Assembly (NCBI GenBank): GCA_963801165.1
Contig: CAWDDT010000006.1
Coordinates: 512,001 to 576,000, forward strand
Length of the DNA: 64,000 nucleotides
Source: an uncultured bacterium
Lineage (GTDB): Bacteria > Actinomycetota > Acidimicrobiia > Spongiisociales > UBA5794
Reading direction: 5' to 3'
The notes beneath the pieces are model-generated. The model was not told where the DNA came from and searched no databases. It saw nothing but the letters and a program-made list of their open reading frames with translations. Of this stretch, positions 1 to 64,000 are shown piece after piece. Made by a program: the position numbers and the translations under genes. Positions within the stretch are counted from its first letter, which is position 1. The number at the start of each line of letters is the position of its first letter.

Positions 1-374
1 GCCACGGTCGTCTTGCCGTTGGTCCCGGTGATCCCGACCACGTGCAGCTCACGCGCCGGCCATCGCTGGACCGCAGCCGCGGCCCAGCCAAGCGCCGCCC
101 GGCTATCACCAACGAGCAAGAACGGCACGTTCTGCCGCGGGCGCTCCTCGACTACGACAGCGACGGCTCCCCTGTCGAGGGCGCTCTCGATGAAGTCATG
201 GCCGTCGGCGCGAGCTCCGCGGATCGCGACGTAGAGGCTCCCCGGAGTGATGGCACGGCTGTCGAAATGGACATCTGAGACGGCGACGTCATCCCCATGC
301 CGGGTCACGTCGAGGTGGTCGCCGATCGCTTCGGCTACCAGGGTTAGGCGAACGGGCTGATGGTCACTGGCCAT
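1..374 (-). CDS. murE: UDP-N-acetylmuramoyl-tripeptide synthetase MurE, 5' part (runs off window edge)
   Basis: Manual translation from ATG at 374 (overlaps ftsI end): ...DVHFDSRAITPGSLYVAIRGARADGHDF...ELHVVGITGTNGKTTV; follows ftsI. Confidence 0.92.
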   Translation of the reverse strand, partial: MASDHQPVRLTLVAEAIGDHLDVTRHGDDVAVSDVHFDSRAITPGSLYVAIRGARADGHDFIESALDRGAVAVVVEERPRQNVPFLLVGDSRAALGWAAAAVQRWPARELHVVGITGTNGKTTV

Positions 375-2115
375 TTGGTGGAACTCCGAGTGCCTGGAGA
401 GCCTTCTCGGCAACCTCAGCAAACACCGGAGCGGCCGAGACGCCACCGAACTTGTTCTCGACCATGCGCCCATCTTCCTCGACCGAACCTTGCGGCGAGT
501 CGAGGACGACGGCTACAACTATCTGTGGGTTGTCGATCGGAGCGATCCCGATGAACGAGGCGATCCGGTCCTGGTCGCTGTATACGCCCTCATCGGGGAG
601 GAACTTCTCGGTGGTACCGGTCTTACCACCGATCCTGTAGCCGGCGACGGTGGCCCTGCCTCCCGTGCCCTGGTCGACAACCGCGAACAGAAGCGCACGC
701 ATCTCGGCGGCAGTGTCCTGGCGGAGCACGGGGCGTTGGCTGGGTACGGTCACTTCACGTGACCCGTCCGGGTTGATCATCTCGCTAACGACGTGCGGCT
801 GGATCCAGATTCCGTCGTTGGCGATAGTGCCGAACACCGCGGCCATCTGTAGCGCGGTGACATCTACCCGGTAGCCGATGGCCGTCGAGGCGCCCGCGGT
901 AGCCGATACCCAGTCCTCGACCGGATGCAGCAGACCGGGAACCTCACCAGGGATGGAGTCGCCTGCGACCTGGCCGAGACCGAAGGCCTGGAGGTACTGG
1001 TAATGAAGGGCGTTGCCGAGCTTCTCTTGAATCTGAATAGTGCCTACGTTCGACGAGTTGGTGAGGATCTCGGCCACACTCATGACCCGATTGTCGGTGC
1101 GGCCAACGTCGGTATATGGCTCGGACTTGCCGTCGACCTCGTATTCGGCAGGGACCAACCAACTGTCCTGTGGCGTGACGATCCCCTGGTCGAGGGCAGC
1201 CGAGACTGTGACGACCTTGAGCGTCGAGCCCGGCTCGTAGACATCGGTGACCGCCCGATCCCGAACCGCGTTCGGGTCGATGCTCGATCGATCGTTGGGG
1301 TCAAACGTCGGGTACGACGCCATCGCCAGGACCTCGCCGGTCCTCGGATTGAGCACCACGATCGTGGCCGCTTGGGCGCCGGTGTCGGCGACGGCGTTGG
1401 CAGCCGCCTGTTGCGCGACGTATTGGATCTCACGGTCGATAGTGGTCCGGATGTCATAGCCGGCAATTGCCGGTTCGATCTCGAGGTCCCCGAGCGGGAT
1501 GGGGACGCCGTCGGGATCACGTTCGAGTATGCGTGTGCCCGGGACGCCGGTCAGAAGCTCGTCGTACTGGGACTCGAGCCCCTCGAGACCGGTCTGAGAG
1601 TCCTGCTGGACGAAACCGACCAGTTGCGCGGCCAGATTCCCGGCGGGATACACACGGTAGGGCTCGTTCTGTATGTATATGCCGTCCAATTCGTTGTCCT
1701 GGATGGCGGAACGCACCTGATCGGCAACCGCAGGATCAACGTGTCGAGCCACGTAGGCGAATTTCGACTCGGGCTGATCGAATCGCTGGGTCAGCTGGGC
1801 CACGTCACCGTCTACCAACGGTGCCAGCACCTCGGCGGTTCCCGCGGGATCTGTGATCTGGGAAGGATCTGCGACAACGGTGGGCAGATCGACTGTGACC
1901 GCCAGTTCGATCCCGTCGCGGTCGAAGATCGTGCCCCGTTTGGCCGGGATGTCCTCGACGTGAATCCGCTGGTTCTCCCCATCGGCCATGAACTGCGCGG
2001 CCTCGACGACCTGAACCTGGAACAACCGGTATCCGATTCCGATCCAGGCGAGGATGAAGACAACTCCTACGACGACGACTCGTAGGTCGCGAATGCGCCA
2101 GGTCGGGCGCAGCAC
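364..2115 (-). CDS. ftsI: Penicillin-binding protein FtsI/PBP3 (class B transpeptidase)
   Basis: N-terminal TM, RGTIFDRDG, EPGSTLK (SxxK), SSN (SxN), KTGT motifs; dcw position. Confidence 0.95.
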   Translation of the reverse strand: MLRPTWRIRDLRVVVVGVVFILAWIGIGYRLFQVQVVEAAQFMADGENQRIHVEDIPAKRGTIFDRDGIELAVTVDLPTVVADPSQITDPAGTAEVLAPLVDGDVAQLTQRFDQPESKFAYVARHVDPAVADQVRSAIQDNELDGIYIQNEPYRVYPAGNLAAQLVGFVQQDSQTGLEGLESQYDELLTGVPGTRILERDPDGVPIPLGDLEIEPAIAGYDIRTTIDREIQYVAQQAAANAVADTGAQAATIVVLNPRTGEVLAMASYPTFDPNDRSSIDPNAVRDRAVTDVYEPGSTLKVVTVSAALDQGIVTPQDSWLVPAEYEVDGKSEPYTDVGRTDNRVMSVAEILTNSSNVGTIQIQEKLGNALHYQYLQAFGLGQVAGDSIPGEVPGLLHPVEDWVSATAGASTAIGYRVDVTALQMAAVFGTIANDGIWIQPHVVSEMINPDGSREVTVPSQRPVLRQDTAAEMRALLFAVVDQGTGGRATVAGYRIGGKTGTTEKFLPDEGVYSDQDRIASFIGIAPIDNPQIVVAVVLDSPQGSVEEDGRMVENKFGGVSAAPVFAEVAEKALQALGVPPNGQ

Positions 2116-2220
2116 GTCAGGACCCGGGCGGATCTGGGAGCCCGTTGCTTCCCAGGCCGCCAGCGATCGGCCGAATCAGGAACGCGTCATAGCACCGTCG
2201 GGTCATACCCGTTAGCCCGG

Positions 2221-2625
2221 TCATGGCTGTGCGCTCAGGATTGCCTTTAGTTGCGCCCACCGGTAGTCGGGGTCGAGCTCGTCGACACTGACTACAGGCA
2301 CCTGGAGCGCCACTCGTTCATCCGGGTAAACCATTCCGAGGTCGGCAATCTCCTGATCGAGGGCGGCGGGGTCCTCCATCTCGGCGAGCTGCATGCGAAG
2401 TTGAAAGTGCATTTGCTCCTGGGCTGTGATCTGATCGTCCAGCTTCTGAATCTCGAATGCCGAGTTGTCGAGCGAGATCCGCGAATAGATCAGGCCGAAG
2501 AACGCAACGGTGACCGCAAGCGCAAAGATGACCCAGTGGCTGATCTTGGTCCGGCGCGGGCGTGCCGAACCGGGAATGACTTCGAGGCCGGGGCGGGCTA
2601 CCGGGCGCGGCTGTACCAGCGTCAT
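2221..2625 (-). CDS. ftsL: FtsL-like cell division protein
   Basis: ATG at 2625 overlaps rsmH stop (ATGA); single TM plus coiled-coil; between rsmH and ftsI. Confidence 0.75.
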   Translation of the reverse strand: MTLVQPRPVARPGLEVIPGSARPRRTKISHWVIFALAVTVAFFGLIYSRISLDNSAFEIQKLDDQITAQEQMHFQLRMQLAEMEDPAALDQEIADLGMVYPDERVALQVPVVSVDELDPDYRWAQLKAILSAQP

Positions 2626-3560
2626 GACTTCACCTTCTCGACAACACGCATGAGCGCAGACCGGGCACGCGGATTGGCCGCGATCTCCGCCTGGCTGGGA
2701 CGCATGGGGTGGCGGACGGGAAGCTGTAGCTCTGCCGTCTTTCCGCAGATGCATACGGGGAAGTCGGGCGGGCATTCGCAACCGGTGCTGCCGGCGGCGA
2801 AGCGTCTCTTGACCATACGGTCCTCGAGAGAGTGGTAGGCGATCACCAGCACCCTCCCACCGGGACGCACCCAACGGATCGCTGCCTCAAGACCAAGCTC
2901 GAGCGCTCCCAGTTCATCGTTGACCGCGATCCTGATGGCCTGGAAAGTCCGTCGAGCGGGATGCTTGCGACGACGGAGCGCGGCAGGGACCGCGGCTGCG
3001 ACCACGCCGGCAAGCTGTTCGGTGTCCGTGATTGGGCGTGCGGCGACGATGGCTCGAGCGATCCGCCCAGCCATGCGCTCCTCGCCGTACCTTCTGAGGA
3101 CGTCAGCGAGGTCATCCACAGGCCACTCGTTGACGATTGTGTATGCCCCAAGTTCGGCGTCGCGGTCCATCCGCATATCGATTGGCCCGCGACGCCGATA
3201 AGAGAAACCTCGCTCGGCCTCGTCGAACTGATGGGAGGAGACTCCGAGGTCGAGTAGAAATCCATCGATGCAGGAACCGTCATCGGCGCCCCCCTTCTGA
3301 CAGATCTCGGACGCTATCGCGTCGAGAGATGCGAAATTGGCCCGGATCAGCCGTACGTCGCCCTCGACCCGGTCCCGTGCTATCGCGTCGGGATCCCGGT
3401 CGATCGCCACGACCCTTATCCCGGGGAACGCCTCCAGTAACGCTCGAGTGTGTCCCCCGCCGCCGTAGGTGGCGTCGACCACCAGGCGCGGTGAAACCGG
3501 TCGCAGCATCTCCACGACCTCGGTCACCATCACGGGTACGTGATATGGGTTCTGATCCAT
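2622..3560 (-). CDS. rsmH: 16S rRNA m4C1402 methyltransferase RsmH (MraW)
   Basis: HVPVM, DATYGGGGH, DLGVSS, RTFQAIRIAVNDEL, HSLEDR, NPRARSA motifs. Confidence 0.97.
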   Translation of the reverse strand: MDQNPYHVPVMVTEVVEMLRPVSPRLVVDATYGGGGHTRALLEAFPGIRVVAIDRDPDAIARDRVEGDVRLIRANFASLDAIASEICQKGGADDGSCIDGFLLDLGVSSHQFDEAERGFSYRRRGPIDMRMDRDAELGAYTIVNEWPVDDLADVLRRYGEERMAGRIARAIVAARPITDTEQLAGVVAAAVPAALRRRKHPARRTFQAIRIAVNDELGALELGLEAAIRWVRPGGRVLVIAYHSLEDRMVKRRFAAGSTGCECPPDFPVCICGKTAELQLPVRHPMRPSQAEIAANPRARSALMRVVEKVKS

Positions 3561-3641
3561 GGTCAGCCCCCCGGAGCGCTGGCGCCAAAGTGGAAGCGGG
3601 CGGAGTAAGGGGCCTCCCGATTGGCATCCGGGGGACTGGCC
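3561..3641 (-). ncRNA. mraW RNA motif-like cis-regulatory hairpin
   Basis: Minus strand GGCCAGUCCCCCGGA pairs with UCCGGGGGGCUGACC; inner UGCCAA/UUGGCG; loop has CUUCCAC; directly 5' of rsmH ATG. Confidence 0.6.
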
Positions 3642-3713
3642 ATGAGCCAGAACCTTTCTTGTCTTCCGGCATTTCGTCTACCGGCATTTCGTGTTCTGTC
3701 AACTTGCGGTGGC

Positions 3714-4151
3714 TCATATCCGCTCGCCACCAAGACCGAGCACTTCCTCGATACCCGTGTAGTACTCGTCGGCTTCTGCTTCCTCGTTCCCCCAGACCTC
3801 GGTCGACCAGATCTCGATCCGATCCCCCGAGCCAACCACCGTGGCGTCCTTGACCATTCCTGCGAATTCCCGCAGTTTCTCCGGAATCGGAATACGACCC
3901 TGCTTGTCCAGAGAGACGTTGTTCGCACCCGCAAAGAAGGACCGCTTGAACTTGCGGGCTCGCCGGTCGGTGGTGGGAAGGCTGCTTACCCGCTCGTACT
4001 CCTGTTGCCAGGCTTCGGGTGGCCACACGTAGAGACAGCGTTCCTGCCCTTTGGTGATGACGCAGTCGTCGTTGAGGAGTTCCCGGAACTTGCGCGGCAT
4101 TACCAGACGCCCCTTTGCGTCCAGCGTGTGCTCGTACGTCCCCAGAAACAT
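3714..4151 (-). CDS. mraZ: Division/cell wall cluster transcriptional repressor MraZ
   Basis: MFLGTYEHTLDAKGRL, LDKQGRIPIP, GDRIEIW motifs; first dcw gene. Confidence 0.97.
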   Translation of the reverse strand: MFLGTYEHTLDAKGRLVMPRKFRELLNDDCVITKGQERCLYVWPPEAWQQEYERVSSLPTTDRRARKFKRSFFAGANNVSLDKQGRIPIPEKLREFAGMVKDATVVGSGDRIEIWSTEVWGNEEAEADEYYTGIEEVLGLGGERI

Positions 4152-4181
4152 GGAAATACGTCTCCATCTCTTGCATCATCT

Positions 4182-4216
4182 CCCACGGAGCCCCACCCTA
4201 TCCCACTACGCGCCAC
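4182..4216 (-). promoter_or_regulatory. MraZ operator: GTGGG boxes at 10-bp spacing
   Basis: CCCAC at 4182, 4192 and 4202, GCCAC at 4212, upstream of mraZ. Confidence 0.8.
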
Positions 4217-4335
4217 AATGCAACCCTTTTCAACCCCGGCGAACCACCTGATGACACATATGAGGCGTTCGACCCACCACCGGGTGTTTTCGGGTGTCGT
4301 CCGGTACGATTTGCGCCCCAGGAGCGGAGGTATCG

Positions 4336-5298
4336 ATGAGGCTTTGGCAGCAGGCAATGATCAGCCTGGCGCGGTCCGCACGAATCACCGACCTCGTCCA
4401 GAACCGCGGGGCGTTCAGCGGCCTGGCATCGAGATTCGTCGGTGGAGCGTCTGCAGACCGAGCGCTCGAGACCGCACACCGGCTCAATGGCCACGGCATC
4501 TCATCTTCTCTGTTCTATCTCGGGGAATATGTCGAGGATCCAGCCGTCATCGATGAGACGGTCCGGCAGCTCGACGCAGTGCTGGCGGGGCTGGCCGACG
4601 CGGGCCTCGACCTGCACGTCTCGGTGGATCCGACACAACTCGGGCTGCTCATCGATGAGGAGACCTGTGCCGCCAATGTGCGTCGCATCGCCGCGATGGT
4701 CTCCGACCGAGCCCCGGGAAAGCAACCTCGCCCCGGCCGGGATGCAGTGATGCTCGACATGGAGGATCATTCGGTAACCGAATTCACCCTGCGCCTCCAC
4801 GACCTATTGCGGACGGACGGGTTGCCTGTGGCCGTCACCGTGCAGAGCTATCTACATCGCGCCACGGACGACCTCAAAAGGCTGGCCGGACAAGGTGCGT
4901 TTGTGAGGCTGGTCAAGGGTGCGTTTGCCGAGTCGGCCGATGTTGCCGTCCGAACCAGAACGCAGATCGACAGCCGCTACCGCCGGGCCGCGGCCACGCT
5001 GCTGTCGCCTGCGTCGCGGGCGGCGGGGACGTATGTGTCTTTCGGGACACACGACGATGTCATCATCGAGGAGATCGCCCACATGGCCTCGGCCAACGGA
5101 TGGAGTCGCGATAGCTTCGAGTTCGAGATGTTGTTCGGTGTCCGCCCGGAGCTGCACAGCGATCTCGTGTCCCGGGGACTCCGGGTGCGGCTCTACGTTC
5201 CATTCGGGCGAGATTGGTTTCCTTATGCAATCCGCCGGGTCGGCGAGTCACCACGCAATCTCGGGTTTGCGGTTGGCGCACTCGCCCGGCGTAGCTAG
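4336..5298 (+). CDS. Monofunctional proline dehydrogenase
   Basis: SRFVGG, LDMED, VRLVKGAF, FGTHD, EFEMLFG, RLYVPFG...RRVGE; GGAGG RBS before ATG 4336. Confidence 0.9.
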   Translation: MRLWQQAMISLARSARITDLVQNRGAFSGLASRFVGGASADRALETAHRLNGHGISSSLFYLGEYVEDPAVIDETVRQLDAVLAGLADAGLDLHVSVDPTQLGLLIDEETCAANVRRIAAMVSDRAPGKQPRPGRDAVMLDMEDHSVTEFTLRLHDLLRTDGLPVAVTVQSYLHRATDDLKRLAGQGAFVRLVKGAFAESADVAVRTRTQIDSRYRRAAATLLSPASRAAGTYVSFGTHDDVIIEEIAHMASANGWSRDSFEFEMLFGVRPELHSDLVSRGLRVRLYVPFGRDWFPYAIRRVGESPRNLGFAVGALARRS

Positions 5299-5308
5299 GT
5301 TCACAGCC

Positions 5309-5860
5309 ATGCGACCTTTGCTCATCTGCCTCGGCATTCTCATACTCGGCCTGACGGCGTGCTCCGATCCGGCGGCCACGCCCACAACCACCGTCGAGAC
5401 GACGACGAAAGCACCACCCGAGACCACCACTACGGCGGCGCCGGAGAGCACCACTACGGCGGCGCCCGCAGCGACTACAACGACCACAACATCCGCAGCA
5501 CCCGAAACGACGACGACGGAACCAGCAGAGACCACCACGCTCCCCCCGTTTCCTCCGCCTCGCGAGTCGCTCGAGCACGGCGGTGAAGCCTGGGTCGTGA
5601 TCCTTGCCGGAGCAGGGGACTTCGACGACCCGGTGCTGGATGAAGCAGTCACGGCGGCCGCCGACGCCGGCTACACCACAGGCGCCACCGATTGCGATTC
5701 CGGCGCCGCGGAGGCGCTCGGTATGCCGGCGGACGAACACGTCGTCAGCGTCAGCGTGTACTTCGAGACCGCAGCCGATGCCGAGGCCGCCCTCGTCGCC
5801 TTCGAGGCCCGCGGTGTGAGCGGGACCGTCGCCACAGTCACGACCTACTGTCTCGACTAG
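5309..5860 (+). CDS. Lipoprotein with Thr/Ala/Pro-rich linker and small C-terminal domain
   Basis: Lipobox LTAC, poly-Thr stalk; TAGGTT 7 nt before ATG (leaderless-type start). Confidence 0.7.
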   Translation: MRPLLICLGILILGLTACSDPAATPTTTVETTTKAPPETTTTAAPESTTTAAPAATTTTTTSAAPETTTTEPAETTTLPPFPPPRESLEHGGEAWVVILAGAGDFDDPVLDEAVTAAADAGYTTGATDCDSGAAEALGMPADEHVVSVSVYFETAADAEAALVAFEARGVSGTVATVTTYCLD

Positions 5861-6167
5861 GCCGAGGGGCCGCTGTCAGTTGTCGTATCCGAGTTCGTTG
5901 AGAGCGTTGGCGACGACCTCAGCCCCCGCCGGGGACGATGACCATGAGGGTGACGGTACGGTTCTGTGCTCTTCCCAAGTACGACCGGTCGGGACGGCTC
6001 GCTGTCTCGTGTTCCCTTGATCCAGGTTTCGACCCGGTTTGTCTCGGCGGGGGAAACAGAAACTTGCGAGTGGAGACGAGCCCGAGCCAGGCCGGCAACG
6101 CCCGAGCCAAGCCGCCTGCCCGATCGCCGCTGCTGAGGGATAATGACGCCCGGGATGGAGGCAGGGC

Positions 6168-7688
6168 ATGAATCACGAGAGGCATATCGACGCTGTCCAA
6201 CGGCGTCGTGCGAGCCGGCCACGCGTTTCGCTTTGCTGGATTCTGGCAATCGCATTTTTGCTCGGTAGCTGCTCGGCCGACGAACCTGCGCCGCAATGGG
6301 GAACCAACGCCGATACCTTCTTCGCTGAATGGGACGCTGCCTGGTCTGGCGCTGATCCCTACGACATAGTGCGCTTCTATGACACCGACGTCGTCGTCGG
6401 GCTCATCCAGGACTACCGCTCATTGTCTCTTGGCGCCGGGTTCAGCGACACGGCCGTAACCGGAGACGGACGCGCCTGGCTGACGGATTGGATCGACAAA
6501 CAGATCGAGCCGCGGCAACGAGCCCTGGACCATGTGTACGTCGGTCGGTCCGAAGCGCTGGCGTTGGTCACGATCGATGAAGATGAGACGGCGGTCGCAG
6601 TGTCGATGACCGTCACCGACACATCGATCACTGCATCCACGGACATGAGATGGCGGGACGCTCATCTGCCCGGCGGCGCTCCCGACAATCGTCTCCAGTG
6701 GTTGGACGATTTGGCTACGACCTACGCGGCGGCCTGGACCACCGGTGACGAGAAACTGCGGGCGCTCTACCAGCCCGGGGCCACGATCGAGGCATTCTCT
6801 CAACCAGAGGTGGATTTGGATACCGCCCTGTCCATGGCCGACCTGAGGTATGGAGACGCTGTGGTCAGCGATGTGGCCACGGGCGAGCGCGCCGGTCCTG
6901 CACTCTTCATCGGACCCGACTCGGCCGCAATCGGTCTCGAAGCCAAGCGAGACGACGGTTGCCTGGTGCAGTCGGTGGTGCTTTTCACGCTCCAGGATCA
7001 GAAGATCGTGACGGAGAAGCGGCTACTCACCCCCGACTCGGTACGGCGGTGCTTCGGCAACGATGCACCCGCCCGGGGTTGGTGGAACGCCCTGGCTGTC
7101 CCCGTACCCGTCGATGAACAGGTCAGCGGATCCGTAACCGCAAACGACGGAACTGAGATCACGATCGTCAACGGCACGCCCGAGCTCGAGCGGCTTCTCG
7201 AGTGGGGTCTGGGTCGCTTCGAGGCAACCGGTCTTCCGGCACCACGGCTGGCGTCGGCGACCTTTGCGCCGGTTCCCGCGTGTGCATCCGCCCCGGGCCT
7301 GGTGACCGAGACAGTCAAGGACAAGGCAGATCTGATCCTGTGCACCGACGCCTACGAGGCCTGCCTGCCAGACCGAGCATCGTGCACGGACTTTCAACCC
7401 AGCGTCCGGCTCGGCATGCTCCACGAACTCGGCCATGCCTGGCTGCTCGAGAATCTCAGCGCAAAGACTGAATCAGAGTTCCTGGCCCTCAATGACCTGT
7501 CGTCGTGGGGAGACCCCGCCCAGCCCTGGCACCGGCGTGGCGCCGAGCAGGCTGCCGAGACCATGGCTTGGGGCCTGCTCGAACAGCCGATCAGCCTGTT
7601 CCGCATCGGCAATCCGCCCTGTGACACGATTGCGGCCGGGTTCGAGTTGCTGACGGGAACCGCATCGCTGCACGGATGCGAAGGCTGA
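6168..7688 (+). CDS. Putative lipoprotein with SnoaL/NTF2-like segments and C-terminal HExxH metallopeptidase-like domain
   Basis: LLGSC lipobox; two 'AW....D....Y' SnoaL-like stretches; MLHELGHAW followed by AEQAAE; true start uncertain. Confidence 0.55.
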   Translation: MNHERHIDAVQRRRASRPRVSLCWILAIAFLLGSCSADEPAPQWGTNADTFFAEWDAAWSGADPYDIVRFYDTDVVVGLIQDYRSLSLGAGFSDTAVTGDGRAWLTDWIDKQIEPRQRALDHVYVGRSEALALVTIDEDETAVAVSMTVTDTSITASTDMRWRDAHLPGGAPDNRLQWLDDLATTYAAAWTTGDEKLRALYQPGATIEAFSQPEVDLDTALSMADLRYGDAVVSDVATGERAGPALFIGPDSAAIGLEAKRDDGCLVQSVVLFTLQDQKIVTEKRLLTPDSVRRCFGNDAPARGWWNALAVPVPVDEQVSGSVTANDGTEITIVNGTPELERLLEWGLGRFEATGLPAPRLASATFAPVPACASAPGLVTETVKDKADLILCTDAYEACLPDRASCTDFQPSVRLGMLHELGHAWLLENLSAKTESEFLALNDLSSWGDPAQPWHRRGAEQAAETMAWGLLEQPISLFRIGNPPCDTIAAGFELLTGTASLHGCEG

Positions 7689-7767
7689 CCGAACGGGCGC
7701 GACAGAGCTGCCGCGTCCGTCGGCGGGTTTGGAATCTGGTGCGCACTGGGTTTGTTGGAGGCTCGTT

Positions 7768-8669
7768 CTATTGGTTTCCAGTCAGTTGTTTTGCTCGTTG
7801 TTGGGCATGGTAGGTGTCCTCGAATTCGGTCGGGGGGACGTCGTTGAGGTAGCTGTGGATCCGCTGGGTGTTATACCAATGGATCCAGCCCAAGGTAGCG
7901 AGTTCGACGTCTTCGATGCTGCGCCACGGGCCATGATCCGGTCCGTAGATCAGCTCGGCTTTGTAGAGACTGTTGACGGACTCGGCGAGTGCGTTGTCAT
8001 ACGAATCACCGACCGTCCCGATCGATGGCACCGCTCCGATCTCGTCAAGGCGTTCCCGTAGCGGATACTGGTGAATTGGCTGCCGGCATCGGAATGAGCA
8101 ACGAGCCCTTCAAGACGGGTGCCTCGGGCGAAACGGGCCATCTCTAAAGCGTCGAGGACCATCTGGGTTCTCATATTCGAAGCGACCCGCCACCCGACGA
8201 TGTGGCGGGAGAACGCATCGATGATGAAACACACATACCCAACACCTTGCCAGGTCGGGACATAGGTCAGGTCCGTCACCCACAGCCGGTTCGGCCGGTC
8301 GGCTGTGAAGTCCCGCTCCACCAGATCCGGGGATCTCTCAGCAGCAGGATCAGATTTGGTGGTGCGAACCCGGCGACGACGTGACACACCCTGAATATCG
8401 AGGGCTTTCATGAGACGTCCGACCTGGTCACGGCCAATCGTATGGCCGTCACGTAACGCAGCCTTCCACAGTTTGCGGACCCCATACACCGAGTAGTTCG
8501 CCTGAAACAGCGCCAACAAGACCGGCATCATCACCGCATCCCTGATCGCACGAGCCGACGGTATCCGAGACTTGTTCTCGTAATACGTTGACGGGGCCAC
8601 CTGCAACGTCGCACAGATAGGCTCGACCCCAAAGTCGTCACGATTCTCGTCAATGAACTGCACCATCAC
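7768..8669 (-). pseudogene. IS3 transposase OrfB (rve/DDE), single-base frameshift near 8055
   Basis: WVTDLTY, HSDAGSQF, SYDNALAESVN; ORFs 7950-8669 and 7768-8031 join if one G is restored in a G run (YGERLDEIG); may be a sequencing error. Confidence 0.88.
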
Positions 8670-8696
8670 CTCTGTGGGCGGTCGAGCTAATGGCAG

Positions 8697-8880
8697 CAGT
8701 GAGCCGGCCTTTTGGGGCAGGATTCATCCGGCGGCCATCGGGTCAGCACTAGGTCGAGTGGCACTTTGAGTACTTGGCGGAGATCGTGCGCCCGGTGGCT
8801 GTCGAGAGACGTGGATGGCTGGTGGGATGACGTGCCATAGAGCACTGGGCCATTAGCGAGCCGCATCGTCTCTTGCGCCA
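8697..8880 (+). ncRNA. IS110 bridge RNA (5' hairpin, target-binding loop, donor-binding loop)
   Basis: Guides GGTCGAG (8752-58), GGCGGAG (8776-82), GGTGGGATG (8821-29), GCCATTAG (8849-56) inside two stem/internal-loop modules; RNA ends approximate. Confidence 0.85.
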
Positions 8881-8903
8881 ACTTAACCGAACGGAGGAAG
8901 CCT

Positions 8904-10122
8904 ATGCGTTCAGTGTTCGTCGGTCACGATTGGGCCGAAGACCATCACGACATCCACATCGAGAACAGTGAAGGTGAGCGGCTTCATGCTTGCCGCCTCG
9001 ACGACGGGCTCGAAGGCGTCCGACGTCTGCATTCAGTACTCGCAGAACTCGCCGATGACCCGTCGCAGGTCGTGATTGCCACCGAGACCGACCGTGGGTT
9101 GTTCATCACCGCCATGATCGCCGCCGGCTATCAGGTGATCGCGATCAACCCCATGTCGACGGCCCGTTACCGACGAACGCCGGTCAACATCCGGTGCCAA
9201 GTCCGACCGAGGCGATGCGCAGACCCTCGCCGAGGTCGCACGCCTCGACAGCCACAACCACCGGCTCCTAGAACCCGACAGCGACCTTGCTGACGCGATC
9301 AAACACACCGCCAGGGCGCACCAGAACCTGATCTGGACTCGCCAACGCCAGCTCAACCAGCTCCGCTCGGTCCTACGCGAGTTTTTCCCCGCCGCGCTGG
9401 CGACCTTCCCCGAACTGGCACACAGCGACTGCCTCGCCACCCTTGCGGTCGCTCCTTCACCAGCAGCAGTCCACAGCCTGAGCACCGTCCGGATCGCAGC
9501 CGCGCTCCGCCGCGGGGGAACCAAACGCGGCGCCGATGCCAAAGCCGCGACGATCCGGCAAAACCTGCGAGCCGATCAGCTCCGAGCCCCCAAACAGCTC
9601 GAGGCAGCAATGAGCTCCCATGTCACCGCCCTTGTCGCTGTCGCCACCGAACTCTCCCAACAGATCAACCGGCTAGAAACCGAACTCACCGAACTACTCG
9701 ACCAGCACCCCCACGCCAAGATCCTCCAATCGATACCCGGGCTCGGCACCAAACTCGCCGCCCGGCTCCTCGGTGAGTTCGGAGACGCCCCCGACCGCTT
9801 CACCGACGCCCGCAGCCGCAAGAACTATGCCGGCACCTCACCCATCACCAAAGCATCAGGTCGCAGCCACATCGTCATCGCCCGTCGCATCCGCAACACC
9901 CGCCTCGCCGACGCCTGCCACCAATGGGCCTTCGCCAGCCTCTCCCACAGCCCCGGCGCCCGCACGTTCTATGACCAACGCCGAAACCGAGGAGACAGCC
10001 ACAACCGCGCACTAAGAGCCCTATCAAACCGGCTCGTCGGCATCGCTCACGGCTGCCTCACACACCAAACCCCCTACGACGAACACACCGCCTGGGGACA
10101 CCGCTACAACCTCGTCACTTGA
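8904..10122 (+). pseudogene. IS110 DEDD recombinase (about 405 aa), +1 frameshift near 9173
   Basis: GGAGG RBS; VGHDWAEDHHD, IATET, (after frameshift) SGAKSDRGDA, SIPGLG, AGTSPITKASG, ALRALSNRL. Confidence 0.9.
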
Positions 10123-10144
10123 CTTTTCTCCGGGTGGGATGTCT
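10119..10144 (+). promoter_or_regulatory. -35 half of a circle-junction promoter in the IS110 right end
   Basis: TTGACT (10119-24), 17 nt, then T-CT plus left-end AAT gives TCTAAT after circularisation. Confidence 0.8.
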
Positions 10145-10463
10145 CCGCCGCAAAGAAAGCCGAAGCCCGCTTCAAAATCTCGTTCGCTCGACGTAACTCC
10201 CGGTTCTCCTGCTCAAGCTTCTTCATCTTGACTCGCTCCGCAGAAGTGATGCCCGCAACACCCCCAGCATCAATCTCAGCTTGGGCCACCCAACGGCGCA
10301 CCGACTCAGAGCCGTAACCCAACTGGTCAGCGACCCGAACCACCGTCCCCTGCGACTCCCCAAGTTCCTCACGAAGCTGGAAAACAAGACGAACCGCCCC
10401 ATCCTTCTCCTCCTTCGTATACCGCCGTATGGTCGGCTTCCCCGGTGATAACTCTCTCGACAT
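10145..10463 (-). pseudogene. IS3 transposase OrfA (HTH), split near its C-terminus by IS110 (rest at 8666-8688)
   Basis: RRYTKEEKDGAVRLV, ESVRRWV, ENRELRRANEILKRASAFFAAE|LDRPQR*. Confidence 0.9.
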
Positions 10464-10514
10464 GGCTCTCATCCTTCCACACTCGAGAGTCTCCAAGAAT
10501 CCCAGGGCGAACCA

Positions 10515-10755
10515 CAACCCCCCACTCCAAATCCTTCGGATTGTCGCCCCTATCCGAGTGCCGATAGACATCTACCAGCCGATCCATCGACCAACACGAC
10601 GCAGCCTGATAATGCGCCACCTGGCGTCGCTGCGCTTTGAGTACCCGCACCAAATCAAACGGAGAAACATGCTCAAAATCCAACGACTCCAACACCCGAG
10701 CCAACACAGCCCCAGGCGTGACGTCCTCCAGATTCTCAGAAATAGAAACGAACAT
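10515..10755 (-). pseudogene. N-terminal fragment of a DUF222/HNH (13E12-repeat-like) protein, truncated by IS3
   Basis: MFVSISENLEDVTPGAVLARVLESLD...LVRVLKAQRRQVAHYQA resembles DUF222 N-termini; LexA box over the start; frame runs into the IS3 IR. Confidence 0.6.
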
Positions 10756-10784
10756 ACGTTCGATCATACCGGAGGCCACCGACA
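10749..10784 (-). promoter_or_regulatory. LexA (Cheo) box plus PafBC-type RecA-NDp promoter
   Basis: CGAAC-ATAC-GTTCG at 10749-10762; minus strand TGTCGG-N10-TATGAT ending 7 nt before ATG. Confidence 0.85.
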
Positions 10785-10799
10785 AGAACCAGACGATCG

Positions 10800-11038
10800 A
10801 CCCAACCGGGAAGGTCAGCGGCGGTGAGGGACGAAGGAAGCTCGTCCCACGCTGCTCCTCTAGCTCCCCACGATACGGGCACGTCCTTGCCACCCTCGGA
10901 TCGCCACGCCGGGTGAAGTAGGCGAACGTACGCATCGAACCCTTCGGGGACCACCGAGCCAACGTCTACACCGAAATCGTGAAACCGGTCGGCCACCCAC
11001 CGGGCCGGGCTCAGGTCGTTCTGCAGGTCGAAGCCCAT
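10800..11038 (-). pseudogene. Probably truncated actinobacterial hypothetical protein
   Basis: MGFDLQNDLSPARWV...VGSVVPEGFDAYVRLLHPA looks like the N-terminus of a longer protein; 3' boundary approximate. Confidence 0.4.
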
Positions 11039-11139
11039 TACTACCCCAGAAAGTCGGCGAGGTCGAACGACATCTACGCGCCGACGCATGCTGCGACGGC
11101 TGCAGACAACTCCCTGGATCCGTACGCTACCGTGCCCGC

Positions 11140-11919
11140 ATGGATTCCAAGAGACCCGCCGTCATAATCGGCATGGGAGAGATGGGCGGCTCATTCGCCC
11201 GCGGGTTGCTCGGCCTCGGCCACACCGTCGTTCCCGTACTTCGCAACACAAACCCGGACGATGTCGCCGCCGAGTACCGGCAGCCACTGCTCGCATTGGT
11301 AACCGTCGGCGAGGCCGATCTCGACGACGCCCTGGCTGAGCTCCCGGCGTCCTGGAAGGGCAATGCCGGGCTCGTGCAGAACGAGCTCCTCCCCCGCAGC
11401 TGGCGCCCCCACGACATCACAAACCCGACAGTGGCCGTCGTCTGGTTCGAAAAAAAGCCGGGCAAGGCGGAGTCCCCGATCATCCCGACGCCGATCTACG
11501 GACCACGCGCCGCAACGCTGGTCGCTGCGCTCGGCATCATCGACGTGCCTGCATTCCTGATCGACGACCATGCCGAGTTGCTGTATGAGCTGGTCCGCAA
11601 GAACGTCTACATCCTGACCGTGAACATCGGCGGTCTGATCTCGGGCGGCACGGTGCACGACCTCTGGTACAACCACAGGACGTTGGCCGAGCAAGTCGCC
11701 ACAGAGGTGATCGACGTACAGGAGTCGCTCGTCGCCGCTACGCTCGATCGCGACCGGCTCCTGGCCGGATTGGTCGAGGCAATCGATGCCGATCCGGGAC
11801 ACGGGTCGACGGGAAGGAGCGCCCCGGCTCGTCTTGCCCGAGCCATCACCCATGCCGAGCGGGCCGGACTCGGCGTTCCCCGGCTTCGGGAGATCGCTGC
11901 CGGGCGCCGGGACACATGA
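11140..11919 (+). CDS. Rossmann-fold hypothetical protein (ketopantoate-reductase-like)
   Basis: VIIGMGEMG nucleotide-binding motif; TACCGT 6 nt before ATG. Confidence 0.6.
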   Translation: MDSKRPAVIIGMGEMGGSFARGLLGLGHTVVPVLRNTNPDDVAAEYRQPLLALVTVGEADLDDALAELPASWKGNAGLVQNELLPRSWRPHDITNPTVAVVWFEKKPGKAESPIIPTPIYGPRAATLVAALGIIDVPAFLIDDHAELLYELVRKNVYILTVNIGGLISGGTVHDLWYNHRTLAEQVATEVIDVQESLVAATLDRDRLLAGLVEAIDADPGHGSTGRSAPARLARAITHAERAGLGVPRLREIAAGRRDT

Positions 11920-11922
11920 CGC

Positions 11923-12411
11923 TCAGCTCAGATACTTTTCCCAGGCGGGGTCGGGCTCCGTGCCGATCGCAACCAGGACCCACGAGTGGCGCCGGGGTAC
12001 CCCGGGTTTGCGGAGCAGGCTCATCCCGGCCTGTTCCGGAGTCCTGCCACCCTTCTTGGTGTTACATCGTCGGCAGCTGGCCACGACGTTCTCCCAGGTG
12101 TGGGTGCCACCCTGGGTCTTGGGAACGACGTGGTCGATGTTCTCTGCTGCCCTGTCGCAGTACTGGCAGCGGTTGGAGTCCCGCATGAAGACCGCCCGCC
12201 GGTTGAGGGGGACACGGCGGGCATAGGGAACTCTGACGAACTGGCGCAGCCTGATTACAGACGGCGACACCATGTCTATTCGCTCGCTCCGCCACACCTT
12301 GCCGTTCGACACGACCACGTCAGCGCGGTTGCGCAGCACCAGCACGACCGCTCTTCTCACCGGCACCACCGAGAGCGGCTCATACGAAGCATTGAGCACC
12401 AGCGCTTTCAT
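11923..12411 (-). CDS. HNH endonuclease (McrA-like, HNH_5)
   Basis: MKALVLNASYEPL, RDSNRCQYC, IDHVVPKTQGG, WENVVASCRRCN. Confidence 0.9.
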   Translation of the reverse strand: MKALVLNASYEPLSVVPVRRAVVLVLRNRADVVVSNGKVWRSERIDMVSPSVIRLRQFVRVPYARRVPLNRRAVFMRDSNRCQYCDRAAENIDHVVPKTQGGTHTWENVVASCRRCNTKKGGRTPEQAGMSLLRKPGVPRRHSWVLVAIGTEPDPAWEKYLS

Positions 12412-12550
12412 GGACGGCAGGCTACCAGTGGCACCGACAAACGCCGCCATTGTGCGCAACGCCGCACGACCACCACCGCTTTCCGTGGGTCGTTGACCAC
12501 ATTGAGTGACCATGCCAAACTGACGAGAACGCGAAAACGAACACATCTAC

Positions 12551-13093
12551 TTGGAGAGGCATGTCTTGAGGGTCGTCGGATACATCCGCGAGGTGTCACC
12601 AACCGGGGAGCCCGCATTCGCCCAGCAGGAGAAGATCCGGCGCTGGGTGGGCGTGAACGGGCACCGGCTGGTTGCCCAATGTCAGGACGTCCAGACCCCG
12701 GGCCACCCGGTTGGCCGGGAAGGGCTCCAGTCAATCATCGGTATCATCTCGGCGGGTCAGGTCGACGCGGTGGTGGTGCCATCACTCGATACGTTCGCCA
12801 CCGACAAGATCGCCCAGGAGGTGATCATGTGGGAGCTGCGCTCCAGCGGGATCACCCTGCTCTCGACGGACACCCTTGACGTGAGCGAGCTGGCAGATCC
12901 GCCCGCCGACGATCTGCGTGCGCTCATCCGCCACGTTCTCGACAAGCAGGAGCGTTTCGAGTCGATCCTCAGCCTCCCCGTCGCCGAACGGGAACAGCCA
13001 AGTGTTGTCCGTATCGATGACGCCCGGGATGTCGTCGTCGAACTCATCCCGCCCGAAACGGCGCCGCCCAGCCTGGTACAGCCGGCTCGTTGA
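12551..13093 (+). CDS. Resolvase/serine-recombinase N-terminal-domain-like protein with degenerate active site
   Basis: VVGYIRE, AQQEKIRRW, REGL, VDAVVVPSLDTF; start uncertain. Confidence 0.6.
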   Translation: MERHVLRVVGYIREVSPTGEPAFAQQEKIRRWVGVNGHRLVAQCQDVQTPGHPVGREGLQSIIGIISAGQVDAVVVPSLDTFATDKIAQEVIMWELRSSGITLLSTDTLDVSELADPPADDLRALIRHVLDKQERFESILSLPVAEREQPSVVRIDDARDVVVELIPPETAPPSLVQPAR

Positions 13094-13186
13094 TCGACGC
13101 TAGGTCTCGCGCCGATTGGCGACGAGCTAATCGTTCGATCCGACATTCTGCAACCGCGGCTCGAGACGGCAACCGCGGACCAAGGA

Positions 13187-13807
13187 TCAGACGTGGTTTT
13201 CTAGGGCCTTCCATGTCGCCTGAGCCAGCGCGTAGGGTCTCCCACCGAGCTGGATCGCCGATCCGCTGGCCACGATCTCACCCGATCGCAACAGCACCGT
13301 AACCACGCGGTTGTCCTCGAAATTCGCCTCGGTGACGCCGAGCAGAGCCACCCCGGTCCGGCCGGCCAACTCGGCGACCGTCGCCACGAGCGCCTCGTCG
13401 ATGGCTCCAGCGCTGTCGGCGATGGTGCGAGTGGCATACGCCCCGCCCGCCGCCTTTACCTCCACGCGAATTTCGTTTGCGTTCTCCTCGACGGTCACAC
13501 TGTCGGGACGGCGTGCCCGCTCCACTACGCCTGCGGCTAGCTCCTCGGCGTACGAGCCTACGACCGGGAAGTCGACAACAGAACCCGCCCCCGGAGGTGG
13601 CGGCGGACCGCCGTGTTCCGAGTCCCGTTCTCCGGCAGTAGCCCGCATGCCGTGCTCGCGTAGGATCCTTCGCACCGCGGCTCCGACGGCCGAGGCGTCG
13701 GCTCCCTCGGCCAGTTGCACCCGCACACCGGCGATGCCGTGCTCGTCTTCGATCTCGGCACCCGCTATGCCCGGGACCGCAAGCAACTCCTGCTGTAGGG
13801 CGACCAT
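13187..13807 (-). CDS. Hypothetical protein
   Basis: ATG at 13807 overlaps upstream stop (TGATG); coding-like composition. Confidence 0.6.
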   Translation of the reverse strand: MVALQQELLAVPGIAGAEIEDEHGIAGVRVQLAEGADASAVGAAVRRILREHGMRATAGERDSEHGGPPPPPGAGSVVDFPVVGSYAEELAAGVVERARRPDSVTVEENANEIRVEVKAAGGAYATRTIADSAGAIDEALVATVAELAGRTGVALLGVTEANFEDNRVVTVLLRSGEIVASGSAIQLGGRPYALAQATWKALENHV

Positions 13808-14061
13808 CACAGCCTCCTCAACGCACGATGCTGCCGCTTCCTCCATTCGAGATAATGGATCAGCTCCTCGGGCCGCAGCGGGCTGGTCGACTCACCGTGA
13901 GCTGTGAAGAGACGCCAATCCGTGTAGGCGGGATCGGGAATCGGGACGAATGGGGGGTGTCGCCACCAACCGGAGCGGGCGACGGCGCCCATGGTACGCA
14001 ACGCCTCCGCCCACAGACCGGGTCGTCGGGCCACTGCCATGACCAGCTGCCACGAGATCAT
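13807..14061 (-). CDS. Small hypothetical protein
   Basis: 84 aa with WWRHPPFVPIPDPAY..WR..TAHG; coupled to downstream gene. Confidence 0.6.
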   Translation of the reverse strand: MISWQLVMAVARRPGLWAEALRTMGAVARSGWWRHPPFVPIPDPAYTDWRLFTAHGESTSPLRPEELIHYLEWRKRQHRALRRL

Positions 14062-14082
14062 GGAACGATCGTAACCGGGTGC

Positions 14083-14164
14083 ACGTTGTGAACAACGTAT
14101 TGCGATATACGTCTACGTTCACGAAATACATACTACGTCCACGAAATACATCTACGTTCACGAA
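14083..14164. repeat. Palindrome plus three 19-20 bp tandem repeats in a divergent promoter region
   Basis: ACGTTGT-GA-ACAACGT (14083-98); units sharing CTACGT(T/C)CACGAA at 14107, 14126 and 14146. Confidence 0.85.
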
Positions 14165-14217
14165 ACATCGCACTCACTGATATTCTGCCAGTGCCGCTGC
14201 CGGAGGAAGGAAAACTA

Positions 14218-15189
14218 GTGACGGTATCTGCTGACGACCTGCAATGGTTCGGCAAGAATTTTGACGCGATCGTTGACAACATCGAGACCGTTATCCAGGG
14301 TAAGCGCCGAACCGTACAGCTGGCAACGATCTGCCTGCTCGCCAAGGGCCACGCCCTGATCGAAGACGTGCCTGGAGTCGGCAAGACACTGCTCGCTCGC
14401 TCGCTCGCCCGCTCGATCGACTGCAGCTTCCAGCGCATCCAGTTCACCCCCGACCTCCTTCCGTCAGATGTAACCGGGGTCTCGGTCTGGGATCGAGAGT
14501 CGGGGCATTTCGTATTCCGAGCCGGGCCCGTGTTCGCCAATGTGGTCCTGGGCGACGAGATCAACCGGGCAAGCCCTAAGACCCAGTCGGCGTTGCTCGA
14601 GGCAATGGAGGAACGGCAGGTGACCGTCGATGCGGTCACCCGTCCGCTCGAACCGCCCTTCATGGTGATCGCCACGCAGAACCCGATCGAGCACGAGGGC
14701 ACATACCCGCTTCCGGAGGCGCAGCTCGACAGGTTCATGATGCGGCTCGCCATGGGGTACCCGGCGCGGGACAAGGAGCTCGAAATGCTCGAGGCTCACG
14801 GCCAGCACTCCACCCTCGACGATCTCGAGCCTGTCGTCGATGCCGCAGACGTAACCCGGATGATCGACATCGCATCATCTGTATTCGTAGCCGACGCCAT
14901 CCGCTCCTACCTGGTCGATCTCGCCGACGCCACCCGCGGCGAGCCCGACCTACTGCTGGGGGCTTCGCCCCGGGCCACGCTGCACCTCCAACGCGCCGCG
15001 CGGACCGCCGCGGCAACCCAGGGCCGCGACTACGTAACCCCGGACGATGTCAAGACCATGCTGCATCCCGTCCTCAACCACCGTCTCATCCTCCAGCCGG
15101 AGGCACAGATGCGCGGCGCGGGTATCCAAGGCATCATCGATACGATCAGCGGCCGGGTCGGCGTCCCCGGTGCCCGCACCCCCGTCTGA
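14218..15189 (+). CDS. MoxR-family AAA+ ATPase
   Basis: EDVPGVGKT, RIQFTPDLLPSDVTG, DEINRA, ATQNPIE, LPEAQLDRF. Confidence 0.95.
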   Translation: MTVSADDLQWFGKNFDAIVDNIETVIQGKRRTVQLATICLLAKGHALIEDVPGVGKTLLARSLARSIDCSFQRIQFTPDLLPSDVTGVSVWDRESGHFVFRAGPVFANVVLGDEINRASPKTQSALLEAMEERQVTVDAVTRPLEPPFMVIATQNPIEHEGTYPLPEAQLDRFMMRLAMGYPARDKELEMLEAHGQHSTLDDLEPVVDAADVTRMIDIASSVFVADAIRSYLVDLADATRGEPDLLLGASPRATLHLQRAARTAAATQGRDYVTPDDVKTMLHPVLNHRLILQPEAQMRGAGIQGIIDTISGRVGVPGARTPV

Positions 15190-16373
15190 TGCCGACACTG
15201 CGAGGCTGGGCAGCATTAGGAGCGGCCTTCGCTCTCACCGTGTTGTGGATCGGCTTTGGCGAGCAGCTCCTGATCGCCGCCGCTCTCTTCCTCCTTGTCG
15301 CCGTCGTGTTCGGGATCCTCTACGTCCGCAGCAGCGCACCGCGGGCACGACTCACCCGACGCATCGCGCCTCTTCAGGTCCACGATGGGGAGCGAGCCAT
15401 AGTCGAGCTGTCGCTCGTGTCCAGCCGCCGGCTCTATGCGGCCATCGTCGAAGACGTCGTCCACAGTCTCGGGACCGCCTCCTTCGTCGCCGAGCGGGTC
15501 GACGAGCAGGAGCCGATGACCGCACGCTACGAGGTTCTGTGCAAGCCACGAGGGGTGTACAAGGTGGGTCCGGCCGTGCTCCGGGTCCGTGACCCCATGG
15601 CCCTGGCGGAGTCGCTGAGCACCGGGAGACGAGCGGATCGGCTCGTCGTGTACCCGCAGGTCGAGGATCTGAGGGGCCTACCCGTGGTTCGGGGTCAGGA
15701 CCCAAACGTCAATTCGGCTCGGGCCAACTTCTCACACAGCCGGGGCGACGACTTTTTCACGCTGCGCGAGTACCAGCTCGGTGACGACCTGCGAAGGGTT
15801 CACTGGCCCGCATCGGCCCACCGCGACGAGCTGATGATCAAGCAGCTCGAGATGCCATGGCAGTCGCGGGCGCTCGTGCTTCTCGACGTCCGGGCTCAGG
15901 CGTACGCCACACCCGAGTCGTTCGAGCATGCGGTCCGGGGTGCTGCATCGGTCGTCCGCCACCTCTACCGCCAGGGCTTCAGCCCCACTCTGTGGAGCGG
16001 CCAGGCGCGCAGCGTCACGATATCCAACAGCCAGGCGTACGATCTGGGGATGGAGGGACTGGCGACGGTGCAGCCAAACCAGGAGATCGACCTCGCCGCA
16101 ACCATCGGCAGGCTGCGACGTGAGGGTATGGCCGGTGGGGCACTCGTTCTGGTGACCGGTGTCCTCGACTCCGGGGGTGTCTCTGTGTTCAAGACATTGG
16201 GCAGGGATTATTACAAGACGATCGTGATGACGGTCTCCGAGCGGGAAAACGATTCGCTCCACCAGGTGCAGCGCGCCGGGGCCGTGGCAGTCACGTCCGG
16301 GCCTGCGTCGAAGTGGGCACCGGCGTGGCGAGATGCAATGGAGAAGACGTGGTCTACCGCTTCAGCTGGTTAG
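15189..16373 (+). CDS. DUF58 domain protein
   Basis: LREYQLGDDLRRVHWPASA; follows MoxR. Confidence 0.92.
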   Translation: MPTLRGWAALGAAFALTVLWIGFGEQLLIAAALFLLVAVVFGILYVRSSAPRARLTRRIAPLQVHDGERAIVELSLVSSRRLYAAIVEDVVHSLGTASFVAERVDEQEPMTARYEVLCKPRGVYKVGPAVLRVRDPMALAESLSTGRRADRLVVYPQVEDLRGLPVVRGQDPNVNSARANFSHSRGDDFFTLREYQLGDDLRRVHWPASAHRDELMIKQLEMPWQSRALVLLDVRAQAYATPESFEHAVRGAASVVRHLYRQGFSPTLWSGQARSVTISNSQAYDLGMEGLATVQPNQEIDLAATIGRLRREGMAGGALVLVTGVLDSGGVSVFKTLGRDYYKTIVMTVSERENDSLHQVQRAGAVAVTSGPASKWAPAWRDAMEKTWSTASAG

Positions 16374-18766
16374 CCGGCATCACGGCCATCGTCTTCGCCT
16401 TCACCGGCCTGAGCGGGTTGCTGCGCCCGACTCAGGAGGGCACGAGGTGGGAATACGTCGTGATCGCCGCCGTCGTACTCGGAGCGACGATCACCTGGAC
16501 CGCCCTCACCTATCGCGCCCACCCGATCATTGTCGTGGTCCTCAACCTGGTCGCCCTCGCGATCGCCATATCCCGGGTGGCGGCTCCCGAAACAATGAAC
16601 AGCCTCATACCGACCGGGCAGACCTTCACGACCGTCATGGACGAGCTCAACCGGGCGTTCACGCTCATCCACACCGGCATAGAACCGGTGCAACCGATCG
16701 CTGGCATCGTCGTGGTAGTCACGGTTGTCTTCTGGGTTACCGGCGTTCTGCTTGCGTGGGGATTGCTCCGCGGCCACCCCTACGTCGCTTTGATTCCTCC
16801 GCTCGTGCTCGCTCTCCAGTTCGCCACCATGGACCGCTCCCGGACCGGACTAGGTCGGATAATCGTCTTCCTGGCCGTCGTCGGCGGCTCGATCGTGGCC
16901 GTCACCACCGACGAGCGCGACCAGTCGGCGGGCCGAATGTCGGGCGGGACACGCCGGCCAACCGCGTTGAGCAAGCTGGCTCCGTCGGCGGCCGGCCTGC
17001 TCGGGGTGACCCTCGTCTTCAGCGTGATTGGCACCGGGTTCATGAACGGTTTAGTTCCCTATGACGGAATCCTTCCCTGGCGGAGCGCTACCGGTCTCAC
17101 ATCGGATTTCTACGGGGGTATTGCCTACAACCCGTTCATCGGCATAAAGCAGTCGCTGGTGTCGCAGTCGGATACACCGGTCTTCCTGGCGCATATCACC
17201 GGTGACGTTCCCGGCGACCAGGTCTACTTCCGGCTCGTCACCATGGAGGCCTACAACGGGGGTCAGTTCTTCGCCGACAAGCCCACCGTCGTCAACCTCG
17301 ACACACGGCCCTGGGAGTTGGGAGGGAACGTGTTCACCGGGCCCGTCGACCAGGTAGAGACCGATATTCAGATCGAACGTCTCCGGATGGATTGGCTGCC
17401 CGCTTCATACGTCCCGACATCGTTCTCGGCTTCCGCCGACATCCTCGAAACCACGAGGGTTCGCCAGTCGGACGGGTCGCTACGGCTCGAGGGCGACCTC
17501 TCCTATGAGGGTATGCAATACACAATCAATTCGTCTATCCCCCACCCCGACATCGCGGTCTTGGAGACCGATGAGGATGGCAACCTCTCCCCTGCGTTCG
17601 AGTTTGCCGCCAGCGAGCAGAACCTCCCCGACCCGGTGGAAGCGCAGGTCCGCGAGGATCCCGTCGGCGTCGATGCCTACCTCGACCTCCCAGAGGACCT
17701 CGACCCCGCCATCCAGAAGCTCGCCCGGCAACGAACCGCCAATCTGACGACCAACTACGAGATCGGCCTGGCGCTCGAGTCGTGGTTTCACTCGGACGCG
17801 TTTGCCTACTCAACCAACATCGAGCCCGGCCATGGTGCCACCGATCTTGCGGAGTGGCTCCTCGACGACCAGTCACCGAATTACCACATCGGCTACTGCG
17901 AGAACTTCGCCACGGCGATGGCTGTGATGGCACGCACTCTCGGCGTTCCGTCGCGGGTCGTCCTCGGCTTCACACCCGGCGAGCCCACGGGCCAGGAGGA
18001 CGTGTACGTGGTGCGTGACCGGAACGCCCACGCCTGGGTCGAACTGTGGATCCCGTCGCAGGGCTGGATGAGATTCGACCCGACCCCTCGCTCGGACGGG
18101 ATCAATCCCACCACCTACAGCGAAGCGGAAGCCGAGCTGGGGTTCGACCTGACCGCATACCTCGACGTCCCGGACAGCGAGCCGATCACGGTCCAGAACT
18201 CAGGGCTGCCGTTGCCCCAGCTCCCCAACGACATAGACCTTCCCCAATTCGGGGGAAGCAATGACGTCGGCTCCGGCGGCGGGATCCATCTACCCGGGTG
18301 GTTCGGGGCGGCGTTGCCGATCGTATTGCTGATAGTCCTGGCAGCGGGCGGCATCCCCATGATCAAATGGTGGCAGCGTCGCACACGGATGCGTCGTCTC
18401 GAGAGCGGCGACATCACCGCGGCCTGGGAGGACGTCGTCGCCCGGCTAACCGACCTGGGCGATGCTCCGTCGCCGGCAAATACCCCCCGACAGATAGCAG
18501 ACTCGGTCGACTCGGCGATGGTCCCGCTGGCCGTCGTCTACGGGAGGGCGGTATACGGGCCCGAGGCTACGGTGAGCCCGGAGAACGTCGCAACGGCTAG
18601 CGCCTCGCTCGATGCCACCAGGGCTCGGCTCGCCACCCGGCACAGCGTCCCGCAACGAGTAATTGCCGCCTATCGACCCGCCAGCATCATTCCCCCGGGC
18701 GCACGGCGTCTTCTCGATAAGGCCAAAGTCAACGGCCGCAACGGAAACCGACGCAACGGATCCTGA
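16349..18766 (+). CDS. Membrane transglutaminase-like protein (TgpA/DUF3488)
   Basis: Multiple N-terminal TMs; catalytic triad GYCENFA, HAWVE, FDPTP. Confidence 0.9.
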   Translation: MVYRFSWLAGITAIVFAFTGLSGLLRPTQEGTRWEYVVIAAVVLGATITWTALTYRAHPIIVVVLNLVALAIAISRVAAPETMNSLIPTGQTFTTVMDELNRAFTLIHTGIEPVQPIAGIVVVVTVVFWVTGVLLAWGLLRGHPYVALIPPLVLALQFATMDRSRTGLGRIIVFLAVVGGSIVAVTTDERDQSAGRMSGGTRRPTALSKLAPSAAGLLGVTLVFSVIGTGFMNGLVPYDGILPWRSATGLTSDFYGGIAYNPFIGIKQSLVSQSDTPVFLAHITGDVPGDQVYFRLVTMEAYNGGQFFADKPTVVNLDTRPWELGGNVFTGPVDQVETDIQIERLRMDWLPASYVPTSFSASADILETTRVRQSDGSLRLEGDLSYEGMQYTINSSIPHPDIAVLETDEDGNLSPAFEFAASEQNLPDPVEAQVREDPVGVDAYLDLPEDLDPAIQKLARQRTANLTTNYEIGLALESWFHSDAFAYSTNIEPGHGATDLAEWLLDDQSPNYHIGYCENFATAMAVMARTLGVPSRVVLGFTPGEPTGQEDVYVVRDRNAHAWVELWIPSQGWMRFDPTPRSDGINPTTYSEAEAELGFDLTAYLDVPDSEPITVQNSGLPLPQLPNDIDLPQFGGSNDVGSGGGIHLPGWFGAALPIVLLIVLAAGGIPMIKWWQRRTRMRRLESGDITAAWEDVVARLTDLGDAPSPANTPRQIADSVDSAMVPLAVVYGRAVYGPEATVSPENVATASASLDATRARLATRHSVPQRVIAAYRPASIIPPGARRLLDKAKVNGRNGNRRNGS

Positions 18767-18776
18767 CTGCGGCGGC

Positions 18777-19274
18777 TCAGCCTTGAGCCGCCCCCAGCTC
18801 TGACTTCACGTCGTCTTCGACACGACGCAACATGTCGAGGAAATGATCCCGGTCGAGCTCGAACTTGGTGATGTCTTCTTCAACGCTCTTGGTGATCTCG
18901 TTGATCGCTACGAAGAACGCAAGCTGGCCGTCGCGCAGCGCATCGAGCAGTTCCCCCTCGTTCTGGGCGACGTGAAAGATCGTCTGACCGTCGGTGACGA
19001 GCCTCACGGAGGCGAGATGCTCGTCCATCGAAGCGGTGCGACGCAGGTAATCCCAGGCCCGGCGCACCCGTTGCACCGACATCCCGTTGTCCAACAGGCT
19101 CTTGACGACCCGCAGCGCTACGAGGTCACGGAAGGAGTACAAGCGGCGCCGCCCCGGCCGGCCGTCGCTGCTCTGGATACTGGGTTCCACCAGGTCGACC
19201 TTGTCCCAATAACGAAGCTGGTGGGCGGTGCAGCCCGTGAGCGCTGATGCCTGCTGGGCAGTAAAAGAATCCAC
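18777..19274 (-). CDS. MerR-family transcriptional regulator
   Basis: QLRYWDKVDLVEPS, RRLYSFRDLVALRVVKSLLDNG. Confidence 0.9.
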   Translation of the reverse strand: MDSFTAQQASALTGCTAHQLRYWDKVDLVEPSIQSSDGRPGRRRLYSFRDLVALRVVKSLLDNGMSVQRVRRAWDYLRRTASMDEHLASVRLVTDGQTIFHVAQNEGELLDALRDGQLAFFVAINEITKSVEEDITKFELDRDHFLDMLRRVEDDVKSELGAAQG

Positions 19275-19379
19275 CTATCTCCTCCCACACCTGTGGTCCG
19301 CTGGCTCCATAGGACCCGTCAGCTCGGGTGTCGTCGTCGTCGTTGCGATGCAAATCCCCCCGCACGGGGAATGGTCACT

Positions 19380-19712
19380 CTAGCCGTTCCGAGACCATCT
19401 CTGTCGAGCTCGCTCGAGCCACTTTCCGAGCAGGTCGGACCCCCCGTCCGAGCCCCTGCGGAAGGTCATCGCAAGCCACCCAGCCGATGCCAGCATGAGG
19501 ATGAATCCCAGCGTGGCGAACCAGACGATCTTCAGCGAAACAACCATGACAACGAGACCTACGATGAATCCGAGGACCGCCAGGCGTCGATGCGGGCGGA
19601 GACGCGAACGCAACGAAGCGCTGGCCACCGAGTGCGCCAACTCCGGATCTTCCTCATAGAACTGACGCTCGATCTCTTCGAGAATGCGCTGTTCGTCTTC
19701 GTTGAGCGGCAT
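19380..19712 (-). CDS. DUF3040 membrane protein
   Basis: MPLNEDEQRILEEIERQFYEEDPELA plus two TMs; adjacent to dinB. Confidence 0.88.
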   Translation of the reverse strand: MPLNEDEQRILEEIERQFYEEDPELAHSVASASLRSRLRPHRRLAVLGFIVGLVVMVVSLKIVWFATLGFILMLASAGWLAMTFRRGSDGGSDLLGKWLERARQRWSRNG

Positions 19713-19762
19713 CTGTATTCGTCTCCGGGTCCTGAAGCCGAGTATACAAGTCCGGGGGTGTA

Positions 19763-20947
19763 TCAATAGCGGAGATTCTCCCGTTTTTGACCGATCATCG
19801 AGGCTCGCAATACGGCATCGTCCCCAAATCGGTCACGTACCTCTTCGGCTGCATCGGCAGCTGAGTCTCTGGTCCTGTCCCCGAGAGTCAGCTGGTGCGG
19901 ATTCGCCCCCGTCACCAAACCCGAGATTCCAACACCCAACAGACGTACACCACGCCCGCGGCGTTCCACCCGTTCCAGCAGACGGCGTGCCTCATCCCAC
20001 AGCGCGGTTGTGGCGGCTACTTCGCCGGCAACGGTCTCGGAGCGGGTAAGCGTCTCGAAGTCGCCAAAGCGGATCTTGAGGGTCACGACCCGCCCCGTGT
20101 AGCCGGACCGATGGAGACGGGAGGCCAACCGGTCGCATAGACGGAGCGTCGCCTGGTTGATGTCATCATCCTCGGTCAGATCCTCGTCGTAGGTCTCCTC
20201 CACCGACACCGACTTCGTCTCGCCGTCCGGCTCGACGCCACGCGGGTCGATAGCGGCGGCCAGTTGCGACAGGTGTGCGGCCAGGCTGGGGCCGAGCCGG
20301 CGTCGCAGCATCGTCTCGGGGACCGCTGCCAGATCGCCGATGGTCTCGACCCCCAGCGTTTCCAGGCTGGCGTGCGTGGCCGCACCGACGCCCCAAAGGG
20401 ATCGCACGGGCATCGGGTGGAGGAACTCGAGCTCGCGGCCCGCCCGCACTACCAGCATCCCATCCGGCTTGGCCGCATCGGAGGCGAGCTTGGAGATGAA
20501 CTTCACCGCCGAGATGCCGACCGAGGCGGGCAGGCCGAGCTCGGCCCGAATGGAGCTCCGCAATGCGGTGCCGACCGCCGCCGGCGAGTCATAGTGGAGG
20601 CGGAGACCGGAGATATCGATAAACGCCTCGTCGACCGACAGCCCTTCGACCAGCGGGCTGAAGCTGCGGAAGACCTCGAACACCTCCCGGGACACTGCGC
20701 CGTAGTCGCTGTGTGACGGCGGGATGAAGACACCGTGAGGGCAAAGACGGCGCGCCTCGCCGATCGGCATCGCGGAGTGCACACCACGCGCTCGGGCCTC
20801 GTAGGACGCGGACGCCACCACGCCACGTCTCCCCAGCCCACCGACGATCACCGGCTTACCGGCCAGGCCGGGATCACGCCGCCGTTCCACCTCCACGAAG
20901 AAGGCATCCATGTCGATGTGGAGAAACCGCTCGGTGAACCCGCTCAC
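19763..20947 (-). CDS. dinB: DNA polymerase IV
   Basis: LHIDMDAFF, ASYEAR, SVDEAFID, SKLASDAAKPDG. Confidence 0.96.
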   Translation of the reverse strand: MSGFTERFLHIDMDAFFVEVERRRDPGLAGKPVIVGGLGRRGVVASASYEARARGVHSAMPIGEARRLCPHGVFIPPSHSDYGAVSREVFEVFRSFSPLVEGLSVDEAFIDISGLRLHYDSPAAVGTALRSSIRAELGLPASVGISAVKFISKLASDAAKPDGMLVVRAGRELEFLHPMPVRSLWGVGAATHASLETLGVETIGDLAAVPETMLRRRLGPSLAAHLSQLAAAIDPRGVEPDGETKSVSVEETYDEDLTEDDDINQATLRLCDRLASRLHRSGYTGRVVTLKIRFGDFETLTRSETVAGEVAATTALWDEARRLLERVERRGRGVRLLGVGISGLVTGANPHQLTLGDRTRDSAADAAEEVRDRFGDDAVLRASMIGQKRENLRY

Positions 20948-20994
20948 GGCACCACGGTACTCGGCGATCCAGACCCTCGTGGCATACTCGCCTG

Positions 20995-21594
20995 ATGCAC
21001 ATACACCTGGTCAGGCACGGCGAAGTGGACAACCCACACGACGTCGTATACGCCGATGTCGCCGGCTTCTCGCTTTCGGCACACGGACGGGCGCAGGCGA
21101 GCGCAGCCGGCGCTCATCTGGGTACCCGGCCGCCGTTCCGGATCGTGTCATCGCCATTGGACAGGGCGCTCGCCACAGCCCGCCTGATCGCAGACGGCAC
21201 CGGCGCGTTCGTCGATGTCGACGATCGCCTGACGGAATGGGGGCTTGCCGTCAGATGGCGAGGGGCCACGTGGCACCGGCTCCCGATCGTTTTCCCCGGC
21301 GAGCTGGAGGCTTACCTCGACGACCCGGCCCATCTCGCTTTCTGCCCCGAGCCCCTCGATCAACTGTCAGCCCGGATGTGCGGAGCGATCCTCGAGTGGT
21401 GTGCAACAGTTCGAGGCGACCTCGTCTTCGTCTCGCACGAGGACCCCCTCCACGCGGCACGGCTGCGTCTTCTCGGGACGATGCCCACGGCTTTCCACAA
21501 AGACAAGCCCGGGCACGGCTCGGTAATCACGCTGGAACGAGCCGGTGACACCTGGCGAACCGTGGCAAGCTGGGTACCCCCGGCGATGCCATGA
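20995..21594 (+). CDS. Histidine phosphatase family protein
   Basis: LVRHGE, SSPLDRA, VSHE. Confidence 0.88.
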   Translation: MHIHLVRHGEVDNPHDVVYADVAGFSLSAHGRAQASAAGAHLGTRPPFRIVSSPLDRALATARLIADGTGAFVDVDDRLTEWGLAVRWRGATWHRLPIVFPGELEAYLDDPAHLAFCPEPLDQLSARMCGAILEWCATVRGDLVFVSHEDPLHAARLRLLGTMPTAFHKDKPGHGSVITLERAGDTWRTVASWVPPAMP

Positions 21595-21643
21595 CAGGCC
21601 CGGGTCGCACTACAATGTCGCGCCGACGACTTCGAGGAGAAAC

Positions 21644-22060
21644 GTGCGAACTCGCCTGGTCATCGTGACCGTCATCCTTGCCGCATTGCTTGGTGCCTGC
21701 TCCAGCGGTCCTTCCGAAGCAGCTCTCGCCGCCGACAGGCAGCCGACGACTACGACGACCACCGAGGCACCTCCCGAAGGCATCGCGGTTGTGACCATCG
21801 AGTCCGGGCGCTTCCGCCCCTCCAACCTGAAGCTCGATCTCAACGAGGAATGGATCGTCGAATGGCGCCAGGAGGACTCGGCGGATCGCGAGTATGTCGT
21901 GGTGTCGGGTGATGATTCCTTTGCGGACAGCCCGACGCTCAAGGCGGGCGACACCTTCCAGGTTGATTTCAGCCAGCTACCGCCGGGCATTTACCGCTAC
22001 TACGCCTACCTCGGCAACAACCGTATCCCTGGTTCTGTCGATACGCGCCCGTCTCAGTAG
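21644..22060 (+). CDS. Lipoprotein with cupredoxin-like fold
   Basis: LGAC lipobox; F.PSNL, LKAGDTF, PGIYRYY pattern; lacks Cys/His/Met ligands. Confidence 0.55.
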   Translation: MRTRLVIVTVILAALLGACSSGPSEAALAADRQPTTTTTTEAPPEGIAVVTIESGRFRPSNLKLDLNEEWIVEWRQEDSADREYVVVSGDDSFADSPTLKAGDTFQVDFSQLPPGIYRYYAYLGNNRIPGSVDTRPSQ

Positions 22061-22084
22061 CTAAGGCACGCGGCAGGAGACAAC

Positions 22085-22774
22085 GTGGCACGAATGCCGT
22101 TAACTATCGCGGTTCTGGTGATGGCCGCCGGTCTCGCCTGGACGATCCACCTGGTTGTCTCGCCTGCACCCTGGGCCGCTGACTCTGCGCTTACGATCGC
22201 TGTCGGCACGCTCGTGTTGAGCATCGCGGCAATGACGGCTCTGCTGCTGAGCCGGGGACGGTGGACCCGCTTCTTCGCCACCGGCCTGTTGATCGCCGAG
22301 ACGGCGATTGCCGTCGTTGCCGAGCTCGAGCCGTGGCTGGTCTTGGGCCTGGCGCTGACCGGGCTGGCGTTGACCGGGCTGTTCGGCCCCTGGCTGCGGG
22401 GATGGCTACGGGAACGCCCCGCCGCAGGATCGCCCGGTGTCGAGCCCATCTTGCTCGCAATCGGAGCGTTTGCGCTCGTCCCTCTTGTCGGAATCGCCTC
22501 GCCTGCGGGGCTCAGCATGGCCCACGGAGTGCTCGGCGGTGCCGGCATATTGCTCTCGTGGGGATATCTCAAAGGTCGTCTCTGGGCTTTCTACGGGCTT
22601 CGATTCGCTCTGCCGCCCCTCGTCGCCATCACGGCGGTATTCTCACCGCCTGGTGGCGCGTTTTTGCTAATCGTCGCGGGCGCGGGTCTCTCCTACCTCG
22701 CGTGGACCGCCCCCGCACGGCTCGCGGTAGACCCCGCCCCGCAGCTCCCCGCCCCGAGGAGACCCCGGCAATGA
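22085..22774 (+). CDS. Multi-pass membrane hypothetical protein
   Basis: About 8 hydrophobic segments; GGAG RBS. Confidence 0.65.
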   Translation: MARMPLTIAVLVMAAGLAWTIHLVVSPAPWAADSALTIAVGTLVLSIAAMTALLLSRGRWTRFFATGLLIAETAIAVVAELEPWLVLGLALTGLALTGLFGPWLRGWLRERPAAGSPGVEPILLAIGAFALVPLVGIASPAGLSMAHGVLGGAGILLSWGYLKGRLWAFYGLRFALPPLVAITAVFSPPGGAFLLIVAGAGLSYLAWTAPARLAVDPAPQLPAPRRPRQ

Positions 22775-23202
22775 CCACGATGTCTCAGCCCACAAGGTGG
22801 GGATGGCTGGCACTCGCCGGCGGGCCGCTGCTGGGCGCCGGTGCGGGCCGGCTCGTGGGTTCCACCGCGACCTGGCTCGTCGTGGGAGCCGTCATTGGCC
22901 TCGGGGTTGCCGTGATGATCGTCGTGCTGGAGATGAGAATCCTGGTGGCCCTCCCGGTTGGAGCCGGAGCAGGCGTAGGCGCGTATCTCGGCGCCACCGT
23001 CGTCGGGGCCGTCTGCCAACCACGCGGGTGTCCGGCGTTCGAGACGGCCGCCGCGGTGACTACGGGTATCGGGGCGCTGGTAGGTGTGGGTCTGGTGGTC
23101 GCTCTGGTTGCCCGCTCCTTCGACGAATACCGGGACTCACAACGCCGGGGCACGCCTCCGGCGACCAGTAGCTGCAACGACGACGACGGGCCCTCAGATT
23201 GA
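22771..23202 (+). CDS. Small membrane hypothetical protein
   Basis: ATGA overlap with upstream gene; Gly-rich TMs, C-x4-C. Confidence 0.55.
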   Translation: MTTMSQPTRWGWLALAGGPLLGAGAGRLVGSTATWLVVGAVIGLGVAVMIVVLEMRILVALPVGAGAGVGAYLGATVVGAVCQPRGCPAFETAAAVTTGIGALVGVGLVVALVARSFDEYRDSQRRGTPPATSSCNDDDGPSD

Positions 23203-24438
23203 CTTGAACAGCAGCGACACGTTGTGGCCCCCGAAGCCGAACGAGTTCGACAGGACATAATCGACGTCCGCCTTGCGTGGCTCGTTGGGGACGTAGTCGA
23301 GATCGCATTCCGGATCAGGGGTGGCGTAGTTGATCGTGGGAGGGAGGATCCCCTCGTTGAGCACCTGGAGGGAGATCAACGCCTCGACGGCGCCGCCGCC
23401 TCCGAGCATGTGGCCGGTCATCGACTTCGTCGACGAGACGGGTATGTCGTATGCGGCACGACCAAAGACGGTCTTGATCGCCATGGTCTCGGTCACGTCG
23501 TTCGCCGGGGTGGAAGTGCCGTGGGCATTGATATACCCGACGGCATCGGGAGCGACGCCCGCGTCTGCGAGCGCCCCTTGCATGGCCCGGGCAGCGCCGC
23601 CGCCACCGGGCCTGGGCAGGGTGATGTGGTAAGCATCGGCCGACATGCCGTAGCCGACGAGCTCGGCGTAGACACTCGCTCCGCGGGCTCGGGCGTGCTC
23701 GTACTCCTCGAGGATGAGCGAGCCTGCCCCTTCGCCGAGCACGAACCCGTCGCGGTCCTTGTCGAAGGGACGGCTGGCCGCCTCGGGATCGTCGTTGCGT
23801 GCGCTCAACGCCTTCATCGAGCTGAACCCGCCCATAGCGAACTCGGTAACCGACGCCTCCATCCCGCCACCGACCATCACATCGGCGACGCCACGCCGGA
23901 TGATCTCAGCGGCGTCTCCAATTGCGTTCGCCGATGCGGCACAGGCGGTCACGGTGCAGGTACTGGGGCCTGCCAGGTGGAAACCGATCGAGATCGCACC
24001 CGCCGCCTGGTTGCTCATGATCATCGGGATGGCCAGCGGCGAGATCCGATCGGGACCGCGCTCGTTGAGAATCTCGATCTGGGTCTGGGTGGTACCGATC
24101 CCCCCGATGCCGGTTCCGCACACCACACCCACCCTCTCGGCGGCAGGGTCGCCGTCCTCGAAAGCGAGACCGGCGTCGGCCATCGCCTGGCTGGTGGCGC
24201 CCCAGAACAAGAGGGTGCTGCGATCCATCCGCCGCGACTCCTTGCGCGGCAGGTAGACATCCGGGTCGAAATCCTTGACCTCGGCCGCAAACCGCGTGTT
24301 CAAACGCGACGCATCGAACAAGGTGACCGGAGCTACCCCGGACCTTCCCTCGAGAAGTGCATCCCAGGTGTCGGTCAAATTGTGAGCAAGCGGATTGACT
24401 GTACCCACACCGGTTACCACCACGCGGCGACGTTCCAT
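23194..24438 (-). CDS. fabF: Beta-ketoacyl-ACP synthase II
   Basis: VTACAAS, NAHGTST, TGHMLG, SNSFGFGGHN. Confidence 0.96.
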   Translation of the reverse strand: MERRRVVVTGVGTVNPLAHNLTDTWDALLEGRSGVAPVTLFDASRLNTRFAAEVKDFDPDVYLPRKESRRMDRSTLLFWGATSQAMADAGLAFEDGDPAAERVGVVCGTGIGGIGTTQTQIEILNERGPDRISPLAIPMIMSNQAAGAISIGFHLAGPSTCTVTACAASANAIGDAAEIIRRGVADVMVGGGMEASVTEFAMGGFSSMKALSARNDDPEAASRPFDKDRDGFVLGEGAGSLILEEYEHARARGASVYAELVGYGMSADAYHITLPRPGGGGAARAMQGALADAGVAPDAVGYINAHGTSTPANDVTETMAIKTVFGRAAYDIPVSSTKSMTGHMLGGGGAVEALISLQVLNEGILPPTINYATPDPECDLDYVPNEPRKADVDYVLSNSFGFGGHNVSLLFKSI

Positions 24439-24440
24439 GA

Positions 24441-24686
24441 TCAGGCGTTGAGTTTCTGGCTGACCAGATCGGCCGCTTCACCCACCGTCGTGATCTTTTC
24501 TGCTTCTTCATCGGGAATCTTGACATCGAAATTGTCTTCGAGAGCCATGAGAAGCTCGACGACACCGAGCGAGTCGACATCGAGGTCTTCTTCGAACCGG
24601 GCGTCCATGGTGATGTTGTCGCGCTCGAGCCCGAGCTCATCTACAAGCAGATCGACCAGCTTCGCCTCGATTTCGGATCTGTCCAT
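24441..24686 (-). CDS. acpP: Acyl carrier protein
   Basis: [12 protein letters not shown]; acidic, 81 aa. Confidence 0.95.
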
Positions 24687-24703
24687 TGCTGTTGCCTTCC
24701 TGT

Positions 24704-25450
24704 TCAGATGGCCAGCCCACCATCGACAACGATGGTTTGGCCGGTGATGTACGACGCATCCTGGGAGGCAAGATAGCCAACCGCCGACGCGACTTCCTCG
24801 GGCCGGCCCAACCGGCCCAGGGTGATCTGCTTCGTTGCCGCCTCGGCCGCACCCTCGCCGAGCGCGGCCGTCATGTCCGTTGCGATGAACCCCGGGGCCA
24901 CCGCATTGACTGTGATCCCACGCGAGCCGATCTCCTTGGCCAGAGAGCGTGTGAAGCCGATGACGCCCGCCTTGGCCGCCGAGTAGTTGGCCTGCCCTGG
25001 GTTACCGTACACCCCCGCGACCGAGGAGATGTTGACGATCCTCCCCCACTTGGCGCGCAGCATGCCCCGGAGCGCCGCTTTGCTGCACAGGTACACCGAC
25101 TTGAGGTTGGTCTGTATGACATCGTCCCAGGCGTCGGCCGACATCCGCATGAGGAGATCGTCCCTCGCGATGCCGGCGTTGTTCACAAGGATCTCGACGG
25201 CACCCAACTCTGCGCCGACGTGCTCGACCATGCCGGCCACAGATGACTCGTCTCCGACATCTGCTTGCACCGGGATGGCGGTTCCACCGGAAGCCTCGAT
25301 CGCGGCGATGGTTTCCGCTGCCGCCGCCTCGTTTGCGACGTAGTTGACGGCCACCTTGTGACCCGCCGCGGCGAGCCGCAGCGCGACCGCACGGCCGATG
25401 CCGCGGGAGCCACCCGTGACCAGAGCCACCCGCGACGTGTCAGTGGGCAC
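24704..25450 (-). CDS. fabG: 3-oxoacyl-ACP reductase
   Basis: [17 protein letters not shown]. Confidence 0.95.
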
Positions 25451-26512
25451 TCAGATCCCCAGACCCTGGGTGCGTTCGGCGAGCAGCTCGAGACCGGTCT
25501 TATCGGTCCAGGGAATTCCGGAATCCGCTTCGCTCACCCGCTCGGTTCGGTCACCCCAGCGCACCACCGCGGCGCCCCACGTGAGACCACCGCCGAAGGC
25601 AACCATGGCGATCAACGCTCCCGGCTCGATGACGCCCTGATCGAGGGCTTCCGAGAGCGCGATCGGGATGCTGGCCGCCGACGTGTTCCCGTAGGCGTGG
25701 ATGTTGGTGTACACGTGGTCCGGATCGACGTTGAGCCGTTTGGCCATGGCATCGATGATCCGGATGTTCGCCTGATGTGAGATCAGAACGTCGATCTGAC
25801 CGATGTCGATGCCGGCATTCTCGATGGCAACGATCGCACCCTCCCCCATCCTGGTGACCGCATGCCGGAAGACCTCCCGACCCTCCATGTCGACGGTGGC
25901 CCTCGCGTCGTGATCGAACATGACCTCGGTGCCACCACCTCTGATTGCCAGAATGTCGGTCAGGGAGCCGTCGGAGTGGACGTTGGACGCAAGCAAACCC
26001 TCGGGTCCATCGGTCGCCTCGACTACGACGGCGCCGGCGCCGTCACCGAAAAGCACGGAGGTGGTGCGGTCCTGGAAGTCGAGGTAGGCCGAGAGCCGCT
26101 CGGATCCGATGATCAGCGCCCGGCTGATTGTCCCGGCGGCAATCATCCCATTGGCGACACTGAGCGCATAGATGAAACCGCTGCAGGCGGCGTTCAGATC
26201 CATGGTACCCGCCAGGCCACCGAGATTACGTTGCACGTATGCCGCAACCGAAGGAACGGCACGGTCTGCAGTACAGGTGGCAACAACGATCAGGTCCATA
26301 TCCGTCGCATCGAGACCAGCCGCCGCCAACGCCTTACGGCCGGCCGCGGTCGCCATCTCGGCGTTGGCCACGTGGCTGATACGGCGTTCCTTGATACCGG
26401 TCCGGGTGGTTATCCACTCGTCATTGGTATCGATCACAGACGCCAGATCCTGGTTGCTGAGCACAGCTGGAGGTGTGTATTCGCCCCAGCCGGTAATGGC
26501 TGCGTGCCGCAT
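25451..26512 (-). CDS. fabH: Beta-ketoacyl-ACP synthase III
   Basis: AACSGF, HQANIRI, GNTSAAS, FGGGLTW. Confidence 0.95.
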   Translation of the reverse strand: MRHAAITGWGEYTPPAVLSNQDLASVIDTNDEWITTRTGIKERRISHVANAEMATAAGRKALAAAGLDATDMDLIVVATCTADRAVPSVAAYVQRNLGGLAGTMDLNAACSGFIYALSVANGMIAAGTISRALIIGSERLSAYLDFQDRTTSVLFGDGAGAVVVEATDGPEGLLASNVHSDGSLTDILAIRGGGTEVMFDHDARATVDMEGREVFRHAVTRMGEGAIVAIENAGIDIGQIDVLISHQANIRIIDAMAKRLNVDPDHVYTNIHAYGNTSAASIPIALSEALDQGVIEPGALIAMVAFGGGLTWGAAVVRWGDRTERVSEADSGIPWTDKTGLELLAERTQGLGI

Positions 26513-26529
26513 CGAACTCCCTTCAAATC

Positions 26530-27456
26530 TCATCCCGCGGTCAACTGCGCAACCGCCGCTTCGATGTGGTCGAGCGACGACACAGTAATGACAATCGCAT
26601 CTCTAATCGTGCGTTTCGCCAGGGCGGCCGTTACGTCGCCCGGGCCAATATGTACAAAAGCCTGCACCCCCGCCTGGGACATCGCTTCGAGCGACTCGGC
26701 GAACCTCACCGTGCCGGACAGTTGACCCGAGAGCGCGCGAGCCGGATCGGAGGTGGGCGCAGCCTTCAGATTCGACCATACCGGGAAATGGCCGGAGTAG
26801 AACGTGGTATCTGCGAGAGCGCGGTCTAGCTCGGCGCGTGCCGAAGCCATCAGTGGCGTATGGAATGCCCCCGATACGTTGATCGGAATCACCCGGCGCA
26901 GCCCGTATTCGCCTGCGTTCTCGCCGAGCCGTTCGACCGCTTCCGACGTGCCCCCGACGACCACCTGCCCCGGGGCGTTGACGTTGGCGACCCAGATAGC
27001 CTCACCCTGATTGCGCAGCCGGGCGACCACTTCCTCGATCGTGGCGATTTCGGCACCGATGACCGCAGCCATCGTTCCCGCCGTCTCCCCGGCGGCTTTT
27101 GCCATCGCTGCTCCTCTGGCGGCCACGAGCCGGAGTCCGGCAAGGTAGTCGAGCACCCCGGCGGCAGCGAGCGCGGCGTACTCACCCACCGAGTGACCGG
27201 CGGCTGCGATCGGCTGATGGCCCACCCGCACCGCAAAGGCCTCCCAAAGTGCGTAGGAGACACCGTAGAGTGCGGGCTGCGCCCGGTCGGTCCGCACCAA
27301 CTCCGCCTCGGGACCATCGCCGCATACGCCTGCGAGAGACCATCCGAGTATCTCGTCTGCCGCAGAACCGAGCAGGTCGGGGCGCGTGGCAAAGACGTCG
27401 GCGCCCATACCGACGTGCTGGCTGCCTTGTCCTGGGAAGAGAACTGCGTACCGCAT
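26530..27456 (-). CDS. fabD: Malonyl-CoA:ACP transacylase
   Basis: FPGQGSQ, GHSVGE, SGAFHT. Confidence 0.95.
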   Translation of the reverse strand: MRYAVLFPGQGSQHVGMGADVFATRPDLLGSAADEILGWSLAGVCGDGPEAELVRTDRAQPALYGVSYALWEAFAVRVGHQPIAAAGHSVGEYAALAAAGVLDYLAGLRLVAARGAAMAKAAGETAGTMAAVIGAEIATIEEVVARLRNQGEAIWVANVNAPGQVVVGGTSEAVERLGENAGEYGLRRVIPINVSGAFHTPLMASARAELDRALADTTFYSGHFPVWSNLKAAPTSDPARALSGQLSGTVRFAESLEAMSQAGVQAFVHIGPGDVTAALAKRTIRDAIVITVSSLDHIEAAVAQLTAG

Positions 27457-27534
27457 TCGGGGTTCAGACTCGCACTGCCGTCAAACCGTTACCGCGACGT
27501 AAGGTTTCTCAGCGTCTCTGCCGATGCACCCAGC

Positions 27535-28221
27535 ATGCATCGCCTCATCCTCCTGATGATCGGATTCGGCGTCGGGCTGATCGCCTACATTCTCGTGGGC
27601 CCGCCGTCGCTGGGCGCCGATACGCCGGTGACCGTGCTCACCGCCGACCGGGTGGTGCTGCTGCTACCGGTGTCTCCCTCAGTTGATCGGATCATCCACG
27701 ATCTGCGTCTCGAGTTTCACAATGTCGCTGCGGCCGCTACCGACCCGAGAGTCGCCGCGGCTCTCGACCGGGTGGCACGCGACGACGATCTGCTCAGCAG
27801 CGTTGCCACGACTCCAGCCGACATGTTCAAGAGCGGGCAGGCCGCAGCATCTGCGACACCACTGTTTGAGGTCAGCCTGAGCAAAGAGCGGGTGGTTGTG
27901 ACCTCGATCACCGTTGAGCTCATTCCCGGGTACGGCAGCACCGCAGGTCTCAAGGATCACGAGGACGGTCATGCCCTGATCAACGAGCAAGTCGCCGGAC
28001 GGTGCGCTGGGGATGCCTTTCTGTACGGGATCGAGCACGGCGGCCGCGGGCAGGGGCTGGTCAACACCATGGTGTCGCTCCTCAACGCAGCATCGGCTCC
28101 CGTCCAGAACAGATACCACGGCTACGTGGGCAACGCCGCTTACGGGCAGCACATCGCGTACGCCGAGCAAGCGCTCGCCGAGGTTTCGGGATGCGCCTTC
28201 AGCCAGCCAGAGAGTCGATGA
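27535..28221 (+). CDS. Exported hypothetical protein with HExxH motif
   Basis: N-terminal hydrophobic segment; [11 protein letters not shown]. Confidence 0.55.
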
Positions 28222-29239
28222 CCGAGAGGACCCGGTCAACGTCGGCCGCATCGACGTTGTGATGGGTGCAGAACCTGATGACACCGGGGGTGATCAAACC
28301 GGTTCTCACGCCGGCCTTGTCGAGCTCATCGATGAGCACCCCGGCGCTCACCGGCAAACCTTCCTGGCGCACCACGACCATGTTGCTGGCCACAGCCGCT
28401 GCATCCGTGGCTTCCGGGTACCGCGCCGCGATTCCCTCGGCAAGACGGCGGGCGTTGGCGTGGTCTTCGGCGAGCCGGTCCCTGCTATCGAGAGCAACCT
28501 TGGCGGCAGCCGCCAGCACACCGGCTTGCCGCATCCCTCCCCCGAGCCGGGCCCGGATCCATCTCGCTTCGCCGATGAAGTCGGCTGCTCCGGCGAGGAT
28601 CGACCCGACCGGCGCACCAAGGCCCTTGGAGAAGCAGAACATGACGCTGTCGGCAGGCGCCGCGATTTCGGCGGCCGGTACCCCCGACGCGATCGAGGCG
28701 TTCCACAGACGGGCACCGTCGATGTGGACACGCAAACCGACGGAGTGGGCATAGTCGGACCCGGCCCGCAGCACGTCCTGGGGGATCACGGTGCCCCCGG
28801 AGACATTGTGGGTGTTCTCCCAGGCCAGAAGACCGACCCTGGGCAGGTGGTAGTCCGTGCCTGCTGCCGCCTGCCTGATCGCGTCGACAGACATCTCGCC
28901 GTTGCGGCTGGGTACCGTCCGGAATGAAACCCCAAAGTTGGCGGACGCTCCCCCATGCTCGTAGTTGCGCACGTGCGCCGTCTCCACACAGATGACCTCG
29001 TCACCGGGGTTCGTCTGGCTCCCGATGCCGAGCTGGTTGGCCATTGTCCCCGATGGAGTGAACAGGGCGGCTCTCTTGCCGAGGATGCCCGCCACCTCCT
29101 CCTCGAGAGCGTTGACCGTGGGATCCTCGCGGTAGACGTCGTCACCGACCGCGGCGTTCGCCATAGCGGTCCGCATCGCTGCGGTTGGGTGGGTGACCGT
29201 GTCGGAGCGGAAGTCGGCGATGCCGTTGGCAAACGGCAT
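28199..29239 (-). CDS. ltaE: Low-specificity L-threonine aldolase
   Basis: [40 protein letters not shown]. Confidence 0.93.
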
Positions 29240-30423
29240 CAGGCCACCGGGCTGAGACGATCGAGCGCCTTGCGGATCCCGCGCACAGCCTGGCTGGTCC
29301 TGTGCTCGTTCTCAACGAGGGCGAAGCGGACGTATCCCTCGCCGCTCGGTCCAAAGCCGATCCCCGGGCTGACCGCCACCTTGGCTTCGCGAAGCAGATG
29401 GAATGTGAAATCCAGCGAGCCCATCTCGGAGTACTCCTCGGGGATGGGAGCCCACACGAACATCGTGCCGAGCGGCTTCTCGATGCTCCAGCCCGCCCGA
29501 TTCAGCCCGTCGACGAGGATGTCGCGTCTCTTCTCGTAGATCGCTCGCACCGCAAGGACATGGTCGTCGCCGTCGTTGAGGGCGACGATCGAGGCGATCT
29601 GGATCGGCTGAAAAGTCCCGTAGTCGAGATACGACTTGAGCTTGGCGAGCGCCGCCACCATGTCGGCGTTGCCCACCACGAAGCCAACCCGCCATCCCGC
29701 CATCGAATGACCCTTGGTCAGCGTGTACAGCTCGACGCCAACCTCTTTCGCCCCCGGTACCTGGAGCATGCTCGGGGCCTCGTAGCCGTCGAATGTGATG
29801 TCGGCGTATGCGAAGTCGTGGACGAGCATCACGTCGTTGGCGCGGGCAAACGCCACCAGCCTCTCCCAGAACTCGAGTCCCACGGTCTTGGTGGTCGGGT
29901 TGTGCGGGAAGGAGGTCAGAATGACCCGGGGCCGTGGCCACGAGTCATGGAACGACTCGTGGAGATGCTCGAAGTAGTCGGTGCGGTGCAGCACCGGGAC
30001 CCTCCGCACCTCAGCCCCCGCCAGCACCGGGGCGTAGATGTGGATGGGGTACGACGGCTCGGGGACGAGCGCCACGTCGCCCGGCTGCACCAGCGTCCAC
30101 ATGAGGTGAGAGAGACCTTCCTTGGCGCCGATGGTGTTGATAGCCTCGGTCTCCGGATCGAGCTCGACACCGAACCGTCTGGCATACCGCTCGGTGATCG
30201 CCTTACGCAGATTCGGGATCCCGCGCGACGCCGAGTACCGGTGGTTGCGCTCGTTCCGGGCCGCCTCGGCGAGCTTTTCGACCACGAATCCCGGTGAAGG
30301 GATGTCCGGATTCCCGAAACCGAGATCCACGATGTCCTCACCGGCGCGCCTGGCCTCGAGCTTGAGCTGGTTGACCTGGGCAAAGACATACGGGGGGAGG
30401 TTGTTGATTCTGCGAAAGTCCAT
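29239..30423 (-). CDS. alaC: Class I/II PLP aminotransferase (AlaC-like)
   Basis: [37 protein letters not shown]. Confidence 0.8.
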
Positions 30424-30478
30424 GTTTGTGGAGAGTAGCGGCGGTATTCGGATTGTTGCTCAACAGAACCCGGCGGGC

Positions 30479-30937
30479 TCAGTCGGCGTGGTAGGCCACC
30501 AGACGGCGTAGCCGGTCCGGCAGCACCTCCACACCCCAGGCGGCGATCCCCCTGACCAGCTCCAAGCCGTCCTCCGAACCGTCCCAGTGCTCGGCGATGA
30601 CCTCCTGGGAACACGACTCGAGCAGATAGTCGATGGCGAATGCCAGCACGAGCAGGTCGTCGATGCCACCTACGACCGGCACAAAATCGGGGATGAGATC
30701 TATCGGTGAGGCGATGTACAGACCGACGGCGCCCATCGCCAACCGGCGCCGCAGCGGCACCCGACGGTCCCGGAGCAGCCGGAGCAGCAGCTTGACGAGG
30801 TTGGGAACGAGCAGCAAAGCCTCCTTGAGCAGCTCCTGGCGGGTGCGGGCGGGAATCGGCTCGGTGGTGTCCAGGGGATGCTCGACGACGGCAAGTGCGG
30901 TCTCAGACTCTCGATCCTTCTTGGGACGATCCGGCAT
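30479..30937 (-). CDS. YkvA/DUF1232 family protein
   Basis: YIASPIDLIPDFVPVVGGIDD. Confidence 0.9.
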   Translation of the reverse strand: MPDRPKKDRESETALAVVEHPLDTTEPIPARTRQELLKEALLLVPNLVKLLLRLLRDRRVPLRRRLAMGAVGLYIASPIDLIPDFVPVVGGIDDLLVLAFAIDYLLESCSQEVIAEHWDGSEDGLELVRGIAAWGVEVLPDRLRRLVAYHAD

Positions 30938-30961
30938 GAGGGCGTGCCTCCTTTACCTCGC

Positions 30962-31882
30962 TCAGTTGAGACTACGTGCAGCCAGCAGGGCGGCCCCGAT
31001 CGCATTGGCCTCGGGGCCGAGTTCGGCGACCACTATGGGGGGCACCGGACGGTACGCGCCGCCATGAAGCGCATCGGCGGCCACCCGTCGCGCCGGGCCG
31101 AGCAGCGACTCGCCCACAGAACCAAGACCGCCACCCACCACGATGAGCTCAGGGTCGAACACGGCGATGAGGCTGCACAGACCATGACCAAGCGCTGCTC
31201 CCACCTGGCTCACCAACCCGCGGGCGGTCTCGTCGCCGGCATCGGCGGCCGCCGTCAGCGTTTCGGCGCTGAAGTCTTCCTTCTCGAGAATCCTCGCCAG
31301 CTGTCCCCCGGGATTGAGAGCATGGAACTCGCGGCCCAGACGAGCCAGCGCGGGACCGGAAGCCACGGTCTCCCAGCACCCCCGCTTGCCGCAGTCGCAC
31401 TGCAACCCGTTTGCCTGGTAGATCATGTGACCCCACTCACCGGCAAACGACCAGCCGCGGTAGACCTCGCCGTTGGCAATGACCGCCCCACCGATACCGG
31501 TGCCGAGAGTCACGAGCAGGGCATGGCTGCGACCCACGGCCGCCCCCGAGTGCAGCTCCGCCAGCGCTGCGGTGTTGGCGTCGTTGTCGACGGCGGCGGG
31601 GACTCCGAATTCCTTCTCCAGCAGCTCCCGGACCGAGATGTTGGCGCCCGACACGTGCGGGCCCCACACAAACACGCCCTCCGGATACCGGACGAGACCG
31701 GCGATCCCCGCTCCGACGGCGGCAACATCGTCCGTCCACATCTCTCTGATAGCGGCTATGGCCGACGCCATGAAGTCCTCGTCGGGGGTAGCGAACAGCT
31801 CGCGGTCAACGACTTCACCATCCTCGACCCGGACGGCCTGCAGCTTGGTGCCACCGAGATCTATCCCAACAGTTGCGACCAC
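30962..31882 (-). CDS. ROK-family sugar kinase (glucokinase-like)
   Basis: GIDLGGTK, DNDAN, LGTGIGG, GEWGH, CDCGKRGCWE. Confidence 0.92.
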   Translation of the reverse strand: MVATVGIDLGGTKLQAVRVEDGEVVDRELFATPDEDFMASAIAAIREMWTDDVAAVGAGIAGLVRYPEGVFVWGPHVSGANISVRELLEKEFGVPAAVDNDANTAALAELHSGAAVGRSHALLVTLGTGIGGAVIANGEVYRGWSFAGEWGHMIYQANGLQCDCGKRGCWETVASGPALARLGREFHALNPGGQLARILEKEDFSAETLTAAADAGDETARGLVSQVGAALGHGLCSLIAVFDPELIVVGGGLGSVGESLLGPARRVAADALHGGAYRPVPPIVVAELGPEANAIGAALLAARSLN

Positions 31883-31892
31883 GGTGCTCCTC

Positions 31893-32090
31893 TCAATCCA
31901 ACTCTATGCGGATGGGACGGTCGTCTTCGGAACCCGGGTCCTCCTCATCGGGTCTCTTGCGAGCCTCGACAACCTCGGTGAGCAGCGCGCCCACCCCGGC
32001 CACAACCTCGTATCCGGCGCGCAACCAGTGGAGCCCGGCGCGCCTCAGCCCCATGCGCAGTGCATCCCTGTATTCGCGGTCCTGTTCCAT
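31893..32090 (-). CDS. Small hypothetical protein
   Basis: 65 aa ending in RIELD, GAGG RBS, between arsA and ROK genes. Confidence 0.6.
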   Translation of the reverse strand: MEQDREYRDALRMGLRRAGLHWLRAGYEVVAGVGALLTEVVEARKRPDEEDPGSEDDRPIRIELD

Positions 32091-32203
32091 GGTTAGCCTC
32101 GTTTCGGTTCCAACAGGCTAGTTGCCCTCCAACCCAGCAGCAGTTTCCGCAGGAAACTGCAAACGGACCGGCGAAGCCGATCCGCGTCATCCTTCCAGAC
32201 TGA

Positions 32204-33373
32204 TCATCCTTCCAGACTAAAGGTGATCCGCAGTTCCCCTTCGAGCAACTGCGCTCGCCGCACGTGACGTCGTGCCAGTGAGTCCGGCAGGATGATGGCC
32301 CTCCGGTAGGGGCCAACGGTCACGACCATCTCACTTCCGTGTCTCACCACGTCGACATCGCCTTTCTCTGCGAGCGGGACGCCGATGATCAGAACCACGT
32401 CCTCTCCCACGTCCTCGACCCGGAACGGCCGGCCTTCGGACAGCCGACCCGCCGGGTCGTCGTCCCCGAAAAGGGTCTCTCCGACAACCCGCAGCCGATC
32501 CATGCCCACCATCTCTTCGTCGAAAAGCGGAACGTGGCGGATGTCGATCCCGGCGAATCCTTCGGCAACGGTGGCCAGGTGTTCCTTCTGGATCTCACGC
32601 CATTTGGCGAAGTAGCTGTCGGTGACGCTCTCGGGAAGGACGCGGTTGACGATCGCGGAATCCACCGCATAGCCGAAGAGCCCCAGGTAGGTATAGGTGC
32701 GCCGGGCCTCGGCGATCACCATCTTCTCGGGGTTCATCACCAACCGGGCACTGGTCACCTCGGGATCGGCGAGGATCTCGCGAATGCCGTCGAGCCGATC
32801 GTAGAAACGCGCCACCGCCTCGAACACCTTGTCGTCGGCGACCGGCATCGAAGTCACCTTCGTCATGATCGGTCGCACGACTTTGGCGACGCGGCGACCG
32901 ATCGGGAACATCTTCTCCATATACCACGACAGCACCTCGGGGAGGCTCAGAAGTCGCAGCGTCTCGGCGGTGGGGGCGCAGTCGACCACGACGACGTCGT
33001 ACTCGCCGGAACGGGCGTGATCCCGCACGGTGGCGAGCGAGAAAATCTCATCCATACCGGGGAACACTGTGAGCTCCTCGGCCTCGATACCCTTGAGCCC
33101 CGACCAGTCGAACAGCTCGGTCAGGGCATCGCGAACCTCCCCCCAGGAGTCCTCGAGCCGTTGCTGTGCGTTTATCTGTTGTGCTGCGAGCGACGGGGCA
33201 AGAATCGTCGGCTGATCGCCGAGCTCCACCTGGAACGCATCGGCGAGGGAGTGAGCCGGATCCGTTGACATGACTAGCGTGCGATAGCCGAGATCGGAAG
33301 CGCGGACGGCAGTAGCGGCCGAGATGGTCGTCTTCCCAACGCCGCCCTTGCCGGTTACGAGGAGGACGCGCAT
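32204..33373 (-). CDS. ArsA/Get3-family ATPase with HSP20-like C-terminus
   Basis: TGKGGVGKTT, STDPAHSL, DCAPTAET. Confidence 0.92.
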   Translation of the reverse strand: MRVLLVTGKGGVGKTTISAATAVRASDLGYRTLVMSTDPAHSLADAFQVELGDQPTILAPSLAAQQINAQQRLEDSWGEVRDALTELFDWSGLKGIEAEELTVFPGMDEIFSLATVRDHARSGEYDVVVVDCAPTAETLRLLSLPEVLSWYMEKMFPIGRRVAKVVRPIMTKVTSMPVADDKVFEAVARFYDRLDGIREILADPEVTSARLVMNPEKMVIAEARRTYTYLGLFGYAVDSAIVNRVLPESVTDSYFAKWREIQKEHLATVAEGFAGIDIRHVPLFDEEMVGMDRLRVVGETLFGDDDPAGRLSEGRPFRVEDVGEDVVLIIGVPLAEKGDVDVVRHGSEMVVTVGPYRRAIILPDSLARRHVRRAQLLEGELRITFSLEG

Positions 33374-33383
33374 GGGTGCGTCA

Positions 33384-33824
33384 TCAGAGCGACTCGGCGC
33401 GTTTCTTCAAACCACGGAGGGCATTGCTGACGATCTGCTTCTCGGCCTGACGGCGCAGAAAACCGGGCACCGTGAACGCCGGGTCGACCTTGAGCGCATA
33501 GAGGACCTCCGTACCGCCTTCCTCGAGCTCGGCGAAGCGGTAGCTCCCCTCCATCGCCTTGATGTCCTTACCCGGCTCCGCCGACCATGAGAACCCGTCG
33601 TCGAGGTCATAGCGATACACCAGCGTGTACGAGATTTCCTTGATCATGGCATCGGCAACGAACGAGACACGGGTGGGCCTTCCTTGCTCGTCCTCCGCCT
33701 CGATCTCGACTTCCTTGACCCCCGTTGCCCATTCCGGGTAGGCCTCGAGATCTAGGGCTACCTCGTAGATCGTCTGGACATCGGCCGAGACCTCGATGCT
33801 CTGGACCGTGCCTTCCATTGCCAT
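33384..33824 (-). CDS. SRPBCC (polyketide cyclase-like) protein
   Basis: DLEAYPEW, GSYRF, GLKKRAES; typical neighbour of this ArsA type. Confidence 0.88.
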   Translation of the reverse strand: MAMEGTVQSIEVSADVQTIYEVALDLEAYPEWATGVKEVEIEAEDEQGRPTRVSFVADAMIKEISYTLVYRYDLDDGFSWSAEPGKDIKAMEGSYRFAELEEGGTEVLYALKVDPAFTVPGFLRRQAEKQIVSNALRGLKKRAESL

Positions 33825-33841
33825 ACGTCAATCCTTCCGCT

Positions 33842-33887
33842 GCTCGCAATTGCAAGCGTAGTCGCCATAACGCTTACTATTGCAAGC
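33842..33887. promoter_or_regulatory. Two palindromic operator-like sites
   Basis: GCTCGCAATTGCAAGC (33842-57) and GCTTACTATTGCAAGC (33872-87), 30 bp apart. Confidence 0.6.
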
Positions 33888-33895
33888 ATAATTGG

Positions 33896-34624
33896 TTACC
33901 TGGTTGCCCGAATCCAGTCAAAGGTCAACACGTAGTCGACCACTTCGTCCGGATCCGGATAAGTCTCGTCGAACGCTATCAGCCCGGAACGCAGCTCTTC
34001 GTCGGTAATCAGCTGCAGGGTGCTCACGAATCCGGCCTCGGCGGCGGCTCGCCATACCCGCGCCGGCATCTCCCGGTGCTCGACTTCACGACCCGTCTTG
34101 ACGAGCGCACCCCGACTGGCCAGATACCTCGCAATTTGCTCCGGTGGCGGGAACCGGTCGGTATCGATTGCGCCGACCGACGGGAACCACTTCGTCAGAA
34201 AGGACGATCGGTGATGCTCAGCGCCCATGGTCCATATCCAGCACTTCCCAGCGGGACGGAGCACCCGGAGGGCCTCATCGAGCGATCGTCGCCAGTCGCC
34301 GTAATGGATGGACAGATGAAAGTAGACGAGGCTCATTAGGGACGACGCAAACGGCAGCTGCTGTGCGACCGCCCTCACGGGGAGAACACCGCGTCGGCCG
34401 GCGGCAACGGTGGCCATCCCTCGGGCTGGATCAGCGACGAGGGCGAGCGCACCGAGATCTGCCCACACCGCGGCATGCGCACCACGCCCACCTCCGATAT
34501 CGACAGCGATGTCACCCGCACCCAGGCTGACAGAGCGCGCCGCACGGCGTGCCCGGGCCAGACCCTGGGGAGACGCCGGACGATGGGCGTACCCTGCCGC
34601 GAGCCCCTCGAGATCAACCGGCAT
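33896..34624 (-). CDS. Class I SAM-dependent methyltransferase
   Basis: VDIGGGRG, LPF, EALRVLRPAG. Confidence 0.82.
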   Translation of the reverse strand: MPVDLEGLAAGYAHRPASPQGLARARRAARSVSLGAGDIAVDIGGGRGAHAAVWADLGALALVADPARGMATVAAGRRGVLPVRAVAQQLPFASSLMSLVYFHLSIHYGDWRRSLDEALRVLRPAGKCWIWTMGAEHHRSSFLTKWFPSVGAIDTDRFPPPEQIARYLASRGALVKTGREVEHREMPARVWRAAAEAGFVSTLQLITDEELRSGLIAFDETYPDPDEVVDYVLTFDWIRATR

Positions 34625-35375
34625 CGTGTACATAGGGCCGGCCGGTCGCCCGGAAGTATCCGACGTTGATACAACGCGTCCTTCCGATGGTCCACGACAC
34701 CGCTTGTGGTTGATGGATGTCGCCGAAGTAGTGAATCCGGGGTTGGTGATCCTCGATGTAGCTGAGTACCGCAGGTGAGCCTTTGACCTTTCCACCGATC
34801 ACATCTGTGGCCAGCGGAGCAATCGCCGGAGCTACGTGGGTGCAAAGGATGTCAACCGGTCCCACGGCTGCCAGCCGGCCGGTCATCACATCGTCTGCAA
34901 TCTCGCCCGGCGAGTTGATCGAGAGGACACCACCTCCGACCATGCCGAAGGTCTCTCCCTCCAGCTCGAACCGCTCTGCCTCGACAAAACGCACCCGCCG
35001 GGGCAGGTGGCGCCGCATCACCTCGGGATTGTCGACGTTTCCGTAGGTGACGTAGGCATCTGCGTCGGCGAGCGGAAGGCAGATCTCCTCATAGGCGGCG
35101 GCGATGGCGATCGAATAGCGATGCCGGTACTCCTCTTCTCTGCCTCTGGTGTACTCCCGCCACAGCTCCCCGGCCGCGGTGAAATCCCCCGCAGTCCGCA
35201 GCCGGACCATCGCGGCGACGAATTCCCCACCTGCCACGTCACCGACGATTCCCTCGTTGTTCCGATAGTCGATGAAGTTGATCAGGTCACCGAGGATGAG
35301 CAGCGGACCCGGTTCGGCTGCGACTCGACGCAGAGCTGCAACCGCACCATGAACGTCAGAGATGACGCGGATCAA
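34614..35375 (-). CDS. Metallophosphoesterase
   Basis: SDVHG, LGDL, YGNVD, THVAP, GDIH; TTG start inferred. Confidence 0.85.
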   Translation of the reverse strand: MIRVISDVHGAVAALRRVAAEPGPLLILGDLINFIDYRNNEGIVGDVAGGEFVAAMVRLRTAGDFTAAGELWREYTRGREEEYRHRYSIAIAAAYEEICLPLADADAYVTYGNVDNPEVMRRHLPRRVRFVEAERFELEGETFGMVGGGVLSINSPGEIADDVMTGRLAAVGPVDILCTHVAPAIAPLATDVIGGKVKGSPAVLSYIEDHQPRIHYFGDIHQPQAVSWTIGRTRCINVGYFRATGRPYVHDAG

Positions 35376-35668
35376 GCCGAACCACCGTCCGCTTCTTCCT
35401 CGACGCCGAGATAGCGCCCGAGGAGCACCATCGCCACCGCACCTGCCACTGCCCCGGCAATGCCGAGCACCGTGCTGCCCCCGGCGTACGAAGCCGACAT
35501 TCCTCCGAGCCCGAAGCCGGAAACGGCAGCGACCACACTCCGACCGGCGAGACCGAACCGGACCTCCGGATCGAGGCTCTCCTTGCCGGCAACTGCCGTG
35601 GCCACCATGCCGAGAATCACCCAAGCGATTATCCCGAGAACGCCGAGAATTGTGGCTACTGCGTACAC
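35372..35668 (-). CDS. Small membrane protein
   Basis: Three Gly-rich hydrophobic segments; start inferred. Confidence 0.5.
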   Translation of the reverse strand: MYAVATILGVLGIIAWVILGMVATAVAGKESLDPEVRFGLAGRSVVAAVSGFGLGGMSASYAGGSTVLGIAGAVAGAVAMVLLGRYLGVEEEADGGSA

Positions 35669-35708
35669 CCCTACCAACCTGGGTCTTCCTCTCTGTGCCG
35701 GCTCATTC

Positions 35709-36845
35709 TCATCGGTCGTCGCCCTGCTCGTGTGAAGGGTAGACCTCGACAAGAGCCCGATCGATCTCGTCCAGAACATCAGGTTCCGGTTCGTCTTCCC
35801 GACGGCCCGAGAGCTGACGCCCGGCAATGTCGCCGCCGATCCTCCCCAGCGCCCACGCCGCATGGGAGCGAAGCACCGGGTCGGCACCGCCGAGCAACAC
35901 CGCCAGAGTCGCAATTGCCTCGCTCTTGTCGGGACCGTCCACCTGCCCGTGCCAGCTGTTGCCTAGAGCGAGGATGGCGTTGCGACGCAGGATGCGTGGG
36001 CGTCTCCCCGGCATATAGAAATGGTCATAGCGGGCCAGCAGGGTCTCGTCGTCTGCCGCAAGCAGCCCGAGGAGATCGACACGTCCCCTAATGGGCAGAT
36101 CGATGGTGAGCTGCTTGTGACCGGGAGGACAGGCATCCAGGCAATCGTCGCAACCGTAGACGCGATCGCCGAGTGGCACTCGCAGCTCTTCGGGAAACGA
36201 CCCGGCGGTCTGTAGCCAATGAGCGAGACAGCGCGACGCATCGAGAACACCGGGGGCCACAATGGCACCTGTCGGGCAGGCAGGAATACAGGCAACGCAC
36301 GAACCGCAGTCCCTACGCATCGGCGAATCCGCATCGAGGTCGGCGTCGGTGACAACCGACCCGAGTAAGAGCCACGGACCGTGTCTGGGGTCGAGCGCCA
36401 TTGTGCTCTTCCCCCACCAGACGATCCCTGCTCGTACCGCGGCCGCTCTATCGACGAGCCGGTCGTCGTCGATCAGCACCTCGCCACGATGACCCGACCC
36501 GGCGAGCGCCGCCCGCACCTCGCCCGCTGCCCTGCGGAGGCCCGTGTAGTGGTCGGCGGTAGCGAACCGGGCAACACGACCGGTCCCGGGCTCGTCACTC
36601 CCGGGGGAGCCACCAGCTGGCAGGTAGGCCCAGGAGACGGCGACGATGCTGCGCGCCCACGAAAAGGAGCGCCGCACATCCGACGCCCGCTCCGGATCCT
36701 TGTAGGTGAACCGGCGCCGACCCGAGAGACCCTCCCGGTCGCGCTCGGATAGCGTATCGGCGACCCCGACAAAGCCGTCGGCAGTCGTTACCCCGAAGCC
36801 GGCACAGCCGGCGTCCATCGCTATCCGCCGCAATTCCTCTTTCAT
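35709..36845 (-). CDS. queG: Epoxyqueuosine reductase
   Basis: CGSCVACIPACPTGA, RVYGCDDCLDACP, RRNAILALGN, HEAT-like end. Confidence 0.92.
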   Translation of the reverse strand: MKEELRRIAMDAGCAGFGVTTADGFVGVADTLSERDREGLSGRRRFTYKDPERASDVRRSFSWARSIVAVSWAYLPAGGSPGSDEPGTGRVARFATADHYTGLRRAAGEVRAALAGSGHRGEVLIDDDRLVDRAAAVRAGIVWWGKSTMALDPRHGPWLLLGSVVTDADLDADSPMRRDCGSCVACIPACPTGAIVAPGVLDASRCLAHWLQTAGSFPEELRVPLGDRVYGCDDCLDACPPGHKQLTIDLPIRGRVDLLGLLAADDETLLARYDHFYMPGRRPRILRRNAILALGNSWHGQVDGPDKSEAIATLAVLLGGADPVLRSHAAWALGRIGGDIAGRQLSGRREDEPEPDVLDEIDRALVEVYPSHEQGDDR

Positions 36846-36890
36846 CCGTATCCGAGTTTCATCCGTATCCGAGTTTCATCCGTACCCGAG
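36840..36890. repeat. 17-bp tandem repeat x3 covering the queG start
   Basis: TTTCATCCGTA(T/C)CCGAG at 36840, 36857 and 36874. Confidence 0.9.
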
Positions 36891-36937
36891 CCTATCCGCG
36901 CCCAACGAATACCCTTGCGGCCCACCTACTCCCCTGG

Positions 36938-37135
36938 CTAGCCGGTCCCCCTCTTGTCGATGGGCACCAAACGCAGCGGGGTGACGAGACCGGCGTCGGC
37001 CAGGTTGTCCAGGGCGGTCGCTTCGTCGTCACCGAGATCAAAGGGACCGGACATCTGATTGAGCAGCACTGGAACAATGCACTCGTCACACGCCGTGGTC
37101 GCCCGTAGCTCGCATGTGTTGCAATCGATGATCAT
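36938..37135 (-). CDS. Small Cys-rich actinobacterial protein
   Basis: MIIDCNTC...ACDECIV...LADAGLVTPLRL; GGAGG RBS. Confidence 0.75.
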   Translation of the reverse strand: MIIDCNTCELRATTACDECIVPVLLNQMSGPFDLGDDEATALDNLADAGLVTPLRLVPIDKRGTG

Positions 37136-37166
37136 TTGCCAACGCCTCCTCTTGGGAACTCCCGCC

Positions 37167-37188
37167 AACATATCCACAGGCTGTGACA
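37167..37188 (-). promoter_or_regulatory. PafBC-type RecA-NDp-like promoter
   Basis: Minus strand TGTCAC-N10-TATGTT. Confidence 0.55.
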
Positions 37189-37244
37189 GAAAACGGAGCG
37201 GCGCCCGTGGTACCTTCTGCCGCACCCCGAGCGAGAGGGACGGA

Positions 37245-38276
37245 GTGAAGCTCGCGATCAATATCGGCTACTGGGCAGGCGCCTCCGGAACGGATCTTGC
37301 CTTCATCGAAGAAGCCGAGCGTCTCGAGTACGACTCGGTCTGGGTAGCGGAGGCCTGGGGCTCCGATGCCGTCACGGTGCTGGCGTGGATCGCCGCCCGC
37401 ACCAGCAAGGTCAGGGTCGGGTCGGCCATCCTGCAAATGCCTGCCAGAACACCGGCGATGACGGCTATGACGGCAGTGACCCTCAACGAGTTGAGCGGCG
37501 GGCGGTTCCTACTAGGTCTCGGGATGTCGGGGCCGCAAGTTGTCGAGGGCTGGCATGGTGTTCCCTACGGCAAGCCGTTGGCCAAGACCCGCGAGTACGT
37601 GGCGATCGTGAGGCAGGCAATCGCACGTGATGAGAAGCTGACCCACGACGGCGCCAACTATCAGATCCCATACCGGGGCATTGATGCCACAGGTCTCGGC
37701 AAGCCGCTGCGGCTCATGACCCACCCCACCCACCCGGTCTCGATCTACCTGGCGGCGATCGGCCCCAAGAACGTGACATTGACCGCCGAGATCGCAGACG
37801 GTTGGCTGCCGATCTTCTACTCCCCGGACCAGTCGGCGTCGATCTACGATCCGCTCCTCAGCAGCGGTTTTGCCATCGCGGACGATCCCGACAAGGCATC
37901 ACGATTCGACACCGTGGCCACACTCCAGGCCATAGAGACAGATGACCTCGAGTCCGCCAGGAATCGCATCAAGCCGATGCTGGCGCTCTACATAGGTGGG
38001 ATGGGTGCCAAGGGCCGCAACTTCTACAACGACCTCGCCTGCCGCTACGGCTACGAGGAGAGCGCAGCGCGGATTCAGGATCTCTATCTCGACGGCAAGA
38101 CGATGGGGGCAGTCACCGCGGTGCCCGATGCGTTGGTCGACGAGCTCAGCCTCATCGGCACCCGGGCGATGATCCGGGATCGTCTCGAAGCGTGGCAGGA
38201 GTCGCCTGTGACGACCCTAGCGCTGATGCCGACGGACCCGGGAACCATGCGTACCCTCGCCGAGTTGGTGCTCTGA
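37245..38276 (+). CDS. LLM-class (probably F420-dependent) oxidoreductase
   Basis: WVAEAWGSDA, GRFLLGLGMSGPQVVEGWHG, AEIADGWLP. Confidence 0.9.
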   Translation: MKLAINIGYWAGASGTDLAFIEEAERLEYDSVWVAEAWGSDAVTVLAWIAARTSKVRVGSAILQMPARTPAMTAMTAVTLNELSGGRFLLGLGMSGPQVVEGWHGVPYGKPLAKTREYVAIVRQAIARDEKLTHDGANYQIPYRGIDATGLGKPLRLMTHPTHPVSIYLAAIGPKNVTLTAEIADGWLPIFYSPDQSASIYDPLLSSGFAIADDPDKASRFDTVATLQAIETDDLESARNRIKPMLALYIGGMGAKGRNFYNDLACRYGYEESAARIQDLYLDGKTMGAVTAVPDALVDELSLIGTRAMIRDRLEAWQESPVTTLALMPTDPGTMRTLAELVL

Positions 38277-38543
38277 CCGAGGACGCCATTGGTCTGTCCC
38301 GGACGATGCAGGACTTCATGGTCCCGCTCGGCCCGACATCCCAGTGACGTGGTCTGGGCGCGACCCGACGGACCAGCATCCCGCAGATTATGGCGAAACG
38401 GTCAGCGTGGGAGGCACACCCTGGACATACCTTCGACCGGTTCGGCGGCTTCTCCCTCCCTACCCCGACCCTAGGCCGTCGCCGTTTGTGGCTCGGTTGT
38501 GCAACGCTGAGGCCCTGTTGAGCGTTTCACGGGCGATGGGAAC

Positions 38544-39017
38544 ATGACGGATCGGGAGATCTATGAGGAATTGCAGGGTCCGCTGATGCGTTTTGCGGCT
38601 TCCCTCGTGGGTCCTCAGAACGCCGGCGATCTGGTCTCAGAAGCCGTCGTCGCCACTTTGGGCAACCGACCTAACGTCTACCGCACCCTAACGTCTCTCG
38701 AATACCCACAGGCGTACCTGATGAAGGCGGTGCTCAATCGAGCCCGGTCATGGGGACGGCGGGCACAGACGGAGCGACAGGCGCTGGCTCGTATCGACGC
38801 GCCGACGCCGGGGGCAGACCCCGCCGATGCGATTCTGGTGGATCTATCCCGAACGGTTGCCCGGCTCCCCGTACGGCAACGGGCAGCCATCCATCTCGTC
38901 TATTGGGAGGACCTCACCCCAACCGAGGCCGCCGCCCTGCTGGGCATCCGCCCGGCAACGCTTCGTCGCTACCTGCACCTGGCCCGAAGGAGATTGCGGG
39001 GGTATCTCGATGAGTGA
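38544..39017 (+). CDS. ECF sigma factor
   Basis: AGDLVSEA, YLMKAVLN, LPVRQRAAIHLVYWEDL..EAA..LG. Confidence 0.88.
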   Translation: MTDREIYEELQGPLMRFAASLVGPQNAGDLVSEAVVATLGNRPNVYRTLTSLEYPQAYLMKAVLNRARSWGRRAQTERQALARIDAPTPGADPADAILVDLSRTVARLPVRQRAAIHLVYWEDLTPTEAAALLGIRPATLRRYLHLARRRLRGYLDE

Positions 39018-40659
39018 TGACCGATACCGAGCCGTCGCCCGCCGTGGTCTAGCCCCTCTCCAACAGGATGTGCCGGAAGGACCCGAGTTCGAGGAGCTCG
39101 CCAACCGGCCCGCATCGCTGCAAACGGGCAGACAGACCCGCGCGGGATGGCTCGTCGCGGTAGCCGCCGCTCTCGTCACCCTTGCCGCGATCGGAGCCAC
39201 GGCTCTCATCCACCACCAGGGAGCAACCTCTGCACCGACCGCACCGACATTCGATGCCACGAGGGCCGCCGACGCAGCGGGCGAATGGTGGACGGCCGTC
39301 ATCGCCGGCAACCTCGATGAAGCCGCGACGCTCGCCCACCCCGACGGGACCTTCAACTATTCGGGGCTCGCCGAGATGCTCGACAGCATCGGCCGCCCGG
39401 TCACGTTCTCGATGGGCACCGAGCGCTTTGGATCGAGCGATCAACCCCAGCTCTGCGTCACGATCGACGGACAATCGAGCAGGTTCCAGGGGTCGGTGGT
39501 ATTCCGGCCTGTAGACGGAGCGTGGCGGCCGTGGGAGGTCCATACCCATACCGATGGCTGCACCGACGAGGACCCGTCTATCACGACAACCGAGCTACCC
39601 GCCACAACCACGACAATCGGGGCTGGTCCGCCGCCCGATGCAAGCATCGAGCAGCTGGCAGGAGCATTCGCCGCCTGCCCGGATCGGCCGGACAACTTCG
39701 CTCCCCCGTCCGAATACGTGGCATCGGCGACGAGCTGGATGAGGCTCGAGGAGGTACGTGGGCACGACGACAGCACGCAGACCTCGCCGGCGACGGTGAT
39801 CGTGCAGGACCACCCGAACACATCTGCCACCGAGCGAGAGGTGCGTATCACCGGCTCGTACTGGCCCGGTATCGAGTGGGCACTGGCTAACGGCGGCGAG
39901 GTGTGGCTCGCCATGGCCGACCCCAATGGCCTGGCATACGACAATATCGTTGCCTACGTGCTGGTGTTGACGGCCGATGGCAGAGCCTTCTTCCCAGGCG
40001 ACTGCCAGCACCTGATTCTCTACGAGCCGCTCCGGCAGACCCTCGGCGACCGGTTCGACGAGATCATGCGGACGCTGCCGTGGAAGACCGGCAACCAGCT
40101 GAGCTCAGCTCTCGCCGGCTCCCCCTGCCCGGTGACTGCCGATCCAGTAGCGACCGTTGACATCGACGGCGACGGCCACGCCGATGAGATCTACCTGGAG
40201 CAAATCGTCGATGGGACCTACGAGCTCACGATCTGTGGGCCGGGTATCTCCACCAGCTTGAACGTGGACGGCGCCAACAAACCACCCGGATATGAGGGCG
40301 TCCTCGACATCGACGGCGACGGCCATGGCGAGATCTTCTACTCGGGTGCCTACGGCGCCGGCATCATCTACTTTGCCACCACAATGGTCGACGGAATTCT
40401 GACTCCGGTCGACTTCTCATGGACCCTGACTATCGACAACGACGGTACATCGCCGTTCAACGGATCGAGCTTCGCTTGCGACACGGGCACGATCCGTACA
40501 TTGCGATTCGAACCGGAAGGCTCTCAGGTGCTGATCACGCGTGTGTCGATAGGGATCCAGGGCACGCAAGTCACTGAGACTCAGGACGAGAGCTATACCC
40601 TCGATGTCACCGCCGCATACAAACTCTGGGAGGGCTACCGGCGCTGCTTCGGCCAGTAG
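39010..40659 (+). CDS. Membrane-anchored protein coupled to the ECF sigma (anti-sigma candidate) with FG-GAP-like motifs
   Basis: Overlaps sigma stop; short cytoplasmic N-terminus, one TM; DIDGDGHADEI and DIDGDGHGEIF. Confidence 0.6.
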   Translation: MSDDRYRAVARRGLAPLQQDVPEGPEFEELANRPASLQTGRQTRAGWLVAVAAALVTLAAIGATALIHHQGATSAPTAPTFDATRAADAAGEWWTAVIAGNLDEAATLAHPDGTFNYSGLAEMLDSIGRPVTFSMGTERFGSSDQPQLCVTIDGQSSRFQGSVVFRPVDGAWRPWEVHTHTDGCTDEDPSITTTELPATTTTIGAGPPPDASIEQLAGAFAACPDRPDNFAPPSEYVASATSWMRLEEVRGHDDSTQTSPATVIVQDHPNTSATEREVRITGSYWPGIEWALANGGEVWLAMADPNGLAYDNIVAYVLVLTADGRAFFPGDCQHLILYEPLRQTLGDRFDEIMRTLPWKTGNQLSSALAGSPCPVTADPVATVDIDGDGHADEIYLEQIVDGTYELTICGPGISTSLNVDGANKPPGYEGVLDIDGDGHGEIFYSGAYGAGIIYFATTMVDGILTPVDFSWTLTIDNDGTSPFNGSSFACDTGTIRTLRFEPEGSQVLITRVSIGIQGTQVTETQDESYTLDVTAAYKLWEGYRRCFGQ

Positions 40660-40791
40660 GTCACCCGTCAAACGCTCACGGGCCCAAACGACCCACCCCA
40701 ATGAGGACGTGAACCGGTTGTCACCTCCCGGACCCCGAAAGAACCAGAGACTCGTTGAGCGGTGTCCGCCGAAGCTTGCGCACAATCAGAT

Positions 40792-42012
40792 CTACAAGCG
40801 CCCCAGCCACTCGGCGAGGGCCTCGGACCATAGGACGACGGCACCGCCGTCTTCGGAGCCCTCGCGAACTTCCCGGTCGCTGGAGATGACGACCACCCGA
40901 TCCAAGGGCTCGACCATCGCTACGATCTCCTCGTCGGCGATGGCGTCCTGCTCGGTGAAACGGACCTCCACCCCACCCAGCGACGACCGCGACACCCGGT
41001 CCCCCGGGAGCGTCGAATCGAATACCGCAACTATGCGGTGCTTGACGGTGCCCGAGTCGCGCAGACGGCGGAGGGCCGCAACGAGCTTGCGCCGTGCCTC
41101 GCCCGACGTGAAATCGGTTCTGTCGATGTAGAACTGAGCGTTGTATCCGTCGACGAGAACGACAACGGGCTCGGTCAGACCGAGGAGCCAACGAATCGCA
41201 TCAGCAGAGTCCGGCCGTACCCCGGAAGCGATGCTCAGACGCTTGCCGACGGCGGCCCTGCCAGACGTTTGCCGCGTCTGTGGCGTACGACCGAACGAAG
41301 CGGTCTGTAGATCAAGCAACCTCGCCAGCTCGACCGGGTTCGACGATACAAATCGGGTCGCCCCAGCCGAACCTGCGTCCTCGACGCGGAGCCGGCGGGC
41401 CCTGGCGAATCGGGAGCGCAACGCGGCAAACGCGTCCTGCAACTCCCGGTGCTCTGCTTCGAGCCCGGCAATACGTTCTGCAAGGCGCGCCGCTTCGGCA
41501 CGCACCGACTGGAGTTCGGCGATGTCACTCCGGAATCTGGCGGCGACGGCTTCACGCGAGGACTCAACCATCTCCCGAGCCTTCCGCCGCTCCGCTTCGA
41601 GCTCTTTCTTCTGCTCGGCAATTCTCGCGGTCGCGTCGTTGAGCTTCGACTCGAGCTTGACGAGTTCCTTCTGCAAATCGTCAACCCTTGCCTCGTCACG
41701 CCCCGACTCGACTTCCGCAACCGCCGCGGCCACGTCTATCCACCACCCGTCGGGTCGGCTGAGAAACAGGGAGGAGGGCTTGTCTTCGCCTCCCTCCCAA
41801 TGCTCGAGAACCTTGTCCCGGAACCATTGGTTGCGCTCGATCTCGGCCAACAGACTCGCCGCCAGAGGTGGTGGGAGTTTCCCGCCGCTATAAGCAGCAA
41901 CCCTTTGCAGAGCAGCGGGAATCTCCCGCCCCTCGAGATCGCGCAGCGTCGTCCGGCCCGCGGCGACAGCCTCACTGAGAACTGTGACCCATGCTCCGCG
42001 AAAACCAATCAT
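40792..42012 (-). CDS. Coiled-coil plus NYN (YacP-like) RNase domain protein
   Basis: LVDGYN, VFD, ADEEI, VISSDREV; start inferred. Confidence 0.82.
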   Translation of the reverse strand: MIGFRGAWVTVLSEAVAAGRTTLRDLEGREIPAALQRVAAYSGGKLPPPLAASLLAEIERNQWFRDKVLEHWEGGEDKPSSLFLSRPDGWWIDVAAAVAEVESGRDEARVDDLQKELVKLESKLNDATARIAEQKKELEAERRKAREMVESSREAVAARFRSDIAELQSVRAEAARLAERIAGLEAEHRELQDAFAALRSRFARARRLRVEDAGSAGATRFVSSNPVELARLLDLQTASFGRTPQTRQTSGRAAVGKRLSIASGVRPDSADAIRWLLGLTEPVVVLVDGYNAQFYIDRTDFTSGEARRKLVAALRRLRDSGTVKHRIVAVFDSTLPGDRVSRSSLGGVEVRFTEQDAIADEEIVAMVEPLDRVVVISSDREVREGSEDGGAVVLWSEALAEWLGRL

Positions 42013-42140
42013 GACCTCTTGATGCCTTACCGATATCTCCGCGAGGCTAGTGGCGAGGTAGGCGATCGACTTGACACCCGGTCGATAGCTGGCATACTCG
42101 CCTTTCAGCAATGGAAGCCATCCCCATGAGAAACCTGGCC

Positions 42141-42179
42141 ATGACAAACAACCACAACATCCTGGTACTTATCACCTAG
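42141..42179 (+). CDS. ilv operon leader peptide [12 protein letters not shown]
   Basis: Run of Ile-Leu-Val-Leu-Ile codons upstream of a terminator and ilvB. Confidence 0.8.
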
Positions 42180-42213
42180 GCGCAGACGTCGCCAGACGTC
42201 AACATGCGCCGAC

Positions 42214-42236
42214 ACCCTCCAACCGGAGGGTTTTTT
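42214..42236 (+). terminator. Attenuator terminator of the ilvB leader
   Basis: ACCCTCC-AACC-GGAGGGT followed by a T tract. Confidence 0.85.
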
Positions 42237-42274
42237 CATATCTACGACACCCGATCGGCCCAGGAGAGACCGAA

Positions 42275-43993
42275 ATGAGCGAGACACTCACCGGAGCACA
42301 AGCATTGATACGAGCCCTCGAGCACGAGGGCGTAGACGTGATCTTCGGCATGCCCGGCGGTGCGATCCTCCCCGCCTACGATCCGCTGCTCGACAGCCCG
42401 ATCCGGCATATCCTGGTTCGTCACGAACAGGGCGCAGGCCACATGGCCTCCGGATACGCACACGCCACCGGCCGTGTCGGGGTCGCCATGGTCACCTCCG
42501 GCCCCGCCGCCACCAACCTGATCACACCGCTCCAGGACGCCTACATGGACTCGATCCCGGTGGTGGCGATCACCGGACAAGTCGCCCAGACGAGCATCGG
42601 GATGGACGCTTTCCAGGAAGCTCACACCTGGGGCATCTCGATGCCGTGCACCAAACACAACTACCTGGTGACCGACGTCGAGGAGATCCCCGACGTGATC
42701 CGCGAGGCGTTCCACCTGGCGGCTACAGGGCGTCCCGGCCCGGTGCTGGTCGACATCCCCAAGGACTTGCTCGGTGACACGATGACCTGGCACCGCCCCG
42801 GTGAGATCAACCTGCCCGGCTACAAACCCAGCGTCCAAGGGCACCCCAAGCAAGTGAAATCGGCCGTCAAGGCGATCCATGCATCCGAGCGTCCGGTGCT
42901 CTACGCCGGGGGCGGCATCATCAGAGCCGACGCCGCCGACCGGCTGCGTCGCTTCGCCGAGGTCGCGAACCTGCCCACGGTGACGACGCTGATGGCGCGG
43001 GGTGCCATCCCCGACTCTCATCCGCTGGCGCTAGGAATGCCGGGCATGCACGGCAACTACACCGCCATAACCGCCCTCCAGAAGGCGGACCTGCTGATCG
43101 CAATCGGTACCCGATTCGACGACCGGGTCACCGGCAAGGTCGATGCGTTCGCACCGGATGCCAAGGTCATCCACATCGATGTCGACCCCGCCGAGATCAG
43201 CAAGGTGCGCTTCGCCGACATCCCGATTGTGGGTGACGCGGGCGCGGTTCTCGAACAGCTGATCTTCGCCATGGAGCACCTGCTCGACACCAAACCGGCG
43301 CCGGCCCGCAAGGACTGGTTGGACACCATCCGCGACTGGCAGGAGCGATACCCGCTCGAGTACGAGCAAGATCCCGACGGTCCGATCCAGCAGCAGTACG
43401 TCATCCAGGAGCTGCACCGCATCACCGGTGGCAACGCAATCGTCGTCGCCGGAGTCGGTCAGCATCAGATGTGGGCATCCCAATACTGGGGTTTCGAGAG
43501 ACCCCGCACCTGGATCAACTCCGGTGGTCTCGGCACCATGGGATACGCCATTCCCGCGGCCATAGGCGCCAAGGCCGGGGCGCCCGACGAACTGGTAGTG
43601 GCATTCGACGGGGACGGCTGTTTCCAGATGACGATGCAGGAGCTCGTCACGGCCGCCACCGAAGGGATCAACGTCAAGATCATGGTGCTCAACAACGGCT
43701 GGTTGGGGATGGTCAAGCAGTGGCAGCGTCTCTTCTACAACGAGCGCTACAGCGCCACCGACCTGGGAGGCCGGATCCCCGATTTCGTGGGCCTCGCCGA
43801 GGCGATGGGATGCGCCGGACTGCGGGCGGAGAAACCTTCCGACGTGGCACCGGCGATCGAGAAGGCTCTGGCGATCAATGATCGTCCGGTCGTCGTCGAG
43901 TTCAAGTGTGATCCGGACGCCATGGTCTTCCCCATGGTTCCCGCCGGGCACTCCAACGACGACGTCGTGGTCCGTCTGGAGGATCTGGCATGA
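42275..43993 (+). CDS. ilvB: Acetolactate synthase large subunit
   Basis: [34 protein letters not shown]. Confidence 0.96.
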
Positions 43994-44004
43994 GAAGGTT
44001 CAAT

Positions 44005-44517
44005 ATGACCCAGCACGTGATCACGGTCCTCGTCGAGGACAAGCCGGGTGTCCTGGCGCGAATCTCCTCGATGTTCGCCAGGCGCGGGTTCAACATCCAT
44101 TCACTCGCCGTTGGGCCGACGGCCGACCCGACACTGTCGCGGATGACCGTGGTGGTCGACGGCCCCGAGATGGAGCAGATCATCAAGCAGCTATACAAGC
44201 TGGTGAACACCGTGAAGGTGACCGAGCACCCACCCGGGTCCGCGGTCGAGCGTGAGGTCATGCTGGCCAGGATCAACGCGGAGCCCTCCCGCCGCGGTGA
44301 GATCCTCGATGCGGCACGCATCTTTGACGCCAAGGCAGTCGACGTTGGCAAGAACTCCATCACCTTCGAGATGTCGGGAGAGCCGGGCAAGCTGAGCGAT
44401 TTCTTGGAGTTGATGGCGCCTTATGGCATTGTCGACCTCGTGAAGTCCGGGCGGATCGCTCTGGCCCGGGACCCGAAGGGAAAGAACGCACGCCGCCCCG
44501 AGCTGCGCACGGCATAG
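44005..44517 (+). CDS. ilvN: Acetolactate synthase small subunit
   Basis: VEDKPGVLARI, RRGFNIHSL, KQLYKLVN. Confidence 0.95.
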   Translation: MTQHVITVLVEDKPGVLARISSMFARRGFNIHSLAVGPTADPTLSRMTVVVDGPEMEQIIKQLYKLVNTVKVTEHPPGSAVEREVMLARINAEPSRRGEILDAARIFDAKAVDVGKNSITFEMSGEPGKLSDFLELMAPYGIVDLVKSGRIALARDPKGKNARRPELRTA

Positions 44518-44559
44518 GAGAGTTACGGCATTGGAGAGTTTCAGCATGGGAGAGGATTC

Positions 44560-45576
<1,017 letters not shown>

Positions 45577-45697
45577 CAATGGTTCGACACGAGCTCTCAC
45601 GACGTCGCCTGGAGCTTAGATAGCCGGGCAACCGCTCCCGCGGTTGGCCCGGCGCCTGTACCAGCCGACCAAACCGCACAACTAGGAGCTCACAAAC

Positions 45698-47248
45698 ATG
45701 GCATCAGCTCAGTCCGACCGATTGATCATCTTCGACACGACCCTGCGCGATGGCGAGCAGGCACCCGGCATCGCGCTTTCTCCCGACGAGAAGGTAGCCA
45801 TCGCCCACCAGCTGGCCCGGCTCAAGGTCGACGTCATCGAGGCCGGCTTTGCGGCGTCGTCCCCGGGTGACCACGAGGCCGTCTCTAGGATCGCCCGCGA
45901 GGTCAAGGGCCCGGTGATCGCCACCCTGGCGCGTACCCACCCCGACGACATCGATACGGCGGCCGACGCGCTGCGGGGCGCCGATCGCAAGCGCATCCAC
46001 GTATTCATCTCCACCTCGCAGATCCAGCGTGAGGAAATGCTGCGGATGTCCGAGGACGACGTACTCGCCGCCATCACGGAGTCGGTGGCGCGGGCGAAAC
46101 GGTATGCCGACGATGTCGAGTTCTCCCCCCAGGACGCCACCAGGACACACCCGGACTTCGTCATCGAGAGCTGCCGGCGCGCCGTCGCCGCCGGGGCGAC
46201 GACGATCAACATCCCCGACACGGTGGGTTATGCGATTCCCGAGGACTTCGTCGGGCTGATGCAGCGTGTCTATGACGAGGTGCGCGGCGGCAACGATGAC
46301 GTCATCATCTCCACCCATTGCCACAACGACCTCGGTCTGGCCGTCGCCAACTCGCTGTCGGCCATCCGGGCCGGGGCGAGGCAGATCGAGGGTGCGATCA
46401 ACGGGCTCGGGGAGCGTGCCGGCAACACATCGACCGAGGAAATCATCATGGCGGTCAAGACCCGTCAGGACTACTTCGGGGTCGAGGTCGGCGCTGACAC
46501 CACCGAAATCTTCGAAACCTCACGGCTGGTGTCCCGGTTGACCGGCTACCCGATCCAGTACAACAAGGCAATCGTCGGTAGAAACGCGTTCTCCCATGAG
46601 TCGGGAATCCACCAGCACGGCGTGCTGCGAAATCGGGAGACATACGAGATCATGGATCCTGCCTCGATCGGCCAAACCTCAACGCTCGTGCTGGGCAAGC
46701 ACTCCGGCCGGGCCGCATTCGCCGACGCTCTCGCCAAAATGAGCATCCGGCTCGAGGACGACGAGTTCAAGGCAGCCTTTGCCCGATTCAAAGAGCTGGC
46801 CGACCGCAAGGGGGAGATCTCCGAGGAAGGCATCCGCGCCATCATCGCCGAGAAAACAAGCGTGAAGCCCGACGTCGTCGAGTTGCTCGGCATCCACGTG
46901 TCGGGGGGAAGCCGGGAGACACCGGTCGCCACGGTTTCGCTGCGTCGCAACGGTGAGGAGATCGAGGCGCGCTCAGAAGGAGACGGCATGGTCAACGCGG
47001 CGTTTGCGGCGTTGCGCACCGTGTTCGACCTGGAGGCAAACCTCCTCGACTACCGGGTGAGTCCGCTCACCTCCGGCGCCGACGCCATGGCGGAAGTCAA
47101 CGCAGTCATCCAGGTCGGCTCCGAGACGTATTCGGGCCGTGGTGTCTCCACCGACGTCGTCGAGGGCTCGGCTCGGGCATTCACCGCGGCCCTCAACAAG
47201 GCGGCGGCAGACAGACCGGTGGTGCCGTCCGGAGAGGCAACCGCATAG
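45698..47248 (+). CDS. leuA: 2-isopropylmalate synthase
   Basis: [29 protein letters not shown]. Confidence 0.96.
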
Positions 47249-48315
47249 TGCACGGATCCTTCGTCCTTCTTCCCGGTGACGGGATCGGCCCTGAGGTGAC
47301 CGCGGCTGCGCACCAGGTCCTGGTGGCGGTGGCAGCCCGGTTCGACCACGACTTCTCGTTCGAGCAGCGCCCGATCGGCGGCAACGCCATCGACGATTTC
47401 GGGGACCCGCTCCCCCGATCGACGCTCGACGCCTGCCGCACCGCCGATGCCGTGATCCTGGGGGCCGTTGGCGGACCGAAGTGGGACGATCCCAACGCCA
47501 AGACCCGCCCGGAGGCGGGTCTGCTCGCCCTGCGCAAGGAGCTTGGCCTCTTTGCCAACCTGCGCCCGATCACGGCCCACCGCCAGCTGATCGAGTCGTC
47601 TCCATTGCGTCGGGACCTGATCGAAGGTGTCGACATTCTGTTCTTCCGTGAGCTCACAGGTGGGATCTACTTCGGGGCATCGTCGCTCAGCGACGACGGG
47701 CAGGTCGCCTCTAGTGTCATGGAGTACTCGGTCGGAGAGGTCGAGCGGATCGTACGGATGGCCGCCGAGGCTGCGAGGAACCGACGCAACCGGCTGACGT
47801 CGGTAGACAAGGCGAACGTGCTCGAGGTGTCCCGACTGTGGCGCCGGGTGGCGGCGCGGGTCATGGCCGAGGAGTTCCCCGACGTTGAGTACGAGGTGGT
47901 GCTGGTGGACGCGATGGCGATGCATCTCATCTCCCGGCCCCGCGATTTCGACGTCGTCGTCACCGGGAACCTGTTTGGCGACATCCTCACCGACGAGGGC
48001 TCGATGCTTCCGGGATCGCTGGGTCTTCTGCCGTCGGCGTCGCTTGGCGACACCCAGCCCGGTCTCTACGAGCCCATTCACGGATCAGCGCCCGACATCG
48101 CGGGCAAGGATCTGGCCAACCCGCTGGCCACGATCCTGGCTGCGGCCATGGCGTTACGCCACTCGCTCGATCTCGGGGACGAGGCCGGCGCCGTGGAGAG
48201 CGCGGTCGATGCCGTTCTCGACGCCGGGATGCGCACGCGGGACATTTCCGCAGGCGGCAAATTCTTCGGCACCTCCGAGATGGGTGCTGCCGTCGCAGAG
48301 GCCGTGCGGGGCTGA
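47248..48315 (+). CDS. leuB: 3-isopropylmalate dehydrogenase
   Basis: [43 protein letters not shown]. Confidence 0.96.
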
Positions 48316-48324
48316 CCGCCTGCC

Positions 48325-49815
48325 ATGATCCGTCGCACCGCCGCCGCCGCCCTCGCCCTCGTGCTGACCCTTGCGGCGTGCAGCCCTGGTTCCGCGGGTG
48401 ACACCGGGTCTTCGACCACTGCGCCGCCACCGACAACGGCTGGTGTAACCACTACAACCACGACCACGATGGCGCCGGTCGACCCGGGTCAGGCAGAGGA
48501 GCTGTTCGGGGTAGGCGATAGCCGCTATCCCGAACTCGGCAACACCGGCTACGAAGTCGATCACTACACGGTGGATCTCACCTTCGATCCGGACGCCAAC
48601 ACGATCAACTCTCTCGTCACCATCGAAGCCACAGCGACCGAGCCGCTCCGGGTCGTCCCGCTCGACTTCATCGGATTCGACGTGACCAACGTCCAGGTCG
48701 GCGATGCTACGGCGTCGTTCACCCGCCGGGATGACAAGTTGCTGGTCGAGCCGGGATCCCTCATCCCGTCCGGGGAGGCGTTCTCGATTTCGGTCGCATA
48801 CAACGGCACACCCACGCCCATCTTGTCCCAGGCGCTTCCGTTCGACGTTGGGTGGTTGACCGATCCCAACGGAACTGCGTACGTGATCGCCGAGCCGGAC
48901 GGAGCGCGCGCCTGGCTCCCGGTCAACGATCACCCGAGTGACAAGGCCACCTACACCTTCCGTATCACCGTGCCGGACCCACTCATCGCCGCCGCCAACG
49001 GTGTGCACGTCGACACGATCACCGATCTGGGCTGGGCGACATGGGTCTGGGAGGAGACCCACCCTATGGCGTCATATCTGGCAACCGTCGTTATCGGCGA
49101 TCTGACAGTCACCCGGGACGAAGAGGCGACCTCGCAAACCGGTGTCGAGGTGCGCAACGTCCTGCCCGCCGATCTCTCCGCCGGCTCCCTCAGCAAGCTT
49201 GCGCTGCAGGGAGACATGATCGAGTATCTCGCCGGTCTGTTCGGGCCTTACCCGTTCGACTCCTACGGGCTTGCCGTGGTCGACGGCTTCGACGCCGCTC
49301 TCGAGGATCAGACCCTGTCCGTCTTCGGCAGGTCGATGGTCGACGTGCCCTCCTTCTTCGAAACCGTCATCGTCCACGAGCTTTCCCACCAGTGGTTCGG
49401 CGACAGCGTGACCCCGGCGGACTGGGGCGATGTGTGGCTCAATGAGGGATTCGCCACGTATGCGGAATGGCTGTGGCTGGAGCACACTCAGGGAAAGACG
49501 GCTATGGAGACAACCATCGCCAGGAACCGCGACCAGATGGCGGCGGGCGCTTACAAACCACCCGGTGAACCGCCCGCCGACGACCTGTTCAATGCAAGCG
49601 TGTACATCCGGGGCGGGCTCGTTCTCAACGCGCTGCGGGCGGAGGTGGGCGACGATGCGTTCTTCGAGATCCTCCGCACCTATGCCGACAAATACCGCTA
49701 CGGCGTCGCCACAACGGATGACTTCATTGCAGTCGCCGAGTCTGTTTCCGGCCAGGATCTCGGCCAGTTGTTTGCCGATTGGCTGTACGGGGACGAGGTG
49801 CCACCGCTGCCCTGA
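48325..49815 (+). CDS. M1-family aminopeptidase lipoprotein
   Basis: LAAC lipobox; HELSHQWFG...WLNEGFATY. Confidence 0.9.
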   Translation: MIRRTAAAALALVLTLAACSPGSAGDTGSSTTAPPPTTAGVTTTTTTTMAPVDPGQAEELFGVGDSRYPELGNTGYEVDHYTVDLTFDPDANTINSLVTIEATATEPLRVVPLDFIGFDVTNVQVGDATASFTRRDDKLLVEPGSLIPSGEAFSISVAYNGTPTPILSQALPFDVGWLTDPNGTAYVIAEPDGARAWLPVNDHPSDKATYTFRITVPDPLIAAANGVHVDTITDLGWATWVWEETHPMASYLATVVIGDLTVTRDEEATSQTGVEVRNVLPADLSAGSLSKLALQGDMIEYLAGLFGPYPFDSYGLAVVDGFDAALEDQTLSVFGRSMVDVPSFFETVIVHELSHQWFGDSVTPADWGDVWLNEGFATYAEWLWLEHTQGKTAMETTIARNRDQMAAGAYKPPGEPPADDLFNASVYIRGGLVLNALRAEVGDDAFFEILRTYADKYRYGVATTDDFIAVAESVSGQDLGQLFADWLYGDEVPPLP

Positions 49816-49886
49816 GGCCTCCGCGGAGTTGCGCCACCCGGCACCGGCGGTACTCTGAGGGCCCGCGCAGCGACAAGAAGGATGCT

Positions 49887-50782
49887 ATGCGCACTCCTCC
49901 CCACTTCATGACAGCATTGATAACCCCGTTCGACGAGAACGGGAACATCATCGTTGAGGCACATCACCACAACCTGCACCTGCAGACAAGCCGCGGGGTC
50001 ACCGGGTTCATTCTCGCAGGCTCGACCGGCGAAGGTCCGTACCTGGAGGCCGGCGAGCGGCACCTGCTGGCCGCCGAGGCCCGGCGGGAGTTGGGGCCGG
50101 CACCGTTCCTGATGTGTGGCGTTGCCGCCCAGTCTGTGCGCCAGGCTATGGGCCAGATCAAGGAGATCGCCGAAGCGGCGCCGATGCCGTTCTCGTGATG
50201 ACACCGACCACGCTCGCCAGGGGCAACCACGATGCAGTGCGACGCTTCTACGAGGCAATCGCCGAGTCCACCCCGCTACCGCTATTCCTGTACTCGGTGC
50301 CGGGCGTGACCGGCTACGACCTCCCCGCCGAGTACGCCGCCGAGCTGTCGGCCCACCCCAACATCGTCGGGCTGAAAGACAGCGCCGGGCGGGCCCTCCA
50401 CACCAAGCAGGTGGTGGAGGCATCGGTAGATGGGTTCCTCGTCTTCTCGGGGTCGAGCAGTGCCCTCACCCAGGCCATCGCAGGCGGTGCGGTTGGGGCG
50501 ATCACCGCCTCCGCCAACTACCTGCCGGAGCTCGTGTCGGCGGTCGTGAGAACCGCATGCGAATCGGTTTCCCGCGCCGAGCCGCTGCAGACCCAGCTCA
50601 CTACAGCCACCAAGGCCGTCGAGGCGTACGGAGTGGTGGGCACCAAGGCCGCGGCCGGTGCCGCCGGGCTGTGGACCGGCATCCCCCGCCGCCCGCTGCA
50701 AGCGGTGCCACGCACCGAGCTCGCCCGGGTGAATCAGATCGTCAGCGCCGCCAGGGAAAGCCTCGCCGAACTAGTGGCGTAG
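49887..50782 (+). pseudogene. Dihydrodipicolinate-synthase-family aldolase, frameshift near 50177
   Basis: TALITPF, GSTGE in one frame; GADAVLV, LYSVP, VGLKDS in the next; one missing G; may be a sequencing error. Confidence 0.8.
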
Positions 50783-50792
50783 GACCGCGGGT

Positions 50793-52643
50793 CTACCCGA
50801 CGAGAGCCCTCACCAGGAAGGCAGCCATCTGACCCCTGGTGACCGGAGCGTCGGGACAATACCGATCGTTCACAGGCGGATCGCATCCACGGGTAATTCC
50901 CGCATTGCCAAGAATGTCGATGTCCCCCTCGAACAGCGAACCGTCGTCATCGCTGAAGAGATCACCACCACCGGCGTCCGACAAACCCAAAGCACGAACC
51001 AGAAACGCAGCCATCTGACCCCTGGTAACCGGAGCGTCGGGACAATACCGATCGTTCACAGGCGGATCACATCCACGGGTAATTCCCGCATTGCCAAGAA
51101 TGTCGATGTCCCCCTCGAACAGCGAACCGTCGTCATCGCTGAAGAGATCACCACCACCGGCGTCCGACAAACCCAAAGCACGAACCAGAAACGCAGCCAT
51201 CTGACCCCTGGTAACCGCGTCGTCCGGGCAGAACCGGGTGTTGGCTTCGGCGGGGTTGCAGCCGCGGGTGATGGCCGCGGCGGCCAGCCATTCGATGTCG
51301 TTTTCGAAGATCGAGCCGTCGTCGTCGAGGAACCGTCCCGGGTCTGGCCTACCCGCGCATCCTCCCAGGTCGTAGATGTGGGCGGTGTACCTGGTGTCTT
51401 CGCGGTTGCCGGTAGTGACCCAGATGTAGTCGTCGTTTCCGTCGATTGCTTCGACTTCCGTTGATGTGTCAGCCGAGTAATCGAAGTGGTCGAGCAACAC
51501 CCCGGACAACGAGCGCAGATCGACGCTCTGACCGCTGGCTCCCACCAGCGCCAGCACCTTTCCTGCGGGCCGACCGGCGGGCCAGTTTCGGTACTCGAGC
51601 GTTTCCGAAGAGCCGAGCGGAGCGCCATCGAGTCGATATAGCCTGATCCGGCCGGTGGTCACCCCTTCCGGTGTCTCCGCCTCTGCGTCGATCCCGATGA
51701 GGTACCGACCGTGCTCCCATGCGAGCGCGTCCAATGGATCGACTGTGTCGTGGAGACCATCGAGCTCGGTGACTCCGCTGCCGTTTGGAGCCATCGCCAC
51801 GGCACGATTGGCAGAGTCGCCATGGACGTCGGCGGCGAATCCAAGGGCCGTGGCGCCCATCCGGACCGCCGAGCCACCCAGGTCGACCGTGGCGACCTCC
51901 TCGGCGGAGCTGGCGAGAACGTGCACTACCGTAGCTCCACTCTCAGTTCCCAGCGGAGCGCCTTCGGTTGCATACAGAAACCCGTTGCGCGAGGTGACGC
52001 CGGTAAACAGAGTGGACGCCGCCAGGACGGGCCCGGCATTGCCGTCCGTATCGAACGTCGCGATACCTCCGTCGAGCATCACCACATATACCGTGTCGTC
52101 GAGCACAGTGCCGAACTGGCCAAACCCGTTGGCGGCGGTTGTGAGCTCGGTGACGGTGCCGTCCTGCTTGACAAGCAGCACCCGTTCGAGGTGCGAGCCC
52201 ACATCACCCCAGTCGGCGACCAGGATGAGGCCGTCTTTATAGACGGCTTCGGCATGGACGGAAATCGGCAGATCAAACAAGTAAGCCCCGTCCGGGGAAT
52301 AGATCCTGGCGCCGGGGAACGTATCAACCACGACACCCCAGGTAGCGTTGTGCGTGTTGAGAATGTCATCGTTGAACTGAGGCACCTCGCCTCGCGGGGT
52401 GCCGTCGGGGGCTGGTCCGACGAGCGTCCCATCCGGCAGATACACCGATTGGCCGAACCATACGCGGTCACCCACGAATTCAGCTCTGGCGGACCGACCG
52501 TCGGTTCCGGTCTCGAGTTCACCGGCCAGCGTAGGCGCAACCGAGCAATCATCCTCGGAGATCACCGGCGCCGCGGCACTCGAGCCAGGAGGCAGCCACG
52601 CCACCAGAAGAAGAGCCACACCGACAATCGAGCGTTTCATCAC
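50793..52643 (-). CDS. Secreted beta-propeller-like protein with three SLH-type repeats
   Basis: Signal peptide; three repeats ending VTRGQMAAFLVRAL. Confidence 0.85.
   Translation of the reverse strand: MMKRSIVGVALLLVAWLPPGSSAAAPVISEDDCSVAPTLAGELETGTDGRSARAEFVGDRVWFGQSVYLPDGTLVGPAPDGTPRGEVPQFNDDILNTHNATWGVVVDTFPGARIYSPDGAYLFDLPISVHAEAVYKDGLILVADWGDVGSHLERVLLVKQDGTVTELTTAANGFGQFGTVLDDTVYVVMLDGGIATFDTDGNAGPVLAASTLFTGVTSRNGFLYATEGAPLGTESGATVVHVLASSAEEVATVDLGGSAVRMGATALGFAADVHGDSANRAVAMAPNGSGVTELDGLHDTVDPLDALAWEHGRYLIGIDAEAETPEGVTTGRIRLYRLDGAPLGSSETLEYRNWPAGRPAGKVLALVGASGQSVDLRSLSGVLLDHFDYSADTSTEVEAIDGNDDYIWVTTGNREDTRYTAHIYDLGGCAGRPDPGRFLDDDGSIFENDIEWLAAAAITRGCNPAEANTRFCPDDAVTRGQMAAFLVRALGLSDAGGGDLFSDDDGSLFEGDIDILGNAGITRGCDPPVNDRYCPDAPVTRGQMAAFLVRALGLSDAGGGDLFSDDDGSLFEGDIDILGNAGITRGCDPPVNDRYCPDAPVTRGQMAAFLVRALVG
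50821..51216. repeat. 186-bp near-identical tandem repeat encoding SLH units
   Basis: GCAGCCATCTGACCCCTGGT recurs at 50821, 51007 and 51193. Confidence 0.9.
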
Positions 52644-52998
52644 CGTCCCCTTCGCGTGCGTTGCCCAGCGAGACCGCCCCGTCGATTGTAAGCCGGAACA
52701 GCCAATACCTGTGAGGTCGGGTCAAAATCGGCGCCGGCGGGCATGGCCGAGCCATCGCACGAGTGTCGGGTTGGGCTTGGGCCTGCACCGGGCCCTGGGC
52801 GATGACTTTCGCAACGGAGCTCCTGTCCCGGCCTCTGGTCCGAGACCCTGCCGGCCAAGGTGGCATCGACATTCCGCGGTCGGTTGTGGTGGCTGCGAGG
52901 AAATCGTCCGTCTCGACCCCCTCACGGGCCTTCTTGCCGCCGCCACCTCGCAGCTACCCGAGTCGACCGACCGTGTCGAAAGGACTAGGTTCACGGCC

Positions 52999-54162
52999 AT
53001 GCATGTCGGCATACTCCATGAACACTCCCCGGGCGAGCATCGTGTGGCCGCAACGCCGCAGACCGTCGCCACTTATGTCAGCTGGGGCTGGCAGGTAAAC
53101 GTCGAAAGCGGTGCCGGTGATTCCGCCGGCTTCCCCGATCATCTCTACACCGAGGCAGGTGCCACCCTCGTGGACGGGCCAACGGCGCGCGGCGCCGACA
53201 TCGTCCTGTGTGTCAGCGCCCCTGCCGAGCTCACCGATCTCAAGTCGGGTGCGATCCTCGTCGGGTTCCTCGATCCGTTTGTCGACTCCAACCTGGTCGC
53301 CGCGTTGCGCGACCAGGGGATCACGGCACTTGCGGTCGAGGCGATTCCCCGCACCACCCTGGCACAGGGCATGGACGCGTTGTCCTCGCAAGCCAACATC
53401 GGCGGTTACGCCGCGGCGCTCCTCGCCGCGAACGCGTCGCCGAAGATGCTCCCGATGATGGTCACCGCGGCCGGGACGATCCCCCCGTCACGGGCCCTGA
53501 TTCTCGGTGTCGGTGTCGCCGGTCTCCAGGCCATCGCCACTGCCAAGCGGCTCGGTGCCGTAGTCCACGCTTACGACATCCGCCCGGAGACCGCCGAGCA
53601 GGTCGAGAGTCTAGGTGCCAGGTTCGTCGCCGCTCCGACCCAGGAGATGGATGAAGGCGGCTACGCCAAGGAGGTCGGCACGGACACACAGGCTCAGCAA
53701 CACGCCGCGCTGGCGCCGCACGTGGCCGAGGCCGACATCCTGATCACGACCGCGCAGATCCCGGGTCGGCCCGCACCGCTGCTCGTCACCGACGAGATGG
53801 TGGCGCTGATGCAGCCCGGGTCGGTGATCGTAGACATGGCCGCCGGTTCCGGTGGCAACGTCGCCCCGTCCCGTCCCGACGAGATGGTCAACGTCAACGG
53901 CGTCCATATCTACGGCCCCACCAACTTGCCGGCGACGATCCCCCACGATGCGAGCCGTATGTACGCCAGGAACATCGTGAACCTGCTGGAGCGGGTCAAA
54001 TCCGACGAGGGAGCTGCCATCGATTTCGACGACGAGATCGTCGGCGGGACCACGATCACCCACAATGGCGAGGTACACCATCCCCTCAGCAGGGCGCTGC
54101 TCGGGCTGAACGACGAGATCCAGCCACAGGTCGCCCAACCAGAGCAAGGAGGCACCGAATGA
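52999..54162 (+). CDS. pntA: NAD(P) transhydrogenase alpha subunit, domain I
   Basis: EHRVAATP, DALSSQANIGGY, GVGVAGLQAI, TTAQIPGRPAP. Confidence 0.93.
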   Translation: MHVGILHEHSPGEHRVAATPQTVATYVSWGWQVNVESGAGDSAGFPDHLYTEAGATLVDGPTARGADIVLCVSAPAELTDLKSGAILVGFLDPFVDSNLVAALRDQGITALAVEAIPRTTLAQGMDALSSQANIGGYAAALLAANASPKMLPMMVTAAGTIPPSRALILGVGVAGLQAIATAKRLGAVVHAYDIRPETAEQVESLGARFVAAPTQEMDEGGYAKEVGTDTQAQQHAALAPHVAEADILITTAQIPGRPAPLLVTDEMVALMQPGSVIVDMAAGSGGNVAPSRPDEMVNVNGVHIYGPTNLPATIPHDASRMYARNIVNLLERVKSDEGAAIDFDDEIVGGTTITHNGEVHHPLSRALLGLNDEIQPQVAQPEQGGTE

Positions 54163-54455
54163 GCGCCGCCTTCGTCAGCGGCATCGTGGTGTTCGTGCTG
54201 GCGTCATTCGTCGGGTTCGAGGTCATCTCGAAAGTGCCGCCGACGCTGCACACACCGCTGATGTCCGGAGCCAATGCCATTTCCGGCATCACCATCGTCG
54301 GTGCACTCATCGCAGCCGGCGTCGGAAAGGGCAGCTTCGCAGCCATTCTCGGCTTCCTGGCCGTCGCCTCGGCGACGATCAACGTCGTAGGTGGTTTCCT
54401 GGTCACCGACCGGATGCTCGAGATGTTCAAGCGCAAGCCGCGGAGTCGGTCATGA
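54159..54455 (+). CDS. NAD(P) transhydrogenase alpha subunit, membrane part
   Basis: LHTPLMSGANAISG, NVVGGFLVTDRMLEMF. Confidence 0.93.
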   Translation: MSAAFVSGIVVFVLASFVGFEVISKVPPTLHTPLMSGANAISGITIVGALIAAGVGKGSFAAILGFLAVASATINVVGGFLVTDRMLEMFKRKPRSRS

Positions 54456-55858
54456 GCGGTCTGTTCCTGCTTGCCCAGGCCGAGTCGAATGAGGGAAGCG
54501 TCACGCTCCTCCTCTATCTCCTTGCGGCAGTCCTGTTCATCATCGGCTTGAAACAGCTGGCCTCGCCACGCACCGCACGGCGCGGCAACATGCTGGCGGG
54601 CGTCGGCATGCTGATCGCGATTGTCGTGACGCTGGTTGAAAATGACATCGCCAATTGGGGGACGGTCGTCGCCGGCCTCCTCGTCGGCAGCGCCGTTGGG
54701 GCGTATCTCGCATTGCGGGTCAACATGACGGCGATGCCGGAGCTGGTCGCCGCGTTCAACGGCTTCGGTGGCGTCGCCTCGGCCTTGGTCGCTCTCGCCG
54801 AGATCGAGCGGACAGGCTCCCACTTCAACGTGGAAACCGGTGTCGTCGTGGCGCTGTCCCTCGCAGTCGGGTCGATCACCTTCTCGGGCAGCTTCGTCGC
54901 ATTCGGCAAGCTCAACGGCTCGCTCCCGGGCAGACCGGTGTCGCTTCCCGGTGGGAAGTTGCTCAACGCGGTACTGGCAGCCGCGGCCATCGCGAGCAGC
55001 ATCTGGGCTATTGCTGCCGACAATGCTCTCGCCTTTTGGCTGGTCGTAGCCATCACCCTCGTTCTCGGCGTGCTGGCGGTCATCCCGATTGGTGGCGCCG
55101 ACATGCCCGTCGTCATCTCGCTGCTCAACTCGTTCTCGGGTGTTGCGGCTGCCATGGCGGGCTTCGTCATCGGGAACTCGGCGTTGATCATCGGTGGTGC
55201 CCTCGTCGGGGCCGCCGGGTTGATCCTCACCCTGCAGATGGCCGAAGCCATGAACCGAACGATCGCCAATGTGTTGTTCTCGGGGTTCGGTGCCGTGTCT
55301 GCCGGGCCGGTGACAACGGGCGACAAACCCGTCAAGCGGGCTACACCCGATGACGTCGCCATCGCTCTGGCGTATGCCGAGAACGTGATCGTCGTCCCGG
55401 GATACGGTCTCGCCGTTGCCCAGGCGCAGCACGCGGTCCGGGAACTGGCGAACCTTCTCGAGGACAGAGGCGTCAACGTTGAATACGCCATCCATCCTGT
55501 GGCGGGCCGCATGCCGGGCCACATGAACGTGCTGCTCGCCGAGGCCGACGTGCCGTACGAGCAGCTGCTCGACCTTGACCAGTCGAACCCCCGGTTCCCG
55601 CACACCGACGTGGCCCTGGTCATCGGCGCCAACGACGTGGTGAACCCGTCCGCTCGTGACGACGAGACCAGCCCGATCTACGGGATGCCGATCCTCGAGG
55701 TCGATCACGCCACTACCGTCGTCGTAATAAAGCGGAGCCTCTCCCCCGGTTTCGCCGGGATCGACAATCCGCTGTTCTACATGGACGGGACGATGATGCT
55801 CTTTGCCGACGGCAAGGAAGCCGTCCAGTCGGTGATCGACGCCATGGCCGACGTCTGA
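54452..55858 (+). CDS. pntB: NAD(P) transhydrogenase beta subunit
   Basis: IGGADMPVVISLLNS, PGYGLAVAQAQ, HPVAGRMPGHMNVLLAEA. Confidence 0.96.
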   Translation: MSGLFLLAQAESNEGSVTLLLYLLAAVLFIIGLKQLASPRTARRGNMLAGVGMLIAIVVTLVENDIANWGTVVAGLLVGSAVGAYLALRVNMTAMPELVAAFNGFGGVASALVALAEIERTGSHFNVETGVVVALSLAVGSITFSGSFVAFGKLNGSLPGRPVSLPGGKLLNAVLAAAAIASSIWAIAADNALAFWLVVAITLVLGVLAVIPIGGADMPVVISLLNSFSGVAAAMAGFVIGNSALIIGGALVGAAGLILTLQMAEAMNRTIANVLFSGFGAVSAGPVTTGDKPVKRATPDDVAIALAYAENVIVVPGYGLAVAQAQHAVRELANLLEDRGVNVEYAIHPVAGRMPGHMNVLLAEADVPYEQLLDLDQSNPRFPHTDVALVIGANDVVNPSARDDETSPIYGMPILEVDHATTVVVIKRSLSPGFAGIDNPLFYMDGTMMLFADGKEAVQSVIDAMADV

Positions 55859-55940
55859 GCGGGCTCCGGGCCGGGGCGTCTCCCAAGATGGGGCCCCGGC
55901 GGGGTTAGCATCTGGAGCCACTTCGACGTTGGGTGTGGTG

Positions 55941-56831
55941 ATGCTGGAGATAAACGAGCTGCGCAAGCAATACGGCGACGTCGTCGCGCTCGACGGCTGC
56001 TCGTTCCAGGTCCGGCGTGGCCAGTTGCTCGGCTTTCTCGGTCCCAACGGCTCCGGGAAGACAACGACGATGCGCTCGGTGTTCTCGCTGGTCCGTCCAG
56101 ACTCAGGAACGGTGCGCTGGCAAGGGGCCCCGATCGATGCGCCCATCCGGCTCCGATTCGGCTACATGCCCGAGCAGCGCGGGCTGTATCCCCGCATGAA
56201 GGTCGCCACCCAGCTCGTCTATTTCGCCAGGCTCCACGGCATGGAGAAGACGGCGGCGACCCGGGCCGCGCAGCATTGGCTCGAGCGTCTTGGTCTCGCC
56301 GACCGTGCCGCCAGCCGGCTGGAACAGTTGTCACATGGCAACCAGCAACGCATCCAGCTGGCCGCGGCGCTGATCCACGATCCGGAGCTATTGATTCTCG
56401 ATGAGCCGTTCTCAGGGCTCGACCCGATCGGTGTCGAGGACATGATGGGGATACTGGTTGAACGAGCCGGACAGGGCACCGCAGTCGTCTTCTCCAGCCA
56501 TCAACTCGACCTGGTCGAGGACTTGTGCGAGGACGTTGTCATCATCTCAGCCGGGAAGGTCGTGTTGGCGGGGCCGATACGTGAGCTCAGAGCCCGCTCC
56601 TCGCATCGCTATCTCGAGGTCGAAATCGCCACTAACACCGGCAACCTCGGTCGGGCCTTCCCCGGGTATGAGGTCATCAGCTCACACGACGGCCGCATCC
56701 GTCTCCGGGTCGACGACCAGACACCGCTCGAACCGCTCGTCCGCAGCGCCGCTGCGCTGGGACGGGTGCGCCAATTCTCGTACACGCCTCCAAACCTGAG
56801 CGAGGTGTTCCGGGAGGTGGTCGATCAATGA
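55941..56831 (+). CDS. ABC-2 type transporter ATP-binding protein
   Basis: GPNGSGKT, LSHGNQQ, ILDEPFSGLD. Confidence 0.92.
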   Translation: MLEINELRKQYGDVVALDGCSFQVRRGQLLGFLGPNGSGKTTTMRSVFSLVRPDSGTVRWQGAPIDAPIRLRFGYMPEQRGLYPRMKVATQLVYFARLHGMEKTAATRAAQHWLERLGLADRAASRLEQLSHGNQQRIQLAAALIHDPELLILDEPFSGLDPIGVEDMMGILVERAGQGTAVVFSSHQLDLVEDLCEDVVIISAGKVVLAGPIRELRARSSHRYLEVEIATNTGNLGRAFPGYEVISSHDGRIRLRVDDQTPLEPLVRSAAALGRVRQFSYTPPNLSEVFREVVDQ

Positions 56832-58006
56832 GCCCGCTCCGTTCGATACTCCTCGTCGCCGCCCGCGACTTCAAGGAACGGGTGACGAGCCGGGCCTTCC
56901 AGCTGTCGACGGGGATAACGATCCTGTTCGTGGCCGCATGGATCGTCGTTCCCGCCATCTTCTTCGACAACAAACCTGACACATGGACAATCGGCATCAT
57001 CGGTGAGGAGCCCACCGGTTTCACCGCCGCAGTGGAGACAGCGTCGGGTCACGCCGCCATCGTGACCACGACCCCCTACGACTCGCGGGATGCTGCCGAG
57101 ACCGCACTGGACGACGGCGATATCGCAATGGCCGTCGACTCTTCCGGAACGGTGCTGGTCGATAACGGCACGAGTGATCAGATGCGGGCGGCTGTCGTAA
57201 CCGGCCTGGCGACGATCTCGATCTCTCAACGTGCAGACGAGCTCGGTATCGAGGTGACCGACCTCGCCGATCTCGTCACCGGTGGCTACCACGTCGAGTC
57301 CGTGGCCCCGGCGGGCGAGGCGGACACGGAACGGGGGCGTATCTTTGCGTTCTTCGTGACCGTCGTGCTCTTCATGTCGATCGTGACCTACGGCTCGTGG
57401 ATCCTCATCGGGGTGATCGAGGAGAAGACGAGCCGGGTTGTCGAGGTGGTGCTGGGGACACTCCGCCCGCATCAGCTCCTGGCGGGGAAGGTGCTGGGCA
57501 TCGGTGTGCTCGGCATCGCCCAGGTGCTGGCGATCGGGGTCGTCGCCATGAGCCTGTTGCCGCTCCAGCACGCATTCCAGATCCCGTCGGCCGCCGGTTC
57601 CGTGCTGTTCTGGGCATTCACCTGGTATCTGCTCGGCTTCGCCTTCTATTCCGTCGCTTACGCCGCCGCCGGTTCGCTCGTCTCCCGTCAGGAGGAGGCG
57701 CAGAACGCCGCCTTCCCGCTCACAATGATGTTGATGGCGGCCTACTTCATCGCCTCGTTCTCGATAACAGGAGATAATCCGGTGCTTAGGATTGCGTCGC
57801 TTCTTCCGATGTTTGCGCCAATGACAATGCCGCTTCGGGTTGCCGGTGGCGATGTGGCGGTGTGGGAAATGGCTCTGTCGCTTTCGCTGATGGTTATCTC
57901 GGTCTACGGTCTGATGCGGTTCGCCGGCCGGGTCTACTCGGGTGGCGTGCTCCAGGGCGTGGGACGTGTCAAGTGGAAAGAGGCGTTCCGCGCCTCACGG
58001 ACCTAA
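56828..58006 (+). CDS. ABC-2 type permease (NatB/YhaP-like)
   Basis: EEKTSRVVEV, LLAGKVLG; multiple TMs. Confidence 0.9.
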   Translation: MSPLRSILLVAARDFKERVTSRAFQLSTGITILFVAAWIVVPAIFFDNKPDTWTIGIIGEEPTGFTAAVETASGHAAIVTTTPYDSRDAAETALDDGDIAMAVDSSGTVLVDNGTSDQMRAAVVTGLATISISQRADELGIEVTDLADLVTGGYHVESVAPAGEADTERGRIFAFFVTVVLFMSIVTYGSWILIGVIEEKTSRVVEVVLGTLRPHQLLAGKVLGIGVLGIAQVLAIGVVAMSLLPLQHAFQIPSAAGSVLFWAFTWYLLGFAFYSVAYAAAGSLVSRQEEAQNAAFPLTMMLMAAYFIASFSITGDNPVLRIASLLPMFAPMTMPLRVAGGDVAVWEMALSLSLMVISVYGLMRFAGRVYSGGVLQGVGRVKWKEAFRASRT

Positions 58007-58048
58007 TCGAGAAAACCAAAAAGACCGAGCGATCGAACAAGAGGACCA

Positions 58049-59200
58049 ATGAAGCTCTCTATCACCACCAGAGCACCGTACGACCCACCGGTCGAGTTCG
58101 TCGAGCGCAAGGGAACCGGTCACCCGGATACGATCTGTGACCATCTCGCCGAGGAGCTCGCCCGGGAACTGGCCACCGAGTACATCGCCCATACCGGCGT
58201 CGTTCAGCACTTCAATGTGGACAAGGCCATCCTGGCGGCGGGTGCCGTCGACATCGGCTTTGGCGGCGGCAAGCATATACGCCCCTCCCGGTTGGTGCTG
58301 GTCGGCAAGGCGGACTCGCTCAAGGAATGGCGACCCGACCCGGAAGATCTTGCGGTCCGCTACAAGGCGAAGTTGCTCGAGCTGCTCCCCGACGCCACCC
58401 CCGAGGCATTCGACTTCGAGATCTGGCTCAACCAGTCATCCGTCGATCTGGCGACCGTCGTCAATCGCCGCGACGGCGACGTTCCGCTCGCCAACGACAC
58501 GTCGTTTGCTGCCGTATCGCTGCCCCGATCCCCGCTCGAGGCGGCCGTCCACGCCGTCGAGCAGCGTCTCAACAGCGACGAGTTCCGCAGCGTGCACCCG
58601 GTGGGCCGGGACATCAAGGTCATGGGCGCCCGCAGCAACGAGTCGACGCATGTCACGGTCGCCTGCCCGGTGGTGGCCACCCGGGTCGAGGGCTGGGCCG
58701 ACTACAACGCCACGCTCGATGCCGTCCACGACGAAGTCTCCGCAATTGCCCGACCCTTCCTCGGAGACGACGTCGTTGTCAAGGTGAACCAGGCCGACCA
58801 GGTCGACAGCCCGTACCTCACGCTCACAGGTACCTCCGCAGAGGCCGGTGACGATGGTCAGGTGGGGAGGGGCAACCGCTTCGGTGGCCTCATCACGCCC
58901 TACCGTCCGATGAGCCTGGAAGCGACCGCCGGGAAGAACCCGTTCGCCCACGTCGGCAAGACGTATCACGCGTTTGCCGCCGACATGACCGAGCGGCTTC
59001 ACGACGAGACGGGCGTCTCCGAGTCGACGATCCGGCTTCTGAGCTCGATCGGGCGACCGGTGTCCGATCCGGAGGTGGTTCACATCGAGAAGGCCGGCGA
59101 TGCGGACCCGGCAGACATCGAGGGAATCGCCAAGGAGTGCCTCGCCGATTGGAAGGGCGTGCGAGACCGCTTGATCGCCGGCTACTACGAACTGTATTAG
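58049..59200 (+). CDS. Archaeal-type methionine adenosyltransferase
   Basis: VEFVERKGTGHPDTICD, ANDTS, GTSAEAGDDGQVGRGNR, AGKNPFAHVGKTY. Confidence 0.88.
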   Translation: MKLSITTRAPYDPPVEFVERKGTGHPDTICDHLAEELARELATEYIAHTGVVQHFNVDKAILAAGAVDIGFGGGKHIRPSRLVLVGKADSLKEWRPDPEDLAVRYKAKLLELLPDATPEAFDFEIWLNQSSVDLATVVNRRDGDVPLANDTSFAAVSLPRSPLEAAVHAVEQRLNSDEFRSVHPVGRDIKVMGARSNESTHVTVACPVVATRVEGWADYNATLDAVHDEVSAIARPFLGDDVVVKVNQADQVDSPYLTLTGTSAEAGDDGQVGRGNRFGGLITPYRPMSLEATAGKNPFAHVGKTYHAFAADMTERLHDETGVSESTIRLLSSIGRPVSDPEVVHIEKAGDADPADIEGIAKECLADWKGVRDRLIAGYYELY

Positions 59201-59260
59201 TCCGCGGCGCCGGGTTCCGGGCCCTACCCCATCCCCTCACGTCCCGAAGCAACGCGCGTG

Positions 59261-60166
59261 TCAGTCTCTCTCGAGGGTCGTCATGACGCTCTGGGCTGAT
59301 TTCGGGCCGTAGCGGGGGGCGTGGACACCGGATAGCTTGATCAGCACGATCGCCCTACGACGGTTAGGACGGTACACCTCGAGCAGTTCCTCCATGCGGG
59401 CGTCGGTGGCGCGTGGCTCGCGAGCCAGCGCCCAGGCGACGGTGTTGGGCAGGTGGAAGTCGCCAAGCGGCACGGCGTCGCGATCGCCCCAGGCGCTCCC
59501 CATGACCCGGGCCGCCGTCCACGGCCCGATGCCGGGTACCGCTTCGAGACGGGCACGGGCGGCCTCCCGATCCATGGTCGTGATCTCCTCGAGCCGGGAT
59601 GCGCAGCGGGCGGCCTCTCGGATCACCCGGGCCCGGTTTTGTTCGATACCGAGGCGGTGGAAGTCGGCGTGATCGAGCCGAAGCACCGCGTCGGGCAACG
59701 GCGGCAGTACGAGACCCGAGTCTCCGGGCGCCGGCTCCCCGGCGAATCGGGCCAATCGCCTGTAGCTGCGGCGGGCCTCATCGGTGGTGACCCGTTGCCC
59801 GATGATCGCAGACAGCACAGCATCAAACACCCGGCCGGAAGCACCAAGCCGGAGACCCCGATGGCGCAGGTGCATCTCACGGACCAAGCCGGTTCGCGGA
59901 TCGAACCGGGAGGGATCGTCGTCGAGCCCAACGGTTTGGGGCACGGCGGCAAGCTCGGCGACAGCCCCCGGACCGATAGCAGCGGCGCGCAGATAACCGC
60001 TCTCGAACTCGAGCGAGACGGTGACGGGCCCCTCTTCGGTCCACGCTGCATACGAGACCTGGTCGGGCCCAATCTCGCGCAGAGCGGGCCCGCTCGGTGC
60101 GGTCATGCGCAGACTCGTCGCCAGGTGCAGAGCACCCGCTACTTTCCACGTCTCCTCGTAGATCAT
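59261..60166 (-). CDS. AlkA-like DNA-3-methyladenine glycosylase (HhH-GPD)
   Basis: AIIGQRVT, VPGIGPWTA, DAVPLGDFHL; start inferred. Confidence 0.85.
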   Translation of the reverse strand: MIYEETWKVAGALHLATSLRMTAPSGPALREIGPDQVSYAAWTEEGPVTVSLEFESGYLRAAAIGPGAVAELAAVPQTVGLDDDPSRFDPRTGLVREMHLRHRGLRLGASGRVFDAVLSAIIGQRVTTDEARRSYRRLARFAGEPAPGDSGLVLPPLPDAVLRLDHADFHRLGIEQNRARVIREAARCASRLEEITTMDREAARARLEAVPGIGPWTAARVMGSAWGDRDAVPLGDFHLPNTVAWALAREPRATDARMEELLEVYRPNRRRAIVLIKLSGVHAPRYGPKSAQSVMTTLERD

Positions 60167-60282
60167 TGGCCATACCCTATCCGGCATCGAGGTAGGGCCG
60201 GGCGGTGCTATTTTCGGTGCATCCCGGCGCAGGATGTGCCGATGGCAAACCGATCCGACAACCCGCCAGGAGTGAGCGCACC

Positions 60283-61185
60283 GTGGACGAGAACAACGGA
60301 GACAAGCCGCTTTCGAGCGAAGAGATGCTGCGGCGCGCCCGGGAGGGACTTGGCGAAAGCAGCTCGACACCTCCCCCATCGTCACCAGCCGACGACTCCT
60401 ACTCGAGCATCGAATCTGAGATGGACATCGAGATGGAGCCGATCTACGAGGATGAGGAGACGCCGGCACATCCCTCTCCGGAGCCCAGGGAGTACGAGCG
60501 GCCGGCCGCGGAACCGCCTCCTCTGCCCACCCCGGTTGCCAACGACAACGTAGGCCACTGGGCCCCACCCCGGCCCGGGTCCGCCAGCCAGGACAGCGGC
60601 AACACAGCGCCGCCAAAAACCGAGCCCGAAAGCAGCACCTGGAGCAGTCAACTCCCTTCTCCACAGCCGACGCCGAAACCCAGGAAGAATGTTGGGAGCA
60701 TCGTGCTCATGATCGTTGTCGTGGCCATAGGCGGTGTGCTTGCGATCAAGCTCCTCGACAGCTCCAAGACGGTCGACCAGATGGCTGTCGGTGAATGCCT
60801 GAACTTCCCCGAGAAGGACGAGTTCAGCAGGTTCCAGCCGATCGATTGCACGGAGACCCACGAACTCGAGGTCTTTGCGATCATCGACATGGCGACGGTG
60901 TCAAAGGACTACTCGGTGGGGACCGCGTACCCCGGTGACAATACGCTCTTCTTCGCCGCACTGGACGCCTGTTCGGGTGCGCCGTTCGAATCGTATGTGG
61001 GTGTGCCCTATGGCGACACGGGAACTGCCGACACGACCCTTGGCGTGTTTGCATTCACACCAACCATCGAGGGCTGGCGGGAGCTCGACGAGCGTAGGGT
61101 GCAGTGTGTCGTGTTCCAGCAGGACTCGAGTAACGGGCAGATGATCCCGAGCACGAGATCCCTCGAGGGCAGCGGCGGAGTCTGA
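60283..61185 (+). CDS. Septum-formation-domain membrane protein
   Basis: Pro-rich N-terminus, TM, VGECLN..IDCTETHELEV..YPG..PT..GW..RRVQC. Confidence 0.75.
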   Translation: MDENNGDKPLSSEEMLRRAREGLGESSSTPPPSSPADDSYSSIESEMDIEMEPIYEDEETPAHPSPEPREYERPAAEPPPLPTPVANDNVGHWAPPRPGSASQDSGNTAPPKTEPESSTWSSQLPSPQPTPKPRKNVGSIVLMIVVVAIGGVLAIKLLDSSKTVDQMAVGECLNFPEKDEFSRFQPIDCTETHELEVFAIIDMATVSKDYSVGTAYPGDNTLFFAALDACSGAPFESYVGVPYGDTGTADTTLGVFAFTPTIEGWRELDERRVQCVVFQQDSSNGQMIPSTRSLEGSGGV

Positions 61186-61202
61186 CACTACGCTGGCGGC
61201 CC

Positions 61203-62255
61203 ATGACGACGCCGCCGATTGAACGTGTCACCGCCTGGATGGTGGTGTTGCCACTTCGCACGGCCTTTGCGTCGGCGCGCACCCGCATCCACGAGCGCCG
61301 CCTTGTACTGATCCAGGTTTGCGCCGGCGAGCACACCGGATGGGGCGAGGCGGCACCGGTCCCCGGTCATACGGCCGAGAATATCGACGACATCTGGGAA
61401 CGGTTCACCGGCGCAGAGACACCCGGTGGCTTCGGGGATGTTCCGGGTCTGCTCGGGGCAGCACGCGACGAGGCATACGCCGATCTTGCCGCCCGCCAGT
61501 CGAGCCTGGCGCTCTGGCGGGTCCACGGTGGCACCCGGCCCGTCCCGGCCAGCGCCGCCGTCGGGTTGAACGACGCCGGCGACCCGGATCGGCGTGTAGT
61601 CGAATCAGCTGCGGCAGCCGGCTACCGGTTTGCCAAGCTGAAGGTGACCCAGCACACGAAACCCCTTGCCGTCGCCGCCCTGGTCGCCGACTACCCACAG
61701 CTCCGGTTCGGGGCAGACGCAAACGGATCCATGACACCCGGCAACGAGAATCTGCTCAAAGAACTCGACGAGCTCGGGCTCGAGTACCTGGAGCAACCAG
61801 GCCCGGCGGATGATATCGACTGGCACGTGCGCCTACGGAGCAGTTTGACGATGCCCGTGTCGCTTGACGAAGGAGCCGACTCACCGGAGAAAGTGCGCCG
61901 GATCGTCGCCTCCGGCGCCGCCGATATCGTCAACCTGAAGGTCAGCCGCTTCGGGCCGCGTCAGACACTGCAGCTGGCAGACGAAGTCGTGGCCGCCGGT
62001 CTGCGGGTGAGGATCGGCGGGCTCATCGAGAGCGGCATCGGCAGGGCACACTCCGTGGCGGTGGCGGCTCACGACCACTTTTCCGTCGTCGGTGACATCG
62101 CCGGATCCGATCGCTTCTTCGACGACGACCTGGTTCGCCCGCAATGGCGAGTTCACGACGGTTTGCTCTCCCTCCCGGAGTCTCCGGGTATTGGTGTCGA
62201 GGTGGACAAAGAAGCTGTCGCCGCCCACGCCGTCGCCTCGCTGAGCATTCCCTGA
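61203..62255 (+). CDS. menC: Enolase-superfamily o-succinylbenzoate synthase / N-acylamino acid racemase-like enzyme
   Basis: GWGE, KLKV, DANG, EQP, LDE, NLK, ESGIG. Confidence 0.7.
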   Translation: MTTPPIERVTAWMVVLPLRTAFASARTRIHERRLVLIQVCAGEHTGWGEAAPVPGHTAENIDDIWERFTGAETPGGFGDVPGLLGAARDEAYADLAARQSSLALWRVHGGTRPVPASAAVGLNDAGDPDRRVVESAAAAGYRFAKLKVTQHTKPLAVAALVADYPQLRFGADANGSMTPGNENLLKELDELGLEYLEQPGPADDIDWHVRLRSSLTMPVSLDEGADSPEKVRRIVASGAADIVNLKVSRFGPRQTLQLADEVVAAGLRVRIGGLIESGIGRAHSVAVAAHDHFSVVGDIAGSDRFFDDDLVRPQWRVHDGLLSLPESPGIGVEVDKEAVAAHAVASLSIP

Positions 62256-62274
62256 TCCGGCTACCGTACCGACC

Positions 62275-64000
62275 ATGTCGAAACGTGTGCTCATCCCCCT
62301 GGTCGCCGGCATTCTCGGGCTCCTGCTGGCGGCGCCCGCTATTGCCCAAACCGCCACAGCTCCCACCAACTGCGGCACCTACGAGGGTGTCGTCTGCCAC
62401 GGTTGGTTCTCAGACGACGCCAACATCGCGACGGAGGACAGCGCCATCGAGGATGCCATCGGCGCGGTGATCACCCGCTACGGGCACCAAATCGCCTTCG
62501 TCACGGTCGACCAGAGCCCGCACGGCACACCACAAGAGTTCGCGCAGGACCTCGGCAACGCCTGGGGCGTCGGCGACCCCCAGCGGAACGACGGCATCGT
62601 GATCCTCGTCGACCTGGCGAACCATCGCACCGAGATGACCACCGGCCCCGGCGTCCCCCCACTCGACTATTCGCGGATCACCGGCGCCGGCAACTCGTTC
62701 TTCGGCCGGGGTGACTTCGACGCCGGCATCTATGCGATCATCGGCAGCCTGGAGCAGGATCTGGCCGGCGCCACCGGAGTCACCGGCGGCTCCGCCTCCG
62801 GCGGGTCCGTGCCTTCGTCTGGCGACTCCTCTTCGTCGAGCGGCGGCAGCACCGACCAGACGCCCGCCGGGCTCGTCCTCGGCGCTCTCGCCGCTGCTGG
62901 CCTGGTGGGAGGCGGCGTGGGGCTGGCTGCCGCCAGACACCGACGCCGGGAACGGGTGGGCAAGGAACGAGCTGAGTTGCTCGACGGTGACATGGCCCGG
63001 CTCGAGCCGGCGGGCCACGAGCTCCCGCTGCTGTCGGACTATGCGATCGAGCATCACGGTCCGGTTGAGAAAGCCGACACACGCTCCGCCCTGGCCGCCC
63101 TGGAACACATCAACGCCGGGCTCGCGCCTCAGGACGAGAACGCCGTCCGTGCCCTATGGGGAAACGGGCTCGTGACCGTCGTCGACCGGGATCGACTCCA
63201 GTCCGAAACCGAGGTCCCACTGCTGCTCCGGGCATCGGGCGAGCAACCGCTGCTCGAAGGGGCGCTTCAGGCCTCCTATCGGGATGCGCTCGAGGTCGAT
63301 GCGAACCACCAGGTGGAGTTCGATGTCAAGCGGCAGGAGCTGCTGGGGATCATCGAGAGCCTGCGGCCGCACCGAATCGCCAATACCCGGCTCCACATGG
63401 GGCAATCGATCCTGGATCGCTCCGTCTCCACCAAGGCAGGCTGGGCGCTGCTCACCGACGAGGGTGACCGTTTTCTCGAGGCCGGTCCCGCGCTCGACAC
63501 CACCGAGCCGCTGCACGAATCGCTCGCCCAACTCGATCTCGTCTACGAGACCGCCCGCGAGAAGGCGCAGCGCTTGGAAACGTTGTATCAGCAACTTCCC
63601 GCCTCGACGACCCGGCCGGCAGTCGCAGCCGCACTGGCCGACCTGAACGACGATCCGGACGCCTCGTACAAACGCTACGAGACACTCCGGCAGACCCTTG
63701 AGGTCAACGGGTCGATGCTGAGCGCGGACGGTCTCTCGATCCCTGCCATCACCGCCCTGCTGCTGATGAACAACGACGCCGAGGATGTGGACGAGTTCAT
63801 CTCCGCCTACAAGGCCAACCGGGGTCGTGGCGTCGCGGCCGACACCGCGGTGGAGTATGCGCTCGCCGGCCTCAGCAATCCCGCCGAGATCAAGCGCATC
63901 CGTGCCGAGGCCGACCGGCTCAGCCTGCCCATCTCGCTGACTGCGGCGCTGTTGCGTCGCCGCGACGACGGTCCGGAGGTGTATCAACAGCTCGCCGACG
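62275..64000 (+). CDS. TPM-domain membrane protein (runs off window edge)
   Basis: Manual translation: signal peptide, QIAFVTVD...FAQDLGNAWGVGDPQRNDGIVILVD, TM, long helical region. Confidence 0.8.
   Translation, partial: MSKRVLIPLVAGILGLLLAAPAIAQTATAPTNCGTYEGVVCHGWFSDDANIATEDSAIEDAIGAVITRYGHQIAFVTVDQSPHGTPQEFAQDLGNAWGVGDPQRNDGIVILVDLANHRTEMTTGPGVPPLDYSRITGAGNSFFGRGDFDAGIYAIIGSLEQDLAGATGVTGGSASGGSVPSSGDSSSSSGGSTDQTPAGLVLGALAAAGLVGGGVGLAAARHRRRERVGKERAELLDGDMARLEPAGHELPLLSDYAIEHHGPVEKADTRSALAALEHINAGLAPQDENAVRALWGNGLVTVVDRDRLQSETEVPLLLRASGEQPLLEGALQASYRDALEVDANHQVEFDVKRQELLGIIESLRPHRIANTRLHMGQSILDRSVSTKAGWALLTDEGDRFLEAGPALDTTEPLHESLAQLDLVYETAREKAQRLETLYQQLPASTTRPAVAAALADLNDDPDASYKRYETLRQTLEVNGSMLSADGLSIPAITALLLMNNDAEDVDEFISAYKANRGRGVAADTAVEYALAGLSNPAEIKRIRAEADRLSLPISLTAALLRRRDDGPEVYQQLAD

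Follow-up and report, generated by a model that had tools for sequence, protein, structure and literature searches.

Several insertion sequences (ISs) of the IS110 family offer points of comparison for the locus described here. ISEc21 has its target at the codons surrounding the second D of DDE in certain IS3 members (Siddiquee et al. 2024, PMC11187229), and it shares with the present element the family, an upstream non-coding guide RNA (seekRNA or bridge RNA) and a natural target inside IS3 elements. As described there, it also has a circle-junction promoter and a bottom-strand match that lies 5' of the top-strand match. While ISEc21 is directed to the DDE codons, the clade presented here is directed to the hairpin of stem-loop 1 of a frameshift signal, in Acidimicrobiia-type Actinomycetota. 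IS621 resembles our element in its two-loop bridge RNA within the left end, its CT core and the strand rule that matches the guide LTG to the bottom strand and RTG to the top one (Durrant et al. 2024, PMC11208160), and its target is likewise ~14 nt long (PMC11208160; target table in PMC13604230). However, IS621 targets the REP elements of E. coli, and here the target is the recoding signal of another transposable element. A further IS with a DEDD transposase reportedly resides in a conserved functional site of another mobile element, thereby disabling that element; it differs in belonging to another subgroup, in carrying its guide RNA downstream of tnp and in targeting a transposase-binding end instead of a translational recoding structure.

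For ISPpu10, a preprint (10.64898/2026.03.19.712850) describes a GC-rich stem-loop in the target in addition to the paired bases. There the target is an intergenic Pseudomonas repeat, whereas a structural need of the present element is only a candidate. The apical loop-internal loop (ALIL) pseudoknot, finally, has been attributed to IS3411 and to no fewer than 27 further IS elements (Mazauric et al. 2008, cited after Atkins et al. 2016, PMC5009743). The IS3 host site described below has the same architecture, with the apical loop of stem 1 pairing with the internal loop of stem-loop 2, although in our case the ALIL is the target rather than the element.

Results

The window, a stretch of 64,000 nucleotides from the genome of an uncultured Acidimicrobiia bacterium, contains an IS110 element that lies within an IS3 element:

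7737-10514, minus strand: host IS3-family element, ~1.32 kb without the insert, ends approximate
7768-8669, minus strand: IS3 orfB, encoding the integrase-core part of the transposase, its frame broken in two around 7950-8031
8592-8679, minus strand: 3' part of the ALIL signal (spacer and stem-loop 2) from the Rfam RF01497 alignment, with internal loop GGGGUCGAGCC
8680-8688, plus strand: left half of the IS110 target (GGTCGAG) with the CT core of this side; corresponds to loop and 3' arm of stem-loop 1 in the IS3 RNA
8689-10144, plus strand: IS110-family insertion sequence, 1456 bp counting the right CT core, single copy in the genome
8904-10122, plus strand: IS110 DEDD/serine recombinase gene, out of frame in the assembly, one extra base near 9173
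10145-10149, plus strand: right half of the target (CCGCC); on the IS3 RNA, 5' arm GGCGG of stem-loop 1
10146-10463, minus strand: IS3 orfA, ending in ...ASAFFAA(E), Pfam HTH_Tnp_1

On the plus strand, the left junction (8680-8688/8689) reads ...ctctgtgggcGGTCGAG-CT, from which the insert continues with aatggcagc..., and the right junction (10143-10144/10145) reads ...ccgggtgggatgt-CT, followed by CCGCCgcaaagaaagcc... in the IS3 element. A CT core is therefore present at both junctions, one on each side of the 1456-bp block, and a repeat search reported no inverted repeats between the two ends. The absence of terminal inverted repeats, a shared short core and the lack of a target duplication are features of IS110 family ends. 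Moreover, an empty allele exists: a contig from a soil metagenome (run X4) joins position 8686 to 10143 with a 2-base overlap, and the 1456 bases skipped are exactly 8687-10142 or 8689-10144. The IS3 at this empty site is near-identical to that of the window, with 3 differing letters over 8300-8686 and 16 over 10143-10500, and pieces of the IS110 were also found in run X4. In runs X1 and X2, a variant IS110 left end (10 differences in 105 bases) is joined to yet another IS3-like flank, and genome G013 carries a copy of the IS110 that is 81% identical and has the same ends.

The recombinase gene is represented by two open reading frames in different frames, 8904-9293 with a match to PF01548 (46.8 bits) and 9610-10122 with a match to PF02371 (55.7 bits). 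These two domains together characterize IS110-family proteins, and in an intact homologue of 407 aa (locus L002) both are found in one protein (103.9 and 55.4 bits, respectively); in the window copy they are split by the one-base frame break. The extra base near 9173 is absent from L076, a metagenome locus, and from contigs of runs X1, X2 and X3. As it stands, the window copy reads as a pseudogene, and its host is broken too: orfB consists of minus-strand frames 7950-8669 and 7768-8031, which together match Pfam HTH_21, rve and rve_3. This break is probably common to L076, since the latter is identical over the adjacent stretch. With a helix-turn-helix in orfA and a DDE integrase core in the -1 frame, the host has the characteristics of the IS3 family. 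Its inverted-repeat-like ends, TGGTGCGCACTGGGTTTGTTGGAG at 7737 and an imperfect inverted partner ending in ...CCCAGGGCGAACCA at 10514, were read by eye only, this pair not having been reported by the repeat search.

Without the insert, the minus strand of the IS3 reads GCT TTC TTT GCG GCG GAG CTC GAC CGC CCA CAG AGG TGA. The earlier note on this DNA, made from the sequence alone, had reconstructed this strand and placed the insertion in the apical loop of a hairpin that contains the whole target. Both the junction sequence and the separate translation of the flanks (...ASAFFAA, E and LDRPQR before the stop) agree with that reconstruction. The hairpin of stem-loop 1 is GGCGG-AGCTCGA-CCGCC; the 14-nt target GGTCGAGCTCCGCC corresponds to positions 4-17 of its plus-strand reading, and the CT core to the last two loop bases, adjoining a stem arm. 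The complementarity between GCTCGAC and GTCGAGC that had been noted downstream in orfB also holds, as plus-strand positions 8621-8627 are reverse-complementary to the loop. In the RNA of the IS3, a duplex of 6 bp and -9.3 kcal/mol is predicted between the loop AGCUCGA and the internal loop GGGGUCGAGCC of stem-loop 2 (partner GUCGAGC), and the partner is situated 60 nt 3' of the loop, within the 44-104 nt given for ALIL signals in the literature (PMC5009743).

The reading of the site as stem-loop 1 of an ALIL-type signal where orfA and orfB overlap, proposed in the earlier note, is supported by the Pfam assignments of orfA and orfB and by a match to RF01497 over 8592-8705 (minus strand; 48.5 bits, E 1e-10). 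This score, just under the gathering score of 50, is that of the interrupted copy, in which IS110 sequence has taken the place of the 5' arm of stem 1, so that the five pairs of this stem are the only ones missing; the intact sister IS3 copy in the same genome reaches 83.6 bits. Partial ALIL matches adjoin the left end of the IS110 in the window and L076 (48.5 bits each), L081 (49.6 bits), L032 (47.4 bits) and L031 (38.0 bits). The IS3 of L030 gave no ALIL match at E <= 0.01, although its 17-nt hairpin is present, which indicates that the target is the hairpin and not the whole pseudoknot. RNAfold predicted for the restored 134 nt a fold no better than that of shuffled sequences (z = -0.23). 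The likely shift site, U_UUC at plus-strand positions 10155-10158, precedes the hairpin by 5 nt. The IS3 of the window has only this tetramer, which fits the Z_ZZN concept of shift sites (PMC4066793), and sister copy L155 has T_TTT_TTC at the same place. The orfA stop follows 6 codons past the site and orfB is in the -1 frame, a position as for ALIL signals at the orfA/orfB overlap.

The 5' non-coding part of the IS110 holds the following guides:

8738-8865, plus strand: bridge RNA region, recognized by its fold and guide matches
8752-8759, plus strand: LTG GGTCGAGT, target-binding loop, same sense as the left target
8776-8782, plus strand: RTG GGCGGAG, target-binding loop, complementary to CTCCGCC
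8821-8829, plus strand: LDG GGTGGGATG, donor-binding loop, equal to the right end at 10133-10141
8850-8856, plus strand: RDG CCATTAG, donor-binding loop, complement of core and left end CTAATGG

Under the published strand rule, LTG and RTG specify GGTCGAG-CT-CCGCC, and thus exactly the 14-nt site at which the earlier note had supposed the IS110 to be aimed. A non-coding RNA in the left end, guides that match both the target and the element's own ends, and adherence to the strand rule are the properties of an IS110 bridge RNA; the region matched no Rfam family at E <= 10. When 42 relatives were folded to a consensus, two guide stretches remained unpaired, bordered by a basal stem and an inner hairpin, and compensatory changes were seen in 9 of the 23 stem pairs. 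This structural support applies to the target loop alone, since RNAalifold gave the donor loop another form, in which LDG and RDG are paired to each other.

Across the family, the guides covary with the flanks. Of 118 elements tabulated, 97 had both ends recognizable by pattern and 80 had full 14-nt flanks; 75 of these were unique, and removal of 12 without the anchor motifs left 63 non-identical relatives, L076 having been omitted as a duplicate of the window. RTG equals the five bases right of the core in 41 of the 63 own pairs as opposed to 140 of 3906 mismatched pairs, and agrees at no fewer than four of the five bases in 55 own pairs. LTG holds the five bases left of the core in 18/63 own pairs against 87/3906 mismatched ones.

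In a tree of 111 transposases, built from loci with a stop-free translation of 380 aa or more (the window copy, with its frameshifted gene, was omitted for that reason), six intact relatives form one clade with a support of 0.999. Their proteins are 64-100% identical to the closest intact copy, with branch lengths inside the clade of up to 0.7. All six occupy the site described here, compared to none of the 105 transposases outside the clade; elements of the sister radiation nearly all have other targets. Among the species-genome loci, three of the 37 tabulated are at this site (L030, L031, L032), the remaining eight of 45 (L062, L063, L066, L068, L069, L072, L073 and L074) having been dropped as partial or distant. 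Among 80 metagenome loci there are three as well (L075, L076 and, by its left junction only, L081). The left flank is the same in L002/L030, L031, L075 and L076, with TT instead of CT in L032 and L081, and the right flank CCGCC is shared by L002/L030, L031, L032, L075 and L076. Both junctions are thus available for five contexts; the right end of L081 was not found in the 98 bases remaining on its contig. It should be noted that these cases are few and that all of them stem from metagenome-assembled genomes or metagenome contigs, in which repeats assemble badly.

The same junctions recur in five distinct IS3 contexts besides the window, with flanks that encode five different OrfA C-termini, and the IS110 always lies antisense to the IS3. 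Between the window and L002, in which both orfA and orfB of the IS3 are intact, the host proteins share 48% (OrfB) and 44% (OrfA) identity, compared to ~84% for the guests. According to the earlier note, the idea of a programmed target would fail if most copies lay outside IS3 elements. Every other copy of the lineage that was found lies in an IS3 hairpin and none outside, so that this refuting condition did not arise. The lineage is rare, with one copy in this genome and two real cases in 401 genomes of the order; among 72,556 plasmids no close relative was found, the best match reaching 56%. A search of the same 401 genomes with the left-junction pattern gave five matches, of which those in G311, G323 and G350 were rejected as chance matches in ordinary genes; a reversed control of this pattern gave ~13.

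With one IS110 copy and two ALIL sites, one of them occupied, in this genome, the count of occupied versus empty sites that the earlier note had called for was taken from relatives. In 126 related genomes of the family, two occupied sites (G000, G013) stand against 40 unoccupied ALIL matches, and G013 keeps an empty perfect site (L187) beside its occupied one. The perfect 14-mer is kept in 32 of the 40 unoccupied sites and absent in eight, one of the latter being the only other IS3 copy of this genome (13/14). The description of the site as escape-resistant thus applies to most copies and not to those eight; likewise, the expectation of a multicopy target is met in relatives, with up to five model matches, and not in this genome with its two.

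Nor is the 14-mer private to IS3. In the family sample, 45 of 77 perfect 14-mers lie outside ALIL matches, and a raw enrichment of the 14-mer was rejected, as these 77 sites compare with ~86 for the reversed control (summed from the control columns). Composition predicts 0.19 occurrences of the 14-mer in the genome that contains the window, where no intact copy is present; together with the five further contexts and the empty allele in run X4, this places the match between IS110 and hairpin beyond chance. However, because the 14-mer is not IS3-specific and its reversed control is as frequent, residence in IS3 may owe as much to the loss of harmful insertions as to aim.

Discussion

In this study, we describe an IS110 element whose bridge RNA matches the DNA of a translational recoding structure, and whose relatives are found at the same structure in different IS3 elements. 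We consider it highly probable that the element is guided by its bridge RNA to the stem-loop 1 DNA of the IS3 ALIL signal, and that this is an old and stable trait of the clade. The target-binding loop would be set to GGTCGAG-CT-CCGCC, the stem-loop 1 DNA at the orfA/orfB overlap, and the donor loop would hold the two IS ends as they are joined in the circle. Insertion would then proceed by strand exchange at the CT core, without duplication and always antisense to the IS3. The resulting insert would put 1.46 kb between the shift site and orfB and destroy stem 1; as such, the interrupted IS3 copy would be left without its OrfAB fusion transposase for as long as the guest is present. The site, constrained by the peptide (AELDR) as well as by the RNA structure and present in most ALIL-bearing IS3 copies, would presumably be harmless to the host cell and travel with the IS3, which may be the reason for its use.

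Could the DNA structure itself contribute to target choice? A stem-loop with GGCGG/CCGCC arms might be a second determinant beyond the 14-nt pairing, making 14-mers in ordinary genes poor targets, and we regard this as a tentative possibility. It would refine the explanation by guide pairing and does not exclude it. The complete 17-nt palindromic hairpin, of which only 14 nt are guided, is present in each of the five contexts that are fully resolved. Out of 30 perfect 14-mers inspected, the 13 with the 17-mer are all in IS3, and the other 17, all without it, are in ordinary genes. Given that 42% of perfect sites are in ALIL matches, the chance of finding five out of five contexts in IS3 would be roughly 0.013 for independent contexts, and a dual-match logic has been reported for ISPpu10 in the preprint cited above (10.64898/2026.03.19.712850). 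Conversely, purifying selection against insertions in genes is expected to produce this bias as well, and the three extra bases belong to conserved IS3 sequence anyway.

The earlier note went further, and suggested that the IS110 is kept because it suppresses the IS3 in a defence-like or competitive manner, rather than merely using it as a harmless landing pad. The insertion necessarily parts orfA from orfB and removes stem 1, its orientation is always antisense, and ISEc21, a second IS110 lineage, is likewise described as striking an essential IS3 site (PMC11187229). Yet the low occupancy in the family sample (two versus 40), the empty perfect site beside the occupied one in G013 and the single guest copy per genome wherever it was seen make this unlikely.

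A regulatory effect in trans seems less likely still. The bridge RNA is complementary to part of stem-loop 1 on the IS3 mRNA, namely its apical loop and 3' arm, with a predicted duplex of -16.4 kcal/mol versus -19.0 for the native partner, and it has the same arrangement as, and nearly the sequence of, the internal loop GGGGUCGAGCC. Since the second ALIL component reportedly has some activity in trans (PMC5009743), the bridge RNA could conceivably compete with or replace stem-loop 2 on intact IS3 copies, tuning OrfAB frameshifting genome-wide.

Finally, a single ancestral insertion that was inherited as a composite, which then spread and diverged, would render the shared position uninformative on targeting; composites do persist and spread, as L076 is the same composite as the window (99.4% identity over 2617 bases), and the nucleotide identity of conserved flanks (70-84%) overlaps that of the guests (74-90%), but this is hardly credible given that host proteins are far more diverged than their guests, that flanks and guests are incongruent (the guests of L030 and L075 are closest at 90%, and the flank of L075 is nearer to L032, 84%, than to L030, 80%), that the IS3 frames of L002 are intact where long neutral decay would be expected to have broken them, that an empty allele of the window's IS3 exists, and that the guides match the site and covary with the flanks across the family.

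If the bridge RNA is indeed aimed at the hairpin, a natural guide can stay fixed over deep divergence while its sister lineages are freely re-programmed, in this case on another transposon's translational recoding structure. The clade described here and ISEc21 make IS3 a recurrent host of IS110-type elements at two essential sites, which points to a regular parasite-of-parasite relation among insertion sequences. The general class, IS110 targeting IS3, is already described, although the earlier note knew of no description of this target class: ISEc21 is reported to target a conserved region of certain IS3 members (PMC11187229). The frameshift hairpin as a target was not found in print: our search returned no paper that links IS110 to the ALIL or frameshift hairpin, and additional targets, perhaps with this one among them, may be listed in Supplementary Fig. 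11 of PMC11187229 (target logos of >300 ISfinder entries) and in Supplementary Table 1 of PMC11208160. In annotation, interrupted IS3 copies and sub-threshold ALIL matches in Actinomycetota are candidates for such guests. For engineering, the clade offers a recombinase with a short hairpin as its natural target, and a test case for whether target DNA structure gates bridge recombination.

No circle junction of the IS110 was seen in the metagenome contigs of the runs. Its right end, read by eye, has the parts from which a junction promoter could be assembled, such as those reported for ISEc21 (PMC11187229):

10119-10144, plus strand: IS110 right end, with a -35-like TTGACT that overlaps the stop codon, then 17 nt of spacer and T-CT

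Upon circle formation, the T-CT of the right end would meet the AAT of the left end to give TCTAAT, completing the -10 of a candidate promoter. The motif GCTTGAC is retained in nearly all IS110 relatives.

An IS110 element inside the predicted frameshift signal of an IS3 element

The part of the window considered here holds an IS3-family element interrupted by an IS110-family element, and a second, uninterrupted IS3 copy lies elsewhere in the same genome (G000):

roughly 7737-10514, minus strand: host IS3-family element (ends approximate)
10463-10146, minus strand: orfA of the host IS3 (Pfam HTH_Tnp_1)
8669-7768, minus strand: orfB of the host IS3, in the -1 frame (Pfam HTH_21, rve, rve_3)
8689-10144, plus strand: IS110-family block of 1456 bp between orfA and orfB, with CT at both junctions
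8904-10122, plus strand: IS110 recombinase gene (PF01548 and PF02371), split over two frames
G000 contig 9, about 844-1922: uninterrupted IS3 (L155), the one further IS3 copy in this genome

With the block removed, the IS3 strand reads GCT TTC TTT GCG GCG GAG CTC GAC CGC CCA CAG AGG TGA, and the OrfA C-terminus that it encodes is ...ASAFFAAELDRPQR, followed by the stop. This end of orfA contains the hairpin GGCGG-AGCUCGA-CCGCC, the loop of which is complementary to GUCGAGC located 60 nt downstream (plus strand 8621-8627). In the apical loop-internal loop (ALIL) pseudoknot, a structure reported for IS3411 and no fewer than 27 further IS elements, stem 1 pairs by its apical loop with an internal loop in stem-loop 2, which lies 44-104 nt 3' (Atkins et al. 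2016, PMC5009743). The Rfam model of this -1 frameshift signal (RF01497) matches the interrupted site at 8592-8705 on the minus strand with 48.5 bits (E 1e-10; gathering score 50), with no pairs missing apart from the five of stem 1, the 5' arm of which is now 1.46 kb away. Based on the sequence, a U_UUC tetramer 5 nt 5' of the hairpin is the likely shift site. For the restored 134 nt, plain RNAfold gave no better energy than for shuffles (z = -0.23), so that the structural call rests on the covariance model and not on energy. L155 has an intact ALIL signal (83.6 bits), with a T_TTT_TTC heptamer at the place of the likely shift site and a hairpin that matches the IS110 target at 13/14 positions, the mismatch being one outer base. 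The orfB of L155 appears truncated, with an ORF of only 243 aa versus 333 aa at the locus (L002) in a related genome, G013, that carries a related copy of the IS110. The orfB of the host IS3 is itself split, with two overlapping frames at 7950-8031; in the stretch adjoining this break, a metagenome contig (L076) is identical to the window, and the host copy probably either was decaying before the insertion or decayed afterwards. A 506-aa ORF at 6168-7688 (plus strand), with a signal-like N-terminus and a zinc-protease-like HELGH motif, directly adjoins the IS3 end.

The frame break in the recombinase gene comes from one extra base near 9173. This base is absent from L076, which is 99.4% identical, and contigs from three public sequencing runs (X1-X3) lack it too, which makes the intact gene the common form; the extra base is either a mutation private to the window's genome bin or an assembly error. 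Antisense to the gene, 9737-9813 (minus strand) matches Ms_AS-4 (RF02464), a family of actinobacterial antisense sRNAs, as do the equivalent places in L030, L031, L075 and L076 (44.6-47.4 bits, just below the gathering score of 50). This family may correspond to a conserved segment of IS110-type transposase genes, read on the opposite strand.

Guide programming of the bridge RNA

The 215 nt from the left end to the start codon carry two predicted guide pairs, for the target and for the donor:

8752-8759, plus strand: left target guide (LTG) GGTCGAGT, sense of the left target
8776-8782, plus strand: right target guide (RTG) GGCGGAG, complement of the right target with its core
8821-8829, plus strand: left donor guide (LDG) GGTGGGATG, sense of the right end (10133-10141)
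8850-8856, plus strand: right donor guide (RDG) CCATTAG, complement of the core and left end

LTG and RTG flank a small hairpin inside a stem, and LDG and RDG flank a second hairpin. The arrangement follows the rule given in Durrant 2024 (PMC11208160), by which the LTG pairs with the bottom strand and the RTG with the top strand. In an alignment of 42 relatives, the closing stem of the target loop and its inner hairpin show compensatory changes in 9 of the 23 predicted pairs, and both guide stretches are unpaired and variable. Among 63 non-identical relatives, the RTG equals the five bases on the right side of the core in 41/63 own pairs, compared to 140/3906 mismatched pairs, and the five on its left side are contained in the LTG in 18/63 versus 87/3906. 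Together, the covariation of the stem and the matches between guides and flanks indicate that the family is guide-programmed and that the member in the window is predicted to be set for GGTCGAG-CT-CCGCC.

At the left junctions of the subclade with L032 and L081 the left copy of the core is TT instead of CT, which agrees with the U of the LTG opposite the core C; other members would have a G-U wobble here. On a metagenome contig outside the clade described below (L134), the RTG is identical (complement CTCCGCC), the LTG is different, and the insertion site is CGCGAGCT followed by CTCTGCC, with one mismatch in the right half. This looks like half-shared guide programming. Three further relatives in neighbouring genomes (L006, L019 and L028) adjoin GC-rich palindromes, e.g. 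CTACCC...GGGGGG, which may be REP-like targets.

One clade at one site

The earlier note proposed that this IS110 is aimed at the IS3 frameshift hairpin, and the flanks of other copies support this. The window's genome has a single copy, and a full-length copy was found in one of 101 related genomes (G013), 81% identical in DNA and with the same two junctions, in an IS3 of which orfA and orfB are intact. Scanning one genome per species yielded 45 loci, 37 of which were tabulated; the three nearest to the G013 copy, with protein identities of 100, 77 and 68%, all lie at the hairpin site, and the remaining ones, at 66% or less, all lie elsewhere. Among 80 metagenome loci, L075 (91%) and L076 (84%) have both junctions at the hairpin site, L081 (64%) has its left junction there, adjoining a 49.6-bit ALIL match, and the remaining 77 are scattered over many sites. 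Unlike all other clade members, L081 shows neither a recognisable right end nor a -35 TTGAC motif in the 98 bases that separate its recombinase gene from the contig end; a rearrangement or a chimeric contig may explain this. In a tree built from 111 intact proteins, the six hairpin-site loci form one clade with a support of 0.999, the site being occupied by 6/6 clade members, L081 by its left junction only, and by 0/105 others. Branch lengths inside the clade reach 0.7, and in the radiation that forms its sister group almost all elements have another target.

Could this be a single ancient IS110/IS3 composite that has simply been inherited? The comparison of hosts and guests makes this unlikely. 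The flanks of the clade's insertions encode five different OrfA ends, and the IS3 elements of the window and G013 are only 48% (OrfB) and 44% (OrfA) identical, whereas their guests are about 84% identical; nor are the host similarities congruent with those of the guests. Moreover, a contig from a fourth public run (X4) holds nearly the same IS3 with 8686 and 10143 joined over a 2-base overlap and 1456 bases left out, in a run where pieces of the IS110 are also present. In runs X1 and X2, finally, another IS3-like flank adjoins a variant left end.

How good a harbour is the hairpin?

The ALIL model found 41 sites in 27 of 126 genomes from the family. Weighing occupied against empty sites, a comparison suggested in the earlier note, gives two occupied genomes among those searched (G000 and G013) against 40 unoccupied ALIL sites, 32 of which carry the perfect 14-mer. 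Occupancy is thus low, and G013 also keeps an empty perfect site. The 14-mer is not private to IS3: only 32 of its 77 occurrences in the 126 genomes fall within ALIL matches, the total is no higher than for a reversed control pattern, and 17 of 30 inspected loci lie in ordinary genes. None of the clade copies found lies in an ordinary gene. Possible reasons are the loss of harmful insertions, a requirement for the complete stem-loop, such as a preprint reports for ISPpu10 (10.64898/2026.03.19.712850), or the small sample.

Relation to known targets

The earlier note knew of no description of this class of target. That the class is undescribed is wrong in general, since an IS110-family member that targets IS3 elements has been published: ISEc21 is reported to target the codons surrounding the second D in the DDE motif in ISCfr6, ISEc92 and ISEc93 (PMC11187229). 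The two are alike in their choice of host family and differ in the site, DDE codons for ISEc21 and the frameshift hairpin for the present clade. In the literature apart from supplementary lists, which may hold more targets, we found neither a frameshift hairpin as an IS110 target nor a whole clade holding one IS3 site; in the main text of Durrant 2024 (PMC11208160) the term 'IS3' is absent.

Likely consequences for the IS3 element

The insertion cuts the ALIL signal off from the 5' arm of its stem 1, places 1.46 kb of antisense sequence between shift site and orfB, and leaves OrfA ending in 12 foreign residues. Judging from this anatomy, the interrupted copy would be unable to make the OrfAB fusion. 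As scarless excision is reported for IS110 elements (PMC11208160), this block may be reversible.

Might the bridge RNA also act on the IS3 mRNA? The LTG lies within an internal loop, is almost a copy of the internal loop in ALIL stem-loop 2, and is complementary to stem-loop 1 of the mRNA. Given this likeness, and the second ALIL component being said to act partly in trans (PMC5009743), the bridge RNA might affect the frameshifting of intact IS3 copies, which we consider very improbable.

What the first reader, a model, noticed from the sequence alone, without database searches (positions are those of the whole stretch)
8689..8903. Readable bridge RNA in the IS110 left end, with all four guides matching this insertion
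Seen in sequence: the empty target is GGTCGAG-CT-CCGCC and the circle junction (donor) is GGTGGGATGT-CT-AATGGC. Module 1 is closed by GCGGCCATCGGG (8731-42)/CCCGGTGGCTGT (8791-802) and GCAC/GTGC. It holds GGTCGAG (8752-58, identical to the left target flank) and GGCGGAG (8776-82, reverse complement of CT-CCGCC). Module 2 is closed by GAGAGACG (8804-11)/CGTCTCTT (8867-74) and GGCT/AGCC. It holds GGTGGGATG (8821-29, identical to right-end 10133-41) and GCCATTAG (8849-56, reverse complement of CT-AATGGC). Established knowledge: this order and orientation is the target-loop/donor-loop design of IS621-type bridge RNAs. Inference: this is a programmable RNA-guided recombinase orthologue from an actinobacterial lineage, with its specificity decoded directly from sequence.
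Basis: partly seen in the sequence, partly recalled or inferred. Interest (0 to 1): 0.95.

Follow-up and report, generated by a model that had tools for sequence, protein, structure and literature searches.

The report
Bridge RNA of a broken IS110 element
This is a real guide ("bridge") RNA gene in the left end of an IS110-family jumping gene that landed in another jumping gene, a kind of system known since 2024, and this copy's enzyme gene is broken.

Summary
Every motif lies at the stated coordinates. An uninterrupted sister IS3 copy in the same genome, and one on a metagenome contig, show the empty target GGTCGAG-CT-CCGC(C).

Window 8689-10142 is an IS110-family element. Its left end encodes a 5' hairpin and two stem-loops with internal loops, as in IS621.

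Evidence from relatives:
- Across 52 distinct relatives, the stems show compensatory changes.
- The target-loop segments match each element's own flanks far better than other elements' flanks (0 of 20000 shuffles).
- The "handshake" base after the right donor guide pairs with target position 7 in 51 of 55 cases.
- A -35/-10 promoter forms only across the circle junction.

Limits:
- The recombinase gene has a 1-base frameshift.
- The element is single-copy, with no cognate enzyme elsewhere in the genome.
- The left target guide does not pair with the CT core.
- The recombinase is only distantly related to IS621.

Bridge RNAs were already predicted for most IS110 elements, so this is a new member of a known kind.

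Side finding: all 6 members of this guide class sit in the frameshift hairpin of IS3-family elements.

The parts
8680..8686 (+). Left target (LT) GGTCGAG, flank of the insertion, part of the IS3 frameshift hairpin
   Evidence: identical to the left target guide 8752-58
8687..8688 (+). Left copy of the CT core dinucleotide
   Evidence: the two flanks overlap by exactly CT on the uninterrupted C9 paralogue
8689..10142 (+). IS110-family element (1454 bp without cores); single copy in the genome
   Evidence: ends AATGGC... and ...GGTGGGATGT are conserved in relatives
8699..8727 (+). 5' stem-loop of the bridge RNA
   Evidence: fold of the window RNA. The family helix at A1 columns 11-18/53-60 is 81.6% paired against 69.1 +/- 1.3 in shuffles. 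That register was fixed after the slide control.
8731..8802 (+). Target-binding module. Outer stem 8731-8742/8791-8802, inner stem GCAC 8746-49/GTGC 8786-89, internal loop, distal hairpin 8761-8773
   Evidence: helices 1 and 2: 97.6% and 95.0% paired; 13 of 17 and 5 of 6 pairs change on both sides
8752..8758 (+). Left target guide (LTG), same sense as LT, so it would pair with the bottom strand. The next two bases, 8759-60, are TG where most relatives carry the core CT
8776..8782 (+). Right target guide (RTG) GGCGG+AG, complementary to the top strand CT-CCGCC
8783..8784 (+). Target-loop handshake dinucleotide AT. The A pairs with donor position 7 (T 10142)
   Evidence: 46 of 46 relatives Watson-Crick; concept from PMC11208158
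8804..8874 (+). Donor-binding module. Basal stem 8804-8811/8867-8874 with GGCT/AGCC, internal loop, distal hairpin GTGC 8832-35/GCAC 8842-45
   Evidence: helices 3, 4 and 5: 87.6%, 75.8% and 99.7% paired
8821..8831 (+). Left donor guide (LDG) GGTGGGATGAC, matching the right end plus first core base (10133-10143) at 10 of 11 positions
8849..8856 (+). Right donor guide (RDG) GCCATTAG, complementary to CT-AATGGC (8687-8694)
8857..8858 (+). Donor-loop handshake dinucleotide CG. The C pairs with target position 7 (G 8686)
   Evidence: 51 of 55 Watson-Crick against 24.8 +/- 3.4 in shuffles
8904..10122 (+). DEDD (RuvC-like) + Tnp recombinase gene, broken by one extra base near 9172-9174. The N-terminal frame is 8904-9173; the C-terminal frame is open from 9157 to the stop at 10120-22
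10119..10124 (+). -35 box TTGACT, overlapping the stop codon. After 17 nt, T10142 + CT + AAT(8689-91) would give the -10 box TCTAAT, but only in the circle junction
   Evidence: 56 of 57 relatives keep TTGAC[A/T/G] with a 17-18 nt spacer. No promoter was found in the integrated state. Function is inferred.
10133..10142 (+). Left donor (LD), the right end of the element, GGTGGGATGT
10143..10149 (+). Right copy of the CT core plus right target (RT) CCGCC
8592..8686 (-). 3' part of the ALIL (-1 frameshift) pseudoknot of the host IS3-family element, split by the insertion. The IS3 orfB fragments lie at 8669..7950 and 8031..7768, and orfA lies upstream of 10145 to 10571 (minus strand)
   Evidence: RF01497, 48.5 bits, gathering score 50; the reported match 8592-8705 runs 17 nt into the IS110 end; Pfam

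Best explanation
Window 8689-10142 is an IS110-group insertion sequence. Its left end (about 8698-8880) encodes a bridge RNA of the IS621 design: a 5' hairpin, then a target-binding stem-loop, then a donor-binding stem-loop.

In the working element the cycle would run as follows. The excised circle joins right end to left end. That junction creates a sigma-70-type promoter (TTGACT, 17 nt, TCTAAT across the CT core), which transcribes the bridge RNA and the recombinase gene.

The RNA would hold the target GGTCGAG-CT-CCGCC with two guides. LTG 8752-58 pairs with the bottom strand, and RTG 8776-82 pairs with the top strand. It would hold the circle junction GGTGGGATGT-CT-AATGGC with LDG 8821-31 and RDG 8849-56. 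The DEDD/serine recombinase would then exchange strands at the CT core. The handshake bases A8783 and C8857 would pair with the incoming non-cognate strands.

The target is the first hairpin of the -1 frameshift pseudoknot of IS3-family elements, so insertion splits orfA from orfB.

Shown here: the anatomy, the stem covariation, the guide-flank and handshake covariation, the empty site, and the conserved junction promoter motif.

Inferred from the IS621 literature: transcription, protein binding, and the strand-exchange chemistry.

This particular copy is most likely a dead relic. Its recombinase gene is frameshifted and no cognate enzyme is encoded elsewhere in the genome.
For: Anatomy and empty site.

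Protein:
- Pfam DEDD_Tnp_IS110 is split over the two frames, and Transposase_20 is also present.
- NCBIfam NF033542 'IS110 family RNA-guided transposase' scores 141.3 bits against a cut-off of 140.
- PDB matches are ISCro4 and IS621.

Structure:
- RNAalifold on 52 distinct left ends predicted 28 pairs, 15 of them with compensatory changes.
- On the model-fitted alignment of 60 distinct sequences, 91.9% of cells pair, against 81.2 +/- 0.4 in shuffles and 37.7-43.3% when the partner is slid. 31 of 42 pairs change on both sides. 0 of 500 shuffles reach the observed values.
- The 5' hairpin is 81.6% paired against 69.1 +/- 1.3.

Guides:
- The 7 non-core LTG bases match the element's own left flank at 161 of 245 positions over 35 guide classes. 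Shuffled pairings give 74.3 +/- 7.1, and 0 of 20000 reach the observed value.
- The 5 non-core RTG bases match at 91 of 115 over 23 classes, against 50.0 +/- 4.6, again 0 of 20000.
- The donor guides match at 144 of 176 (32 of 20000 shuffles reach this) and 85 of 120 (36 of 20000).

Single compensations: core CC with RTG/RDG GG in L027, L037 and L068, and left end AATAG with RDG CTATT in L045.

Handshake:
- The first donor-loop handshake base pairs with target position 7 in 51 of 55 rows, against 24.8 +/- 3.4 (0 of 20000).
- The first target-loop handshake base pairs with donor position 7 in 46 of 46.

Junction promoter: 56 of 57 loci have TTGAC[A/T/G] with a 17-18 nt spacer, and 51 of 57 read TCTAAT. 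No promoter was found in the integrated locus.

Known model: PMC11208160, PMC11208158 and PMC13626964 (passages and named sections read).
Against: - The naked-RNA fold of this copy partly buries the guides. Mean P(unpaired) is 0.15 for LTG, 0.13 for RDG, 0.48 for RTG and 0.46 for LDG. Freeing all guides costs 18.5 kcal/mol.
- The whole left end folds only slightly better than shuffles (z = -1.91; 9 of 200 shuffles fold at least as well).
- RNAalifold pairs LDG with RDG. Those columns are invariant, so the pairing can be neither supported nor excluded.
- LTG positions 8-9 read UG, not CU. Durrant et al. found core pairing on both strands strongly preferred in IS621. LDG has A where the donor has T, just before the core.
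- Donor-guide covariation is weak because the element ends are conserved.
- The inner donor-module helix is only 75.8% paired. The arms of the donor stem bind their own partner only about 3 kcal/mol better than foreign or shuffled arms.
- Alignment A3 is fitted to the model, which favours the model's structure.
- The recombinase is frameshifted, the element is single-copy, and the other IS110-family genes in the genome are at most about 31% identical.
- There are no expression data for this organism.
Confidence: 0.9

Rival explanations
1. The same bridge-RNA element, but this copy is still active. On this reading the apparent frameshift is an assembly error, or is bypassed during translation, so recombinase and RNA could still move the element.
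For: All catalytic motifs are still encoded in the two frames, and there are no further stops in the C-terminal frame from 9157 to 10122. All four guides and both ends are intact.
Against: The extra base is not in a homopolymer run, and the intact relatives L002 and L003 read straight through. The element is single-copy, and an exact-except-last-base empty target on C9 is unoccupied. Other members of the clade are also decayed: L009 has frameshifts and a right-end deletion, and L132 has an in-frame stop.
Confidence: 0.08
2. The left end is only a structured 5' leader of the transposase mRNA, and the internal copies of the element ends are DNA-level binding sites for the transposase. On this reading the matches to the flanks are incidental.
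For: LDG and RDG are a direct and an inverted repeat of the element ends, as sub-terminal protein-binding repeats would be. Their columns hardly vary. The naked-RNA fold does not leave the guides free.
Against: Protein-binding repeats cannot explain why the target-loop segments change together with the flanking host DNA (0 of 20000 shuffles). They also cannot explain why the base after RDG tracks target position 7 (51 of 55), or why the stems keep pairing through changes on both sides (31 of 42 pairs).
Confidence: 0.02
3. The four matches in this one copy are coincidence in GC-rich DNA.
For: GGTCGAG and GGCGGAG are common words here, with 42 and 30 hits on both strands of the window.
Against: The joint expectation in 215 nt is of order 1e-8. 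The matches fall in the registers fixed independently by the family alignment.
Confidence: 0.005

Closest known systems
IS621 bridge RNA and recombinase (E. coli; Durrant et al. 2024 PMC11208160; Hiraizumi et al. 2024 PMC11208158, 2026 PMC13626964)
   Same: - The RNA lies in the left end, upstream of a DEDD + serine-Tnp recombinase.
- It has a 5' hairpin followed by a target loop and then a donor loop.
- LTG and LDG have the sense of the top strand, while RTG and RDG are complementary to it.
- CT cores sit at both ends.
- Handshake bases follow RTG and RDG.
- A promoter is rebuilt across the circle junction.
- The target is a palindromic repeat.
   Different: - The protein is only distantly related (E 9e-12, Tnp domain only).
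- RTG is 7 nt including the core, against 4 in wild-type IS621.
- LTG does not pair with the core (UG).
- LDG pairs with only the first core base.
- The hosts are GC-rich actinobacteria.
- The target is another insertion sequence, not a REP element.
ISCro4 / IS622 bridge recombinases used for genome rearrangement (PDB 9t56; preprint 10.1101/2025.05.14.653916, search listing only)
   Same: This is the best PDB sequence match (E 2.3e-12), with the same domain order.
   Different: The relationship is distant. Nothing is known about the activity of the present clade.
IS1111-group elements (IS4321/IS5075 in Tn21 inverted repeats; attC-targeting IS1111 members), as cited in PMC11208160; their 'seekRNA' is recalled and was not read here
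   Same: They belong to the same superfamily and choose their target by RNA. They are precedents for IS110-family elements that home into conserved sites of other mobile elements.
   Different: IS1111-group elements carry the RNA in the right end and have long sub-terminal inverted repeats. Here the RNA is in the left end, which places the element in the IS110 group.
ALIL pseudoknot (Rfam RF01497), the -1 frameshift stimulator of IS3-family elements
   Same: The target GGCGG-TCGAGCT-CCGCC is the first hairpin of this motif. Intact copies score 83.6 bits (C9) and 93.1 bits (L132).
   Different: It is the target of the element, not part of it. The window's copy is split by the insertion and scores 48.5 bits, below the gathering score of 50.

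Membership tests
IS110-group bridge-RNA element (IS621 type) | Recombinase with a RuvC-like DEDD domain and a Tnp domain carrying the catalytic serine | tested here: met
   Pfam PF01548 and PF02371. NCBIfam NF033542 at 141.3 bits, cut-off 140. PDB matches IS621 and ISCro4. The gene is frameshifted in this copy. Individual catalytic residues were not aligned to IS621: the N-terminal fragment gave no PDB match.
IS110-group bridge-RNA element (IS621 type) | Non-coding RNA in the long left end, made of a 5' stem-loop and two stem-loops with internal loops | tested here: met
   (stem covariation; 0 of 500 shuffles reach the observed values). The covariance model R1 hits once per element, upstream of the gene, at 64 places in 70 sources, and once in the window's own genome.
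IS110-group bridge-RNA element (IS621 type) | First loop: 5' side identical to the left target, 3' side complementary to the right target, both covarying with the insertion site | tested here: met
   In the window, 7 of 7 and 7 of 7 bases match. In the family, 161 of 245 against 74.3 +/- 7.1, and 91 of 115 against 50.0 +/- 4.6, each with 0 of 20000 shuffles.
IS110-group bridge-RNA element (IS621 type) | Second loop: 5' side identical to the right end of the element, 3' side complementary to its left end | tested here: met
   In the window, 10 of 11 and 8 of 8 bases match. Family covariation is weak but present: 32 and 36 of 20000 shuffles reach the observed match. Compensations occur in L045, L027 and L068.
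IS110-group bridge-RNA element (IS621 type) | CT core at both boundaries, with no other target duplication | tested here: met
   In the listing, CT is by far the commonest core at both junctions, and the exceptions include CC (L027, L037, L068) and TT (L003, L059).
IS110-group bridge-RNA element (IS621 type) | [quoted passage not shown] | tested here: not met
   RTG and RDG end in AG, so they meet the rule. LDG carries only the C. LTG reads UG in the window, L002, L009, L124 and L132, and UU in L003. Across the family, LTG position 9 matches the core in only 55% of insertions. This is a departure from the IS621 rule, not from the design.
IS110-group bridge-RNA element (IS621 type) | Handshake guides: the bases after RTG and RDG pair with position 7 of the non-cognate DNA and not with the cognate DNA | tested here: met
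   Donor-loop handshake against target: 51 of 55 Watson-Crick. Target-loop handshake against donor: 46 of 46. Against the cognate DNA: 0 of 46 Watson-Crick (donor loop) and 4 of 58 (target loop).
IS110-group bridge-RNA element (IS621 type) | Promoter reconstituted across the right-end/left-end junction of the circle | tested here: met
   Motif only: TTGACT, 17 nt, TCTAAT in the window, conserved in 56 of 57 loci. None was found in the integrated locus. Transcription was not tested.
IS110-group bridge-RNA element (IS621 type) | The RNA is made, binds the recombinase and is required for recombination; changing the guides changes the site | not testable with these tools
   No RNA run was listed. 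This needs bench work with an intact orthologue.
IS1111 group | RNA in a long right end, with long sub-terminal inverted repeats | tested here: not met
   The right end is only 20 nt beyond the stop codon, and the structured RNA is in the 215-nt left end.

The most novel reading that the evidence does not exclude
This clade of bridge-RNA elements has specialised on the frameshift-stimulating hairpin of IS3-family insertion sequences. It would be an insertion sequence that homes into, and inactivates, other insertion sequences.

Support:
- All 6 of 6 known members of the guide class (window, L002, L003, L009, L124, L132) sit at the same point of IS3 elements.
- Among five of the six (all but L003), those IS3 hosts are only 56-77% alike, while the inserted left ends are 85-92% alike.
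- In the same genome, a second, unrelated IS110-family element splits the sister IS3 copy inside its conserved GDSYD|NALAE motif.

The missing core pairing in the left target guide may be an adaptation to a structured target or to one-way insertion.
Probability: 0.55. Interest if true: 0.45.

Novelty: new member of a known kind. Interest (0 to 1): 0.3.

Why it matters
The finding shows that the IS621 rules can be read straight from sequence in a distant, GC-rich actinobacterial branch. This includes the fine handshake rule. The branch supplies natural variation that could inform guide design: a 7-nt right target guide and left target guides without core pairing. Intact relatives (L002, L003) could serve as starting points for bridge-recombinase tools in high-GC hosts.

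Biologically, the target choice suggests competition between insertion sequences. The element knocks out IS3 transposase production at its frameshift site.

None of this changes the known picture of bridge recombination. This copy is itself defective.

Tried and rejected
- **Rfam.** No Rfam 15 family matched the left end. The only hits in 8000-10800 were ALIL and Ms_AS-4, both just under their gathering scores.
- **RNA evidence.** No RNA holder was listed for window 8600-10250.
- **PDB search with the 90-aa N-terminal fragment.** Only chance-level ClpP matches (E about 0.3), so the DEDD residues were not aligned to IS621.
- **Unconstrained RNAalifold on the donor module.** It paired LDG with RDG and missed the basal stem, because MAFFT places the gaps inconsistently there. 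I therefore took a structure from a constrained alifold run (guide columns forced unpaired) on 23 of the 47 sequences. I built model R1 from it and counted pairs on the refitted alignment, which leans towards that structure.
- **Duplex energies of the donor-stem arms.** The separation was modest: own partner -16.9, foreign -13.6, shuffled -13.7 kcal/mol.
- **5' hairpin.** My first register was off by one column (32.6% paired). I corrected it after seeing the slide control, so that register is post hoc.
- **Metagenome scan for the 15-nt left junction.** Only 2 of the 80 carry the bridge RNA; the other 78 are taken as chance matches.
- **Literature.** Searches for an IS110 element targeting the IS3 frameshift site, and for actinobacterial bridge RNAs, listed nothing on the point. 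I judged this from titles and abstract starts only. Supplementary tables of PMC11208160, which list predicted orthologues, could not be seen and may include this clade.

**Rows dropped.**
- Of the 80 loci, 67 had both protein fragments by my criteria.
- I then dropped loci without a recognisable left end: L016, L019, L032, L042, L046, L048 and L066.
- L036 was also dropped, because its left-end match was spurious.
- That left 60 insertions: 58 with a left flank and 53 with a right flank.

Full report
**1. The observation**

The element runs from 8689 to 10142 and is bounded by CT at 8687-88 and 10143-44.

The left flank ends in GGTCGAG, and the right flank begins with CCGCC. The four internal segments sit at the stated coordinates:
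- 8752-58 equals the left flank.
- 8776-82 is complementary to CT-CCGCC.
- 8821-29 equals the right end.
- 8849-56 is complementary to CT-AATGGC.

The empty site is not only inferred:
- A 75%-identical IS3-family copy on contig C9 is uninterrupted and reads GGGCGGTCGAG-CT-CCGCAGC. The two window flanks overlap on it by exactly CT.
- A metagenome contig (L132) holds the exact 14-mer in an intact ALIL pseudoknot.

From word counts in the window, the chance of all four words falling in 215 nt is of order 1e-8.

**2. What the element is**

The gene downstream of the structured region carries two Pfam domains:
- DEDD_Tnp_IS110. Its profile positions 1-87 lie in one frame and positions 87-155 in another.
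- Transposase_20.

NCBIfam calls the family 'IS110 family RNA-guided transposase' (141.3 bits, cut-off 140). The nearest solved structures are ISCro4 and IS621, but only distantly (E 2.3e-12 and 9e-12, Tnp domain).

Homologues read straight through the point where the window changes frame. The window has one extra base near 9172-9174.

The element is single-copy in its 4.55-Mb genome. Three other IS110-family genes exist there. Two of them (C7, C13) are at most about 31% identical to this one over part of the protein, and the third (C9) gave no tblastn match to it.

**3. Where it sits**

The host sequence is an IS3-family element on the minus strand: orfA with HTH_Tnp_1, and orfB with HTH_21 and rve.

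The insertion point is the first hairpin (GGCGG / CCGCC) of the ALIL -1 frameshift pseudoknot. Rfam RF01497 scores 48.5 bits for the split copy. It scores 83.6 bits for the intact C9 copy.

**4. Relatives**

A scan of species-representative genomes gave 80 loci encoding relatives at 50-85% protein identity. They come mostly from Acidimicrobiia, Mycobacterium, Rhodococcus and uncultured Actinomycetota.

- 67 of the 80 had both protein fragments.
- Left and right ends could be placed by the conserved AATGG... and ...GGGATGT termini.
- Multi-copy genomes confirm that similarity stops exactly outside the CT.
- 52 distinct left ends were aligned (A1).

**5. RNA structure**

RNAalifold on A1 found the outer and distal stems of the first module, with many compensatory pairs. 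Examples are column 81:164 (CG 34, GC 11, AU 2) and column 89:158 (AU 34, GC 17).

I built a covariance model of the two modules (R1: 156 positions, 42 pairs). It hit once upstream of the gene in the loci searched, giving 64 matches in 70 sources. The window scored 116.3 bits.

Counts on the refitted alignment of 60 distinct sequences:

| Measure | Observed | Control |
|---|---|---|
| Cells paired | 91.9% | 81.2 +/- 0.4 in shuffles; 37.7-43.3% when slid |
| Pairs changing on both sides | 31 of 42 | 20.8 +/- 1.7 in shuffles |
| Covariation score | 0.364 | 0.180 |
| Shuffles reaching observed values | 0 of 500 | |

This alignment is fitted to the model, which favours it. The inner helix of the donor module is the weakest, at 75.8% paired.

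The 5' hairpin is also supported: 81.6% paired against 69.1 +/- 1.3. Its register was fixed.

**6. Guides against flanks**

Registers were fixed by alignment columns. Each element's loop segments were then compared with its own flanks and with those of other guide classes.

| Segment | Own match | Shuffled | Shuffles reaching observed |
|---|---|---|---|
| LTG, 7 non-core bases (35 classes) | 161 of 245 | 74.3 +/- 7.1 | 0 of 20000 |
| RTG, 5 non-core bases (23 classes) | 91 of 115 | 50.0 +/- 4.6 | 0 of 20000 |
| LDG | 144 of 176 | 136.5 +/- 2.4 | 32 of 20000 |
| RDG | 85 of 120 | 79.3 +/- 1.6 | 36 of 20000 |

Per-position matching decays away from the core on both sides, as base pairing from the core outwards would predict.

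The donor guides are conserved because the ends are conserved, so that test has little power. Individual compensations are clear:
- Elements with a CC core carry GG in RTG and RDG (L027, L037, L068).
- L045 has AATAG at its left end and CTATT in its RDG.

**7. Handshake rule**

Hiraizumi et al. (PMC11208158, passages read) showed two things. The two bases after RTG and after RDG pair with positions 6-7 of the non-cognate DNA after strand exchange. Position 7 covaries with them across orthologues.

Results here:
- The base after RDG pairs with target position 7 in 51 of 55 distinct rows (shuffled 24.8 +/- 3.4; 0 of 20000).
- The base after RTG pairs with donor position 7 in 46 of 46.
- The cognate pairings are avoided.

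In the window, C8857 pairs with G8686, and A8783 pairs with T10142.

**8. Promoter**

The right end carries TTGACT, overlapping the stop codon. Seventeen bases later, the last base of the element, the CT core and the first AAT of the left end would read TCTAAT. This happens only in the circle.

- 56 of 57 loci keep TTGAC[A/T/G] with a 17-18 nt spacer.
- 51 of 57 read TCTAAT.
- No sigma-70-like site was found in the integrated locus.

This matches the junction promoter described for IS621. It is a motif match, not a measurement.

**9. Points against, and departures from IS621**

- The thermodynamic fold of the naked RNA partly pairs the guides. LTG has P(unpaired) 0.15 and RDG 0.13. Freeing all guides costs 18.5 kcal/mol. 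The left end as a whole is barely more stable than shuffles (z = -1.91). These intra-loop pairings have no covariation support, and the LTG partner is not conserved.
- LTG positions 8-9 read UG instead of the core CU in the window, L002, L009, L124 and L132. L003 has UU and a TT core at its left junction. Across the family the second core position is matched in only 55% of insertions. In IS621, core pairing on both strands was strongly preferred.
- LDG has A opposite the T just before the core.

These are variations within the design, not failures of it.

**10. Target specialisation**

All 6 of 6 elements with the GGTCGAG/GGCGG guide pair lie at the same point of IS3-family elements. They are the window, L002, L003, L009, and the 2 of 80 metagenome junction hits that carry R1 (L124, L132).

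- ALIL is detected at the junction in 5 of the 6.
- Among five of them (all but L003), the left flanks are 56-77% identical while the inserted left ends are 85-92% identical. That argues for independent insertions.
- For L003, flank and element diverge alike, so it adds no independent event.
- I found no paper describing this target (listings only).

**11. Comparison and verdict**

This is a bridge RNA of the IS110 group. All but one of the defining sequence features I could test were met, and only the rule that the core pairs with all four guides was not. The functional features are untestable here.

The kind has been known since 2024, when thousands of orthologues were predicted. This copy is probably dead. 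It is a new member of a known kind, of modest interest. The IS3-hairpin homing is the most novel thread.

Noticed in passing
G000 contig C9:432273-433560 (locus L202:2273-3560, minus strand): The uninterrupted-ALIL sister IS3 copy is itself split by a different IS110-family element (360-aa intact ORF with DEDD_Tnp_IS110 + Transposase_20). That element sits inside the conserved GDSYD|NALAE motif of the IS3 integrase domain. Both IS3 copies in this genome are therefore hit by IS110-family elements at conserved sites. Model R1 does not match this second element.
   Followed up: partly
window 9737-9813 (minus strand); also L002:3058-3139 and L009:3058-3139: Near-threshold Rfam match to the Actinobacteria sRNA Ms_AS-4 (RF02464: 46.7, 47.4 and 43.9 bits; gathering score 50). 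It lies antisense to the Tnp-domain coding region. That Rfam family may simply be an antisense piece of IS110-family transposase genes.
   Followed up: no
L010:3440-3600: The right end of one element copy (…GTGGGATGT-CT) is joined directly to AGGCCTAGACC…, which is the RTG-onward part of a second copy's target loop. That second copy lacks its left end, 5' hairpin and LTG. The RTG region is palindromic (TCTAGGCCTAGA), so the element's own bridge-RNA gene contains its right target. This looks like a self-targeted recombination.
   Followed up: partly
window 7768-8669 (minus strand): The host IS3 orfB is itself split into two overlapping frames: 8669..7950 with HTH_21 + rve, and 8031..7768 with rve_3/rve_2. 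The IS3 element is therefore decayed beyond the IS110 insertion.
   Followed up: partly
L003:340-350 and L059 left junction: Some relatives have TT at the left junction and CT at the right junction. In L003 the LTG also reads TT. This fits top-strand cleavage 3' of the core, which leaves the target's core at the left junction and the donor's core at the right.
   Followed up: no
window 9157-10122 protein: NCBIfam also gives a sub-threshold match to NF052498, 'TIGR-Tas system RNA-guided endonuclease' (43.7 bits, cut-off 100), over residues 111-283.
   Followed up: no

Follow-up and report, generated by a model that had tools for sequence, protein, structure and literature searches.

We find that an IS110-family insertion sequence in the window (the whole stretch of DNA that was analysed, 64,000 nucleotides long) carries promoter-like half sites at its two opposite ends, and we think it likely that they belong to one split promoter that is put together across the circle junction of the excised element. 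The window is part of contig C6 and has a G+C content of 64.5%; the genome it belongs to comprises 4.55 Mb in 13 contigs. Judging by its sequence, the region 8689-10142 is a bridge-RNA-guided element of the IS110 family (IS110 group) that is inserted at a CT dinucleotide, the core. The element is previously undescribed, and the same is true of the actinobacterial clade in which it falls.

According to the mechanism that we propose, the short right end (RE) carries a -35 hexamer, TTGACT, laid over the stop codon of the recombinase gene, and the -10 hexamer (T-CT-AAT) would arise only when RE is joined to the left end (LE) via the CT core, that is, in the circle that excision yields or in a head-to-tail dimer. 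From this joined promoter (Pjunc), transcription would start at about 8697-8699, where the base of the 5' stem-loop of the bridge RNA lies, and the transcript would run through the bridge RNA into the recombinase, both of which would be raised once a circle exists. In this account, we infer that the junction is active as a promoter, where transcription starts and that a circle is formed. The features that are needed in the following are listed here with their positions in the window.

8592-8705, resuming from 10145, minus strand: ALIL frameshift element of the host IS3 (Rfam, 48.5 bits, gathering score 50)
From 8669 downward, minus strand: IS3 gene with the rve domain (Pfam and open reading frame list)
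8680-8688, plus strand: left target half GGTCGAG and left copy of the CT core (8687-8688), in host IS3 DNA, the IS3 itself being on the minus strand
8689-10142, plus strand: IS110-family element, 1454 bp, or 1456 bp if one CT core is counted
8689-8903, plus strand: LE, 215 nt, non-coding, encodes the bridge RNA (alignment, fold and guide matches)
8689-8691, plus strand: AAT, the first three bases of the LE (which begins AATGGC), 3' half of the proposed -10
8697-8699, plus strand: predicted transcription start of the junction promoter, 6-8 nt past the -10
About 8699-8727, plus strand: 5' stem-loop of the bridge RNA (predicted fold)
8752-8758 and 8776-8782, plus strand: LTG and RTG of the target-binding loop (guide matches)
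8821-8829 and 8849-8856, plus strand: LDG and RDG of the donor-binding loop (guide matches)
8904-10122, plus strand: IS110-family recombinase (DEDD RuvC-like domain and Transposase_20), in two frames, with an extra base at 9173
10571-10104, minus strand: IS3 gene with the HTH_Tnp_1 domain (Pfam and open reading frame list)
10119-10124, plus strand: proposed -35 TTGACT, overlapping the TGA stop codon at 10120-10122
10125-10141, plus strand: spacer of 17 nt, whose last 9 nt (10133-10141, GGTGGGATG) are the left donor half
10142-10144, plus strand: T and the right copy of the CT core, 5' half of the proposed -10 (from the sequence)
10143-10149, plus strand: core and right target half, CTCCGCC; the right CT copy is 10143-10144, and IS3 DNA is found again from 10145

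The ends of the element are observed in three independent ways. First, contig C9 of the same genome contains a paralogue of the insertion site that is empty: the two flanks match it at 85% and 84% identity, the matches share an overlap of exactly 2 bp, which is CT, and there is one CT at the empty site. Second, a 1063-nt contig of the soil metagenome run X8 passes directly from 8686 to 10143, so that 1456 bases are missing from it and two letters are shared at the joint; this is the same IS3 sequence without the insertion, again with one CT. Third, the guides of the bridge RNA fit both target and donor, as described below. All three agree with the boundaries and the CT core that the initial annotation of this DNA had put forward. 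On reading, the left and right ends are unlike each other, and the CT core flanks the element on both sides. A comparison with the contigs of its own genome finds the element as a single copy.

As to run X8, its records 23-26, which cover 8450-10380, comprise the empty IS3 site as well as pieces of the IS110 element with 0 differences. Since no contig connects the empty site and these pieces, the element is probably located elsewhere in that community. Salt-marsh runs are among those in which the element occurs. At position 10185, the window has C where all four runs (X1, X2, X3 and X8) have G.

The insertion sits within an IS3-family element on the minus strand, in the ALIL frameshift pseudoknot. 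The Rfam match to ALIL lacks its first stem, because the IS110 element splits that stem. Read on the plus strand, the target is GGCGG-TCGAG-CT-CCGCC, with CT at the loop edge of the first ALIL stem-loop. The left half, GGTCGAG, is common to the loci L004, L005, L006 and L015, and the right half is common to L004-L006. In addition, the runs X1 and X3 have loose ends at 8677, where another, different IS3-like flank carries the same target site. The sub-clade to which the window element belongs thus appears to home into IS3 frameshift stem-loops, one insertion sequence targeting another. In L006, the left core is TT instead of CT and the right core is CT; the LTG of L006 also has TT at this place. 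As for the host, its integrase-core gene (minus strand, 7768-8669) consists of two overlapping frames, 8669-7950 (239 aa) and 8031-7768 (87 aa), so that the IS3 looks degenerate, the IS110 insertion aside.

Next, we consider the LE and the RNA that it encodes. The predicted layout of the LE is that of IS621, namely a 5' stem-loop and two further stem-loops with internal loops. The observed guide matches are complete: LTG is identical to the left target half (7/7), RTG is the reverse complement of the core and the right target half, CTCCGCC (7/7), LDG equals the tip of the right end at 10133-10141 (9/9), and RDG is the reverse complement of CT plus the first six bases of the LE (8/8). The guides also go with their own sites among the relatives. 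For the 42 representatives with full flanks, LTG matches the element's own left flank at 4.71 of 7 positions, compared with 2.14 for the flanks of other elements, and RTG at 4.02 of 5, compared with 1.92. RDG covaries with the start of the LE, for example CCATGAG with CTCATGG in L013 and L052, and GCCATT with AATGGC in the clade of the window.

The fold is likewise supported by the alignment. RNAalifold, run on 49 non-redundant LEs, predicts a consensus structure with 30 base pairs, and compensatory changes occur in 18 of these; in the 5' stem (alignment columns 11-17 with 54-60) 77.8% of the cells are paired, compared with 22-54% when the partner is slid. The first base of this stem is 8699 in the window and, in the relatives, position 11 of the LE. 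The LE of the window alone folds with a minimum free energy of -83.3 kcal/mol (z -2.55). No Rfam family was matched by the LE at E-values up to 1.

Downstream of the LE, a GGAGGA ribosome-binding site lies just ahead of the ATG at 8904. The first frame, which starts from this ATG, matches positions 1-87 of PF01548 (Pfam, E 1.6e-12), while the second frame, open from 9139 to 10122, matches positions 87-155 of the same family (E 4.5e-16) and PF02371 (E 1.9e-14). The base at 9173 is absent from all three metagenome assemblies that cover it (X1, X2 and X3; X8 does not extend over it) and also from the nearest relative, L004. Among the 66 elements with both ends called, the recombinase frame is open over at least 380 codons in 63, the exceptions being the window element, L015 and L033. 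The extra base may be a real mutation or an assembly error; unless it is the latter, the 1-nt insertion means that this copy may be unable to excise alone.

Several further observations concern recombinase genes of this type. An Rfam match to Ms_AS-4, an sRNA of Actinobacteria, is found on the minus strand at 9737-9813 (46.7 bits, gathering score 50, E 1.5e-05), where the gene codes on the opposite strand for Transposase_20; antisense sRNAs are known for ISPpu9 and ISPpu10 (PMC12288879). Besides ALIL and Ms_AS-4, the Rfam search gave only a match to an lncRNA, which was put down to chance. Three more IS110-type recombinase genes with open frames are found at C7:42042-42497, C13:72686-73141 and C9:432878-433318 (L086-L088), and they are unrelated to the window element at the DNA level. 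The elements on C7 and C13, whose core and ends could not be placed, are 84% alike over 1475 nt and have TTGACA near their right end. Some 200 nt separate the gene on C9 from the IS3 paralogue with the empty site.

We now turn to the promoter itself. The initial annotation had described TTGACT at 10119-10124 over the recombinase stop codon, and its coordinates are correct to the base. Joining the ends via CT does indeed give TTGACT-17 nt-TCTAAT facing the bridge RNA, and the hexamers of the integrated state are exactly those it had named, TCTCCG on the right (10142-10147) and GCTAAT on the left (8686-8691). The joined sequence has the layout by which we recognised a Pjunc, with the -35 in RE, the -10 completed by LE, 16-18 nt between the two, and both facing LE. 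Transcription usually starts 6-8 nt beyond the -10 hexamer, and the 5' stem-loop starts 7-8 nt beyond it. A start at 8697-8699 would omit the first bases of the LE, which are complementary to the donor guide.

The weak point of the joined sequence is its -10 hexamer. In promoters of the sigma-70 type, including the TANNNT boxes of actinobacteria, A at position 2 is the best-conserved base of the -10. From the key bases of a canonical -10, T at position 6 is present here and A at position 2 is absent. Position 2 is C in the window and in all 49 representatives described below, since the core occupies positions 2 and 3 of the hexamer. In the integrated sequence from 8400 to 10400 we found no promoter-like site with a scan rule that demands A at position 2; note that TCTAAT, having C there, would itself fail this rule.

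Matches to a single hexamer are common in DNA generally, and one could ask whether the joined boxes are a chance resemblance without any function. We searched for sites with at least 5/6 matches to TTGACA, a gap of 17-18 nt and at least 5/6 matches to TATAAT, and there was not one on either strand of the 64-kb window, i.e. in 128 kb. Furthermore, the motif is invariant over 80 relatives at 55-86% protein identity, so that the conservation data contradict a chance origin and we give it hardly any credence.

These relatives come from a scan of a genome collection, in which 234 of 298 pattern matches were confirmed and 80 loci with relatives were obtained. The left ends of the elements were located by an anchored search; for 15 of the 81 elements, which have a truncated contig or a divergent LE, no left end was called, and they do not enter the junction counts. 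In summary, we had 66 junctions, of which 55 were distinct, and these were reduced to 49 non-redundant representatives below 90% ungapped identity.

In all 80 relatives scanned, TTGAC is found 17-18 nt ahead of T-CT. In 78 of them it lies over the stop codon, at 17 nt from T-CT in 17 cases and at 18 nt in 61. In the remaining two (L076 and L077) the right end measures about 150 nt; their stop codon is located some 130 nt upstream of the box, and TTGACC-18 nt-TCT is found at the tip. Four elements (L043, L047, L051 and L075) have a tandem TTGAC box, 5 nt apart, where the copy proximal to the core retains the 18-nt spacing; in L075 the copy at the stop codon has decayed to TTAAC, with TAA as the stop. 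Since the long right ends and the duplicated boxes keep the spacing to the core, the box follows the core and not the reading frame. The last codon varies, but it ends in T in 80/80 relatives.

The same picture is seen in the 49 representatives. All of them have TTGAC, in the form of TTGACA (36), TTGACG (8), TTGACT (3) or TTGACC (2), and the spacer is 18 nt long in 36 and 17 nt in 13. The joined -10 is TCTAAT in 46, TCTCAT in two and ACCAAT in one, which is L015 with its damaged right tip; the LE begins with AAT in 47/49. Among the 43 representatives with enough flank, the joined hexamer reaches 5/6 of TATAAT in 40. At the left junction of the integrated element, the best upstream -35 has at most 3/6 matches in all 43. 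The observed conservation of the split boxes supports the idea of the initial annotation that the promoter would be complete only in the joined ends.

However, the stretch that runs from TGGGATG across the core to AATGGG serves the bridge RNA as donor site too. The -10 bases thus double as donor site, their conservation is expected regardless, and alone it is no argument for a -10. Potentially, the conserved TTGAC could serve otherwise, for example as a subterminal binding site of the recombinase or of some other protein. For want of A at position 2, the joined hexamers would then be no promoter, and only read-through or an internal promoter that escaped recognition would supply bridge RNA and recombinase. 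The C at position 2 and the coincidence of the -10 bases with the conserved donor core would fit with this. So would two known elements: ISPpu9 is described as managing without a junction promoter (PMC12288879), and for integrated IS621 the expression by read-through is reported to be enough for excision (PMC13626964). On the other hand, the box agrees exactly with the -35 consensus over its first five bases, it is found in 80/80 relatives at the optimal distance of 17-18 nt from the sole -10-like hexamer, and the sequence that separates it from the donor site is variable (the 5' part of the spacer has only 0.3-0.7 bits per position in the 49 representatives). Moreover, where the accounts of IS621 treat donor recognition, they put it near the core and make no mention of a protein site 20-25 bp away (PMC11208160, PMC13626964). 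We consider a purpose of TTGAC other than transcription unlikely, and the joined junction is probably a working promoter, to which both the -35 box and its spacing point.

We also looked for the circle junction in the available sequences. The contigs of the runs X1, X2, X3 and X8 contain no back-joint between RE and LE; note that contigs drop rare forms. A junction pattern, composed of the -35, a gap of 10-13 nt and the joined end motifs, matched two metagenome contigs, L084 at 6446-6478 and L085 at 3536-3568, both on the minus strand. It had no matches in the viral contigs and none in the other fetched loci. For L084 and L085, none of the five bridge-RNA motifs is found at the expected place downstream, so we rejected them as circle junctions and take them for integrated copies instead of RE-LE joints; a local alignment of their downstream sequence with three LEs gives a score of at most 26.

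In these two copies the right flank begins with AATGG, and therefore a complete TTGAC-spacer-TCTAAT faces outward into the host DNA. One might ask whether this is the general role of the right end, that is, whether its -35 is an outward half-promoter that pairs with the flank when integrated and activates the neighbouring host DNA. Apart from the complete outward arrangement in L084 and L085, the integrated right hexamer reaches 4/6 matches in 10 of the 43 representatives. However, only three of the 43 have T at position 6, the hexamer of the window (TCTCCG) has 2/6 matches, and the box of the window faces the antisense strand of the disrupted IS3 gene. An outward role is therefore very unlikely in our opinion, and we return to the promoter that would be formed by the joined ends.

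Since the -10 bases and the donor site are the same, there is maybe a further link between transcription and recombination. We suggest, as a tentative idea that we think rather unlikely to hold, that in this clade the -10 hexamer is the recombination site itself (in T-CT-AAT, the T ends the left donor half, CT is the core and AAT opens the right donor half, and the donor loop of the bridge RNA reads all of these), and that the complex of recombinase and bridge RNA competes there with RNA polymerase. If this was true, the circle promoter would be silenced by the build-up of its own product and lost when the element inserts, and the invariant C at position 2 would be the price of the overlap, offset by a perfect -35.

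Regardless of this idea, the ends, the core, the guides and the likely transcription unit of the IS110 element are now fixed. The split-promoter layout persists throughout a broad branch of actinobacteria, in which the proteins are as little as 55% identical, and the natural variants (that is, long right ends and duplicated boxes) separate the -35 from coding constraints. This is useful when bridge RNAs are annotated and when natural bridge recombinase systems are selected in hosts with high G+C. The known picture of IS110 regulation is not changed by our finding.

How does the element compare with known systems? The initial annotation had appealed to the circle-junction promoter logic of IS110 elements, and there is precedent for it in IS621 and ISPpu10. 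IS621 of E. coli and the window element are alike in many respects: a recombinase with DEDD and Tnp domains, a CT core, a long LE with the bridge RNA and its target- and donor-binding loops, and a sigma-70-like promoter across the core of the joined RE-LE, with the -35 in RE (PMC11208160, PMC13626964). In IS621, the promoter rebuilt across the RE-LE core is reported to drive the bridge RNA, and removal of the -35 abolishes recombination (PMC11208160). This promoter was confirmed by RNA-seq of circular versus linear constructs, and according to the same account read-through gives the first excision, after which the junction promoter boosts expression (PMC13626964). The window element differs from IS621 in its actinobacterial host, in its target, which is an IS3 frameshift stem-loop, and in an RE of only 20 nt past the stop codon, with the -35 over that stop. 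Its -10 probably differs as well, as it holds the core (T-CT-AAT), hence the C at position 2.

ISPpu10 of Pseudomonas putida is similar in that a hybrid promoter over the CT core drives the bridge RNA and the target is a stem-loop (REP). Its Pjunc, with the -35 from RE and the -10 from LE, is described as strong in a lacZ fusion, whereas the native promoter is weak, and the circle was shown by outward PCR (PMC12288879). Thus, activity and circle have been measured for ISPpu10, whereas for the window element both are predicted from the sequence. Furthermore, the -10 of ISPpu10 is described as lying within LE, whereas one half of the window's -10 is the RE tip with the core (PMC12288879). Junction promoters are not restricted to these two elements: Pjunc promoters formed on circularisation are also on record for ISEc11 and IS492 of the IS1111 / IS110 family (cited in PMC13626964 and PMC12288879). 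On the other hand, ISPpu9 of Pseudomonas putida is an IS110-family element with circular intermediates as well, but its circle junction is reported to give no promoter, and a native promoter is used instead (PMC12288879). A junction promoter is therefore not a family-wide rule of IS110. Among the literature matches listed, none dealt by title or abstract with junction promoters in actinobacterial IS110 elements, which is a weak negative. In summary, the mechanism is already described for IS621 and ISPpu10, and we would have here the same mechanism in an actinobacterial clade; the local features that stand out are the -35 over the stop codon of a minimal RE of 20 nt and a -10 that contains the core.
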